This document shows positions 1 to 43,467 of a stretch of DNA of 43,467 bases, piece after piece. The notes below the pieces were generated by a model. The model saw nothing but the letters and a program-made list of their open reading frames with translations. It ran no database searches and was not told where the DNA came from. Position numbers and translations under genes: made by a program. The stretch's first letter is position 1. The number at the start of each line of letters is the position of its first letter. The DNA is from Candidatus Komeilibacteria bacterium (GTDB lineage Bacteria; Patescibacteriota; Patescibacteriia; UBA1558; GWA2-36-10): positions 1 to 43,467 of the forward strand of contig JABHYW010000035.1 of assembly GCA_018656655.1 (NCBI GenBank). Reading direction: 5' to 3'.

Positions 1-48
1 AAAAATAGACTTAGACCTAATATGATTAAAAGATTAAAAGTAAGCTAA
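1..48 (+). CDS. rplM: 50S ribosomal protein L13, C-terminal end (gene starts upstream of the window)
   Basis: Frame 1 is open from base 1 to TAA at 46-48 and reads KNRLRPNMIKRLKVS. This resembles the L13 C-terminus (..KNKLGR.M.KKLKVY..). It sits directly upstream of rpsI, the conserved rplM-rpsI order. Confidence 0.6.
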   Translation, partial: KNRLRPNMIKRLKVS

Positions 49-49
49 T

Positions 50-463
50 ATGGCAGTAAAGAAAGAAAATAAAGATTATATTCCAGCTGTTGGCAAAAGA
101 AAAAGAGCTATCGCTAGAATTCGTATTATCAAAGATAATGCTAAAGGTGTAAAGATTACTGTTAATGATAAAGATTATAAAGAATATCTACCTTATTTCC
201 AGTGGCAAGAATTAGTTTTAAAACCATTGAAATTAGTTGGTAGAGACAATATTACTATTTCTATTAGAGTAGCTGGCGGTGGAATCAAAGGACAAGTAGA
301 TGCTATTAAGCATGGAATTGCTAGAGCCTTACTTAAAACTGATGAAGATTTACGCGCTACTTTGAAAAAAGAAGGTTTACTAACCAGAGATGCTCGTAAA
401 AAAGAAAGAAAGAAGCCTGGCTTGAAAAAAGCCCGTCGAGCACCACAATGGTCAAAACGTTAA
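50..463 (+). CDS. rpsI: 30S ribosomal protein S9
   Basis: 137 aa. Carries the S9 signature AGGGIKGQVDAIKHGIARAL and the basic C-terminal tail ending ..RRAPQWSKR. Confidence 0.95.
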   Translation: MAVKKENKDYIPAVGKRKRAIARIRIIKDNAKGVKITVNDKDYKEYLPYFQWQELVLKPLKLVGRDNITISIRVAGGGIKGQVDAIKHGIARALLKTDEDLRATLKKEGLLTRDARKKERKKPGLKKARRAPQWSKR

Positions 464-488
464 TATCAAATATTTTTTATATAAAAAA

Positions 489-511
489 CCCCAAAAATAT
501 GGGGTTTTTTT
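489..511 (+). terminator. Intrinsic terminator after rpsI
   Basis: cccc-aaaaatat-gggg hairpin followed by a T7 run. Confidence 0.75.
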
Positions 512-548
512 GCTTTATTTACTAGGTTTTTTGTGATAAAATAGACCT

Positions 549-2006
549 ATGGTTAGTAGTCAAAAAATCACTGCAAATACCAGTTTTTTCATGATAGCCC
601 TAGTCATTCAGAAGGTGCTAGCTTTTGTTTACTTTACATTTTTAGCTCGTAGTTTAGGGGCTGAAGGTATAGGTCAATATTTTTTTGCTATATCTTTTGC
701 TTCTATGTTCTCAGTTTTGATAGATTTAGGACTAGCACCACTGCTTATTCGTGAAGTAGCTAAAGTCGAAGATGCTGAGCAAAGCCGAAGTAAGAAAGAA
801 AACGCAGATAAATGGTTTCAGCAGATTTTTACTTTAAAACTTATTTTTGCTGTAGTCACAGCAGCTATAGTATTGATATTAGATTTAGTTTTCTTTTATA
901 GTGATCCAGTTAGAAATTTAATATTTTTAACAACTGCTATTATTGTGATTGATAGTTTTACTTTGCTTTTTTATGCATTTATTAGAGGTAGGCAAAATCT
1001 TAAATTTGAATCTTGGGGTACTATTATTTTCCAGATCATAGTAATGATTATGGGTCTTAGTTTATTACGTGTTACTGATAATGTATTTATTTTATTAACA
1101 GTCCTTTTTGTAGCTAGCCTGTTCAATATGATTTACTCAGGCATTATTTTAAATAATAAATTTGCTATAAAATTAAAACTTTATTTTTCCAAAGATTTAG
1201 CTAAGCAGATAATGATGATAGCTTTACCATTTGCTTTGGCAGCTATCTTTGCTAAAGTTTACGCTTATATAGATACAGTATTAATAAAAGTTTTTTTAGG
1301 TGATGCAGAAGTCGGATTTTATAGTGTAGCTTACAAAATCACTTTCGCTCTGCAGTTTATTCCACTAGCTTTTGTAGCAGCCCTTTATCCAGCCTTCTCC
1401 AATTATTTTAAAAATGATATTGAAAAATTAAAACGTACTTTTGCTAAAGCTTTTAATTATTTAGCTTTTATTGCTTTGCCGGTTAGTTTTGGTATTATTG
1501 CTTCGGCAAATGAAATTATAAATAAATTATATACTGACGATTTTGATTCAATCTGGCCATTAAAAGTATTGATTGCTTCTATACCATTTTTGTTTATAAA
1601 TTTTTCTTTATCCAGTTTTCTGAATGCTACTGAGCGTCAAAAAATAAATACTAGGAATCTGGGAATAGTAATGGTATTTAATGTTATTTTGAATTTAATT
1701 TTTATCCCAAGGATTGGTGTTTGGGGAGCTAGTTTAGCTTCTACTTTATCTACATTGTTTTTATTTATTTTAAACCTTAATCAGGTAATGAAGGTAATTC
1801 ATATGCCTATTAGATTTTTTAGACCGCTATTAGGCTCTTTATTTTCAGCCTTTATAATGTATTGGGCGGTTGTTTATACCAAAGATATTGTAGGTTGGAT
1901 TTTATCTATTGTAGTTGGCGCTGTAGTGTATTTAATGCTAATGTTTATTACTAGAACTATCAAAAAACAAGATTTGGTTTTTATAAAAAAATCATTTAGA
2001 TTATGA
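549..2006 (+). CDS. Polysaccharide/oligosaccharide flippase (MOP/Wzx-like)
   Basis: 485 aa and strongly hydrophobic, with about 12-14 predicted TM segments and the general look of a polysaccharide-biosynthesis Wzx protein. It heads a glycosyltransferase cluster and overlaps the next gene by 4 nt. Confidence 0.75.
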   Translation: MVSSQKITANTSFFMIALVIQKVLAFVYFTFLARSLGAEGIGQYFFAISFASMFSVLIDLGLAPLLIREVAKVEDAEQSRSKKENADKWFQQIFTLKLIFAVVTAAIVLILDLVFFYSDPVRNLIFLTTAIIVIDSFTLLFYAFIRGRQNLKFESWGTIIFQIIVMIMGLSLLRVTDNVFILLTVLFVASLFNMIYSGIILNNKFAIKLKLYFSKDLAKQIMMIALPFALAAIFAKVYAYIDTVLIKVFLGDAEVGFYSVAYKITFALQFIPLAFVAALYPAFSNYFKNDIEKLKRTFAKAFNYLAFIALPVSFGIIASANEIINKLYTDDFDSIWPLKVLIASIPFLFINFSLSSFLNATERQKINTRNLGIVMVFNVILNLIFIPRIGVWGASLASTLSTLFLFILNLNQVMKVIHMPIRFFRPLLGSLFSAFIMYWAVVYTKDIVGWILSIVVGAVVYLMLMFITRTIKKQDLVFIKKSFRL

Positions 2007-3088
2007 AAAAGACCTTGGTTTTAACACATGAATATTATCCGTTTAGAGGTGGAGTAGCTCGTTACTGCCATAATCTTTTTAAGTTTTTTAATAATAGTGA
2101 ATATTTAGTTATTACTGATAATAAAAAAGTAGAAACTAAAGATAATGTTATTAATATTAAATTAACTTATTCTTGGTTTAAACCTTCTTGGTTGCTAAGT
2201 TATTTTAAATTAAAAAAAATAATCAAAAAACATAATATAGAACAAATTTTTACGCCAAATATTTTGCCATTAGGAAGCTTAGCCTATTATTTGAAAATTC
2301 CTTATGTTATTTCTTTGCACGGCTTAGATATTAATTTAGCTCTTAAAAACAAACCAGGTCTGGCTAGAAAGATTTTAGAGAATGCCAAGGCTATAATAGT
2401 GAATACAAAAAATACTGCTGAGATTATTAAGCCACTTAAACTTGATAATTCAAAAATACATCTTATATATCCAGGTTTAGATTTTGATACTAATTATGAC
2501 GAAAGTAAATTAGAGGCTTTTCGTAAAAAATTAGAAATTGGTGATAATAAAATAATAATGACTTTAGCTCGTCTTAATAAACGCAAAGGTCAAGATTTAG
2601 TTATTGAAGCTGTAGCTCAAATAAAAAATGATTATAAATTAAAATATTTTATTGTTGGTAGTGGCGAAGAGAAAAAACATTTAGAATTTTTGATAGCTAA
2701 ACATAAGTTATCAGACAATGTATTTATTTTTGATAATATAGATGATGAAGAGTTAATTTATTTTTTTAAGTTAGCAGATATTTTCGCTATGCCTCATAAA
2801 CAATTAGGTAGCGATGTTGAAGGTTTTGGCATGGTCTTTTTAGAAGCAGCTTCCTGCAGGCTGCCAATTATCGCTGGTGATAGCGGAGGAGTTAAAGAGG
2901 TATTTAATAGATCAGAACAGGCAATTTTAGTCCCTAGTGATGATTTAAGAGCTTTAGTGGTCTCTATTAAACACTTATTGAATAATCCGCAAGAAGCTGA
3001 TAAACTAGCAGACGCTGCTTATAAACGAGCTGGGCAATTTAAAGGGGCTCAGCAACAGTCATTAATATTAAAAGGAATTTTAAAATAG
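2003..3088 (+). CDS. Glycosyltransferase family 4 (retaining, GT-B fold)
   Basis: Has the EX7E-type motif EGFGMVFLEAASCRLPIIAGDSGG and a KRKGQDL segment typical of GT4. Confidence 0.85.
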   Translation: MKKTLVLTHEYYPFRGGVARYCHNLFKFFNNSEYLVITDNKKVETKDNVINIKLTYSWFKPSWLLSYFKLKKIIKKHNIEQIFTPNILPLGSLAYYLKIPYVISLHGLDINLALKNKPGLARKILENAKAIIVNTKNTAEIIKPLKLDNSKIHLIYPGLDFDTNYDESKLEAFRKKLEIGDNKIIMTLARLNKRKGQDLVIEAVAQIKNDYKLKYFIVGSGEEKKHLEFLIAKHKLSDNVFIFDNIDDEELIYFFKLADIFAMPHKQLGSDVEGFGMVFLEAASCRLPIIAGDSGGVKEVFNRSEQAILVPSDDLRALVVSIKHLLNNPQEADKLADAAYKRAGQFKGAQQQSLILKGILK

Positions 3089-3089
3089 T

Positions 3090-4259
3090 ATGAAAAAATT
3101 TGATGTTATAATGCTTAATATGTCTAATTATTCTGAATGGGGTGAAGGTGTCTCCAATCGTAATTATCATATTTTGCGTGAGCTTTTAAATAGAGAAGAA
3201 ATTGGAAAAATTTTAGCTGTTGATTATTTGCCGCTTAGTTTTAAAAGAGCTTTACGAACTTATAAAGAGGATTTAGTTTTGAATATTGATGATGCTAAAA
3301 TAGTAAAGAGAGGATTGACTCATAAGGTTTCTAAAATTTCTGATAAACTTTATGTCTATACGGATATAGATTTTTGGCTTAGACCAAAAAATACTATGAA
3401 GCGTATTAAAAAAACTGCCATAGATTTAGGCTTTGGTGATTTTGTATTATGGTCCTATTATCCTTTTGCCGCTCCTTATTGGGATAAGATGGGGCAGAAA
3501 ATGACTATTTTTGATGCAGTGGATAATTGGTTGTTACATTCTTCTTATGATAAACATACGGATAAATTAAAGGCTGCTTATGACAAAATAAAGAATGAAA
3601 CGGATTTAATTTTTGTAGTTTCTAAAAATCTAACTAATTTTTTTGATGATCAGCCAAATGTGTATTGGGTACCTAATGGCGTAGATATTAAACATTATAA
3701 TAAAAAGTTTGCTTTAATTAATAGAGATATTTCAGATATTGCCAAACCAATTATCGGTTATATTGGTGTAGTACAGAAAAAGGTGGATTTTGAACTATTA
3801 AAATATTTAGCAGATAAGAATCTTGATAAATCTATTGTAATTGTTGGTCCAGTTTGGGCAGAACAGGAAAAAGCTAAAGAAGCCTTGGTAGAAAAGAAAA
3901 ATGTGTATTTTTTAGGCTATAAAAAATATAGTGAAGCTCCTCAATATATTCAGCAATTTGACGTTGGAATAATTCCACATAAGACAGCTGGATTTAGTGC
4001 TACAACTAATCCAATGAAAATGTATGAATATTTAGCTTGTGGTAAACCAGTGGTAGCTACCAATAATATTGGCACAGAAAATGTTGAGGATATGATTTCA
4101 GTAGCTAAAGATTATGAAAGTTTTAATAAATTAGTAAACGATGCTATTTTAAGTGATAGCGATGAGCATAGAGCCAGTCGAAAAGATTTTGTTAAAAAGT
4201 TTTCTTGGTTTAATACAGTATCTAAGATGATTGATTTAACTAAAAATAAATTTAATTAG
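3090..4259 (+). CDS. Glycosyltransferase, GT-B fold (GT1/GT4-like)
   Basis: C-terminal donor-binding-like region NPMKMYEYLACGKPVVAT. Located inside the glycan cluster. Confidence 0.7.
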   Translation: MKKFDVIMLNMSNYSEWGEGVSNRNYHILRELLNREEIGKILAVDYLPLSFKRALRTYKEDLVLNIDDAKIVKRGLTHKVSKISDKLYVYTDIDFWLRPKNTMKRIKKTAIDLGFGDFVLWSYYPFAAPYWDKMGQKMTIFDAVDNWLLHSSYDKHTDKLKAAYDKIKNETDLIFVVSKNLTNFFDDQPNVYWVPNGVDIKHYNKKFALINRDISDIAKPIIGYIGVVQKKVDFELLKYLADKNLDKSIVIVGPVWAEQEKAKEALVEKKNVYFLGYKKYSEAPQYIQQFDVGIIPHKTAGFSATTNPMKMYEYLACGKPVVATNNIGTENVEDMISVAKDYESFNKLVNDAILSDSDEHRASRKDFVKKFSWFNTVSKMIDLTKNKFN

Positions 4260-4260
4260 T

Positions 4261-5127
4261 ATGAAGCCAGATATTTCCATTATTATTGTTAATTGGAAAG
4301 TTAAAGATCTTTTAGAGAAATCTTTAAGCTCCATTTTTGCTTATCAGAAAGATTATCAAGTAGAAGTATTGGTAGTAGATAATAATAGTCAGGATGGTAG
4401 TGTGGCTATGATTAAGGAAAAATTTCCCCAAGTGATTCTAATATCCCTGTCTGATAATATTGGTTTTGGAGCTGCTAATAATCTAGCGATAAAAGAAGCT
4501 CAGGCGGAGTATATATTTTTATTAAATCCAGATACTGAAATAACAGAAGATTTTTTAGATAGAGCGCTTACTTATTTAAAAAATAATCCAAGCGTAGGTA
4601 TTATGGCACCTAGGATTATAAATAGCGATGGTAGTAAACAATTGTCTATTAGGCGTCATCCAGATTTGTTATCTCAGGTTTTAATAATGTTTAAGTTAAA
4701 AAATATTTTAGTTAATAATAAAATTCTTAATAATTATTTGCTAAAAGATTTTGACTATAATAAAGAGCAAACAGTCGATCAGATAATGGGCGCAGCGATG
4801 TTAATCCGTAAATCTGTCTTTGAAAAGATAGGTACTTTTGATGAAAAGTTTTTTGTCTGGTTTGAAGAAGTTGATTTATGTAAGAGAGCTGGTCAGGCTT
4901 CTATAATTATAAAATACTTTCCCAGTGCTGAAATTGTTCACCAAGGTGGAGAAAGTTTTTCTAAAAGTAATAGTTTGAAGAAACAAATAATTTTTAATAA
5001 AAGTTTATTGTACTATTTTTCAAAACATAAGCCTATTTGGCAAAGTTTAATAATTTTATTACTAATTCCAATTAATATAATTCTGACATTAATTTATGTC
5101 ATATTTTTCAAAAGAAAAACAAAATAA
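4261..5127 (+). CDS. Glycosyltransferase family 2
   Basis: GT2 motifs ISIIIVNW, VVDNNSQDGS, NIGFGAANN, LLNPD and FFVWFEEVDLC. Confidence 0.85.
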   Translation: MKPDISIIIVNWKVKDLLEKSLSSIFAYQKDYQVEVLVVDNNSQDGSVAMIKEKFPQVILISLSDNIGFGAANNLAIKEAQAEYIFLLNPDTEITEDFLDRALTYLKNNPSVGIMAPRIINSDGSKQLSIRRHPDLLSQVLIMFKLKNILVNNKILNNYLLKDFDYNKEQTVDQIMGAAMLIRKSVFEKIGTFDEKFFVWFEEVDLCKRAGQASIIIKYFPSAEIVHQGGESFSKSNSLKKQIIFNKSLLYYFSKHKPIWQSLIILLLIPINIILTLIYVIFFKRKTK

Positions 5128-6544
5128 CTTTTTTATCAAGTGGCTAGGAATTTTTATAATTTTAGAATTACTATCTGGCTTAGCTTGGCGTTTTAATAAT
5201 CTTAATTGGATTATTTTATTAATAATTGCTTTGCTTACAATATTTTTTCTTTTCAAAAAACCAATATACGCTCTTTATATACCTTTAGCTGAAATTTTTT
5301 GGGGTTCATTAGGACATAGTTTTGATTATAATGTTATTAGCACTAGATTATTAATATTTGTATTAGTTCTTCTAATTTTTGTAATTAAAAACATAGGGCA
5401 ATTAAAAAAAATACAGATTTTAAAAGATAAGGCCTTACTTAGGCTTTATTTATTTTTATTATTTTTTATACTAGTCACAGCTATAGCTGGTTATTATAAT
5501 AGCTATGATCTTAGAAAAGTATTTTTTGATGCTAATGCTTATATTTATCTTTTATATTTGCCTGTCTGGTATCAAGTTTATGATAAAAAGTATTTGGGAA
5601 ATATATTCAATATGCTAAAAGCAGCAGCTTTAATAATAACAATTAAAACTTTAATATTACTTAATATTTTTTCGCAGGATTATAAATTTTTAGATATTGA
5701 TAGTATTTATAAATGGGTTAGGGATACTAGGACAGGAGAAATAACACCTTTTAAGGATTCTTTTTTTAGAATTTTTATGCAATCCCAATTTTATTTAATC
5801 TTGGCCTGGTTTTGGTTATTTTTAAAACAAATGAAAGATTTTAAGAATAGGAATAGCTTTATATTATTAGCTATTATTTCAGCAGCTCTACTAGTTTCTT
5901 TGTCTCGTAGTTTTTGGTTAGGAATATTTGTTGGTTTATTATTTGTGGTAGTAAATATTTTTATTTATCAAAAAAAACGCATTTCATTCTATATATTTTT
6001 ATCTCTAGCAACTGTAGGAATAGCTGGTATTCTATTAGTACAAGTTTTTTATAATTTACCTATTTATAAAAACATAAATATTTTTACACAACGGACAACT
6101 AGCGTGACTGAGCCAGCTGCTAATACTCGTAGTCAATTGTGGAGTCCAATGTGGCAAGTAATTAAAGAGAGGCCAGTAATTGGGCACGGCTTTGGTAAGC
6201 AAATCACTTACCAATCTTCAGATCCTCGTATTAAGAATATAGATAATCCTGAAGGCTGGACCACTACTTATGCCTTTGAATGGGGCTGGATGGATCAATT
6301 AGTTAAAGGAGGTACAATATTGGTATTATTGTTTGTTATTTGGCTAATACAACTCTATTATCGAGCTTACCTTAAAATGGCGATTAACCCCGTACTTAGC
6401 TTAGCATTAACAGCAACATTGACTAGTTTGTTAATTATTCATATATTTACACCATACATCAATCATCCTCTAGGTTTATCCTTTTTGATGTTAATTAGTA
6501 TAATTTTTGGACCTTATGCAAAAAAAGACAAGAGTTACTATTAG
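5096..6544 (+). CDS. O-antigen ligase / Wzy-like polymerase family membrane protein
   Basis: 482 aa, multi-TM. Contains an SLSRSFWLG motif resembling the Wzy_C/O-antigen-ligase core and a large loop near residues 330-400. Confidence 0.6.
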   Translation: MSYFSKEKQNNFFIKWLGIFIILELLSGLAWRFNNLNWIILLIIALLTIFFLFKKPIYALYIPLAEIFWGSLGHSFDYNVISTRLLIFVLVLLIFVIKNIGQLKKIQILKDKALLRLYLFLLFFILVTAIAGYYNSYDLRKVFFDANAYIYLLYLPVWYQVYDKKYLGNIFNMLKAAALIITIKTLILLNIFSQDYKFLDIDSIYKWVRDTRTGEITPFKDSFFRIFMQSQFYLILAWFWLFLKQMKDFKNRNSFILLAIISAALLVSLSRSFWLGIFVGLLFVVVNIFIYQKKRISFYIFLSLATVGIAGILLVQVFYNLPIYKNINIFTQRTTSVTEPAANTRSQLWSPMWQVIKERPVIGHGFGKQITYQSSDPRIKNIDNPEGWTTTYAFEWGWMDQLVKGGTILVLLFVIWLIQLYYRAYLKMAINPVLSLALTATLTSLLIIHIFTPYINHPLGLSFLMLISIIFGPYAKKDKSYY

Positions 6545-7514
6545 TTTACTTACTTGGAATGGCCAAAAATATTTACCTTGGCTAATGAAGAGTTTATCTG
6601 AACAATCTTTTGTAGATTGGGAACTTTTGGTTCTTGATAATGCCTCAAGTGATAATTCAGTTGATATAATTAAAGAATATTATCCTAAAGCTAGGATTAT
6701 AAAGCAAAAACAAAATATTGGTTTTGCTAAAGGAAATAATTTATTAATCAATTGGTCTAGTTCAGATTATATTTTAGTATTAAACCAAGATTTAATATTA
6801 GAGCCAAATTATATTAGAGATTTGGTAGATTTTTTGGATAAAAATTCTAAGGTAGCTTCTTGCAGTGGGAAATTAATGTATTGGGATTTTGATAAAGGTC
6901 TTAAAACTAAAACTATAGATTCTTATGGTTTTAAAATAGATAAGAAAAGAGAAGTAATAAATAGATATCAAGGTAAAGCAGAAATTAAAATTGAGAATGA
7001 AGAAGTATTTGGTTTATCAGCTACAGCGACTTTATATAGACGTAAAGCTTTAGACATTGTAGCTGGCGCGGCCAATGGAAATCATTTGCAATATTTTGAT
7101 GAAGATTTTTTTGCTTATAAAGAGGATATTGATTTAGCCTGGCGTTTGAGATTATTTGGATGGGAAAATTGGTTAATAAGCACTAGCAAAGCTTATCACC
7201 ATCGTAGTATATCAAAAAATAAAAATCTAAAAGTAGATCGTCAAAGCAGAGGATTGGCAAACAAATTTTCTTATCGTAATCATTTGATGATGATTTACAA
7301 AAATTCTTTTTATAAAAATCTGTTTAAAGACTTTCTGGCTATAAAGTGGTATGAATTTAAGAAACTTATTTACTTATTACTTTTTGAAAGAAGTACTCTA
7401 GTAGGTATTAAAGAATATTTTGCAAATATTCCAAGTTTAAGTAAAAAAAGAAAGTATATTATGAAATATAGAAAAGTTCAGGCTGATGATATATATAAAT
7501 GGTTTGAAAAATAA
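6507..7514 (+). CDS. Glycosyltransferase family 2
   Basis: GT2 motifs ISLLTWNG, VLDNASSDNS, NIGFAKGNN, LNQD and FFAYKEDIDLAWR. An alternative ATG at 6516 is possible. Confidence 0.8.
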   Translation: MDLMQKKTRVTISLLTWNGQKYLPWLMKSLSEQSFVDWELLVLDNASSDNSVDIIKEYYPKARIIKQKQNIGFAKGNNLLINWSSSDYILVLNQDLILEPNYIRDLVDFLDKNSKVASCSGKLMYWDFDKGLKTKTIDSYGFKIDKKREVINRYQGKAEIKIENEEVFGLSATATLYRRKALDIVAGAANGNHLQYFDEDFFAYKEDIDLAWRLRLFGWENWLISTSKAYHHRSISKNKNLKVDRQSRGLANKFSYRNHLMMIYKNSFYKNLFKDFLAIKWYEFKKLIYLLLFERSTLVGIKEYFANIPSLSKKRKYIMKYRKVQADDIYKWFEK

Positions 7515-7515
7515 T

Positions 7516-8322
7516 ATGGATTTATCAATAGTAATTTTAAATTATAAAAATAAAAATTTAGCCAAAGAACTTTTAAAAAATTTGGTAGAATTAAATTTAC
7601 CTTATCAACATGAAATTATTGTAGTTGATAATGCATCCTATGATGGCATTAAAGAAATTGTGGAAGAAAAATTTCCGCAAGTTAAATTTATCCAGAGTCA
7701 TAAGAATGGTGGTTTTGCCTATGGAAATAATCTTGGAATAAAACAAGCCCAAGGTAAATATATTATGATAATGAATCCAGATTTAGCTATTTTATCAGAT
7801 GCTATAGATATACTTTATAAATATATGGAAGATAATATAGATGTAGCTTTGGCTGGACCAAGGTTAATTAATGCTGATAAAAGTGTACAGTCATCTTGTA
7901 CTACCTTACCAGATTGGAGATTGCCAATGTATAGACGCACATCTTTGGGTGATACTAAGGCTGGCCGTAGGTGGTTAGATAAATATTTAATGAAAAATTT
8001 AGATCATTACAAAAATAATTATGTACCAGCTTTATTTGGAGCATGTTTAATCTTTCGTAGTGATGCCTTGGATAAAGTAGGTTTATTAGATGAAAGATAT
8101 TTTATGTATTTAGAAGATTTAGATTGGTCTCGTCGTTTTTGGCAAAATGGCTATAAAGTGGCCTATGTTGGTAAAGCTGAGATTATTCACCTACATCGTC
8201 GTCAATCAGCCGCTCAAGGCCTAATAAAAACCTTATTTTCTAAGACTGCTCGTAATCATATCATTAGTTTTGTTAAGTATTTATTAAAATTTAAAGGTCA
8301 GAAATTACCTAGAATTTCTTAA
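7516..8322 (+). CDS. Glycosyltransferase family 2
   Basis: GT2 motifs LSIVILNYKN, VVDNASYDG, NGGFAYGNN, MNPD and YFMYLEDLDWSRR. I moved the start from 7486 to the in-frame ATG at 7516, immediately after the upstream stop. Confidence 0.85.
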   Translation: MDLSIVILNYKNKNLAKELLKNLVELNLPYQHEIIVVDNASYDGIKEIVEEKFPQVKFIQSHKNGGFAYGNNLGIKQAQGKYIMIMNPDLAILSDAIDILYKYMEDNIDVALAGPRLINADKSVQSSCTTLPDWRLPMYRRTSLGDTKAGRRWLDKYLMKNLDHYKNNYVPALFGACLIFRSDALDKVGLLDERYFMYLEDLDWSRRFWQNGYKVAYVGKAEIIHLHRRQSAAQGLIKTLFSKTARNHIISFVKYLLKFKGQKLPRIS

Positions 8323-8330
8323 TTTTTACC

Positions 8331-8359
8331 TTGATTTATAAGCTAATTTCTTGTATTAT
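8331..8359 (+). promoter_or_regulatory. Candidate sigma70-type promoter for lysS
   Basis: TTGATT, 17 nt spacer, TATTAT. The ATG lies 27 nt downstream of the -10 element. Confidence 0.4.
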
Positions 8360-8385
8360 TTATTATATAAGAAATTTTTAAATTT

Positions 8386-9999
8386 ATGGTAAAAAATCAA
8401 CTCCGCAAAGCGGGACAAAGGCAAAAAGAGACTAATCGAGCTCAGCTTGATGGTATCAATGATGAATATCAGCAAAGATTAGTCAAAAGAGCTACTATAA
8501 AAGAACTGGGCATAAATTTACATCCAGAGAATTTTTTAGAGCGTATTAGTAGTAATGAAGCTAAACTTAAAGGTAAAAAAGATAAATTACGATCTGGTGA
8601 GGATGTTATGTCTTCTGTTAAAAGTAATGTGCGTTTAGCCGGAAGAGTGATGACTTTTAGATCTCATGGTAAATTATCCTTCGCTCAATTGCAGGATTTT
8701 GAAGGTCGTTTTCAATTAGCTTTTGTTAAAGGTGTGACCAGTGTTGCTTCTTTAGATGAAAGCAAAATGCCTTATCATAAATTTTGGGAAAAAATGCTTG
8801 ATCTAGGTGATTACATTGGTGTAGATGGGGAACTTTTTACTACTAAGCATGGAGAATTAACTTTGTTAGTAAAAGAAATCACTTTTTTAGGAAAAGCTCT
8901 TCGTCCAATGCCAGAAAAATTTCATGGTTTAGCTGATGAAGATCAGATTTTGCGTCATAGATATTTAGATACTTTAACAAATGAAGAAAGTCGAAAGAGA
9001 TTTAAATTTAGATCAGATGTTATAAAAACTGTGCGAGAATTTTTTTGGGCAAACAAATTTGATGAAGTAGAGACCCCGGTTTTAGAACATAAGGCTACTG
9101 GAGCAGCTGCTAAGCCATATTTTACTCATAGCAATGCTCTTGATTTAGATTTGGTATTACGTATTTCACAAGAGTTGCCACATAAGAAAATAATTACTGG
9201 TGGTTTTGAGCGTATTTTTGAAATCGGTAAAGCTTTTCGTAACGAGGGTATAGATCCATCGCACTTACCAGAGCACACTCATTTTGAATGGTATGCAGCA
9301 TATTGGGGTTATGAACAGAACATGGATTTTACTGAAAAGCTTATAAAGAATATTTTGGAAAAATTAAAAATTGACCCAGTTTTATCTTTAAAAAATAAAG
9401 AAGGTAAAATTAAAAAAGTTGATTTTAGTAAAAAATGGGAAAGAATTGATTATGTTCAACTTATTAAAAAAGATTCAGATATAGATATATTAGCAGTTAA
9501 AGATGTTGATGAATTAAGAAAACTAATCAAAAAAAATAAAATAGATATTCCAGATATGAATAACATGGGCTATGCTACCTTAGTTGATTATCTTTATAAA
9601 AAAGTAAGTCGACCAAAAATAATTGGTCCTGCATTTTTATATAATTATCCTAAAGCTTTACAACCATTAGCTAGACCAAATGATAAAAACCCAGAGATGG
9701 TTAATCAATTTCAGTTATTAATAAATGGTTGGGAAATAGTTAAAGGATATTCTGAGTTAGTTGATCCAGTTGATCAAGCAGAAAGATTTAAAGAGCAAGC
9801 AAAACAAAAAGCTAGTGGCGATGAAGAAGCTATGGAGGGTGATGATGAATATATTTTTGCTATGGAACATGGAATGCCTCCAATTTCAGGTGTAGGTTTT
9901 GGCTTGGATAGGTTTATTACTATTTTATCAAAACAAGATAGTTTGCGTGATTGTGTATTTTTTCCATTAATGAGGCCAAAAAAGAAAAATGAAAATTAA
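8386..9999 (+). CDS. lysS: Lysyl-tRNA synthetase, class II
   Basis: Class II motifs ERIFEIGKAFRNEGID (motif 2) and GVGFGLDRFI (motif 3), plus an OB anticodon-binding N-terminal domain. Confidence 0.95.
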   Translation: MVKNQLRKAGQRQKETNRAQLDGINDEYQQRLVKRATIKELGINLHPENFLERISSNEAKLKGKKDKLRSGEDVMSSVKSNVRLAGRVMTFRSHGKLSFAQLQDFEGRFQLAFVKGVTSVASLDESKMPYHKFWEKMLDLGDYIGVDGELFTTKHGELTLLVKEITFLGKALRPMPEKFHGLADEDQILRHRYLDTLTNEESRKRFKFRSDVIKTVREFFWANKFDEVETPVLEHKATGAAAKPYFTHSNALDLDLVLRISQELPHKKIITGGFERIFEIGKAFRNEGIDPSHLPEHTHFEWYAAYWGYEQNMDFTEKLIKNILEKLKIDPVLSLKNKEGKIKKVDFSKKWERIDYVQLIKKDSDIDILAVKDVDELRKLIKKNKIDIPDMNNMGYATLVDYLYKKVSRPKIIGPAFLYNYPKALQPLARPNDKNPEMVNQFQLLINGWEIVKGYSELVDPVDQAERFKEQAKQKASGDEEAMEGDDEYIFAMEHGMPPISGVGFGLDRFITILSKQDSLRDCVFFPLMRPKKKNEN

Positions 10000-10603
10000 T
10001 AAGTTATTAATAGCTACCCATAATATAGGCAAGTTTACAGAAATTAAAAAACAACTAGAAGTATTAGATATTAAAATAGTTTCTTTATCAGATCTAGGAA
10101 TTAAAGAAGATTTTGAGGAAACAGGTGAGACTTTTGAAGCTAATGCTATGGGAAAAGCTAAATTTTATTATAATTTAGCTAAAATACCAACTATATCTGA
10201 TGACTCAGGATTCGCAGTTGATGCCTTAAATGGTGAGCCAGGGGTGCATTCTAGGACTTGGCCAGGTTATGAGGCGAGTGATGAAGAATTACTACAGATG
10301 CTTTTGTATAAAATGAAAGATGTGCCTGATCAAGAAAGAACAGCTAAGGCTGTATGTGTTATAGCTTTTTATAACGGTGAAGAGGAGATAATAACAAGAG
10401 GAGAAGAGTATGGGACAATATCTAAGAAGGTTGAATCTAAAATAGAAAAAGGCTTACCATATAGTGCAGTATTTTTTTCTAAAGGTTATAATAAAGTATT
10501 TTCGCAATTAAGCATTGAAGAAAAAAACGCTATTAGTCACAGAGGGATAGCCTTAGATAAATTAATTAAAAAATTATCTGCCAAAGGCGGAGTAAACAAA
10601 TAA
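9989..10603 (+). CDS. rdgB: Non-canonical purine NTP pyrophosphatase (RdgB/HAM1 family)
   Basis: Motifs LIATHNIGKFTEI, SDDSGF and ISHRG. Confidence 0.85.
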   Translation: MKINKLLIATHNIGKFTEIKKQLEVLDIKIVSLSDLGIKEDFEETGETFEANAMGKAKFYYNLAKIPTISDDSGFAVDALNGEPGVHSRTWPGYEASDEELLQMLLYKMKDVPDQERTAKAVCVIAFYNGEEEIITRGEEYGTISKKVESKIEKGLPYSAVFFSKGYNKVFSQLSIEEKNAISHRGIALDKLIKKLSAKGGVNK

Positions 10604-10608
10604 TAAAT

Positions 10609-11178
10609 ATGGATAAAAGAAATCTTTTAATCATGACTGGGGCAATATTTATAGCTTTAGTTTTGATGCTGATTTTTCCAGCTAAAAAAATTACTATGGA
10701 AGAAGCAATTATAAAAACTAATAAGGGTGATATAAAAGTAGCTTTATTTTATAATAGAGTACCAGTTACTGTAGAAAATTTTGTAAAATTGGCTCAAGAT
10801 GGTGTTTATGATGATTTAAAGTTTCACAGAGTGATAAAAGACTTTATGATTCAGACTGGCGATCCTCAGACTAAGGGTGAAGAAGGTAAGGATTTTGTTT
10901 ATGAACCAGACGGCAGTGCTTTACCAATTGCTGGCACAGGTGGACCAGGCTATACTTTTAAAGATGAAATTCATCCAAATTTAAAACATAATATAGCTGG
11001 AATTTTATCTATGGCTAATTCAGGGCCAGACACTAATGGTTCCCAGTTTTTTATTACCCATTTACCAACTCCTTGGTTAGATGGCAAACACACTATTTTT
11101 GGCCGAGTCTTAGATGGTCAAGATATTGTAGATGAAATAGTACGAGGCGATTATATAAAGAAAATAGTAATCAAATAG
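10609..11178 (+). CDS. Peptidyl-prolyl cis-trans isomerase, cyclophilin type, with N-terminal membrane anchor
   Basis: Motifs FHRVIKDFMIQTGDP and LSMANSGPDTNGSQFFIT, with a hydrophobic N-terminus. Confidence 0.9.
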   Translation: MDKRNLLIMTGAIFIALVLMLIFPAKKITMEEAIIKTNKGDIKVALFYNRVPVTVENFVKLAQDGVYDDLKFHRVIKDFMIQTGDPQTKGEEGKDFVYEPDGSALPIAGTGGPGYTFKDEIHPNLKHNIAGILSMANSGPDTNGSQFFITHLPTPWLDGKHTIFGRVLDGQDIVDEIVRGDYIKKIVIK

Positions 11179-11179
11179 T

Positions 11180-12427
11180 ATGTTAGATATTAAAAAAATT
11201 CGAGCCAATAAAAAAGAAATTGAAATATCTCTTCTCAAGCGTATAGAGAAGAAGAATTTTAATTTAGACAATATTTTAAAGGCCGATGATCAACGAAAAG
11301 AACTTTTAATAGAAGTTGAAAAATTACAAGCTGAGCGTAATAAAGCCTCTAAAACTAAACCTGATGCAAAAACTATCAAAGCTATGCAAACTTTGGGTGT
11401 TAAGCTAAAAAAGATTGAAGATAATTTAAGTGAAGTAGAGGATGGATTACAAATTAGTTTATCCGCTTTACCAAATATTGTAGCTGATGACGTAGTAGCT
11501 GGGACTAAAGAAAATAATAAAGTTATAAAAACTTTTGGAGATAAACCAAAGTTTGCCAAAGGTGAAGCTAAAAATCACGTGGATTTAGCTACAGATTTAG
11601 GTCTAATTGATTATGAGCGAGCCGCTAAGATGTCTGGAGCTGGTTTCTGGGCTTATACTGGTGATGGAGCTTTACTAGAGTGGGCTTTACTTAATTATTT
11701 TGCTGATTATCATCGTCAGAATAATTATACTTTTATTATTCCTCCATATTTATTAACTGAACAATCAGCCTATACTTCTGGCCATTTGCCAAAATTTAAA
11801 GATGATTTATTTTGGGCTACTAAAGATAAGCTTTGTTTAAATGCAACTTCTGAAATGATGTTAGGTAATTATCATCGTGACGAAATGCTGGATACAAAAT
11901 CTTTACCATTAAAGTATTATGCTTTTTCAACTTGTTTCCGTAGAGAGGCTGGTTCATATAGAGCAGAGGAGAGGGGTATGATTCGTGGTCATCAATTTAA
12001 CAAAATTGAAATGTTTCAATTTACTAAGCCTGAAGATTCATGGGCTGCCTTTGATGAGTTATTAGTTCATGCTGAAAAATTAGTAGAAGGCTTAGGTTTG
12101 CATTATACATCTGTTCAATTAGCTGCCGGGGATTGTAGTGCAGCTATGGCCAAAACAGTAGATATTGAAGTTTGGATTCCATCTATGAATAACTATAAAG
12201 AAGTATCTAGTGTTTCAAATGCTTTGGACTATCAAGCTCGTCGTGGCAATATTAGATTTAAAGATATTGATGGTAAAAATAAATTTGTCCATACTTTAAA
12301 TGCTTCAGGTTTAGCTACTAGTCGTATTTTTCCAGCTATTCTAGAACAGAATCAACAAGCCGACGGATCAGTTAAAATTCCAAAGGTTTTACAAAAGTAC
12401 ATGGGTAAAAAAGTATTGAAAAAATAA
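11180..12427 (+). CDS. serS: Seryl-tRNA synthetase
   Basis: N-terminal coiled coil, then class II motifs FRREAGS, GHQFNKIEMF and TLNASGLATSR. Confidence 0.95.
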   Translation: MLDIKKIRANKKEIEISLLKRIEKKNFNLDNILKADDQRKELLIEVEKLQAERNKASKTKPDAKTIKAMQTLGVKLKKIEDNLSEVEDGLQISLSALPNIVADDVVAGTKENNKVIKTFGDKPKFAKGEAKNHVDLATDLGLIDYERAAKMSGAGFWAYTGDGALLEWALLNYFADYHRQNNYTFIIPPYLLTEQSAYTSGHLPKFKDDLFWATKDKLCLNATSEMMLGNYHRDEMLDTKSLPLKYYAFSTCFRREAGSYRAEERGMIRGHQFNKIEMFQFTKPEDSWAAFDELLVHAEKLVEGLGLHYTSVQLAAGDCSAAMAKTVDIEVWIPSMNNYKEVSSVSNALDYQARRGNIRFKDIDGKNKFVHTLNASGLATSRIFPAILEQNQQADGSVKIPKVLQKYMGKKVLKK

Positions 12428-13528
12428 ATGTCATTGACTTGGATTGAAATAAATAAAAAGAATATTTTACATAATATTAGGCAGTTCAAAAATTTGGCGC
12501 CTAATTCTGAGTTTTGGCCGGTAGTTAAAAGTAATGCCTATGGCCATGGTTCTAAAGAAATAGTAAGTTTCCTCAAGGATAATGAAGATGTAGCTGGTTT
12601 TATGGTAGCTAATCTAGAAGAGGCCTTGGAGATTAAAAGCCTGACTAAAAAACCAATTATAGTGCTTTCTTATTTTGACAGAGATAATATAGATTTATTA
12701 AAAAAAGTAGACTCTCAAATTTCTTTACCAATTTATGATTTAGATACTGTAGATTATTTGCAGGCTTTGAACAAGGACATTTTAGTAAATGTAAAAATAG
12801 ATACCGGTACAACTCGTTTGGGATTTAAAGTGGCCGATGTAGCTGAAGCTGTAAAATATATAGAGAGTCAGAAGAATTTAAATATTTTTAGTATTTTTAC
12901 TCATTATGCAGAATCTGAGTCAGAAAATCAGGACTTTACTAAAGAGCAATTAGAGATTTTTGAGAAAGTTACTGAAAATTATAAAAAATATAAACTTCAT
13001 TCAGCTTGTAGCGCCGCAAGCATAGCTTTGCCAGAGGCACAGGGGGAAATAATAAGGATTGGTTTAGCTTTTTATGGTTTATGGCCTAGTGAACCCACTA
13101 AAAGAAGGGCATGGATGTCTCAGGTTTGTTTACAGCCTTTAATGACTTGGAAAACTAAAGTAATTCAAGTCAAAGAATTAAAGAAAGATGATACAATAGG
13201 TTATAATAGATCATATAAATGTGATAAACCTTGTAAAGTAGTAGTTTTACCAATTGGCTATAATGAAGGTTATGATAGATTGCTTTCTAATAATGCAGAA
13301 GTATTAATTAAAGGTGAGCGTTGTCCAGTTAGAGGAAATATTTGTATGAATCTGACCATGGTAGAAATTCCGAACGATTTAGAAGTGGAAGTAGGGGAGG
13401 TAGTCACTTTATTAGGCACAGATAGTGGTCAAAATATCAGTGCAGATGACTTGGCTACTAAATGTCAGACTATAAATTACGAAATAGTCACTAGAATAAA
13501 TCCAAATCTTAGTAGGTTAATAGTTTGA
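12428..13528 (+). CDS. alr: Alanine racemase
   Basis: PLP-lysine motif VVKSNAYGHG and the C-terminal YEIVTRI.. motif. Confidence 0.9.
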   Translation: MSLTWIEINKKNILHNIRQFKNLAPNSEFWPVVKSNAYGHGSKEIVSFLKDNEDVAGFMVANLEEALEIKSLTKKPIIVLSYFDRDNIDLLKKVDSQISLPIYDLDTVDYLQALNKDILVNVKIDTGTTRLGFKVADVAEAVKYIESQKNLNIFSIFTHYAESESENQDFTKEQLEIFEKVTENYKKYKLHSACSAASIALPEAQGEIIRIGLAFYGLWPSEPTKRRAWMSQVCLQPLMTWKTKVIQVKELKKDDTIGYNRSYKCDKPCKVVVLPIGYNEGYDRLLSNNAEVLIKGERCPVRGNICMNLTMVEIPNDLEVEVGEVVTLLGTDSGQNISADDLATKCQTINYEIVTRINPNLSRLIV

Positions 13529-13577
13529 TATTTAACGTTTTACGACACATAATATATAGGTATATTTAGAAGAGAGT

Positions 13578-14402
13578 ATGAGTGCTTTAATAAAAACAAC
13601 TAAATCATGGAAAAGGCATTTACCTCAAAAACCACAAAAGGTTCAGAGGGGTTATTATACTCGGCAAAAAAATTCTCAACAGAAAATAATTATTAGAATT
13701 ATTTTTGTAATTTTTGCTATCTTAGTACTTCAAAGTATTTTCCAAATAAAGTTTTTAAGGGTTCAGAATATCAATTTAAACAATAATAATGACTTAAGCA
13801 CCGAAGAGGTTCAAGAATTTGTCTTAGATAAGCTTACAGCTACAAAGTTTTTCTTTTTTGAAAAGAATAACTACTTTTTAGTGCCGATAGATGAATTAGA
13901 TGTCCAACTAGTAGCGGAATATAATTTAGAAGAAGTTAGTTTAGAAAAAATCTGGCCTAACACATTAGAAATTACTGTCAAAGAAAAAAATTCTCATTTT
14001 ATTTGGCAGAAAGATGACTCAATATACCTCTTAGATGCTAAAGGGCTCTTAAATCGGCAAATCAGCATTTTAGACGATAAATACTTGCTTTTAGACGATA
14101 AGCGTGATCAAAGGCCTAGTGGAGAGCAAATTTTTACAGATCAAGAGATAAATATTATTAACCAGATATATTTAAATTGGATGGACATGGTAGCTTCTAA
14201 AGCAAAGTTAAATAAAATTACTATTTATAATGATTGGAGTATTGAATTAAATACTCAAACTGGTTTTTATGTGAAGTTAGATAAAGATCAGGACATACAT
14301 GAACAGTTAAATAACTTAAAGGCAGTGCTAGAAGAGAATATTACAGGAGTAGATATAGATTATATAGATGTTAGATTCGGGGATAAGGTTTATTTTAAGT
14401 AG
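13578..14402 (+). CDS. FtsQ/DivIB-like cell-division protein (single TM plus POTRA-like domain)
   Basis: Basic N-terminus, one TM (IIIRIIFVIFAILVL), then a beta-rich extracytoplasmic domain. This is an architecture-level call only. Confidence 0.45.
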   Translation: MSALIKTTKSWKRHLPQKPQKVQRGYYTRQKNSQQKIIIRIIFVIFAILVLQSIFQIKFLRVQNINLNNNNDLSTEEVQEFVLDKLTATKFFFFEKNNYFLVPIDELDVQLVAEYNLEEVSLEKIWPNTLEITVKEKNSHFIWQKDDSIYLLDAKGLLNRQISILDDKYLLLDDKRDQRPSGEQIFTDQEINIINQIYLNWMDMVASKAKLNKITIYNDWSIELNTQTGFYVKLDKDQDIHEQLNNLKAVLEENITGVDIDYIDVRFGDKVYFK

Positions 14403-14416
14403 ATTATTGTAATATA

Positions 14417-14445
14417 TTGACATATAAGTATGTTTTTTATATACT
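14417..14445 (+). promoter_or_regulatory. Near-consensus promoter of the recombinase operon
   Basis: TTGACA (14417-14422), 17 nt spacer, TATACT (14440-14445). Confidence 0.55.
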
Positions 14446-14453
14446 TAATACAA

Positions 14454-14480
14454 GTTCGCATAATATAGGTTAAGCGAAGT
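14454..14480. promoter_or_regulatory. dif-like inverted-repeat site in the leader of the recombinase operon
   Basis: Sequence gTTCGCATAA-TATAGG-TTAAGCGAAgt. The arms TTCGC/GCGAA are inverted, and the left arm matches the XerC arm of E. coli dif (GGTGCGCATAA) at most positions. Confidence 0.3.
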
Positions 14481-14484
14481 AATA

Positions 14485-15468
14485 ATGTATATAGTAATGG
14501 AAAAATCAAAAAAGACAATAATTAAACATATCCCCCACTTCTTAGAATACTGTGAAGTTGGTAAAGGTTTATCTAATCTAACTATTAAAAATTATGACAG
14601 ATTCCTTCGTCCTTTTCAGAATTGGTTAAATAAAAATAAACTATTAAATTTACTCCCCCATAATTTGACGCAAAAGCATATTTGGGATTATCGTTTATAT
14701 TTATCTAGGTATGTTAATCCTAATTTAAAATCTAATTTACAAAAGACAACACAAAATTATTATTTAATTGCTTTAAGAAATCTATTGTCTTATTTTGCTG
14801 AAAAAGACATATCCTCTCTCCCCCCAGAAAAGGTTAAACTTGGTAAAGATAAAAAGAGTCGGGTAGTAAAATTTTTATCATTAGATCAAATTGAAAAATT
14901 ATTATTATCACCTGATATTAAAAAATTTATAGGACTTAGAGATAGGGCTATTTTAGAAGTATTATTTAGTACTGGTTTGAGGGTATCGGAACTTATTGCT
15001 CTTAACATAGATGTAATTAATTTGGAAATATTAAATAAGAATAAAAAAAAGGGTCTAGAATTAGTAATAATTGGAAAAGGAAATCATCCAAGAACAGTAT
15101 ATTTATCAAATAGGGCTATAGAATGGCTAATTAAATATCTAAATGAAAGACATGATGATGATTTGGCTTTATTTATTAATGCATTGCAACATAAGAATAT
15201 TTTATCTAAACGCCTTTCAGCTCGATCTATAGAAATAATGATTAAAAAATATTGTAAACTTACTGGATTACCTATTACCACCACACCACATACTATACGA
15301 CACTCGTATGCTACAGATTTATTAGAACAGGGAGTAGATTTAAGAACAATACAGGAATTTCTTGGTCATCGTAATATCGTTACTACTCAGGTTTATACTC
15401 ATGTTACTAATAAACACTTAAGAGATGTTCACCAAGCATTTCATAGTGGAAGAAATTTAAAGAATTAA
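14485..15468 (+). CDS. Tyrosine recombinase, XerC/XerD-like
   Basis: SAM-like N-terminal domain. Catalytic residues are present: R in STGLRVSEL, HTIRHSYAT, and LGHRNIVTTQVYTHV with the terminal Y. Confidence 0.85.
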   Translation: MYIVMEKSKKTIIKHIPHFLEYCEVGKGLSNLTIKNYDRFLRPFQNWLNKNKLLNLLPHNLTQKHIWDYRLYLSRYVNPNLKSNLQKTTQNYYLIALRNLLSYFAEKDISSLPPEKVKLGKDKKSRVVKFLSLDQIEKLLLSPDIKKFIGLRDRAILEVLFSTGLRVSELIALNIDVINLEILNKNKKKGLELVIIGKGNHPRTVYLSNRAIEWLIKYLNERHDDDLALFINALQHKNILSKRLSARSIEIMIKKYCKLTGLPITTTPHTIRHSYATDLLEQGVDLRTIQEFLGHRNIVTTQVYTHVTNKHLRDVHQAFHSGRNLKN

Positions 15469-15472
15469 TAAT

Positions 15473-15973
15473 ATGAAGAAAAGCGAAAATTTAGCGTGGC
15501 ATATTGTAGAAAAAGAAATACATAAAGAGATAGAATGGTTGAAAAAATCTATTGATATTATGGGTAAGGCAGAGAATTCGCCAATACCTAGTGAATATTA
15601 TTTATATAGATTAATAGCTATTTTAATAGTTAGTGGACAGATTAAAGCTAGAGAAATAACTTCTGATAATTTATGGGGTGGATTAAGTTATGCTAAAATT
15701 GAGAAAGTACACAAACATGGGAAGGCTTGGCACAGAAAAATGATGGATATTATTGATAAATATTTTAAAGATCAAAATTATGATATTGTAACAGAGCCTA
15801 ATTTACATAACGGTCGGGCAGATTTAGGAATTTTTAAAAAAGGTAAAAAAGATTTGTATATTGAAGTCGGTACTACCTCTATTTATAAGTTATGTCTTAA
15901 TCTTCATTTTATGAAGGATATTATTATTTTAATCGTTCCATCTAATAACAAAGTAATCGAATTTGAAAAATAA
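15473..15973 (+). CDS. Hypothetical protein with PD-(D/E)XK / Hjc-VRR-NUC-like C-terminal motif
   Basis: 166 aa, packed between the two recombinase genes with gaps of 4 nt and 1 nt. The C-terminal GRADLGIFKKGKKDLYIEVGT resembles the G.(P)D..(x12)..(I/V)EVK strand pair of Hjc/VRR-NUC nucleases, but has G where the Lys normally sits. Confidence 0.55.
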   Translation: MKKSENLAWHIVEKEIHKEIEWLKKSIDIMGKAENSPIPSEYYLYRLIAILIVSGQIKAREITSDNLWGGLSYAKIEKVHKHGKAWHRKMMDIIDKYFKDQNYDIVTEPNLHNGRADLGIFKKGKKDLYIEVGTTSIYKLCLNLHFMKDIIILIVPSNNKVIEFEK

Positions 15974-15974
15974 T

Positions 15975-16907
15975 ATGCTTCCTCACTTTAAAGAATTTTT
16001 ATTATACTTAGAAAAAAAGGATTATTCTATTAAGACTATCCGTAGTTATGAAAGGGATTTAAATACTTTTGAAAATTTTTTAGAAAAAGATATTAAGACC
16101 GAGTTTAAAAAATTAACTAAGCGGTCCATTATTAAATTTAAGGCCTACCTCTCCTCTACTTCCAGAGAGACTGCTTTAAATAAGCCTGGTGAAAAGAAAT
16201 TATCAAGTTATAGTATCAATCGTATACTGTCAGCTTTACGTGCTTATTTAAAATTTTTGATTGATGTTGATTACAAAACTCCTGTTACTGCTGATGCTGT
16301 TAAGTTATTAAAAACTGAAAAGAAGTATGGGCAAGTGCCAGAGATGAGTCAATTAATTACTTTGATAGAAGCGCCTAATAAATTTGAAACTGATCCGACT
16401 ATTAAGTTACGTAATAGAGCCATGTTAGAAACTCTCTTCGCTACTGGTATGCGTATTTCGGAATTACTCTCTCTTAAACGTGAGCAGTTAGATAACACCG
16501 GACGGATTTATGTAATGGGTAAAGGTAAAAAACAACGTTTTGTTTATCTGACTCCGCGAGCTATTAAACATATTAAGGATTATTTAGCCACTCGCCATGA
16601 TCAAACACCTTATCTTTTTATTCCTTATCGGGGTTTAAATAATGCTGATAAGAATAAAAAGATATCTGCCAATTATTTACAAGCAAAAATAAAAAAATAT
16701 AGAGAACTTCTCTCTATTAATATACCTATTTCGGCTCACTCTATTCGTCATAGCTTTGCCACTTATTTAGCTGAAAATGGCGCTAATCCGGCGGCTATCC
16801 AAATACTCTTGGGTCATGAGTCTTTAGATACTACTACTCGTTATGTCCATGCTAGTGACCGTTACGCAGAAAAAATGCATACAGACTTCCATCCTCTTAA
16901 AAAATAA
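15975..16907 (+). CDS. Tyrosine recombinase, XerC/XerD-like
   Basis: Motifs ATGMRISELL, HSIRHSFATYL and LGHESLDTTTRYVHA. I placed the start at ATG 15975; the track start at 15963 is a TTG. Confidence 0.85.
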   Translation: MLPHFKEFLLYLEKKDYSIKTIRSYERDLNTFENFLEKDIKTEFKKLTKRSIIKFKAYLSSTSRETALNKPGEKKLSSYSINRILSALRAYLKFLIDVDYKTPVTADAVKLLKTEKKYGQVPEMSQLITLIEAPNKFETDPTIKLRNRAMLETLFATGMRISELLSLKREQLDNTGRIYVMGKGKKQRFVYLTPRAIKHIKDYLATRHDQTPYLFIPYRGLNNADKNKKISANYLQAKIKKYRELLSINIPISAHSIRHSFATYLAENGANPAAIQILLGHESLDTTTRYVHASDRYAEKMHTDFHPLKK

Positions 16908-16913
16908 AGAAAA

Positions 16914-16940
16914 GCGCAGAGTTGTGTTTCTGCGCTTTTT
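16914..16940. terminator. Intrinsic terminator between convergent genes
   Basis: gcgcaga-(8 nt)-tctgcgc followed by T5, with an A-run on the other side. Confidence 0.8.
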
Positions 16941-16962
16941 ACATACTAATGTTGAGTACGGC

Positions 16963-17175
16963 TTAAATAGTTACTGGCCGTATTAGATCTTCCCAACTGA
17001 CCTGAGTATCTTTTTTCAGTTGTGCTATAGCTTTATCTGCTTTTTCTGAAGTCCAGATTGGTCCTTTGCATTTTGGACATTTTTTAGGATATTTTTCCGA
17101 GCCATTTATGTCACATTTGTGACACCGCCACTTAACATTGTGATAGTTGATACCACCTCTTTGTAGTTGACTCAT
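16963..17175 (-). CDS. Small zinc-ribbon protein (hypothetical)
   Basis: CHKC...CPKC four-cysteine pattern. The start is moved to ATG 17175, which is preceded by AAGGAGAGG at good spacing. The track start at 17217 has no such site. Confidence 0.55.
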   Translation of the reverse strand: MSQLQRGGINYHNVKWRCHKCDINGSEKYPKKCPKCKGPIWTSEKADKAIAQLKKDTQVSWEDLIRPVTI

Positions 17176-17294
17176 ATTGCCTCTCCTTCTTTTTAAAGTA
17201 CTGTTTTTGCGAATCATTCTAATAATAGTTTAGCATAGTACTTTATATTTTAAAAGTAGTTTATATTATATTGTTTTAGTTGATTTATATAGCA

Positions 17295-17323
17295 TTGACA
17301 AAAACTAATATTTATGTTATTAT
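17295..17323 (+). promoter_or_regulatory. Consensus-like promoter of a small plus-strand transcript
   Basis: TTGACA, 17 nt spacer, TATTAT. Confidence 0.5.
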
Positions 17324-17329
17324 ATAGAA

Positions 17330-17443
17330 ATCGTAATGACAGCCTCAATGCTGTTTGAACGATAAATACTAGCAATTACTTATAAAGGAAGGTGATTATA
17401 TGGTATTTTGAGGGCTGACTTTATTTGTCAGTCCCTTTTTTTT
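17330..17443 (+). ncRNA. Candidate sRNA / mini-ORF transcript (about 115 nt)
   Basis: Bounded by the promoter above and a gggctgac/gtcagtccc hairpin plus T8 (17412-17443). It contains a 5' hairpin (tcgt..gacagc/gctgtt..acga), a strong SD (AAGGAAGGTGA) and a 3-codon ORF, ATG GTA TTT TGA (17400-17411). Confidence 0.35.
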
Positions 17444-17444
17444 G

Positions 17445-17645
17445 ACAAAAAGAAGAAGGAGGTCTTGCAGACAGACCTCCTCCACTTATTTCAACGCCCT
17501 GTGTTGGAATAAGTGTTTAAGAAAGTGGTGGTTTACCCAAAATTATCGAGTAACAAGAAGCTAAATTACTAAAGTAATCGGCTAGTTTATGTTAATCTCG
17601 AGTAACCGAGACACCACCTTTATGAATTGATAGAACTTGAACACA
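17445..17645 (-). ncRNA. Candidate structured ncRNA (about 200 nt), class not recognised
   Basis: Minus-strand TTGACA (17680-17675), 17 nt spacer, TAATCT (17657-17652). It ends at a 9-bp aggaggtct/agacctcct hairpin (17457-17481) followed by a U-rich tract. Internal helices: cacttattccaac/gttgaaataagtg, and long-range GTGGTG/CACCAC and GTGTTCAAG/CTTAAACAC. Confidence 0.4.
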
Positions 17646-17684
17646 AGAAGTAGATTATCATATAATTAAATATTTGTCAATAGT

Positions 17685-17714
17685 AAAAGCCCCTAGGATA
17701 TAGGGGCTAATTTT
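17685..17714. terminator. Terminator after the M23 peptidase gene
   Basis: gcccct-aggatat-aggggc hairpin flanked by A4 and T4. Confidence 0.65.
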
Positions 17715-17737
17715 AGAGGTAATTTTATAATATTTAT

Positions 17738-18991
17738 TTAAGGTAGATAATTTAATGGATTAACTGGAATTCCATTAAGACGCACTTCTAAGTGAAGATG
17801 TGGCCCAGTAGAAAATGGTCCAGCTCCTCTAGTACCAGGCATACCGCCAGTAGAGCCAATAATATCTCCCTTTGATACAAATTGATCAGCTGAGACATTT
17901 ATTTGATTAACGTGACCATAGACAGTAGATAAACCATCAGCATGAACCAACATAATATAACTATAACCTGTGACGCCTCCATCTCTAGCTTTAGCTACAT
18001 AACCTGATTCGGCAGCCCTAAGAGCTGTACCTTGAGGAGTACCAATATCAATGGCGTTATGTTCAAAAATATACCTATAAGGATAATCTGGGTCATGGAA
18101 ATAAGCAGTTATACGTTGTGAAGGTACCGGCCACATAAGTCCATCGCTATCAATGTTGTCTAATTGCAATTGACGGTTTAGTTTTTCACGAGCAATTTTT
18201 TCTAGATAAACTATGTCACTATCAATTTGTCTTTGATCTTCTTTGGCTTGACGAAGTAATTCTTGATATTTATATTCTTGACCTTGAGTAGCAGCCATTA
18301 AATTAAACTTTGATATCTTCTGTCCGTCTAGGGTGCCTATTTTACCATCAAGAATATTTTTAAGAGTATCTAATTCATATTTTTCACTTTCAAGATCTCC
18401 TTTGTCATTATTTAAAGCTAATTTTATTTCTCCAAGACTAGCTACTCCCTCAAAAAGGTTGTCTTGCATGGACTCTAATCTATTTAGATCAGCCATGAAA
18501 TCACTAAAATTGTCATTGAGAATTAAAATTTCTAAAAGACTAGATTTTTGTTGTTGTCTATGTAGAGATCTGATTACTTCGGCTAGAATATCTTTTTGAT
18601 CGCCTATCTCATTTTCCTTAGCATCTATTTTTAATTCAGTGTTTTCTATTTTTAGATCAAGAGTTTCAATCTCTAATCCAGCTGCTTCAATCTCTAAATT
18701 AATTTTAGCAATACTTTCATTAAGAGTGCTTACCTGATTAGAAAGGCTACTTAGTTCATTTTGTTTGGCATAAATATTCTTTTGATAAATACCAATTTGT
18801 CTATGTAATTCTTGAATTTCTGACCTTTTATCGTTAATATCTTGATTTATTTGCCATGTTTCTATAGTTTCCAAGCTATCTAGCTTATATTCTACAGCTG
18901 AGCTAATTTTTGGTAATAAAATAAAACCAAGCAGTGCTATGGTTAATATACTGGATAATATTCTAATAGTTTTTATTTTTGTTTGTAGCAT
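17738..18991 (-). CDS. M23-family (LytM/EnvC-like) peptidoglycan endopeptidase with N-terminal coiled coil
   Basis: Signal/TM segment and a long coiled coil. HNAIDIG (HxxxD) and GPHLHLEVR (HxH) metal-binding motifs. Confidence 0.9.
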   Translation of the reverse strand: MLQTKIKTIRILSSILTIALLGFILLPKISSAVEYKLDSLETIETWQINQDINDKRSEIQELHRQIGIYQKNIYAKQNELSSLSNQVSTLNESIAKINLEIEAAGLEIETLDLKIENTELKIDAKENEIGDQKDILAEVIRSLHRQQQKSSLLEILILNDNFSDFMADLNRLESMQDNLFEGVASLGEIKLALNNDKGDLESEKYELDTLKNILDGKIGTLDGQKISKFNLMAATQGQEYKYQELLRQAKEDQRQIDSDIVYLEKIAREKLNRQLQLDNIDSDGLMWPVPSQRITAYFHDPDYPYRYIFEHNAIDIGTPQGTALRAAESGYVAKARDGGVTGYSYIMLVHADGLSTVYGHVNQINVSADQFVSKGDIIGSTGGMPGTRGAGPFSTGPHLHLEVRLNGIPVNPLNYLP

Positions 18992-19045
18992 GGTTTCTTA
19001 AATATAACTATATTATAGCATATTTGTAGTATATTGGCAATAAAC

Positions 19046-20473
19046 TTAAGCTAATTTCTTAATAGCTTTTTTTACTCTAGTTAAAGCCTCTTCCTTTCCA
19101 AGAAATTCTAATAATTCTGCTGGAGATGGACTCTGTTCTAAGCCAGAACAGGCTACTCTTAGTGGCCAGAAAATATCACCGGGACTTAATTTTCTTTTTT
19201 CAATAATATCTTTAATTGAAGTATTGATAGTATCTTGATTCCATTCGCTGTGGTGAATTTTTCCTAGAGTACCTAAAGCTAAATTGATAGCTTCTTTAGT
19301 TTTAGCTAGATCTGATTTTTTAAAAATTAGCATTTTTTTATCATAATCTGGTAAATCAAATAAAAATTTACTATCTTCACCCAACTGAGACAAATTGTCT
19401 ATTCGGCTACCAAATAATCGTAGTACTTTTTTAGCTTGATGGGAATTTTTACCCAGAAAGCTTTCGGCATTGCTTATTAATTGGTCGAATCTTTTATCAT
19501 TTTGAATTATAATTTTACGAATATACTCAGCGTTAAACCAATTGAGTTTTGTTACATCAAAAACAGCTCCAGCTTTATTTATTTTTTCTAAAGAAAATTC
19601 TTTTATTAAATCATCAAGCATAAAAAATTCTTTGTTGTTACCTGGATTCCAACCTAGTAGAGCTACATAATTTAAAAGAGCTTCAATTAAATAACCTTTT
19701 TTAAGATAGTCTTCTACAGCAACATCGCCCTGCCTTTTAGATAATTTTGATTTGTCAGGATTTAATAATAATGGCAAGTGAACAAAAGTAGGTAAGGCAT
19801 ATTTTAAAGCTTCATAGATTAGGATGTGTTTTGGCAAAGATGGCATCCATTCCTCTCCTCTAATAACATGACTAATACGCATATCATGATCATCCACTAC
19901 ACTTGCTAAATGATAAGTTGGAAATTTATTTGATTTTAATATTACAAAGTCATCGAGGTCTTGGCCCTTGATAGAAATTTTTCCATAAACTGCATCTTGC
20001 CCAACTATAATTTCATTGTCAGGAATTTTGAAGCGGACAACAAATTTTTGACCAGCTACTATTTTTTTATCAATTTCTTCTTTAGATAAGTTTAAACAAT
20101 GTCGATCATATTTTGGAACTTGTTTATTTTTTTGCTGTTTGGTTCTCATTTCGTCTAATCTTTCAGGAGAGCAGAAGCATCTATAGGCATTATTATTGTC
20201 TATTAATTTATCACTAGCTTTTTGGTATAAGGCCAGACGATCAGATTGATGTTTTATGGCTACATCAGAATTAATACCTAGCTTAGCCAAAGTATCTATT
20301 AGTTCTTGATCAGCATTAGCTATCAATCTGGCTCTATCGGTGTCCTCTATTCTAATTATAAATTCCCCTTTATTTTTTTTTGCCCAAAGATAAGAGAATA
20401 GCGCAGTACGTAAACCGCCTATATGTAAGTATCCAGTTGGACTGGGTGCAAATCTAGTTCTTATTTTTTGCAT
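19046..20473 (-). CDS. gltX: Glutamyl-tRNA synthetase
   Basis: PSPTGYLHIGGLRTAL (HIGH motif) and KLSKR (KMSKS motif). Confidence 0.95.
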   Translation of the reverse strand: MQKIRTRFAPSPTGYLHIGGLRTALFSYLWAKKNKGEFIIRIEDTDRARLIANADQELIDTLAKLGINSDVAIKHQSDRLALYQKASDKLIDNNNAYRCFCSPERLDEMRTKQQKNKQVPKYDRHCLNLSKEEIDKKIVAGQKFVVRFKIPDNEIIVGQDAVYGKISIKGQDLDDFVILKSNKFPTYHLASVVDDHDMRISHVIRGEEWMPSLPKHILIYEALKYALPTFVHLPLLLNPDKSKLSKRQGDVAVEDYLKKGYLIEALLNYVALLGWNPGNNKEFFMLDDLIKEFSLEKINKAGAVFDVTKLNWFNAEYIRKIIIQNDKRFDQLISNAESFLGKNSHQAKKVLRLFGSRIDNLSQLGEDSKFLFDLPDYDKKMLIFKKSDLAKTKEAINLALGTLGKIHHSEWNQDTINTSIKDIIEKRKLSPGDIFWPLRVACSGLEQSPSPAELLEFLGKEEALTRVKKAIKKLA

Positions 20474-21203
20474 GTGTTTTCTTATTTTTTCGTTTATCTT
20501 TATATATTAACCAAGAAAATTGGATAACAGCTTTATTTATGCGTAATAGTCTATTTGGCTGTATTAATAGACGCCAAAGCCATTCTAGGCCAAAACTACG
20601 AGCAAATTTTGGTGCCCTCTTTATTTTACCAGACATGAAGTCAAATGTCCCGCCTACTCCAGCTGCTATTTTAACATTAGGAATTTGATTTAAATGTTCC
20701 GATATCCATATATCTTGTCTGGGTGCTCCAAAACCAACTAATATAATTTCAGGAGCAAATAATTTAGCTTTTTCTAAAGCCGTATTTTCGTCTGCTACCT
20801 GAAAATCCAAAGAAGGATATTTACTTTTAATGCTCATAAAAAATTTATCGGCCTTGGTCATTCCCTTGCTATAGAGACAAAACAGTATTTTTAAATCTCT
20901 GTTAACTGCTTTATCAATTAATATTTGAGCTAATTGGACTCCAGTAATTCTATCATCAAGGGAAACCTTATGTCCCATATATTGCAAAGCCTTAATAACA
21001 CCAGTACCATCAATTAGAGAAATACTAGATTGATTAATAGAATCTAGGAATTTTTTATTTTTTTGACTACTAATTATAAATTCAGGATTAACAGTGGCTA
21101 TCTGATGTGCTTTGTCAGAATTTAAAAACTCAAGCAATTTATTTTTTAAAATATGCTCGGCTATTACATTTACTTTTACTCCTAAGATATTATATTCTGT
21201 CAT
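20454..21203 (-). CDS. WecB/TagA/CpsF-family glycosyltransferase
   Basis: Motifs GFGAPRQDIWI, GVGGTFDF, and a GLEWLWRL C-terminal region. Confidence 0.85.
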   Translation of the reverse strand: MTEYNILGVKVNVIAEHILKNKLLEFLNSDKAHQIATVNPEFIISSQKNKKFLDSINQSSISLIDGTGVIKALQYMGHKVSLDDRITGVQLAQILIDKAVNRDLKILFCLYSKGMTKADKFFMSIKSKYPSLDFQVADENTALEKAKLFAPEIILVGFGAPRQDIWISEHLNQIPNVKIAAGVGGTFDFMSGKIKRAPKFARSFGLEWLWRLLIQPNRLLRINKAVIQFSWLIYKDKRKNKKTHAKNKN

Positions 21204-21751
21204 AAATCAAAACTTTGTAAGCTAGTAAATTCTGGACCCGTTTTAGTTAATTCGCTTTCTATAAGTTCAAAGTATGATGCAAAAAATGATCTTTGTATTG
21301 ACCAGTCTTTAAAATTTTTAAATTCATCAAAATCAGCGGCTTGTTTTACTCTGGCCAGGGTAAGATGCGTAGAAAATCTACGGACTTCTTTATGAGCTAA
21401 GCCATCGTCAAATAAAACTTGCTCTATTTCATCATATAAGTTTTGCAATAGTTTATTTTCTTTTACATTCAAAACTAATACTTTTGGTTGACGTTCATTA
21501 AAAATTTTAGTTTGATCAATATTAATTTCCAAATCTTTTATATCTAAATCTAGCTTATCGAGACTATCTATAATATCTGGAATTTTGTCTATTGGTATTT
21601 TACCTAAAAATTTTAAAGTTAAATAAATTTGATCAGGGCTGACTTTTTTTATTTTTTCCCAAGGCAAATTTAGAGCCTCAAATTTTTTAAATAAGTCTCT
21701 AGCAATAGCCTGATCAACTGGCAGTGATATAAATAATTTTTTCATTTCCAT
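21200..21751 (-). CDS. 2H-phosphoesterase (LigT/ThpR-like 2'-5' RNA ligase family), first HxT motif degenerate
   Basis: The second motif, HLTLARV, is intact. The first reads YLTLKFLG rather than HxTLxFLG. Confidence 0.7.
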   Translation of the reverse strand: MEMKKLFISLPVDQAIARDLFKKFEALNLPWEKIKKVSPDQIYLTLKFLGKIPIDKIPDIIDSLDKLDLDIKDLEINIDQTKIFNERQPKVLVLNVKENKLLQNLYDEIEQVLFDDGLAHKEVRRFSTHLTLARVKQAADFDEFKNFKDWSIQRSFFASYFELIESELTKTGPEFTSLQSFDL

Positions 21752-21852
21752 GGTATGATTTTATCTTAAATATGCTTAAAAATCAATGGTAAAAATACGT
21801 GAATTTTGTTATAATATATAGACTAAAAATAAAATAATAATTTTAAATTTAT

Positions 21853-23343
21853 ATGCCCAATTTTTATAGGAAGAAAATAGCGACTTTAACTTTATTGGCA
21901 ATACTTATCCCCAACTTAGTTTTTGGAGCAGAGGTAGATTATGACAAGATAATATCTGATTCAGACGCAAACAATTACCAATCTATGACAATGTTTGAAA
22001 TTAGAGATTTTTTAAGTTCACAAAATTCATACCTAAAAGATTATACATATAGTGGAAATAACCCCTCTCCTACTCAAGTAGCCTCAGGTCCTGATAAAAA
22101 GTATATTCAGACTAGAACTGCCGCTACTATAATATATAATGCTGCTCAAGAAGCCAGAATAAACCCGCAGTTTCTATTAACTTTACTTCAAAAAGAACAA
22201 GGCTTAATAGAAAAATCTAATCCATCTGATCGAGCTCTTAATTTTGCCATGGGATACTATTGTTATGATGGGAATTATTGTAATGTTAAATATAAAGGTT
22301 TTGGTAAACAAGTTAGAGGTGCGGCTTTGCAATTCAGATGGTATCTAGATAACATTTATAGTTATAATTGGCAACCAAATAAACCAGCTTGTGCTGATGA
22401 CCCGAATACCTTATTACCTTGTACTTCTAGGGGTACTGTAGTTACTCCAGCTAATAATATTACAGCTGCTATGTATATTTACACTCCACACCTTCATGGT
22501 AATAAATTATTTTTTACTCTGTGGAATAAATATGGTTTTGGTGGTTTGATTGATGAGGGAGATGATATACCAATTGCTAGTCTAGGATTTTTACCTGATG
22601 GAGCTTTAGTAAAGGCCAAAGATGGTGAAGAAGGAACAATTTATTTAATAGCTAATGGTCAAAAGAGAGCTTTTTCTAATATGACCTCTTTAATATCAAG
22701 ATTTAATCCAGACAAAGTATTATCTATAGAACAAGAAGAGCTTGATAAATATGATGACGGTTCATTAATTGCTCACGCTAACTACTCGCTTCTAGAAGGC
22801 TCAGGTGGTAATAAGTATTTAATTGATGGATTGTTTAAAAGATTAATAGTTTCTGATGAAGCTTTTAGACAGTTAGGATTTAATCCTTTAGAACTTGAAG
22901 AGGCTAGCTTCTCTGAATTAGCTGCCTATGCAGATGGTGAAGATTTAAGTGGCTCCTCTACTCCTTTTGCTGAGTTGTGGCAAGATATAGATACAGCAGG
23001 AATTTATTTAGTTAAAGATGCTAAAAAACATAGAGTTATAGATCAATTTATAATTGATGTTAATTTTGCTGATATGGAGCTTAGAGAAGTAACTAGTAAA
23101 ACATTAATTGACTTAACTAGTGATTCTCCAATTAAATTAGTTGACGGTACTTTAATCAAAAAAGATTTAGATGCCAGAGTTTATGTAATATCTAATGGCG
23201 AACGTCGTTTGATTCCTGACGGCGCTACCTTTAATAAACTAGGTTATGCTTGGACTCAAATTTATACAGTGTCTAATAAAATATTAAATTTTCATAAACT
23301 AGGAACAGTTATAATAAGCCAAGAATTTACCCCTGTTAAATAA
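21853..23343 (+). CDS. Secreted protein: putative glycosidase-like N-domain plus four roughly 57-aa C-terminal repeats
   Basis: Signal peptide. The segment INPQFLLTLLQKEQGLIE resembles muramidase/glucosaminidase active-site regions. Four repeats are centred on IYLIANGQKRAF, KYLIDGLFKRLI, IYLVKDAKKHRVI and VYVISNGERRLI. Confidence 0.55.
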   Translation: MPNFYRKKIATLTLLAILIPNLVFGAEVDYDKIISDSDANNYQSMTMFEIRDFLSSQNSYLKDYTYSGNNPSPTQVASGPDKKYIQTRTAATIIYNAAQEARINPQFLLTLLQKEQGLIEKSNPSDRALNFAMGYYCYDGNYCNVKYKGFGKQVRGAALQFRWYLDNIYSYNWQPNKPACADDPNTLLPCTSRGTVVTPANNITAAMYIYTPHLHGNKLFFTLWNKYGFGGLIDEGDDIPIASLGFLPDGALVKAKDGEEGTIYLIANGQKRAFSNMTSLISRFNPDKVLSIEQEELDKYDDGSLIAHANYSLLEGSGGNKYLIDGLFKRLIVSDEAFRQLGFNPLELEEASFSELAAYADGEDLSGSSTPFAELWQDIDTAGIYLVKDAKKHRVIDQFIIDVNFADMELREVTSKTLIDLTSDSPIKLVDGTLIKKDLDARVYVISNGERRLIPDGATFNKLGYAWTQIYTVSNKILNFHKLGTVIISQEFTPVK

Positions 23344-23425
23344 ATTTAATTAATTAGGCATAGGTAACTTCAATTAATATCATAAATAGTCAGATATAGA
23401 TTTTATAATTAATAGCATTAAATTT

Positions 23426-23450
23426 AATATTTGAGCTTAACTCAAATATT
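23426..23450 (+). terminator. Perfect 10-bp hairpin after the secreted-protein gene
   Basis: aatatttgag-cttaa-ctcaaatatt followed by AT-rich sequence. The T-tract is weak. Confidence 0.4.
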
Positions 23451-23468
23451 ATTTAACGGGATAAATAT

Positions 23469-24257
23469 ATGATTACTTTTGCTAGCTTTGTTCCTCACTC
23501 ACCGATTTTAATTCCAGAGGTAGGCAAAGAAAATTTAGCCAAATTAAAAGAAACTATTGAAGCCTATAAGGATTTAGAGCATGCTTTGTATTCTTCTAAA
23601 CCAGATTTAGTAATTGTTATTTCTCCGCATACTAATAAAGGTGCTGAATTTTTTACGATCAACCAACAGCCAAAATTAAAACTTAATTTTAAAAATTTTG
23701 GAGATTTAGTAACTAAGTTGGAATTTGATAATGATATTGGTTTGGGTTATCAAATAAAAGAGTCTTGCGAGGATTATTTTCCAATCATGTTAACTTCTAA
23801 TAAAGAATTAGATTATGGTACTGGTGTGCCACTCCTCTATCTAATGGAGCATCTGCCAAATACCAAAATTATTAGCATTGGTTATGCAGATTTACCTTAT
23901 CAAGATCATATAAAATTTGGTGAATTAATTCGTAAGCAAATTAATTTAGCTGATAAACGTGTGGCTATTATAGCTTCAGGAGATCTTTCTCATAAATTAC
24001 ACAAAGATTCCCCAGCTGGTTATTCAGATCGTGCTCAAGAATTTGATCAAACAATTATAAAGTTACTTAATAATAATCAAATTGATGATATTATAAATAT
24101 AGATAAAAAATTAGTAAGCGAAGCTGGCGAATGCGGATTACGTTCCTTATTAATACTATTAGGTGCTATTAAAGAAATGAATTATCAGCCTGAAAAATTA
24201 AGTTATCAAGCACCTTTTGGCATAGGTTATTTAGTAGAAAATTTTGAAATAAAATAA
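23469..24257 (+). CDS. Class III extradiol dioxygenase-like (LigB/MEMO superfamily) protein
   Basis: The N-terminal FVPHSPILIP and later SGDLSHKL motifs resemble LigB-subunit-like proteins. Recognition is at family level only. Confidence 0.5.
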   Translation: MITFASFVPHSPILIPEVGKENLAKLKETIEAYKDLEHALYSSKPDLVIVISPHTNKGAEFFTINQQPKLKLNFKNFGDLVTKLEFDNDIGLGYQIKESCEDYFPIMLTSNKELDYGTGVPLLYLMEHLPNTKIISIGYADLPYQDHIKFGELIRKQINLADKRVAIIASGDLSHKLHKDSPAGYSDRAQEFDQTIIKLLNNNQIDDIINIDKKLVSEAGECGLRSLLILLGAIKEMNYQPEKLSYQAPFGIGYLVENFEIK

Positions 24258-24265
24258 ATAATTTT

Positions 24266-24292
24266 AAAAAGCTCCTATTCGGAGCTTTTTTT
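24266..24292. terminator. Bidirectional terminator
   Basis: A5-agctcc-tattc-ggagct-T7. It overlaps the last codons of the minus-strand ORF 24275..24547. Confidence 0.7.
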
Positions 24293-24547
24293 ATACTCAG
24301 CTATTAATTTGAAAAAATATCGCCATCGACCAGCCCCTTGGGCCAACTCTTTAGTGTCATCTAGGCATTTTTCTACATAATTTTTATCATAGTCTTTGCA
24401 AATTTTAAATACAGAATTTTTCTTAGATTGGGGAATGTCTAGTTCTTTTATAATAAATAAAGCAAAATCTTGCCACTGATAAGCAGTGGTTCTTTTTTTA
24501 GGTGCTTCTTTCTTCTTCTTTTTGAATATATCAGCTATTTGTTGCAT
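24275..24547 (-). CDS. Hypothetical protein (90 aa, lysine-rich N-terminus)
   Basis: An ORF that does not overlap other genes. No family recognised. Confidence 0.45.
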   Translation of the reverse strand: MQQIADIFKKKKKEAPKKRTTAYQWQDFALFIIKELDIPQSKKNSVFKICKDYDKNYVEKCLDDTKELAQGAGRWRYFFKLIAEYKKSSE

Positions 24548-24597
24548 ATTTGTATATTAACAAAAAAATAGACTTTAGTCATTAATTAGCCCTTACA

Positions 24598-24626
24598 TTG
24601 ACAAAACATATAATATATAGTATATT
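24598..24626 (+). promoter_or_regulatory. Candidate promoter of def-fmt
   Basis: TTGACA, 17 nt spacer, TATATT. Confidence 0.5.
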
Positions 24627-24686
24627 AAGCTGTTTTGAAAAAGGTGGTCTATCGCCATAATTATCAAAATATAGTATATTATACAT

Positions 24687-25187
24687 ATGTTTAAGATAGC
24701 TAAATATCCAAATCCAGTACTTAGAAAAACCGCTAAATTAGTTGGTGATTTTAATGATGATTTAAAAAAGCTAGCTGACAATATGGCTAAAGTAATGTAT
24801 GAAGATGATGGTATAGGTTTAGCTGCCCCTCAGGTAAGTAAAAGTCTCAGATTAATAGTTGTTGGCTTGGGTTATGGCGAATATAAAACTTACGTTAATC
24901 CAGACATTACATTTTTTTCTAAAGAAAAAACAACTACCGACGAGGGCTGTTTATCATTACCAAAAATCTTTGCTAATGTAATTAGACCAAAGAAAATTCA
25001 TATAAAGTATTACAATCTTGATGGTGAGCTACAAAAAGAAAAGTTAAAAGGTATGGACGCTGTGATATTACAACATGAAGTTGACCATCTCAATGGTATA
25101 TTATTTATTGATAGAGCTGAAAAAATAAACCAAGGTCAAGAAATACTAGATTCTCTAAAAAAACAACTTGATGACAAAGCAAAATAA
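24687..25187 (+). CDS. def: Peptide deformylase
   Basis: Motifs GIGLAAPQV, EGCLS and HEVDHL. Confidence 0.95.
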   Translation: MFKIAKYPNPVLRKTAKLVGDFNDDLKKLADNMAKVMYEDDGIGLAAPQVSKSLRLIVVGLGYGEYKTYVNPDITFFSKEKTTTDEGCLSLPKIFANVIRPKKIHIKYYNLDGELQKEKLKGMDAVILQHEVDHLNGILFIDRAEKINQGQEILDSLKKQLDDKAK

Positions 25188-26121
25188 CACCACGACTTCG
25201 CTCAGTGCAAGAATTATATTTTGGGGTACGCCTGAATTTGCAGTACCTTCTTTAGATACTTTAAATAAATTGGATTTAGTATCTTTGGTTGTGACTCAGC
25301 CTGATAGACCAGCTGGCCGTGGTAAAAAATTATTAGCTAGTCCAATTAAAGAGTATGCCACTGAAAATAATATTGATATTCTAGAGCCTCAAAATTTGGA
25401 TGATCATTTTATAAATGAGCTGAAAAAATACCTACCAGCCACTTTTGTAGTAGTGGCCTATGGTAAGATAATTCCACAAGAAATCTTAGATTTATCTGAA
25501 TTAAAAGCTATTAATATTCATCCATCAATGTTACCAATATTACGTGGCCCATCCCCTTCACAAAGCGCTCTTTTAAAGGGTTTTCAGTCTACAGGAGTAT
25601 CTTTAATGCAATTAGACAAAAAGATGGACCATGGTCCAATTTTAAGCCAAATAGAGGTAAAAATAGAGCCAAATGAAGACTATATTGACTTGTCTGAGCG
25701 ATTATCTAAGATTGGAGCAGATATTATTAATAAACATATATTAGATTATCTAAATAACAAGATTACTCCTCTACCCCAAGATGATGAGCAGGCTAGTTTT
25801 TGCAAAATGATAAAAAAAGAAGATGGATTAATTGATTGGCAAAAATCTGCACAAGACATTCATAATAAAGTTCGTGCTTTTCGTTTATGGCCAGGGGCTT
25901 ATACTAAGTTAGATAATTTAGACATTAAAATTTTAAAAAGTGAGGTAGTTGAGGAAAATCTTAAACCTGGAGAAATTAAATTTGATAAAAATAATCTTAT
26001 AGTTGGCACTGCTGACCAGTCTTTAAAAATATTAGAATTGCAAGTAGCTGGTAAAAAAGCTATGAGTGTTCAAGATTTTATACGAGGTTATAATAGGTAT
26101 TTAGATAAAACTTTCCAATAA
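25171..26121 (+). CDS. fmt: Methionyl-tRNA formyltransferase
   Basis: Motifs FWGTPEFAV and HPSMLPILRGPSP. ATG 25171 is preferred over the TTG at 25168. Confidence 0.92.
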   Translation: MTKQNNTTTSLSARIIFWGTPEFAVPSLDTLNKLDLVSLVVTQPDRPAGRGKKLLASPIKEYATENNIDILEPQNLDDHFINELKKYLPATFVVVAYGKIIPQEILDLSELKAINIHPSMLPILRGPSPSQSALLKGFQSTGVSLMQLDKKMDHGPILSQIEVKIEPNEDYIDLSERLSKIGADIINKHILDYLNNKITPLPQDDEQASFCKMIKKEDGLIDWQKSAQDIHNKVRAFRLWPGAYTKLDNLDIKILKSEVVEENLKPGEIKFDKNNLIVGTADQSLKILELQVAGKKAMSVQDFIRGYNRYLDKTFQ

Positions 26122-26156
26122 AAAAAGACTCTAGTTTATCTAAAGTCTTTTTTGTT
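26121..26156. terminator. Bidirectional terminator between fmt and the minus-strand GT2 gene
   Basis: A-run, aagact-(13 nt)-agtctt, then a T-run. Confidence 0.65.
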
Positions 26157-26161
26157 TTAAA

Positions 26162-27700
26162 TTATTTTTTCTTTTCGGTAACCCAAAAGCCTAAATATTT
26201 ACCAAGCATTAATCTTGTTTGAGCGTCTATAGCTGGTATAGAGCCAAATATTATCATAGTCACAGGGAATATAATCCACTGTAGTAGCATTAGTAAATAT
26301 CTTAATGGTTTGGTTATTTTTAAACCTCTTTGTTTTGGTGGTATTGGCGGTAAGATAAATACGCTCATTAAGGCAATTAAAATCATACCTACCATTCCTG
26401 AACGCATTAAATTCTCTAACATTAAAGGTGCATTTTGAGTTAGAACACTAGTTAGACCTTGTTTTTCAGCTAAGTATAGAGGCAAATAACCCATAATAAA
26501 TATTAACATTGGTGCGGTAGCCCAAGTGTAGACACCTTCCGTTTGATTCCAAGTATAAATAAATTTTTTACTAGTGGGCATTTTTTTATTTTTAGCAAAT
26601 TGCCAAACCATATAGGGAAAATGCTCAACTCCATAAGCCCAACGACGCATTTGTTTATATTGATTTACTAAGCTACGCCAAATACCGCCAACATAGACAG
26701 TGTTCATAGATACTGGAATATGCATTGGCTCAACTCTATAATCACCATCATAATGTATTAGACATTGTAAAAATATACGCGAATCTTCAGTTACTATATT
26801 ATTTTGCCAAAAACCAATATCTACCAGTGCTTGCCAACTCATTGAATGTGAAGAAAAAGTAAATAATCTTTCTGGACGAGATAAGTCAGTTAATAGCCAA
26901 AAGGTAGTGCCATTAGCTACTACTCTGGTTATTGGATCAGATTCCCAAATATTATTATGATAAAAAGCCATTGGTTGAAAAGAAGCTCGATATGGATTTT
27001 TGTGAGAAATAAATTTGTGAGTCAAATAAGCAAAATAATCAGGGTGAGAAATTGTATCTACATCAAAGGTAGAGACAATTAATTTTTTATAATCAAAACC
27101 TTGTTCATCAATATATTTTTTAATTTCATAGCCAGCGTGATAAAGATTAGACCCCTTGCCTTTAATTTCGCCTTCTAGGTTATCAGGATGAAGAGTGATA
27201 ACTATTTTATGAAAAATATTTTGATATTTTTCTTTTATTTTATTAGCTATAGGAGTAAATTGTTCTTCATAACGACCTTCTCCAGCTAAAACTATTATTA
27301 ATTTTTTTTGATCATACTTAGTTTTTTTAGCTAAATTATCAAAAGTAGTATCAACTACTTCAAATGGTTCTCCAGCGGTTGGTAAAAACACGACATGATA
27401 ATATTCGCGCCAATGTTTATTATGAGTATGAATTAAAAATTTCCACCAATCTACTTTGGTAGTTTGTCTATATTTATGCCAAGAAAGTAACAAAAATATA
27501 AGCATGTAAGTAATGCGTAGGACAAAATAGACATCAAAAACTATAACAAAATATATACCGTGTAAGGGTGAGATGAAAGATAAGGCAATAACAGTAATAA
27601 AAGTTAGCCAAACCATCATGCCAGGTATTATTTCTAGACTTCTATATTTATAATAGTTTTTATATTCTTGTTGCATTTTTTTATAAAGTATATTGATCAC
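26162..27700 (-). CDS. Membrane-embedded processive family-2 glycosyltransferase (cellulose/chitin/hyaluronan-synthase-like)
   Basis: TM segments lie at both ends. The cytoplasmic domain carries FDVDT, TEDSRIF (TED) and QMRRWAYG (QxxRW). Confidence 0.75.
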   Translation of the reverse strand: MINILYKKMQQEYKNYYKYRSLEIIPGMMVWLTFITVIALSFISPLHGIYFVIVFDVYFVLRITYMLIFLLLSWHKYRQTTKVDWWKFLIHTHNKHWREYYHVVFLPTAGEPFEVVDTTFDNLAKKTKYDQKKLIIVLAGEGRYEEQFTPIANKIKEKYQNIFHKIVITLHPDNLEGEIKGKGSNLYHAGYEIKKYIDEQGFDYKKLIVSTFDVDTISHPDYFAYLTHKFISHKNPYRASFQPMAFYHNNIWESDPITRVVANGTTFWLLTDLSRPERLFTFSSHSMSWQALVDIGFWQNNIVTEDSRIFLQCLIHYDGDYRVEPMHIPVSMNTVYVGGIWRSLVNQYKQMRRWAYGVEHFPYMVWQFAKNKKMPTSKKFIYTWNQTEGVYTWATAPMLIFIMGYLPLYLAEKQGLTSVLTQNAPLMLENLMRSGMVGMILIALMSVFILPPIPPKQRGLKITKPLRYLLMLLQWIIFPVTMIIFGSIPAIDAQTRLMLGKYLGFWVTEKKK

Positions 27701-28760
27701 TTTCTATGCCGACTGCTTCAGAAATATGTTTGAAATTATCATGCTGGATAAGATTTTCTAATTGTTTGTTTATAATATTTACGGCAGTAGGTCCGTTATA
27801 AATTAATCCAGTGATTAATTGTACTAAATTAGCTCCGGCTTTTATTTTTTTATAAGCATCATGACCTGAAAATATACCTCCTGTGCCAATTATTTTATAT
27901 TTACCCTCGCTATATTTATATAAATAGGCAATTATTTTATTTGATTTATCTCTAGTAGGTTTACCAGATATACCGCCTAGCTTATTTTTATTACTTGATT
28001 TAAGATTTAATTTAGTTTTATCTTTAGCCAAATTAGAGGCAATAATAGCATCAACTTTATATTTTTTACTTAAATAAATAATATCATCCAGTTGCTCTTT
28101 GGACAAATCTTGACCAATTTTAAGCCAAATAGGTCTGTGCTTAGTATTGATGCTTTGAATTTTATCTAAAATTGGTTCAAGTAATTCTTTTGATTGTAAG
28201 CCAGTAAAACCATCCACATTTGGACAAGAAAGATTAATAGTAACAATATCAACGTGCTCTGCTAATATTTCAAAACTAGCCTGATAATCATCAGCGGCTT
28301 TGTCCATAGATACATTATTGGTTTTAGCAATACTAGCTGATATAAGACTATTTTTTTTCTTGAGTTGTTCAACTATTTTTTTCGCACCTTGATTGCATAA
28401 ACCATAATAAACAACTAAGCCTTTATCTTTTGGTAATCTCCAAAGTCTGGGTTTAGGATTGCCATCTTGAGCTTGGTGAGTAATAGAGCCAATTTGAGCC
28501 CAAGCAAATCCCATAGCTGACCAAGTATTAATAGCTTGACCGTTTTTATCCAAGCCAGCGGCTAAACCAATTGGATTTTTGAAGTATAGTCCAAATAATT
28601 TTTGGCGTAGTCTAGGAGAGGTGTAATTTAGTTTAGATTTTAATAGTTTATTTAAAAGTTTTGACCTACTAAAAAAAGATAAGCCCCATAAAGTAAAATC
28701 ATGAACTTTCTCTGGATCAATTAGAAATAGGATTGGCCTAATTATTTTTTGGTAAAACAT
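27681..28760 (-). CDS. pyrD: Dihydroorotate dehydrogenase, class-2-like scaffold
   Basis: Alignable along its length with E. coli PyrD as I recall that sequence: N-terminal MFYQKIIRPILFLIDPEKVH, NPIGLAAGLDKNG, GGISG and GASLVQ-like motifs. The active-site segment reads INLSCPNV. Confidence 0.85.
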   Translation of the reverse strand: MFYQKIIRPILFLIDPEKVHDFTLWGLSFFSRSKLLNKLLKSKLNYTSPRLRQKLFGLYFKNPIGLAAGLDKNGQAINTWSAMGFAWAQIGSITHQAQDGNPKPRLWRLPKDKGLVVYYGLCNQGAKKIVEQLKKKNSLISASIAKTNNVSMDKAADDYQASFEILAEHVDIVTINLSCPNVDGFTGLQSKELLEPILDKIQSINTKHRPIWLKIGQDLSKEQLDDIIYLSKKYKVDAIIASNLAKDKTKLNLKSSNKNKLGGISGKPTRDKSNKIIAYLYKYSEGKYKIIGTGGIFSGHDAYKKIKAGANLVQLITGLIYNGPTAVNIINKQLENLIQHDNFKHISEAVGIESDQYTL

Positions 28761-29214
28761 TTATTTTATGTTCTATTATTTTATCACTTTTATTAAATAA
28801 GAAATCAGCCTTAAATTTTTTACCTTCTAAAAATACAGGGAACCAATATTGATCATCGTCCCACATTTTTTTGTAGGGAATGTTATCTATATCAAACCAC
28901 TCGGGCTTCATTTCTTCACTTTCTTCAGGCTCTCCTACAAAATTATCGCAGTGAAAAACATGCACCTCTAAATCTTGTTCTTTGTTTTGCCAAGAAAAGT
29001 CTATCACAGCTATTTTCTCTAGTGATTTAACTTCAAGAGAACTTTCTTCAAATAATTCACGTCTAGCCGCCTCTTCTATAGTTTCTCCAGCTTCAAGTTT
29101 ACCGCCAAAGCCATTAAATTTACCCATACCAAAACCTCTTTTTTTAAGACCTAGTAATATTTTATTGTTTTTGGTAATTAAAACTAGAGTTAAAACTGTT
29201 TTTTTAAGCGCCAT
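28738..29214 (-). CDS. Nudix hydrolase (MutT/MTH1-like)
   Basis: Nudix box GGKLEAGETIEEAARRELFEESSL. ATG 29214 is preferred over the GTG at 29244. Confidence 0.85.
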   Translation of the reverse strand: MALKKTVLTLVLITKNNKILLGLKKRGFGMGKFNGFGGKLEAGETIEEAARRELFEESSLEVKSLEKIAVIDFSWQNKEQDLEVHVFHCDNFVGEPEESEEMKPEWFDIDNIPYKKMWDDDQYWFPVFLEGKKFKADFLFNKSDKIIEHKINVLPKNN

Positions 29215-29280
29215 GACATTTTTTATATTTTTTACCTGAACCACCCTTCGGCTTCGCTCAGGACGTCGCGTATATATTAT

Positions 29281-32064
29281 TTATTTACCGTGACAATTTT
29301 TATACTTAATCGGTTTGCCATTAGCTTTTTTAGCTCCGCAGTAACAAGGATCATTACGACCAATACGTTTACCAGCTTTATCAGTTGGCTTATTAGAAGT
29401 TGCAACATTAGCAGCGGAACGATTAGCTACTTGTTTTTGGAAAGGTTGATAACCTTGTTTTTGTTCTTCAAAAACCTTTTGACTCTCCCCTGGACGAGGT
29501 GTATTAGAGCTATTGCCTACAGTATTTCTCTTCAAACTAACTTTAAAAACAGAATAAACTATTTGTTTACGAATAGAGTCTAAAAGTTGATTAAATAGGT
29601 TAAAAGATTCACGTTTATATTCTATCAAAGGATCTCTTTGACCATAACCTTGCAGGCCAATACCAGTACGGAGCTTATCCATAGCAGTTAGATGTTCTAC
29701 CCATAAAGTATCAATACTCTTTAAAACAATACTACGTTCAATAATCTGCATTGGTGTCCAAGTGTCACTTTCTAATTTTACGTTGGCATTTATGTCATCT
29801 GTTAATTTGAGATATTTATCTTTAGCAATGGAATGAAGATATTCAATAACCTTATCTCTATTATCATGAGAATTACTTTTTCCATTTTGGCTTAATAATT
29901 CTTTTATTTTTGTTTCTTCTTCAGATTCTAAAGCGAAAATTGATTTAAGTGTTTCTAATATTTCCTTTGGATCAAAATCACCAGTATTTTTTTCGCCCAA
30001 AGTATGGAATGAGACTACATTTTCAATTTCTTGATTAACATATTCCAAAACTGTGTCTTGAGAAGTTTTAGTGCTTTCATGTTCTTTATCAGAAAATATT
30101 TCAAGTAATTGTTGGCGAGAGCCATAAACTACTTGGCGATGTTTATTTATTACATCATCATATTCTACTAAGTGTTTTCTAATATCAAAGTTATGTCCTT
30201 CTACTTTCTTTTGAGCAGATTCTATAGAATTAGAGATGATTTTATTTTCTATAGGCATATCTTCAGCAATACCCAACCTATCCATCATATTTTTCATACG
30301 ATCTGAACCAAAAATACGCATCAAATCGTCTTCCATGGAAATATAAAATTGAGATGAACCAATATCACCTTGACGTCCACTACGACCACGGAGCTGGTTA
30401 TCTATACGACGTGATTCATGTCGTTCTGTACCTAAAACATGTAAACCACCTAAGTCAATAATTTCAGCACATTTAGTTTTATCCATTGGTGAACCACCTA
30501 AAATAATATCTACACCACGACCAGCCATATTGGTAGCTACTGTAACTGCGCCTTTACGACCAGCTTGAGATATAATTTCAGCTTCTTTCTCATGGAATTT
30601 AGCATTCAATAAATTATGAGGAACGCCAGCTTTTTCTAATAGTTTGCCAAGTTCTTCATTTTTATCAATAGAAATTGTACCAACTAAAACTGGTTGACCT
30701 GCTTCATGACGCTCTTGGATTTCACGGACAATTGCTTTTAATTTACCGCGATAAGATTTATAGATTTTATCTCCTTGATCATCTCTAGAAAATGGTTTAT
30801 TGGTTGGTATTACTGTAACGTCTAAATTGTAAATTTTAGCCATTTCCTCTGCTTCAGTAGCTGCAGTACCAGTCATACCACCTAATTTTTTATACATTCG
30901 GAAGTAATTCTGAAATGTTACTGTAGCTAAGGTCATACTTTCTTTTTGTACCTCTACACCCTCTTTAGCTTCAATGGCTTGATGCAAACCTTCACTATAG
31001 CGACGTCCAGGCATCATGCGTCCAGTAAATTCATCAATAATAATTATTTCATTATCTTTAATGACATAATCTTTATCTTTAGCGAATAAAGTTTTAGCTT
31101 TAAGAGCTGATTCTATGTGATGGACTGTTTCCATGCCGTGACTTTCGTAGATATTATCTATACCAAGAGATTTTTCCATTTTAGTAACACCCTCTTCAGT
31201 TAAGGTGCAAGCCTTCATCTTTTCATCAATATTATAATCTTCATTTTCTTTAAGAATTTGAACCATTTGAGCAAATTGACCATAACGATCTGTGGATTGA
31301 TCGGCTGGAGCAGATATAATGAGTGGAGTTCTAGCTTCATCAATTAAAACACTATCAACCTCATCAATTAAAGTATAATGTAAACCACGCTGAACTTGTT
31401 TTTCAGTATCTTGGGTCATATTATCTCTTAGATAATCAAAACCAAATTCATTATTAGTACCATAAGTAATATCAGCCTGATAAGCTTCTTTTCTTTCTGT
31501 AGGGCGAAGATAATCTACATCAATCTTTACTTGAGCTTCTGAATCATCTGAGGAATTAGCATGACTAGGATCATAAATAAAAGCACTATCATGAGCAATA
31601 ACACCCACTTTAAGTCCTAAAAAGTCATAAACTTTAGCCATCCAAACGGCATCACGTTTAGCCAAGTAATCATTGACAGTAATAACATGCACACCTTTGT
31701 CTGATAAAGCATTAAGATAGACAGCCAAGGTTGAAGTAAGAGTTTTACCTTCACCAGTTTTCATTTCAGCGATCTGACCTTGATGTAAGACAATACCACC
31801 TAAAATTTGAACATCATAATGACGCTGTCCTAAAGTACGTTGAGCAGCAACTTTTATAAGAGCAAAAGCCGGCACCAGGACATCGTCCAATTTGGTACCG
31901 TCTTTTATTTGTTTTTTTAAGTTTAAACTTTTTTCTCTGAGTTCGTCGTCGCTGAGTTTGAGAAATTCTTTTTCTTTTTCATTTATAGCATCAACTTGAG
32001 GTTGTAGACTTTTCAAAAATTTTTCATTAGCATCGCCAAACAGCTTATCTAGAAATTTTAACAT
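29281..32064 (-). CDS. secA: Preprotein translocase ATPase SecA
   Basis: 927 aa. DEAD-like motor motifs (MKTGEGKTL, DEVDSVLIDEARTPLIIS, TNMAGRGVDI) and the C-terminal zinc finger CYCG...CHGK. Confidence 0.97.
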   Translation of the reverse strand: MLKFLDKLFGDANEKFLKSLQPQVDAINEKEKEFLKLSDDELREKSLNLKKQIKDGTKLDDVLVPAFALIKVAAQRTLGQRHYDVQILGGIVLHQGQIAEMKTGEGKTLTSTLAVYLNALSDKGVHVITVNDYLAKRDAVWMAKVYDFLGLKVGVIAHDSAFIYDPSHANSSDDSEAQVKIDVDYLRPTERKEAYQADITYGTNNEFGFDYLRDNMTQDTEKQVQRGLHYTLIDEVDSVLIDEARTPLIISAPADQSTDRYGQFAQMVQILKENEDYNIDEKMKACTLTEEGVTKMEKSLGIDNIYESHGMETVHHIESALKAKTLFAKDKDYVIKDNEIIIIDEFTGRMMPGRRYSEGLHQAIEAKEGVEVQKESMTLATVTFQNYFRMYKKLGGMTGTAATEAEEMAKIYNLDVTVIPTNKPFSRDDQGDKIYKSYRGKLKAIVREIQERHEAGQPVLVGTISIDKNEELGKLLEKAGVPHNLLNAKFHEKEAEIISQAGRKGAVTVATNMAGRGVDIILGGSPMDKTKCAEIIDLGGLHVLGTERHESRRIDNQLRGRSGRQGDIGSSQFYISMEDDLMRIFGSDRMKNMMDRLGIAEDMPIENKIISNSIESAQKKVEGHNFDIRKHLVEYDDVINKHRQVVYGSRQQLLEIFSDKEHESTKTSQDTVLEYVNQEIENVVSFHTLGEKNTGDFDPKEILETLKSIFALESEEETKIKELLSQNGKSNSHDNRDKVIEYLHSIAKDKYLKLTDDINANVKLESDTWTPMQIIERSIVLKSIDTLWVEHLTAMDKLRTGIGLQGYGQRDPLIEYKRESFNLFNQLLDSIRKQIVYSVFKVSLKRNTVGNSSNTPRPGESQKVFEEQKQGYQPFQKQVANRSAANVATSNKPTDKAGKRIGRNDPCYCGAKKANGKPIKYKNCHGK

Positions 32065-32073
32065 AGAGGTATT

Positions 32074-32433
32074 CTAATCTTCCTTTTTCCAAAATTTTAA
32101 GGATTTAAATTTTTTAATATTTCTTCTGAGTTTACTAAGTCTTTTATCTTTATTTTTAACTAATAAACGAGCCAGTTTTTCTTGAACGTTATCTACTGCC
32201 GCTCTAGCGTCACTGTCTTCTTCTTTTACAAAGATTGATTTTTTATCTGCTAAATTTAATTTAACTTCTACTGTATAAACATCTCCTTTATTATGACGCT
32301 GATCTCTTTTTAATTTAACTTGAAAATCAAGAACATTTACTTGATATTTATCTAAATTATCAAATCTAGCTTGTAAATATTGTCTAAAAGGTTCCGTTAA
32401 ATCAAAATTTTGGCTATAAATTTGAATCTTCAT
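32074..32433 (-). CDS. hpf: Ribosome hibernation promoting factor (RaiA/HPF family)
   Basis: The N-terminal MKIQIYSQNFDLTEPFRQYL.. is typical of the sigma-54-modulation/HPF fold. Located next to secA. Confidence 0.85.
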   Translation of the reverse strand: MKIQIYSQNFDLTEPFRQYLQARFDNLDKYQVNVLDFQVKLKRDQRHNKGDVYTVEVKLNLADKKSIFVKEEDSDARAAVDNVQEKLARLLVKNKDKRLSKLRRNIKKFKSLKFWKKED

Positions 32434-32629
32434 TGTTTTCTTCCTCTTGATAAGATTTATTATCCACTACTTTTTTAACAATTAAAATTACTATTAATAA
32501 TAGTGCTCCGCCGGCTAACATCAAAAATGTTTTATCTTGATAAAAAGGCATAGTTTCTGCTAATACTTCTTCTTGAGCTTGAGCAACATTAGCTAATAAT
32601 AGCGCACTAAAAATAAATGTTTTTTTCAT
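32414..32629 (-). CDS. Small exported/membrane protein (71 aa)
   Basis: Signal peptide ending AQA, a second TM and an acidic tail. Preceded by the conserved GGCGGAG element. Confidence 0.45.
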   Translation of the reverse strand: MKKTFIFSALLLANVAQAQEEVLAETMPFYQDKTFLMLAGGALLLIVILIVKKVVDNKSYQEEENNEDSNL

Positions 32630-32705
32630 AGTTTTGTTGTTTACTCCGCCTTTGGCGGATAATTATTTATATATTAAATGTACCAAATTTAGCAGCTTAT
32701 CGCAA

Positions 32706-34457
32706 TTATTCTAAAACTGCTTTGATACGTCTAATTCCAGCTGAGGAAGATTGTTCTTTTTTGATGCGGAAATGCCCTAATTTATTAGTGTTATCTACAT
32801 GAGGACCACCGCAAATTTCATTAGAAAATAAACCAATCTTATATACTTTTATTTTTTCTCCATATTTTTTATCAAATAGACCAATTGCACCCTGTTCTTT
32901 AGCTTGAGCTACAGACATTTCTTCATAACGTACCTCTAAACCAAATTTAATTTGTTCGTTTACAATGTCCTCTACTTTTTTCTTTTCTTCTGGAGTCATA
33001 GCTTGAGGATGAGTAAAGTCAAAACGTAAGCGTTGTTCATTGATATTGCTACCGCGTTGTTCTACATGATCACCTAAGACATCTTTCAGAGCTTGGTGAA
33101 GTAAATGAGTAGTAGTGTGATATTTAGTAGCCATCTCACCATCATCAGCTAATCCGCCTTTAAACATTCCAGCGCTAGCAGTTCTAGATAGTTCTTGATG
33201 TTTTTTAAACTCAGCTTCAAATTCTTCTTTGTTTATTTTAATATTATTTTCTTGAGCCAATTCTTCGGTCATTTCTAGTGGGAAACCATAAGTAGAAAAT
33301 AATATAAAAGCAGCTTTACCATCAATATTTTTTTGTTTAGCAAATTCTTTAAGGCCTTTAGTCAAAGTCTTACTAAATTTTTCTTCTTCTTTTTGTAATT
33401 CTGTGCGTATAAAATTTTCATTTCTTTCTAATTCAGGATAATCCATACAATAACCAGAAATAAAAAGTGCTCCTAAACTAGCTATATAACCATCATCTAT
33501 GTTAATTTTTTTAGCAAATCTAATAGCTCTTCTGATTAATCTACGTAAAACATAACCTTGATCTTTATTAGATGGTGCTATGCCTCTAGGATCACCCATC
33601 ATAAATACGGCTGACCTGATATGATCGGCTACTATACGGAAAGATTTTTTGTCCTCTTTGTATTTTTTATCAGATAATTTTTCTAGTTGTTTTATAATTG
33701 GCTGCCAAAGTTCTGTTAAATAATTATCATCAAAGCCATTAAGCACGGCTAGAGTTCTTTCAAAACCCATGCCAGTGTCTATATTCTTTTGTTTAAGTGC
33801 TTCGTATTTACCATCAGCAGTTTTATTATACTGCATAATTACATTATTCCAGATTTCTACCCAGCCTTTATCATTTTCATGAAATACTTTTGGAGCTGGG
33901 CCTTTGCCAGTCCAATAAAATATCTCTGTATCTGGACCACAAGGACCAGTCTGTCCAGCTGGACCCCACCAATTTTCTTTTATTTTTTCTATCCTATCTT
34001 GGGCTAGGCCTAAATCTAACCAATATTTTTCTGATTCATGATCATACTCTTGTACATCTTGATTGCCTCCAAAAATAGATACAGCTAATTTTTCTTTATC
34101 TAGTTTTAATACTTCAGTTAAAAATTCCCAAGAATATTTAATAGTCTCTTCTTTGAAATAATCACCCAATGACCAATTGCCAAGCATTTCAAAAAAAGTA
34201 TGATGAGTAGCATCCCCTACTTCGTCTATATCGCCAGTTCTAACACATTTTTGGACATTTACCAGCCGTTGACCTTCAGGGTGTTTTTCGCCAACTAAGT
34301 AAGGCACTAAAGGATGCATTCCCGCTGTAGTAAATAAAACCGTTGGATCATTTTCTGGAATTAAAGAAGCAGAGCTAATCAAGGAGTGATTTTGGCTCTG
34401 AAAATATTCAAAAAAGCTATTTTTTAATTCTTGTGATGTCATATTATTATAATTCAA
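32706..34457 (-). CDS. alaS: Alanyl-tRNA synthetase, short form (583 aa, no C-Ala domain)
   Basis: Motifs HHTFFEMLGNWS and WNNVIMQYN, the editing-domain HTTTHLLHQAL, and CGGPHV. The protein ends shortly after the editing domain. Confidence 0.9.
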   Translation of the reverse strand: MNYNNMTSQELKNSFFEYFQSQNHSLISSASLIPENDPTVLFTTAGMHPLVPYLVGEKHPEGQRLVNVQKCVRTGDIDEVGDATHHTFFEMLGNWSLGDYFKEETIKYSWEFLTEVLKLDKEKLAVSIFGGNQDVQEYDHESEKYWLDLGLAQDRIEKIKENWWGPAGQTGPCGPDTEIFYWTGKGPAPKVFHENDKGWVEIWNNVIMQYNKTADGKYEALKQKNIDTGMGFERTLAVLNGFDDNYLTELWQPIIKQLEKLSDKKYKEDKKSFRIVADHIRSAVFMMGDPRGIAPSNKDQGYVLRRLIRRAIRFAKKINIDDGYIASLGALFISGYCMDYPELERNENFIRTELQKEEEKFSKTLTKGLKEFAKQKNIDGKAAFILFSTYGFPLEMTEELAQENNIKINKEEFEAEFKKHQELSRTASAGMFKGGLADDGEMATKYHTTTHLLHQALKDVLGDHVEQRGSNINEQRLRFDFTHPQAMTPEEKKKVEDIVNEQIKFGLEVRYEEMSVAQAKEQGAIGLFDKKYGEKIKVYKIGLFSNEICGGPHVDNTNKLGHFRIKKEQSSSAGIRRIKAVLE

Positions 34458-34508
34458 AAAATTTACTGTTTTTACAGTAAATCTGTATATATTTTAGTAA
34501 ATTTTAGC

Positions 34509-35105
34509 TTAAAAGTCAAGTATTTCTCCTCCCCAAATTACTTCTGTAATTTGTTGATTTTCAAAATTTATTGTTATAGTTTTAAAATAATTTTCTACAT
34601 TCTCTATTTCATAAACTAATTCTACAAACCAACAATTTTCACAGTCATTGGAGCTGGCATTAATTATTATTAAATTAAAACCATTGTCTTCACTATATTT
34701 AGGATGATTCAATACAAAATTTTCTGCAAGATCAGCTGAAGTATTTAAATGTCCTATTTCATCTGTTTTTAAAGCCTCTTCATCAATAAGTGTTGGAGAT
34801 GAACCTTCTGGAGTAAATTCATGATCAACCAGATCCTCCATCTCATCCTGATTATTAATTTCAAGATTTTCTACTTGGTTTGAATTATCAATTGGTTCTA
34901 CCTCGTTAGCTTCCTCAAATTTGTCATTTGGTTTTATAATATTCTTTACTTCTTGAGTAATTTGTTCAAAGACCTCTAGCTTAACAAACTCTTTTTTAGG
35001 ACTTAACAAATAAGCTCCAGTTATTAACAAGACTAATATAATTAAGAAAAAAGAAAAGATTTTTATTTTAGACATAATTTTTAGATTAATATATACATTA
35101 TACAT
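34509..35105 (-). CDS. Membrane-anchored acidic hypothetical protein
   Basis: N-terminal TM (IFSFFLIILVLLITGAY) and an acidic extracytoplasmic part. An alternative ATG at 35075 is possible. Confidence 0.5.
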   Translation of the reverse strand: MYNVYINLKIMSKIKIFSFFLIILVLLITGAYLLSPKKEFVKLEVFEQITQEVKNIIKPNDKFEEANEVEPIDNSNQVENLEINNQDEMEDLVDHEFTPEGSSPTLIDEEALKTDEIGHLNTSADLAENFVLNHPKYSEDNGFNLIIINASSNDCENCWFVELVYEIENVENYFKTITINFENQQITEVIWGGEILDF

Positions 35106-35111
35106 TTTTTA

Positions 35112-35388
35112 AAGGAAAAGCCCAAGTTTAAAAACCTGGGCTGTTATCAAGGGGTAACTACTGTGCATGGACAATATGGACAATTAAAGTTTAATTGGGT
35201 TTGCTCAGAATTGAGTTGTTTTAATTTAACATTATTTACGACTTCCCTGAAAGTAAGTCGTTACTTGAACTTACGCCCATTACAATAGTAGTTACCCCCA
35301 CTGGTCGTGTAATTTCCCTACAAACTACCTTATTTTTTTGCTGTTAGAAATATCCTACGACCAAAATATCTTGAAAATGATCTAATTA
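35112..35388 (-). ncRNA. Candidate structured RNA or long 5' leader (about 270 nt), class not recognised
   Basis: Minus-strand TTGACA (35425-35420), 18 nt spacer, TATTAT. There is a perfect 12-bp long-range helix, ggggtaactact (35151-35162) with agtagttacccc (35288-35299), that can be extended by about 7 more pairs. Internal hairpins include acgactt/aagtcgt, ctca-gaat-tgag and caattaaa/tttaattg. It ends at an agcccaag/cctgggct hairpin plus a U-tract (35111-35142). Confidence 0.35.
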
Positions 35389-35512
35389 CTATTTAATAAT
35401 AGAACAAAAATAGCTTAATTGTCAATTTTTTGGCTAAATTACCTACAAATCTAAGCTTATAAAACTATCTCTTTTATGCTACAATTATGCTAATATATTT
35501 TTAAATAAACTC

Positions 35513-36013
35513 ATGAGAGTACCAATTAGAAAAGGCGGTAAATTTACCCATATCAAATCTGATCCTTATATGACTCAGACTAAATTTGATGAACTTGCCA
35601 AGAATTTAGCTAGACTAAAAAAAGATGTTCAGCCTGAATTAGCCAAGGAAGTAAAAAGATTGGCCCTAATGGGTGATTTTTCTGAAAACGCAGCCTATCA
35701 AATAGCCAAAGGTAGATTGCGTAGTGTAAATTATAAAATGGAAAAAATTACTAAAGAAATTGCTGGTGCTAATATTATCAAAGAAAATAAAAATAGTCAG
35801 ATTGTTAGTATTGGACATCGAGTAACTATCAAGTCGGCCAAAGAAACAAAAGAGTATCGTATCTTAGGCTCATCGGAAACTAATCCCGCCAAAGGAACAA
35901 TCTCACATCAGTCTCCTCTTGGCTTAGCGCTCTTACATAAGCCTCTAGGAGCGACTGTAGAGCTTAAACTAGACAATATAGTAGTTAAGTATGAGATAAT
36001 AAAGATAGCCTAA
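35513..36013 (+). CDS. greA: Transcription elongation factor GreA
   Basis: GDFSENAAY (compare GDLSENAEY) and the C-terminal SHQSPLGLALLHKPLG. The true start may be ATG 35570 (MTQTKFDEL). Confidence 0.85.
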   Translation: MRVPIRKGGKFTHIKSDPYMTQTKFDELAKNLARLKKDVQPELAKEVKRLALMGDFSENAAYQIAKGRLRSVNYKMEKITKEIAGANIIKENKNSQIVSIGHRVTIKSAKETKEYRILGSSETNPAKGTISHQSPLGLALLHKPLGATVELKLDNIVVKYEIIKIA

Positions 36014-36040
36014 AAAAACCGCCTACTTAGCGGTTTTTTT
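36012..36040. terminator. Bidirectional terminator after greA
   Basis: A7-accgc-ctactta-gcggt-T7. Confidence 0.75.
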
Positions 36041-36157
36041 ATTTAGTTTTTTGTTTGCTTTGGCTTCGAGCATCACTCTCTTTGCTTCTAGTCTTTTTGG
36101 TGTTTTCTTAGAGCGAGATTTTTGTACTCTACCAACAGCATGTCTTCTTTTAGCCAT
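36023..36157 (-). CDS. Possible 44-aa highly basic small protein
   Basis: Found by manual translation: MAKRRHAVGRVQKSRSKKTPKRLEAKRVMLEAKANKKLNKKTAK. It is below the ORF-track size cutoff and I recognised no family. Confidence 0.3.
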   Translation of the reverse strand: MAKRRHAVGRVQKSRSKKTPKRLEAKRVMLEAKANKKLNKKTAK

Positions 36158-36233
36158 ATAGGTATTATTTATATTAATTACAGAAGTATATTAGCTGATT
36201 TTACTAATAAAATCAAGGCTTAGGGCTTATTAG

Positions 36234-36437
36234 TTATAATAAACCAGAATAAGCTCCAGAAAAAGTAGCTATTATAGTAGGCCAAGCAATTATTAGGATA
36301 ATAAGTGGTATTACAAATAATAACACGCTCAAAACCACGCTCCAGAGAAACATCTTTTTGGCTGCATTTGTAATCTTATAAATCTCATTTACTTTGAGTT
36401 CCAGCTCCTCTATTTTTTTGTATAATTGTTCATCCAT
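36234..36437 (-). CDS. Small membrane protein (67 aa)
   Basis: Amphipathic N-terminal helix, then two hydrophobic segments. Confidence 0.4.
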   Translation of the reverse strand: MDEQLYKKIEELELKVNEIYKITNAAKKMFLWSVVLSVLLFVIPLIILIIAWPTIIATFSGAYSGLL

Positions 36438-36653
36438 TACGTTGATATGGGACTTAAGTTTAATAATATTTTATACTAAAACAAGTTCTTTCTTTGCCTT
36501 ATGTGTATTTCTACACTCACTGCAATATTGTAGTTGATCTTTTTTTTGAGCATTTTGAGTAATTTCAAATAATTTGATAGAAAGTGGTGTAGCCACAGAA
36601 GAGGACGGCGATTTACGTCTAGCAATGTAATTAAAAGAAATAAAATGCTGTTT

Positions 36654-36684
36654 AAAAATCACCTTAACTGGTGATTTTTTGTTT
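36654..36684. repeat. Terminator-like repeat, copy 1 (aaaaatcaccttaactggtgattttttgttt)
   Basis: Nearly identical to 37945..37975. The aatcacc/ggtgatt hairpin is flanked by A5 and T6. Confidence 0.7.
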
Positions 36685-36846
36685 GTTTAGCTAGAACATC
36701 CTCTATGTTGCAGTTATCAATAAAAATGCCGGACACTATCTACTATCAGAACTTATTTTAGGGATGGTTTTGAGGAGTTTTTTATACCTGATTTACAGAT
36801 AGACTAATATTAGTTATGCTTATAACATAAATGATTAATAAAAAAT

Positions 36847-37494
36847 ATGCCTGAATTTAAAGAACCTGCTATATCCTCAGCTAATCAGATGGGGCAAGGA
36901 AAGTGTAATAAAACAGAACAAGAGCCTAAGATTGTCATAAAAAAATCTAGTGAAGCTCCTCCAGAAGTAAAAGCTAACCCCTTCTATGATGCAGAGTGGT
37001 GGGGACGAGCAAATTCTCCTGATGATATATATCTGCCAGACTCTGATGAGGCCCTATCTTTTGCAATTGCTGCACACGAAATTGGCCATCTAATAGCGCG
37101 GGGGAAACGACTTGATACTGGTATAGACAATTTTGAAGCTACACTTGCCGAAGAACAAAGAGCCTGGGATATGGGTTGGGAATATATACAAAAATATCTT
37201 GGTGAATATTACGAAGACTCTCCAGAAGTAATCCCGACCATCGAACAAGCATTTCAAGAAATACGAAATATTCTAATGCAAATAACTAAACTGAGCGAAA
37301 GTATGTACTCTGGCCCTGGCTCCTTGGAAGAAAAAAGAGAACTGCTTTTATCCGAAAACGGAGAAGACATTAGAAAACTTATTGAAGATATGAAAAAAGA
37401 AAAAATTAACTTAAAGCCTGAATGGGACAGATTTACTACTATTGTAGAAAAAGCTGTAAAAGATATAATTTCTGATAATGTAACGCAAAAATAA
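36847..37494 (+). CDS. HExxH zinc-metallopeptidase-like protein (possibly ImmA/IrrE-like)
   Basis: AAHEIGHLIA followed about 25 aa later by EEQRAWDMG, which resembles HExxH...E(E/R)xAN.FA of COG2856-type peptidases. Motif-level call only. Confidence 0.5.
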   Translation: MPEFKEPAISSANQMGQGKCNKTEQEPKIVIKKSSEAPPEVKANPFYDAEWWGRANSPDDIYLPDSDEALSFAIAAHEIGHLIARGKRLDTGIDNFEATLAEEQRAWDMGWEYIQKYLGEYYEDSPEVIPTIEQAFQEIRNILMQITKLSESMYSGPGSLEEKRELLLSENGEDIRKLIEDMKKEKINLKPEWDRFTTIVEKAVKDIISDNVTQK

Positions 37495-37551
37495 AAACAA
37501 CTTAATTAGCTATGATAAGTACAATTAATAAAAATTTATTTTCTAAATTAT

Positions 37552-37929
37552 ATGAGTGAAAAAAAATTAAAAAGAGGAATATATTCTGACATAAAAGTAA
37601 TAGATTTAGGTAACAAAGAATTAATTTTTGTAGCAGGACAAATTGCTAGAGATAAAAATGGAGCAATAGCCCCAGATAATATAGAAGTACAGACTGAATT
37701 TATTTTTCAATCTATTAGCAAAATTTTAAAAGGAGCTGGCTCTTCTTTAGATGACGTAGTTAAAGCAGTAATTTATTTAACAAATATAGAAAACTTCTTA
37801 AAGATTTCAAAAGTTAGAGATAAGTACTTCGAAAAAGCAAAGCCTGTAAGTACTCTAGTAGAAATTGGAGCTACAACCAGGCCAGGATGTAATATCGAAA
37901 TAGAAGTGACAGCTGTTAGAAAAAAATAA
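37552..37929 (+). CDS. ridA: RidA/YjgF/L-PSP family reactive-intermediate deaminase
   Basis: 125 aa. Has GQIA.., DVVKAVIYLTNIENF and a C-terminal IEIEVTAV pattern. Confidence 0.88.
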   Translation: MSEKKLKRGIYSDIKVIDLGNKELIFVAGQIARDKNGAIAPDNIEVQTEFIFQSISKILKGAGSSLDDVVKAVIYLTNIENFLKISKVRDKYFEKAKPVSTLVEIGATTRPGCNIEIEVTAVRKK

Positions 37930-37944
37930 AACATTTTTAAAAAT

Positions 37945-37975
37945 AAAAATCACCTTAACTGGTGGTTTTTTGTTT
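37945..37975. repeat. Terminator-like repeat, copy 2 (aaaaatcaccttaactggtggttttttgttt)
   Basis: Terminator of ridA. It differs from copy 1 at one stem position. Confidence 0.75.
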
Positions 37976-37980
37976 ATTAA

Positions 37981-38000
37981 TTCGATTCCCCTCAGGGTTA
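37981..38000 (+). other. tRNA 3'-end-like fragment (T-loop, T-stem 3' half, acceptor 3' half)
   Basis: TTCGATT-CCCCT-CAGGGTT-A has tRNA geometry, but no matching 5' half precedes it. Confidence 0.25.
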
Positions 38001-38040
38001 AATAAAAAAATAACACTAATATTAGTGTTAAATTTTCTAG

Positions 38041-38115
38041 AACTCCTTACGCCTGCCCTGAGCAAAATCCTGAGTTTATCAAAGGATGAGTCGAATGGGG
38101 AACCTTGGTTATAAA
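38041..38115 (-). repeat. GC-rich 3' repeat, copy A
   Basis: aactccttacgcctgccctgagcaaaatcctgagtttatcaaaggatgagtcgaatggggaaccttggttataaa. It contains the TAA stop of the HAD gene. Confidence 0.9.
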
Positions 38116-38738
38116 TTTGTAATATCTATTTCTGCAAAACTACTTACAATATAATCTGCCGGATAATCTTTTCTTTTATCATTAACTAAACCTATGCATT
38201 TCATTCCTGCATTTTTAGCTGCCCGCATACCATTAACACCATCCTCTATAACAATACAATCTTCTGGACTTACTTGTAATTGCCTGGCTGCTTCCAAAAA
38301 AATGTCTGGTGCTGGCTTGCCGTTAGAAACTTCTGTGCCACTTACTTTTACTAAAAAATATTCTTCTATGCCTAGTTCATTCAAAACTAATTTAATAAAT
38401 GGCTTTATAGATGCAGATGCAACCGCCAGTCTATAATCATTATTATAAAGAATCTTAATAAAATCCACAGAACCCGAAATTTCCTTTATTGTACCTTTAG
38501 CTTCTGAAAAAATCATTTCCCACTTTTCTTCGGTGACTTTTTCTAAATCAACTTGTTTTCCAAAATCAGAAAAAACTTTTGGAAAAAATTCTTCATCTGA
38601 AACACCTGCGTACTTTTCGGTTATTTCATCAGCCGATAATTGTATCCCATATTTATTTAACAATTTTTCTTCGTTGTTTGCTTGCAAATTTTGGGTGTCA
38701 GAGATGACACCATCCATATCGAATATAAAAACTTTCAT
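38109..38738 (-). CDS. HAD-IA hydrolase (beta-phosphoglucomutase-like)
   Basis: Motif I FDMDGVISDT, motif II ASAS, GKPAPD, and motif IV VIEDGVNGMRAAKNAGM. Confidence 0.85.
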   Translation of the reverse strand: MKVFIFDMDGVISDTQNLQANNEEKLLNKYGIQLSADEITEKYAGVSDEEFFPKVFSDFGKQVDLEKVTEEKWEMIFSEAKGTIKEISGSVDFIKILYNNDYRLAVASASIKPFIKLVLNELGIEEYFLVKVSGTEVSNGKPAPDIFLEAARQLQVSPEDCIVIEDGVNGMRAAKNAGMKCIGLVNDKRKDYPADYIVSSFAEIDITNL

Positions 38739-38778
38739 AATTTAAGTATACAAAAAAACGCCTATAAAGGCGAATTTT
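38739..38778 (-). repeat. Conserved start-proximal module, copy 1 (terminator hairpin plus TATACT box abutting the ATG)
   Basis: Minus strand reads aaaattcgcctttataggcgtttttttgTATACTtaaattATG. Near-identical to 39927..39966. Confidence 0.8.
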
Positions 38779-38807
38779 ATTTACAGGTTATAAAACTGTA
38801 CGTTTGG

Positions 38808-38880
38808 AACTCCTTACGCCTGCCCTGAACAAAATCCTGAGTTTATCGAAGGATGAGTCGAATGGGAACCCTGGTTATAC
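38808..38880 (-). repeat. GC-rich 3' repeat, copy B
   Basis: Starts 3 nt after the S66 peptidase stop. Differs from the consensus at about 3 positions. Confidence 0.9.
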
Positions 38881-38882
38881 GT

Positions 38883-39926
38883 TTATTTATCTTTTAACCA
38901 TGTCTCTACTAGGTTGACTTTTTTATTCTGACAGTCAATCTCTGCTTTCACTCCTAATGGTAAAATTAGTTGCGGATCAGTGTGACCAATATCAAAATTA
39001 GCCACAACTGGTAAATTTGGCTTATTAAATTCTTTTGAAATAATATTAATTATTTTATCTTCTAATTCTTTTTTTTCATCATCTGAGTAATCTCTTGCAC
39101 GTGAAAAAATAAACCCACTTATTTGATCAAATACGCCCAACATCCCATAGTTTCTTAAAACATGATCTACATAATGTAATGATGGTTTTTCTTCTGATGT
39201 CTCAAGAAAAAATATTTTATTTTTCCAAAATTTTTGCGAAGGCCAAAATTTTGTTGCCTTCATCATTTCTAAAACTTCAATACAGCCACCAAATAGCTCA
39301 CCCTGAACCCTTGTGTCCCCTTGAAGCCAGTGCCAGCCGTCATTATTTTTTAATTGATTCACTTTTCCTAAATTTTTTTTGTTTGCCCAATCAGGGTAAC
39401 CATCGGAATATTTTTCGTAAGCCTTGTATTCATAATTATCTCCTGGTTCAAAAAGTATTTCTCTAACATGAGCTTTAAAATTTTCTGGCAAACTGTTCAT
39501 TTGCGAAAAACCAGCCATAATTGACGGTCCATAAAAACTAATAAGTCCCAACAAAGAGGCAAACGTGTGAAGCGTTGAAGTGTCCGAATAGCCAATTAAT
39601 ATTTTTGGATTATTTATAATAATATCTTTATCTAGAAAGGGTAAAATACGTACCGAATCATCACCACCAATTGAGGTAAAAATAGCTTTGACCTCAGGAT
39701 CTGCAAAAGCATCATTAATATCTTTTGCTCTAATACGCGGATTATCCCTTAAAAAAGTTGGCTCCATTCTAGTTGTTGGGAATTCTTTAATTTGCAAACC
39801 CCAGCTCTTTAATATCTTGAGGCCATTTTCATATACGTGTGTAAATACGCTTGGCCCTCCCCAAGATGGAGACAAGACCGCTACTGTATCACCAGAATTT
39901 AATTTTCTTGATTTTTTATATTTCAT
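38883..39926 (-). CDS. S66-family LD-carboxypeptidase (LdcA/MccF-like)
   Basis: GDTVAVLSPSWGG, the nucleophile motif GYSDTSTLH, and a C-terminal GHTDPQLILPLG. Confidence 0.85.
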   Translation of the reverse strand: MKYKKSRKLNSGDTVAVLSPSWGGPSVFTHVYENGLKILKSWGLQIKEFPTTRMEPTFLRDNPRIRAKDINDAFADPEVKAIFTSIGGDDSVRILPFLDKDIIINNPKILIGYSDTSTLHTFASLLGLISFYGPSIMAGFSQMNSLPENFKAHVREILFEPGDNYEYKAYEKYSDGYPDWANKKNLGKVNQLKNNDGWHWLQGDTRVQGELFGGCIEVLEMMKATKFWPSQKFWKNKIFFLETSEEKPSLHYVDHVLRNYGMLGVFDQISGFIFSRARDYSDDEKKELEDKIINIISKEFNKPNLPVVANFDIGHTDPQLILPLGVKAEIDCQNKKVNLVETWLKDK

Positions 39927-39966
39927 ATATTAAGTATACAAAAAAACGCCTACTAAGGCGAATTTT
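39927..39966 (-). repeat. Conserved start-proximal module, copy 2
   Basis: Minus strand reads aaaattcgccttagtaggcgtttttttgTATACTtaatatATG. Confidence 0.8.
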
Positions 39967-39970
39967 CTGG

Positions 39971-40044
39971 AGCTCCTTACGCCTGCCCTGAGCAAAATCC
40001 TGAGTTTATCGAAGGATGAGTCGAATGGGGACCTTGGTTATAAA
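39971..40044 (-). repeat. GC-rich 3' repeat, copy C
   Basis: Starts 14 nt after the stop of the small membrane protein gene. Confidence 0.9.
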
Positions 40045-40057
40045 TTAATCTAAAAAA

Positions 40058-40306
40058 CTATTTACCTTGCTCTTTAACAATAAATACCAATATAATAACA
40101 AATGTAACAATTCCTAATAGATATAGATTCTCAGATCGTACTCCTATAAGATGAAGAAAGCTCGCAACTACAGCAATTAGCAAAAAATAAACTATTGGAT
40201 TTCCAAAAATTTTCTTGATATTCTTTCTATCTTCTACAATTGTGGCTATTAGAACACCGCCAAAGAATAAAAAAAATAAAATTACTATTATATAATCGAA
40301 AATCAT
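40058..40306 (-). CDS. Small membrane protein (82 aa, about 3 TM)
   Basis: Hydrophobic ORF 16 nt downstream of the NYN gene. Likely co-transcribed with it. Confidence 0.45.
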   Translation of the reverse strand: MIFDYIIVILFFLFFGGVLIATIVEDRKNIKKIFGNPIVYFLLIAVVASFLHLIGVRSENLYLLGIVTFVIILVFIVKEQGK

Positions 40307-40322
40307 ATATCTACTTTAATAA

Positions 40323-40874
40323 TTATAGAGATATTCGTTTAAAGAATGATTTACGAGCACGCCTTGTAATATCAGAAGATTTCCTTAAGGCTCCAGAAAA
40401 ATATCCTCTAAAAAATAAAACTTCTACCCGTTTACCAAGTTTTTTAGTATTTTCTAATGCGCTTGTAAAGTCGCCATCATTAGAAACAAGAACAACCGCA
40501 TCACATTCCCCTAGAGCAGCATGCGCCACCATATCTGAACAAATCTGAGTATCAACATTCTTTTCTTGTGGTTCTGATTTACCTCCCTGCAAATACCCGT
40601 ATTTAATTTCTACCTTGTCCAATTTATCCACTGCTGAATAATATTTACTTGCCATTGCATGCCTATTTCTACTCTCGTCACTTTCGCTAAGTAGCCATGC
40701 TGGCGGTGGTACACAATAAAAATAGACTTTACCTAATTCCCTTGAACCAACAAGTGATTTTGATAATTCTAAAGGATCATACATTTGAACCCAATAAGAA
40801 TCCTCTAAAGATTCGTTTATCTTCCTAATGTTTTTAAAAACATTGCTATTATCTATGTATACATTGACTTTCAT
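40323..40874 (-). CDS. NYN-domain (LabA/DUF88-like, PIN-related) putative ribonuclease
   Basis: N-terminal VYIDNSNVF, internal EKNVDTQI, and VLVSNDGDF, matching the acidic motifs of NYN domains. Confidence 0.72.
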   Translation of the reverse strand: MKVNVYIDNSNVFKNIRKINESLEDSYWVQMYDPLELSKSLVGSRELGKVYFYCVPPPAWLLSESDESRNRHAMASKYYSAVDKLDKVEIKYGYLQGGKSEPQEKNVDTQICSDMVAHAALGECDAVVLVSNDGDFTSALENTKKLGKRVEVLFFRGYFSGALRKSSDITRRARKSFFKRISL

Positions 40875-41071
40875 TGTGATGTGGTATTATTTTGAGTATA
40901 ACAAAAGAGGGCTTTCACCCCCTCTCGTTGCTTATCCTCGCCGAAGCAAAAGATAAGGATTTCTTAATCTAAGTTTTACATGAAAGAGATTATTTGTCAA
41001 GTAGTTTAATACGTAAAAAATAACCCCTGAGGATTAGTTTTCATTTTTAGGTTATAAACCCAGGTGTCTGG

Positions 41072-41145
41072 AGCTCCTTACGCCTGCCCTGAGCAAAATC
41101 CTGAGTTTATCGAAGGATGAGTCGAATGGGAACCATGGTTATAAA
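41072..41145 (-). repeat. GC-rich 3' repeat, copy D
   Basis: Contains the TAA stop of the S51 peptidase gene. Flanked by direct GGTTATAAA repeats at 41050-41058 and 41137-41145. Confidence 0.9.
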
Positions 41146-41765
41146 TTAATTTCTTTTTTATTACCAATTAATTCTACTTCATCATCTTTAACTAGTAGAG
41201 CCTGCTCATCATTTAAAATTTTTACTTGATATTTGGTATTTTTAATGGCATCTATAAGTATTTTTTTGTTCTTTGGATCATAATGTACAGACATTAAGAA
41301 CGGAACATAATTAAGCCCTGTCAAATCTTTTAAACTATACCTTGGTTTACTGTCTGTTTTCCATGTGGCCATTTCAATGGTAGGACACATTATATAGCTA
41401 CCAGCACTTGAACCCACATATACAATGCCTTCCTCTATCAATTTACGAAGTGTTTTATCAAAACCAGATTCTTTGATAACCTTCAATAGATAAAAAGTAT
41501 TACCTCCTTCTATATAAATAGCATCCTTATCTTTTAATTTAGCTAATAATTCATCTTGATTTTGCCCCTCAATATCAATTTCTTCAAAATCCCAACCCAT
41601 CTCAATCATACTATCCCTGCGTATCTCTAAATATGATAAATCATCAATAACTTTAGCTGCTGTCGTAATCCAGGCTACTTTTAAATCGCTACCTTGTTTA
41701 CCAATTATCTCTGGCAAAAATTTGCTGACAGTTTTTCCACTTGATGTTAATAATAGAGTTTTCAT
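41139..41765 (-). CDS. S51-family peptidase (peptidase E / cyanophycinase-like)
   Basis: IYIEGGNTFYLL and the nucleophile segment VGSSAGSYIM. Confidence 0.8.
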   Translation of the reverse strand: MKTLLLTSSGKTVSKFLPEIIGKQGSDLKVAWITTAAKVIDDLSYLEIRRDSMIEMGWDFEEIDIEGQNQDELLAKLKDKDAIYIEGGNTFYLLKVIKESGFDKTLRKLIEEGIVYVGSSAGSYIMCPTIEMATWKTDSKPRYSLKDLTGLNYVPFLMSVHYDPKNKKILIDAIKNTKYQVKILNDEQALLVKDDEVELIGNKKEINL

Positions 41766-41846
41766 AAATTAATATTATCAAAAAATGTCAACATTGGCGA
41801 ATTTTATACAAACAAAAAAACAAGTATTAAACTTGCTTTCTTGTGG

Positions 41847-41872
41847 AGCTCCTTATGGACCTTGGTTATAAA
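41847..41872 (-). repeat. GC-rich 3' repeat, copy E (short form lacking the roughly 49-nt core)
   Basis: agctcctta|tggaccttggttataaa retains both ends of the repeat joined directly. Confidence 0.75.
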
Positions 41873-41906
41873 TAAAAAGTACCCAATTATAATATAATTG
41901 GGTACC
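41873..41906 (-). terminator. Terminator after the fabD remnant
   Basis: Perfect 12-bp gtacccaattat/ataattgggtac hairpin followed, on the minus strand, by TTTTTA. Confidence 0.75.
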
Positions 41907-41910
41907 CTAA

Positions 41911-42288
41911 CTAAACACTTTGTATCTTAACTGTATTGTCTATTTTTTTAATTAATGCTTGCAATACTTTTCCAGGGCCAATTTCTGTAAAACTATTAGC
42001 GCCATCAAAAATCATATTCCTTATAGTTTGGGTCCACCTTACAGGCCGAACAAGTTGTGCAACTAAGTTTTGTTTTATTTCATCGGGATCAAGCGATGGA
42101 CTAGCACTTACATTCTGATATATTGGGCAAATAGGGCACTTGAATTTTGTGCCTTCAATTACAGTCCTAAGCTCCTGCTCAGCTACCTGCATCAATGGCG
42201 AGTGAAATGCTCCGCCAACTTCCAGCTGAATTATTTTTCTTGCGCCTTCTTTTTTGAGTTTAACAATGGCAATATCTAGATTGACCAG
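41911..42288 (-). pseudogene. fabD: Malonyl-CoA:ACP transacylase (FabD) C-terminal remnant
   Basis: The open frame reads ..KIIQLEVGGAFHSPLMQVAEQEL...VRPVRW...FTEIGPGKVLQALIKKI, which matches roughly the last 125 aa of FabD. The N-terminal roughly 60%, including the GHSxG nucleophile, is absent, and an in-frame stop lies at 42289-42291. Confidence 0.7.
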
Positions 42289-42652
42289 CTATAAATTTTG
42301 ATTTATCTTTTTTGATATATTTTTTAATATTACTTAAAAAGTGAACTAATCATAGCAAAAAATTCTATAATTGTCAATAATACCCAATAAAATAAGGTGT
42401 TTTGAGGTGTTAGGGACTATAAGGCATGATTAGAGCCTTTTTTGATAAGAAATCTTGACATATATCTAAAAATTGGTTAGTTTTACTTTAAATAAACATA
42501 ATATATTGTCCTTTCACAAAAGAAAAAGTCACTCATTTTACAACCACAATTTTAACAATTTAGGAGGTGTGCAATGTTTACAAGCCTGACATCAGGCATC
42601 TTACTGGAGCATAGCTCCAGATTGTTTCGTACTTATAACCGAAGGAGTAGCC

Positions 42653-43096
42653 ATGTCTAGATATCCCTACCTTCCGGTCATCCACACGGATGACGACAAT
42701 CGTCTTGAAATGAACTCTTTCCGTCACGAGCTCTTGAGAAACCTAATACTCCCTACTTTCCATAGTCCTTCTACTATAGTCGTGGAAGATCCTATGACTG
42801 TGGTAGCTCGAGAAGAGCCCAAGTTGGTTATTGACCTTTACAAAAAGGGTCTCGAGACCAAAGAGCGAATGCATTATTTAGATGTTGCTTCTTCTCTTAA
42901 ACAAAAGCGTGATGATGTTCTTTCGCAGTTGGCGTCTGACCACTCTAAGCTTTTGGCTCAAGCGGTTGTATCTCGTCCTGACATGAATACTTTTGAGGTT
43001 GAAACCGAAACGCCATTCGAACAGTCCTTGTTCGATAGAGTTTTCAGAATGGGTACCAGAAATCTGAGCCTCAAAACTACCTTGAAACTCAGTTAA
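42653..43096 (+). CDS. Hypothetical protein in a GC-richer segment
   Basis: 147-aa ORF preceded by GAAGGAG. Codon usage and G+C visibly differ from the rest of the window. No family recognised. Confidence 0.5.
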   Translation: MSRYPYLPVIHTDDDNRLEMNSFRHELLRNLILPTFHSPSTIVVEDPMTVVAREEPKLVIDLYKKGLETKERMHYLDVASSLKQKRDDVLSQLASDHSKLLAQAVVSRPDMNTFEVETETPFEQSLFDRVFRMGTRNLSLKTTLKLS

Positions 43097-43111
43097 ATCA
43101 GGAGGTCTATA

Positions 43112-43467
43112 ATGAAGCACTCAAGTAGCACTTCGTATGCAACTCCTTGGTTTGTCTGGCTAGTCTTTCTGATTGCTTCTCCTATAGTCATAATTTGGGG
43201 CCTACATGTGGAAGAGCATACAATTACTCTGCATTGGCGTTTTGATTATGATACTCGAATGAAAATTGCACAGGCAATTCAGCTAATCGGGTTCTTGCTA
43301 CCCTCTGTGGGCATTGTGGTTGCTCTTATTTTGCGACGCAAGGCTAAAAAGAAGGTAAGTTCTTTAGGTCTTGAATCTGCGAATCAAGTAGCTGGAGCAT
43401 GGGAAGCTAATCGTGAATTGGATGATCTCAGGAAAATGCAACTCTCATTTACCATTCCTCATGGGAT
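43112..43467 (+). CDS. Hypothetical membrane protein, 5' part (runs off the window)
   Basis: ATG 43112 is preceded by AGGAGG at 43100-43105. The frame is open to the window end and reads MKHSSSTSYATPWFVWLVFLIASPIVIIWG.., with two hydrophobic segments. Confidence 0.5.
   Translation, partial: MKHSSSTSYATPWFVWLVFLIASPIVIIWGLHVEEHTITLHWRFDYDTRMKIAQAIQLIGFLLPSVGIVVALILRRKAKKKVSSLGLESANQVAGAWEANRELDDLRKMQLSFTIPHG

Follow-up and report, generated by a model that had tools for sequence, protein, structure and literature searches.

A probable BIME- or REP-like mosaic spacer in an accessory gene island of a Candidatus Komeilibacteria bacterium

We favor the view that a 74-nt repeat, which sets apart unrelated genes in a Candidatus Komeilibacteria bacterium, is a non-coding mosaic spacer similar to the BIME and REP elements and spread by duplication or homogenisation inside an accessory island. 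The idea of gene cassettes, which had been raised for this array, holds only in a weak, non-integron form. The window is the whole stretch of 43,467 nt that was analysed (contig JABHYW010000035.1).

Results

Copies and anatomy of the repeat

The five copies of the preliminary description were present, four nearly identical ones of about 74 nt and a short one of 30 nt (Table 1). All lie within 3.9 kb, and neither the core nor the flanks had further copies in the 43-kb window. The 57-nt core CCCATTCGAC...GTAAGGAG gave four matches, while none was expected in shuffled sequence. The copies had been described as GC-rich in an AT-rich genome, in agreement with 44 to 47% GC compared to 31.2% for the window. 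Pairwise identity was 75 to 82 positions over about 85 nt with C and D as the closest pair (82/85). Neighbouring copies were most alike; GGAGTTC is common to A and B, GGAGCTC to C and D.

The base of the repeat is a module of about 30 nt, TTTATAACC-AAGGTCC-GTAA-GGAGCTCC, in which an AT-rich stretch is followed by a small hairpin (AAGGTCC-GUAA-GGAGCUCC at the RNA level) and which contains the palindrome GGAGCTCC. The module occurs without an insert in a related metagenome locus, L188/L189, and in copy E, which consists of the two ends only, TTTATAACCAAGGT (41859-41872) and TAAGGAGCTCCAC (41843-41855). The short module folds as a hairpin (z = -2.07) and its loop is the insertion point: in copies A to D a 49-nt GC-rich insert sits exactly there. 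The insert is an outer hairpin element, CCCATTCGAC...GCTCAGGGCAGGC, that encloses a second hairpin, CCTTCGATAAACTCAGG. The outer element alone was seen at L189 6333, L195 4621 and L001 4783/5465. Alignment yielded a graded series of short (E, L188 2096, L189 517), intermediate (L189 6333, outer element only) and long forms (A to D), and the insert boundaries were identical in all of them (GGTCC, insert, GTAAGGAG). The change between short and long may be an insertion or a precise deletion. Because short forms do without it, the GC-rich part is dispensable. The motifs AAGGT, TAAGGAG and TCCA of the base module were invariant in eight copies, and this strong conservation hints at some function.

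Table 1. Positions of repeats, hairpins and genes in the window
Feature	Position	Strand	Remarks
Long copy A	38041..38115	-	overlaps HAD stop codon; no gene downstream; opposite convergent RidA-family gene
Long copy B	38808..38880	-	between S66 stop codon and HAD promoter block
Long copy C	39971..40044	-	between small membrane-protein gene and S66 promoter block
Long copy D	41072..41145	-	overlaps S51 stop codon
Short copy E, base module alone, TTTATAACCAAGGTCC-ATAA-GGAGCTCCAC	41843..41872	-	small hairpin AGGTCC/GGAGCT
57-nt core matches	38043-38099, 38810-38866, 39973-40029, 41074-41130	-	at most 1 mismatch
49-nt GC-rich insert, copy C	39981..40029	-	alignment of short, intermediate and long forms
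Equivalent inserts	A 38051-38099; B 38818-38866; D 41082-41130	-	
Inner hairpin core CCTTCGATAAACTCAGG, copy C	39999..40015	-	nested in outer element
Inner core, other copies	38069-38085, 38836-38852, 41100-41116	-	1 mismatch in the first
Block AAAATTCGCC-hairpin-TTTTTTTGTATACTT, ATG 6 nt on	39932..39966	-	terminator-like; overlaps putative leaderless S66 promoter
Same block upstream of HAD gene	38744..38778	-	
Diverged block upstream of S51 gene	41771..41805	-	
Optional AT-rich terminator-like hairpin	41806..41842	-	between copy E and block; alignment of forms
Hairpin TAACACTA-ATAT-TAGTGTTA and T-run, after copy A	38003..38036	-	diverged, gene-less block counterpart
15-bp fabD-remnant terminator hairpin	41876..41908	-	upstream of copy E
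GreA terminator, plain 6-nt loop	36014..36048	+	'empty' counterpart of L195/L197 terminator with outer hairpin element in loop
Genes set apart by repeats	38109..41765	-	
HAD	38109-38738	-	
S66	38883-39926	-	
Small membrane protein	40058-40306	-	
NYN	40323-40874	-	
S51	41139-41765	-	

The hairpin element outside the window

The inner 17-mer CCTTCGATAAACTCAGG recurs as an identical 17-mer across phyla and was found in more than 120 viral contigs among the matches listed. The nested pattern, which has about 29 specified bases and for which about 3e-4 chance matches are expected by an arithmetic estimate, occurred in 66 stretches of GTDB genomes. The hosts include Anaerolineae, Desulfobacterota, Flavobacteriia, Gammaproteobacteria, Verrucomicrobiota and at least 10 groups of Patescibacteria (CPR). 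Rfam contained neither the 17-mer nor the nested arrangement. The two closing pairs that adjoin the 17-mer covary (score 0.246 vs 0.154; 0.246 was reached by none of 500 shuffles), and the first closing position was paired in 107 of 116 instances (CG, UA, UG, GC). Across phyla the canonical form is often an inverted doublet. At the orthologous site of the GreA terminator the loop is plain here, whereas the relatives L195/L197 carry CCCATTCGACTACGCTCAGGG in the loop.

A second repeat family downstream of the copies

Each copy had been described as being followed by a different terminator hairpin. This did not hold, as the hairpins after B and C belong to one second repeat family that reaches the start codon of the next gene. 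The members at 38733-38778 and 39921-39966 share 91% identity; the third is at 41760-41805. The block runs from AAAATTCGCC through a hairpin and a T-run to GTATACT, which is followed by 6 nt and ATG; just three such blocks are found in the window, all about 6 nt before an ATG, and the base module usually lies directly upstream of the block. Judged by its sequence, the block would terminate the upstream transcript and initiate a leaderless one downstream. A generic sigma-70 scan yielded no promoter call for the blocks because the putative -35, TTCGCC, matches TTGACA at just 3 of 6 positions. The optional hairpin downstream of copy E recurs at the equivalent position in L189 (547-583), and analogous inserts, 25 nt long, are found after copies B and D.

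Genes and the accessory island

The assignments HAD, S66, NYN and S51 and that of the fabD C-terminal remnant were correct, as was the location of the HAD and S51 stop codons inside the repeat. The claim that every copy directly follows a unit failed for E, which is separated from the fabD remnant by a terminator hairpin; the order of gene, site and next gene broke down at copy A, where instead of a downstream gene there is a convergent RidA-family (Ribonuc_L-PSP) gene at 37552-37929. The units are indeed unrelated, each with its own apparent promoter-like and terminator-like sequences and with a common boundary sequence between them. Cassette exchange would likewise yield unrelated genes that each have the same bounding module.

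The array is part of an island of about 10 kb, and none of the relatives examined had the same gene content in it. Conservation extends to AlaRS-SecA, GreA and MnmA, but not to the MnmA-GreA interval. Variation of cassettes between strains was not observed: 24 contigs of the species had the same neighbouring genes. The island is species-specific but fixed within the species. Further spacers of the island are also built of repeated modules with the same hairpin element, which has the opposite orientation in spacers X1/X2 (120 nt, 89% identical); spacers Y1/Y2 are without it. Altogether the element has seven copies in about 11.5 kb of island compared to one in the other 38 kb or so examined.

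Beyond this locus, accessory genes of another kind have the module and the promoter block at their borders in L188/L189: one is radical-SAM-like, one encodes an MFS transporter and one a 904-aa protein. In L189 the module is flanked by divergent genes and accompanies the promoter downstream of it. The locus was found on short contigs only; the source contig was evidently not among the sequences covered by the metagenome scan.

Discussion

In the repeat, the GC-rich cross-phyla hairpin sits in the loop of the lineage-specific module, and a second copy of the hairpin in the loop of the first. The module, already loaded in this way, may have spread by copying or homogenisation across a row of four spacers in the species-specific island. 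Homologous recombination between adjacent spacers, or gene conversion, is the likely route. Each acquired gene would thereby obtain the same insulated transcription unit. For the insert itself, the most likely role is that of a passenger, a selfish repeat of the REP/MITE type that hairpin loops tolerate; we know of no transposase or endonuclease for the hairpin element.

The preliminary description had proposed an integron-like (CALIN) array or a conserved 3'-UTR RNA module. It was supported in part, by the unrelated genes, the common boundary and the variable segment, but neither system was retained. Like attC/VCR/CALIN arrays, the locus has co-oriented unrelated small genes, each beside the same repeat of about 70 nt, in a variable region. 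Yet the failure to fold the repeat as an attC-like palindrome was confirmed: as RNA or ssDNA it folded no better than shuffles (z about 0 to +2), with only -4.6 to -6 kcal/mol at the DNA level. No complementary R''/R' core sites were seen in the repeat, which lacks the R''/L''/L'/R' boxes. The window contained no integron integrase, its only tyrosine recombinases being XerC/D-like (93 and 73 bits on the integron-integrase model, cutoff 265). Furthermore, unlike in integrons, the repeat is tied to a downstream promoter, lies also between divergent genes and has a dispensable GC-rich centre. With the poor fold, no R''/R', no IntI and genes with apparent promoters of their own, an integron recombination site was rejected.

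In a non-integron system the spacer modules would be portable homology regions or recombination sites for RecA, XerC/D or another enzyme, at which accessory genes with their own promoters are inserted, swapped or lost. Several features fit this proposal: single-gene units without relation to each other share one bounding module and lie in an interval that is not the same in any relative; accessory genes are flanked by module and block in L188/L189; that locus is restricted to short contigs, as expected of a hypervariable region; a 35-nt terminator is repeated on both flanks of a block of a 215-aa gene and the RidA-family gene; and two Xer-type recombinases are 22 kb off. We nevertheless consider such a system unlikely. 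The neighbouring genes are invariant among the 24 contigs, the attC-like fold and R''/R' sites are absent, a dif-like 28-mer was not seen by eye, the Xer genes adjoin FtsQ and alanine racemase in a housekeeping context, and S66 homologues in other genomes are without such a module.

It appears improbable that the gene strand encodes a functional RNA here, be it a stabiliser or processing site in the 3'-UTR or a small RNA that begins after the TATAAC box and ends at the next terminator. The module lies between divergent genes in L189 and is therefore not a 3'-UTR tag; copy E is located beyond a terminator, the GC-rich part can be missing and the neighbouring island spacers carry the hairpin in the opposite orientation. 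Rfam was without a match up to E = 10, shuffles fold better than the long form, the loop tolerates a 49-nt insertion, and the strand on which the cross-phyla core is better paired, CCUGAG...CGAAGG, is here the antisense strand of the genes. Nor can TAAGGAG be a ribosome-binding site because it is not followed by a start codon and Shine-Dalgarno sequences are hardly used in the genome. On the other hand, four of the five window copies (A to D) have a stop codon on one side and a terminator-like hairpin on the other, E and L189 517 are flanked by two terminators like a small RNA gene, the base-module hairpin in L188/L189 has a GUAA (GNRA-type) loop, and two stem substitutions, C to T in A/B and B/D, keep G.U pairs on the gene strand. 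Equally doubtful is a shared operator or UP element, i.e. a predicted regulator site in the base module that co-controls an accessory regulon via the adjacent promoter, the sequence identity reflecting functional constraint. In copy C, L188 2096 and L189 6333 the module is directly adjacent to the putative -35, and in copy A to the diverged, gene-less block counterpart; it lies between two divergent promoters in L189 and includes the palindrome, and the block is not the general promoter of the genome with its three copies in 43 kb. Yet four of five copies have the putative site interrupted by the 49-nt insertion, 25 to 37 extra nt separate module and promoter in B, D and E, and copy A has no downstream gene. 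The identity spans non-functional-looking positions and the passenger insert, which argues for recent copying rather than constraint.

Among known systems, BIMEs and REP/PU elements of enterobacteria such as E. coli are likewise non-coding and extragenic, located after stop codons or between genes; they are mosaics of small GC-rich hairpins and other short conserved motifs in combinations that vary by spacer, often with adjoining terminators. In contrast to those species-specific elements, the hairpin core here is common to many phyla, the hairpins are nested in each other's loops instead of side by side, and in the region examined the copies are very few and clustered in one island. REPINs, i.e. 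REP doublets with the Y1/HUH transposase RAYT, share the short hairpin repeat with a covarying stem, the inverted doublet as the frequent cross-phyla form and a hairpin that fits an ssDNA-level mechanism. They are lineage-specific and vertically inherited, however, while the core here is identical across phyla; a GTAG-type 5' tetranucleotide is missing, the window copies are not doublets, and neither a RAYT nor a Y1 transposase was present in the 56 kb or so annotated (of a 676-kb genome). Correia elements (CREE) of Neisseria are small intergenic repeats as well, whose promoter and terminator activity, putative here, shapes transcription units; their 26-bp terminal inverted repeats, TA target duplication and hundreds of copies were not seen here. 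Entry into the loop of an existing palindromic repeat is known from IS1397/ISKpn1 and the IS110 family, which insert into REP loops, and the mobile GC clusters of yeast mitochondria are GC-rich palindromes that invade AT-rich spacers. Compared to these, the inserted entity here is non-coding and just about 20 to 35 nt long.

Mosaic anatomy of the repeat copies

Inspection of the region 37800-42200 confirmed the five copies A to E of the preliminary description, and a repeat finder applied to the window grouped four of them into one family, spaced 767, 1163 and 1101 nt apart. The 57-nt core gave 4 minus-strand matches with no more than one mismatch each and none in 100 shuffles, while neither the core nor the flank motifs occurred again within the 43 kb. 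The copies were identical to each other at 75-82 positions over ~85 nt, with C and D as the closest pair. With 44-47% GC versus 31.2% in the window the copies were indeed GC-rich, and Pfam and NCBIfam supported the assignment of the HAD, S66, NYN and S51 genes and of a C-terminal fabD remnant. On the other hand, the hairpins that follow the copies had been described as all different, yet those of B and C belong to one second repeat family that reaches up to the next start codon. Likewise copy E does not follow the fabD remnant directly, because a 15-bp terminator lies in between. The remnant itself, a gene fragment, borders the repeat array; bacteria of this lineage are not expected to make fatty acids.

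A metagenome scan yielded two short contigs, L188 and L189, of a related AT-rich population. The scanned collection was incomplete for the present genome as the source contig was not among its matches. Alignment of the copies of L188 and L189 with A-E produced a graded series of short, intermediate and long forms (see table). The short module is a small hairpin, AGGTCC-(G/A)TAA-GGAGCT, with a z-score of -2.07, and the position of the insert corresponds exactly to its loop. Thus the 74-mer consists of three nested layers, namely a lineage module with a GC-rich hairpin element in its loop and, within that outer element, an inner one. The short forms are either ancestral or precise deletions, and in both cases the GC-rich part is dispensable. 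The motif TTTATAACC, considered as a target-site duplication, is near-palindromic itself and recurred behind copies B and D only (two of the four). Terminal inverted repeats of the kind found in MITEs were absent from the ends of the 74-mer and of the insert. The repeat itself also had no U-run as in intrinsic terminators; the terminator-like sites are separate hairpins downstream.

Several further assignments were discarded. The presumed resemblance of the base module to the 3' end of 16S rRNA (TAACAAGGTAACCGTAGG...) was dropped when SSU models gave no match at E up to 10. A dif- or pdif-like Xer site in the GTATAC region was set aside, the arms being unlike dif on inspection. TAAGGAG as the ribosome-binding site of a small ORF was dismissed because no start codon followed within 12 nt in any copy; moreover, Shine-Dalgarno-like motifs are hardly used by this genome (~3 of 30 window genes).

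Coordinates and forms of the features (window positions unless a locus is named; slash, insertion point)
Feature	Location	Sequence or property
Short form	E; L188 2096; L189 517	TTTATAACCAAGGTCC/GTAAGGAGCTCCA
Intermediate form	L189 6333	CCCATTCGACTCACTTCGTTCGCTCAGGGCAGGC at the insertion point of the short form
Long form	copies A-D	insert of the intermediate form with additional ATCCTTCGATAAACTCAGGAT within
Inner hairpin	39999-40015 and equivalents; loci L002-L187	CCTTCGAYAARCTCAGG
fabD remnant	41911-42195	model positions 203-288 of 290 only; TTG start
Tyrosine recombinases	14485-15468; 15963-16907	best match XerC/XerD
GreA terminator, this genome	36014-36048	AAAAACCGCC-TACTTA-GCGGTTTTT
Filled GreA terminator, relatives	L195 4606-4645; L197 4621-4660	loop with hairpin element CCCATTCGACTACGCTCAGGG
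Spacer from copy D to NYN	40876-41066	~190 nt
Terminator within this spacer	40905-40926	strong; just ahead of the NYN start
Paired 35-nt terminator	36653-36687; 37944-37978	TAAAAATCACCTTAACTGGTG.TTTTTT; 94% identical
Isolated degenerate element	29247-29262	TTCGGCTTCGCTCAGG
Further repeated spacers and copy after MnmA	L001 3552-3622, 7481-7551, 4732-4851, 5414-5533, 334-365	same contig past the right end of the window
Closest S66 homologue	L200 128-3280 (with adjoining large serine recombinase)	79% identity

A putative terminator and promoter block next to the module

The second repeat family has the composition AAAATTCGCC-hairpin-T7-GTATACT and was located downstream of C and B, with a diverged version downstream of E; there were no other occurrences in the window. 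In the genes for S66, HAD and S51 the distance from this block to the ATG is exactly 6 nt. Its hairpins with their T-runs scored as terminators. The hexamers TATACT, TAATAT and TATAAT 6 nt before the ATG and the lack of a Shine-Dalgarno sequence suggest a leaderless promoter, although a generic sigma-70 scan did not call the putative leaderless promoters. Window-wide, a TATAAT-like box was seen 6-10 nt before the ATG of many genes, which, together with the rarity of Shine-Dalgarno motifs, suggests widespread leaderless translation in the source organism. Behind copy A there was only a diverged hairpin and no downstream gene.

Divergent genes flank the module and the block in L189, where a second conserved promoter, TTTACA-17-TATTAT-6-ATG, points the other way. 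This arrangement indicates that the module belongs with the start of the downstream gene and not with the 3' end of the upstream one. The MFS protein of L189 was found on fragments of at most 1.2 kb only.

In addition to its terminator, the spacer that separates copy D from the NYN gene carries a TTGACA-type box and a hairpin CCTTATC...GATAAGG. This spacer may represent a leader/attenuator or else a small RNA; Rfam had no match in it.

Integron, RNA and attachment-site models

attC sites are imperfect palindromes of 57-141 nt, a single strand of which folds to a long stem with extrahelical bases, and their ends bear the core sites R'' (RYYYAAC) and R' (GTTRRRY), which are complementary to each other. 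Integron cassettes are mostly promoterless and their content varies between strains. As single-stranded DNA the repeat had an MFE of only -4.6 to -6.0 kcal/mol (z +0.1 to +1.0), and as RNA both strands folded worse than dinucleotide shuffles (z +1.1 to +2.0). Thus there is no attC-like imperfect palindrome, in agreement with the failure of the preliminary description to fold one. By inspection the repeat ends TTATAAC and GTAAGGA deviate from the core-site consensus and are not complementary to each other. The two tyrosine recombinases of the window scored 93 and 73 bits with the integron integrase model TIGR02249, the cutoff of which is 265, and no other recombinase was present in the Pfam tables for 1180-43467 and 6.5 kb past the right end. 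The absence of an adjacent integrase was thereby borne out, the only recombinases being XerC/XerD-like and in an FtsQ/alanine racemase context. On the fold, the core sites and the integrase model scores, an assignment of the repeats to attC or VCR sites was rejected. Because in addition promoter-like blocks precede three of the genes and the neighbours are the same within the species, we abandoned the integron or CALIN reading.

The XerC/XerD-like genes (14485-16907) flank a 166-aa ORF without family match, with FtsQ and alanine racemase adjoining. The GC skew changes sign between ~16 and 28 kb of the window.

Rfam gave no match at the gathering score in the window, and with E relaxed to 10 still nothing over the repeats. 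Canonical hairpin copies in 15 other loci were without a match as well, as was an array in Planktosalinus at E up to 1. According to ARAGORN the window is devoid of tRNA and tmRNA genes, and no T-arm pairing was seen near either TTCGA motif on inspection; hence att repeats derived from tRNA or tmRNA by tandem island integration were rejected. A riboswitch or leader ahead of each gene was rejected on account of the missing Rfam match, the poor folding and copy A, which has no gene downstream.

The GC-rich hairpin in other phyla

The inner 17-mer formed a hairpin, AUCCU/AGGAU in the window, and was present in more than 120 stretches among the matches listed in viral contigs. Its 11-nt loop is nearly invariant, TCGAYAARCTC (GAGYTTRTCGA on the other strand), and the closing pairs covary. 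Across 116 distinct viral instances both base pairs beside the invariant CCT/AGG covaried, the first flanking pair being paired in 107 instances (CG 56, UA 25, UG 15, GC 7). The covariation score of the cross-phylum core was 0.246 versus 0.154 in shuffles; none of 500 shuffles reached 0.246 and slid controls were lower. The core shares with REP sequences the short length, the GC-rich hairpin and the covariation in the stem. Pairing was seen in 115 of 125 cases on the CCUGAG...CGAAGG strand versus 97 of 125 on the complement, and a general stem extending past ~5 bp was not found. With respect to genes in low-GC loci the hairpin was oriented opposite in 21 and in the same sense in 7 cases, or ~14 versus 6 without duplicates, a bias that is suggestive only.

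The nested arrangement was searched as TTCGAC-N0-6-CCTTYGATAAACTCAGG-N0-8-GYTCAGG. By our own arithmetic its ~29 specified bases let expect ~3e-4 chance matches in 596 Gb. It was present in 66 stretches of GTDB genomes, including Anaerolineae, Dehalococcoidia, Desulfobacterota, Flavobacteriia, Bacteroidales, Gammaproteobacteria, Verrucomicrobiota, KSB1, Clostridia and many Patescibacteria groups. Nested forms were recorded in phage contigs as well as in no fewer than 15 phylum-level groups. Frequently the hairpin was nested within its own loop or arrayed, e.g. in Planktosalinus lacus (L133 3880-4300), and the canonical inverted doublet was located, unannotated, on plasmids of Comamonas, Moraxella osloensis and Sphingobium. 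Through its core the repeat is tied to a hairpin whose sequence stays the same over 17-30 nt among distant phyla and viral contigs.

A literature search by nucleotide and peptide strings and by REP/REPIN terms did not retrieve a description of the hairpin, which may be known under another name. If truly undescribed, it would give cheap and testable access to mobile or templated DNA of a very small class. The hairpin repeat, which encodes the spurious peptides PFDKLRANG and VSLSNHE of database ORFs, might also account for the recurrent spurious ORFs of this type in metagenome annotations.

Hairpin loops as sites of the element

The loops that bear the element were of three kinds, a terminator loop, the loop of the lineage spacer module and the loop of the element itself. 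The GreA terminator provided an orthologous empty/filled pair: in the window it has a plain 6-nt loop, whereas in the relatives at 85% AlaRS identity (L195, L197) it reads AAAACCGCC-CTGAGCGTAGTCGAATG-GGCGGTTTT and the loop holds the same CCCATTCGAC..GCTCAGGG element as the spacer module. Such a pattern would be expected from targeted insertion and equally from selection that tolerates insertions in loops only. We consider it rather unlikely that the GC-rich core is an undescribed cross-phylum 'nano' mobile element, a hairpin of ~20-35 nt that lands in existing hairpin loops, and that the loaded spacers act as points of homology or recombination which assemble accessory genes into islands of this Patescibacteria lineage.

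The accessory island and its relatives

The AlaRS of the window shared 85% identity with its counterpart in a 'Ca. Komeilibacteria' MAG. AlaRS-S30AE-SecA and GreA were kept in relatives at 85, 83 and 79% AlaRS identity, and the 83% and 79% relatives had MnmA on the far side. Up to GreA the interval contained different genes in each relative, so that gene content does differ between species. The module and the promoter block were absent from the DNA of these relatives. Within the species the comparison suggested earlier for cassette variation came out negative, since 24 contigs had the same neighbour genes.

The part examined comprised ~56 kb of the 676-kb genome. Past the right end of the window, spacers X1 and X2 (120 nt, 89% identical) contained an intermediate-type element in opposite orientation inside a terminator-like hairpin. 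Spacers Y1 and Y2 had the left part in common with X1/X2 and no element, and one more element copy was situated directly after MnmA. Thus, 7 copies were present in the island of ~11.5 kb versus one degenerate copy in the other ~38 kb examined. REP/REPIN sequences are dispersed through a genome in many copies, frequently as inverted doublets, and are accompanied by a cognate RAYT (Y1 transposase). Here, 8 element copies and no doublet were counted in ~50 kb, and no Y1_Tnp domain was detected in ~49 kb with Pfam tables.

The degenerate element, the only non-island copy in the sequence examined, is isolated between SecA and a NUDIX gene. The paired 35-nt terminator hairpins flank a block of a 215-aa and a RidA-family gene, and for the upstream copy there is no gene that it could terminate.

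Origin of the spacers

The simplest account, which we hold to be probable by a narrow margin, is a BIME-like mosaic spacer that was copied or homogenised among adjacent spacers of the accessory island. A lineage hairpin module with its terminator/leaderless-promoter block would have been loaded with the nested REP-like element, and the loaded unit would then have been copied or homogenised among neighbouring spacers. The subgroups A/B and C/D fit copying between neighbours. We regard it as unlikely that the spacers are recombination points of a non-integron cassette system. Unrelated single-gene units in a variable interval would suit such a system, as would the occurrence of the module at further accessory genes of L188/L189 and the 35-nt terminator at either end of the 215-aa/RidA-family block, but no cassette-level polymorphism was observed and no recombinase was seen for it. 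The proposal of a 3'-UTR RNA module conflicts with the position of the L189 module between divergent genes, the lack of an Rfam match and the poor fold; a functional 3'-UTR RNA or small RNA is accordingly a weak candidate that we rate as improbable. An operator or regulon site is weaker than copying, too, and we believe in it just as little.

The locus as such belongs to the mosaic extragenic repeats, a known sort of sequence, in this case nested and located in a genome of the Patescibacteria (CPR). More unusual is the hairpin that is shared across phyla and nests within its own loop. The integron-like label, attractive but wrong, gives way to a concrete anatomy, in which new genes of a streamlined 0.68-Mb Patescibacteria genome would be equipped with a copied spacer of terminator and putative leaderless promoter.

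The S66 gene and possible vehicles

A repeat that travels with the S66 gene was rejected, because homologues of up to 79% identity were found in five other, unrelated contexts without the module. A phage origin of the module or of the promoter block was dismissed as well, there being 0 matches for either in viral contigs. The closest S66 homologue, on another Patescibacteria contig, adjoins a large serine recombinase. S66/MccF-like genes were 70-79% identical across distant CPR classes, a similarity that suggests horizontal movement of the S66 gene.
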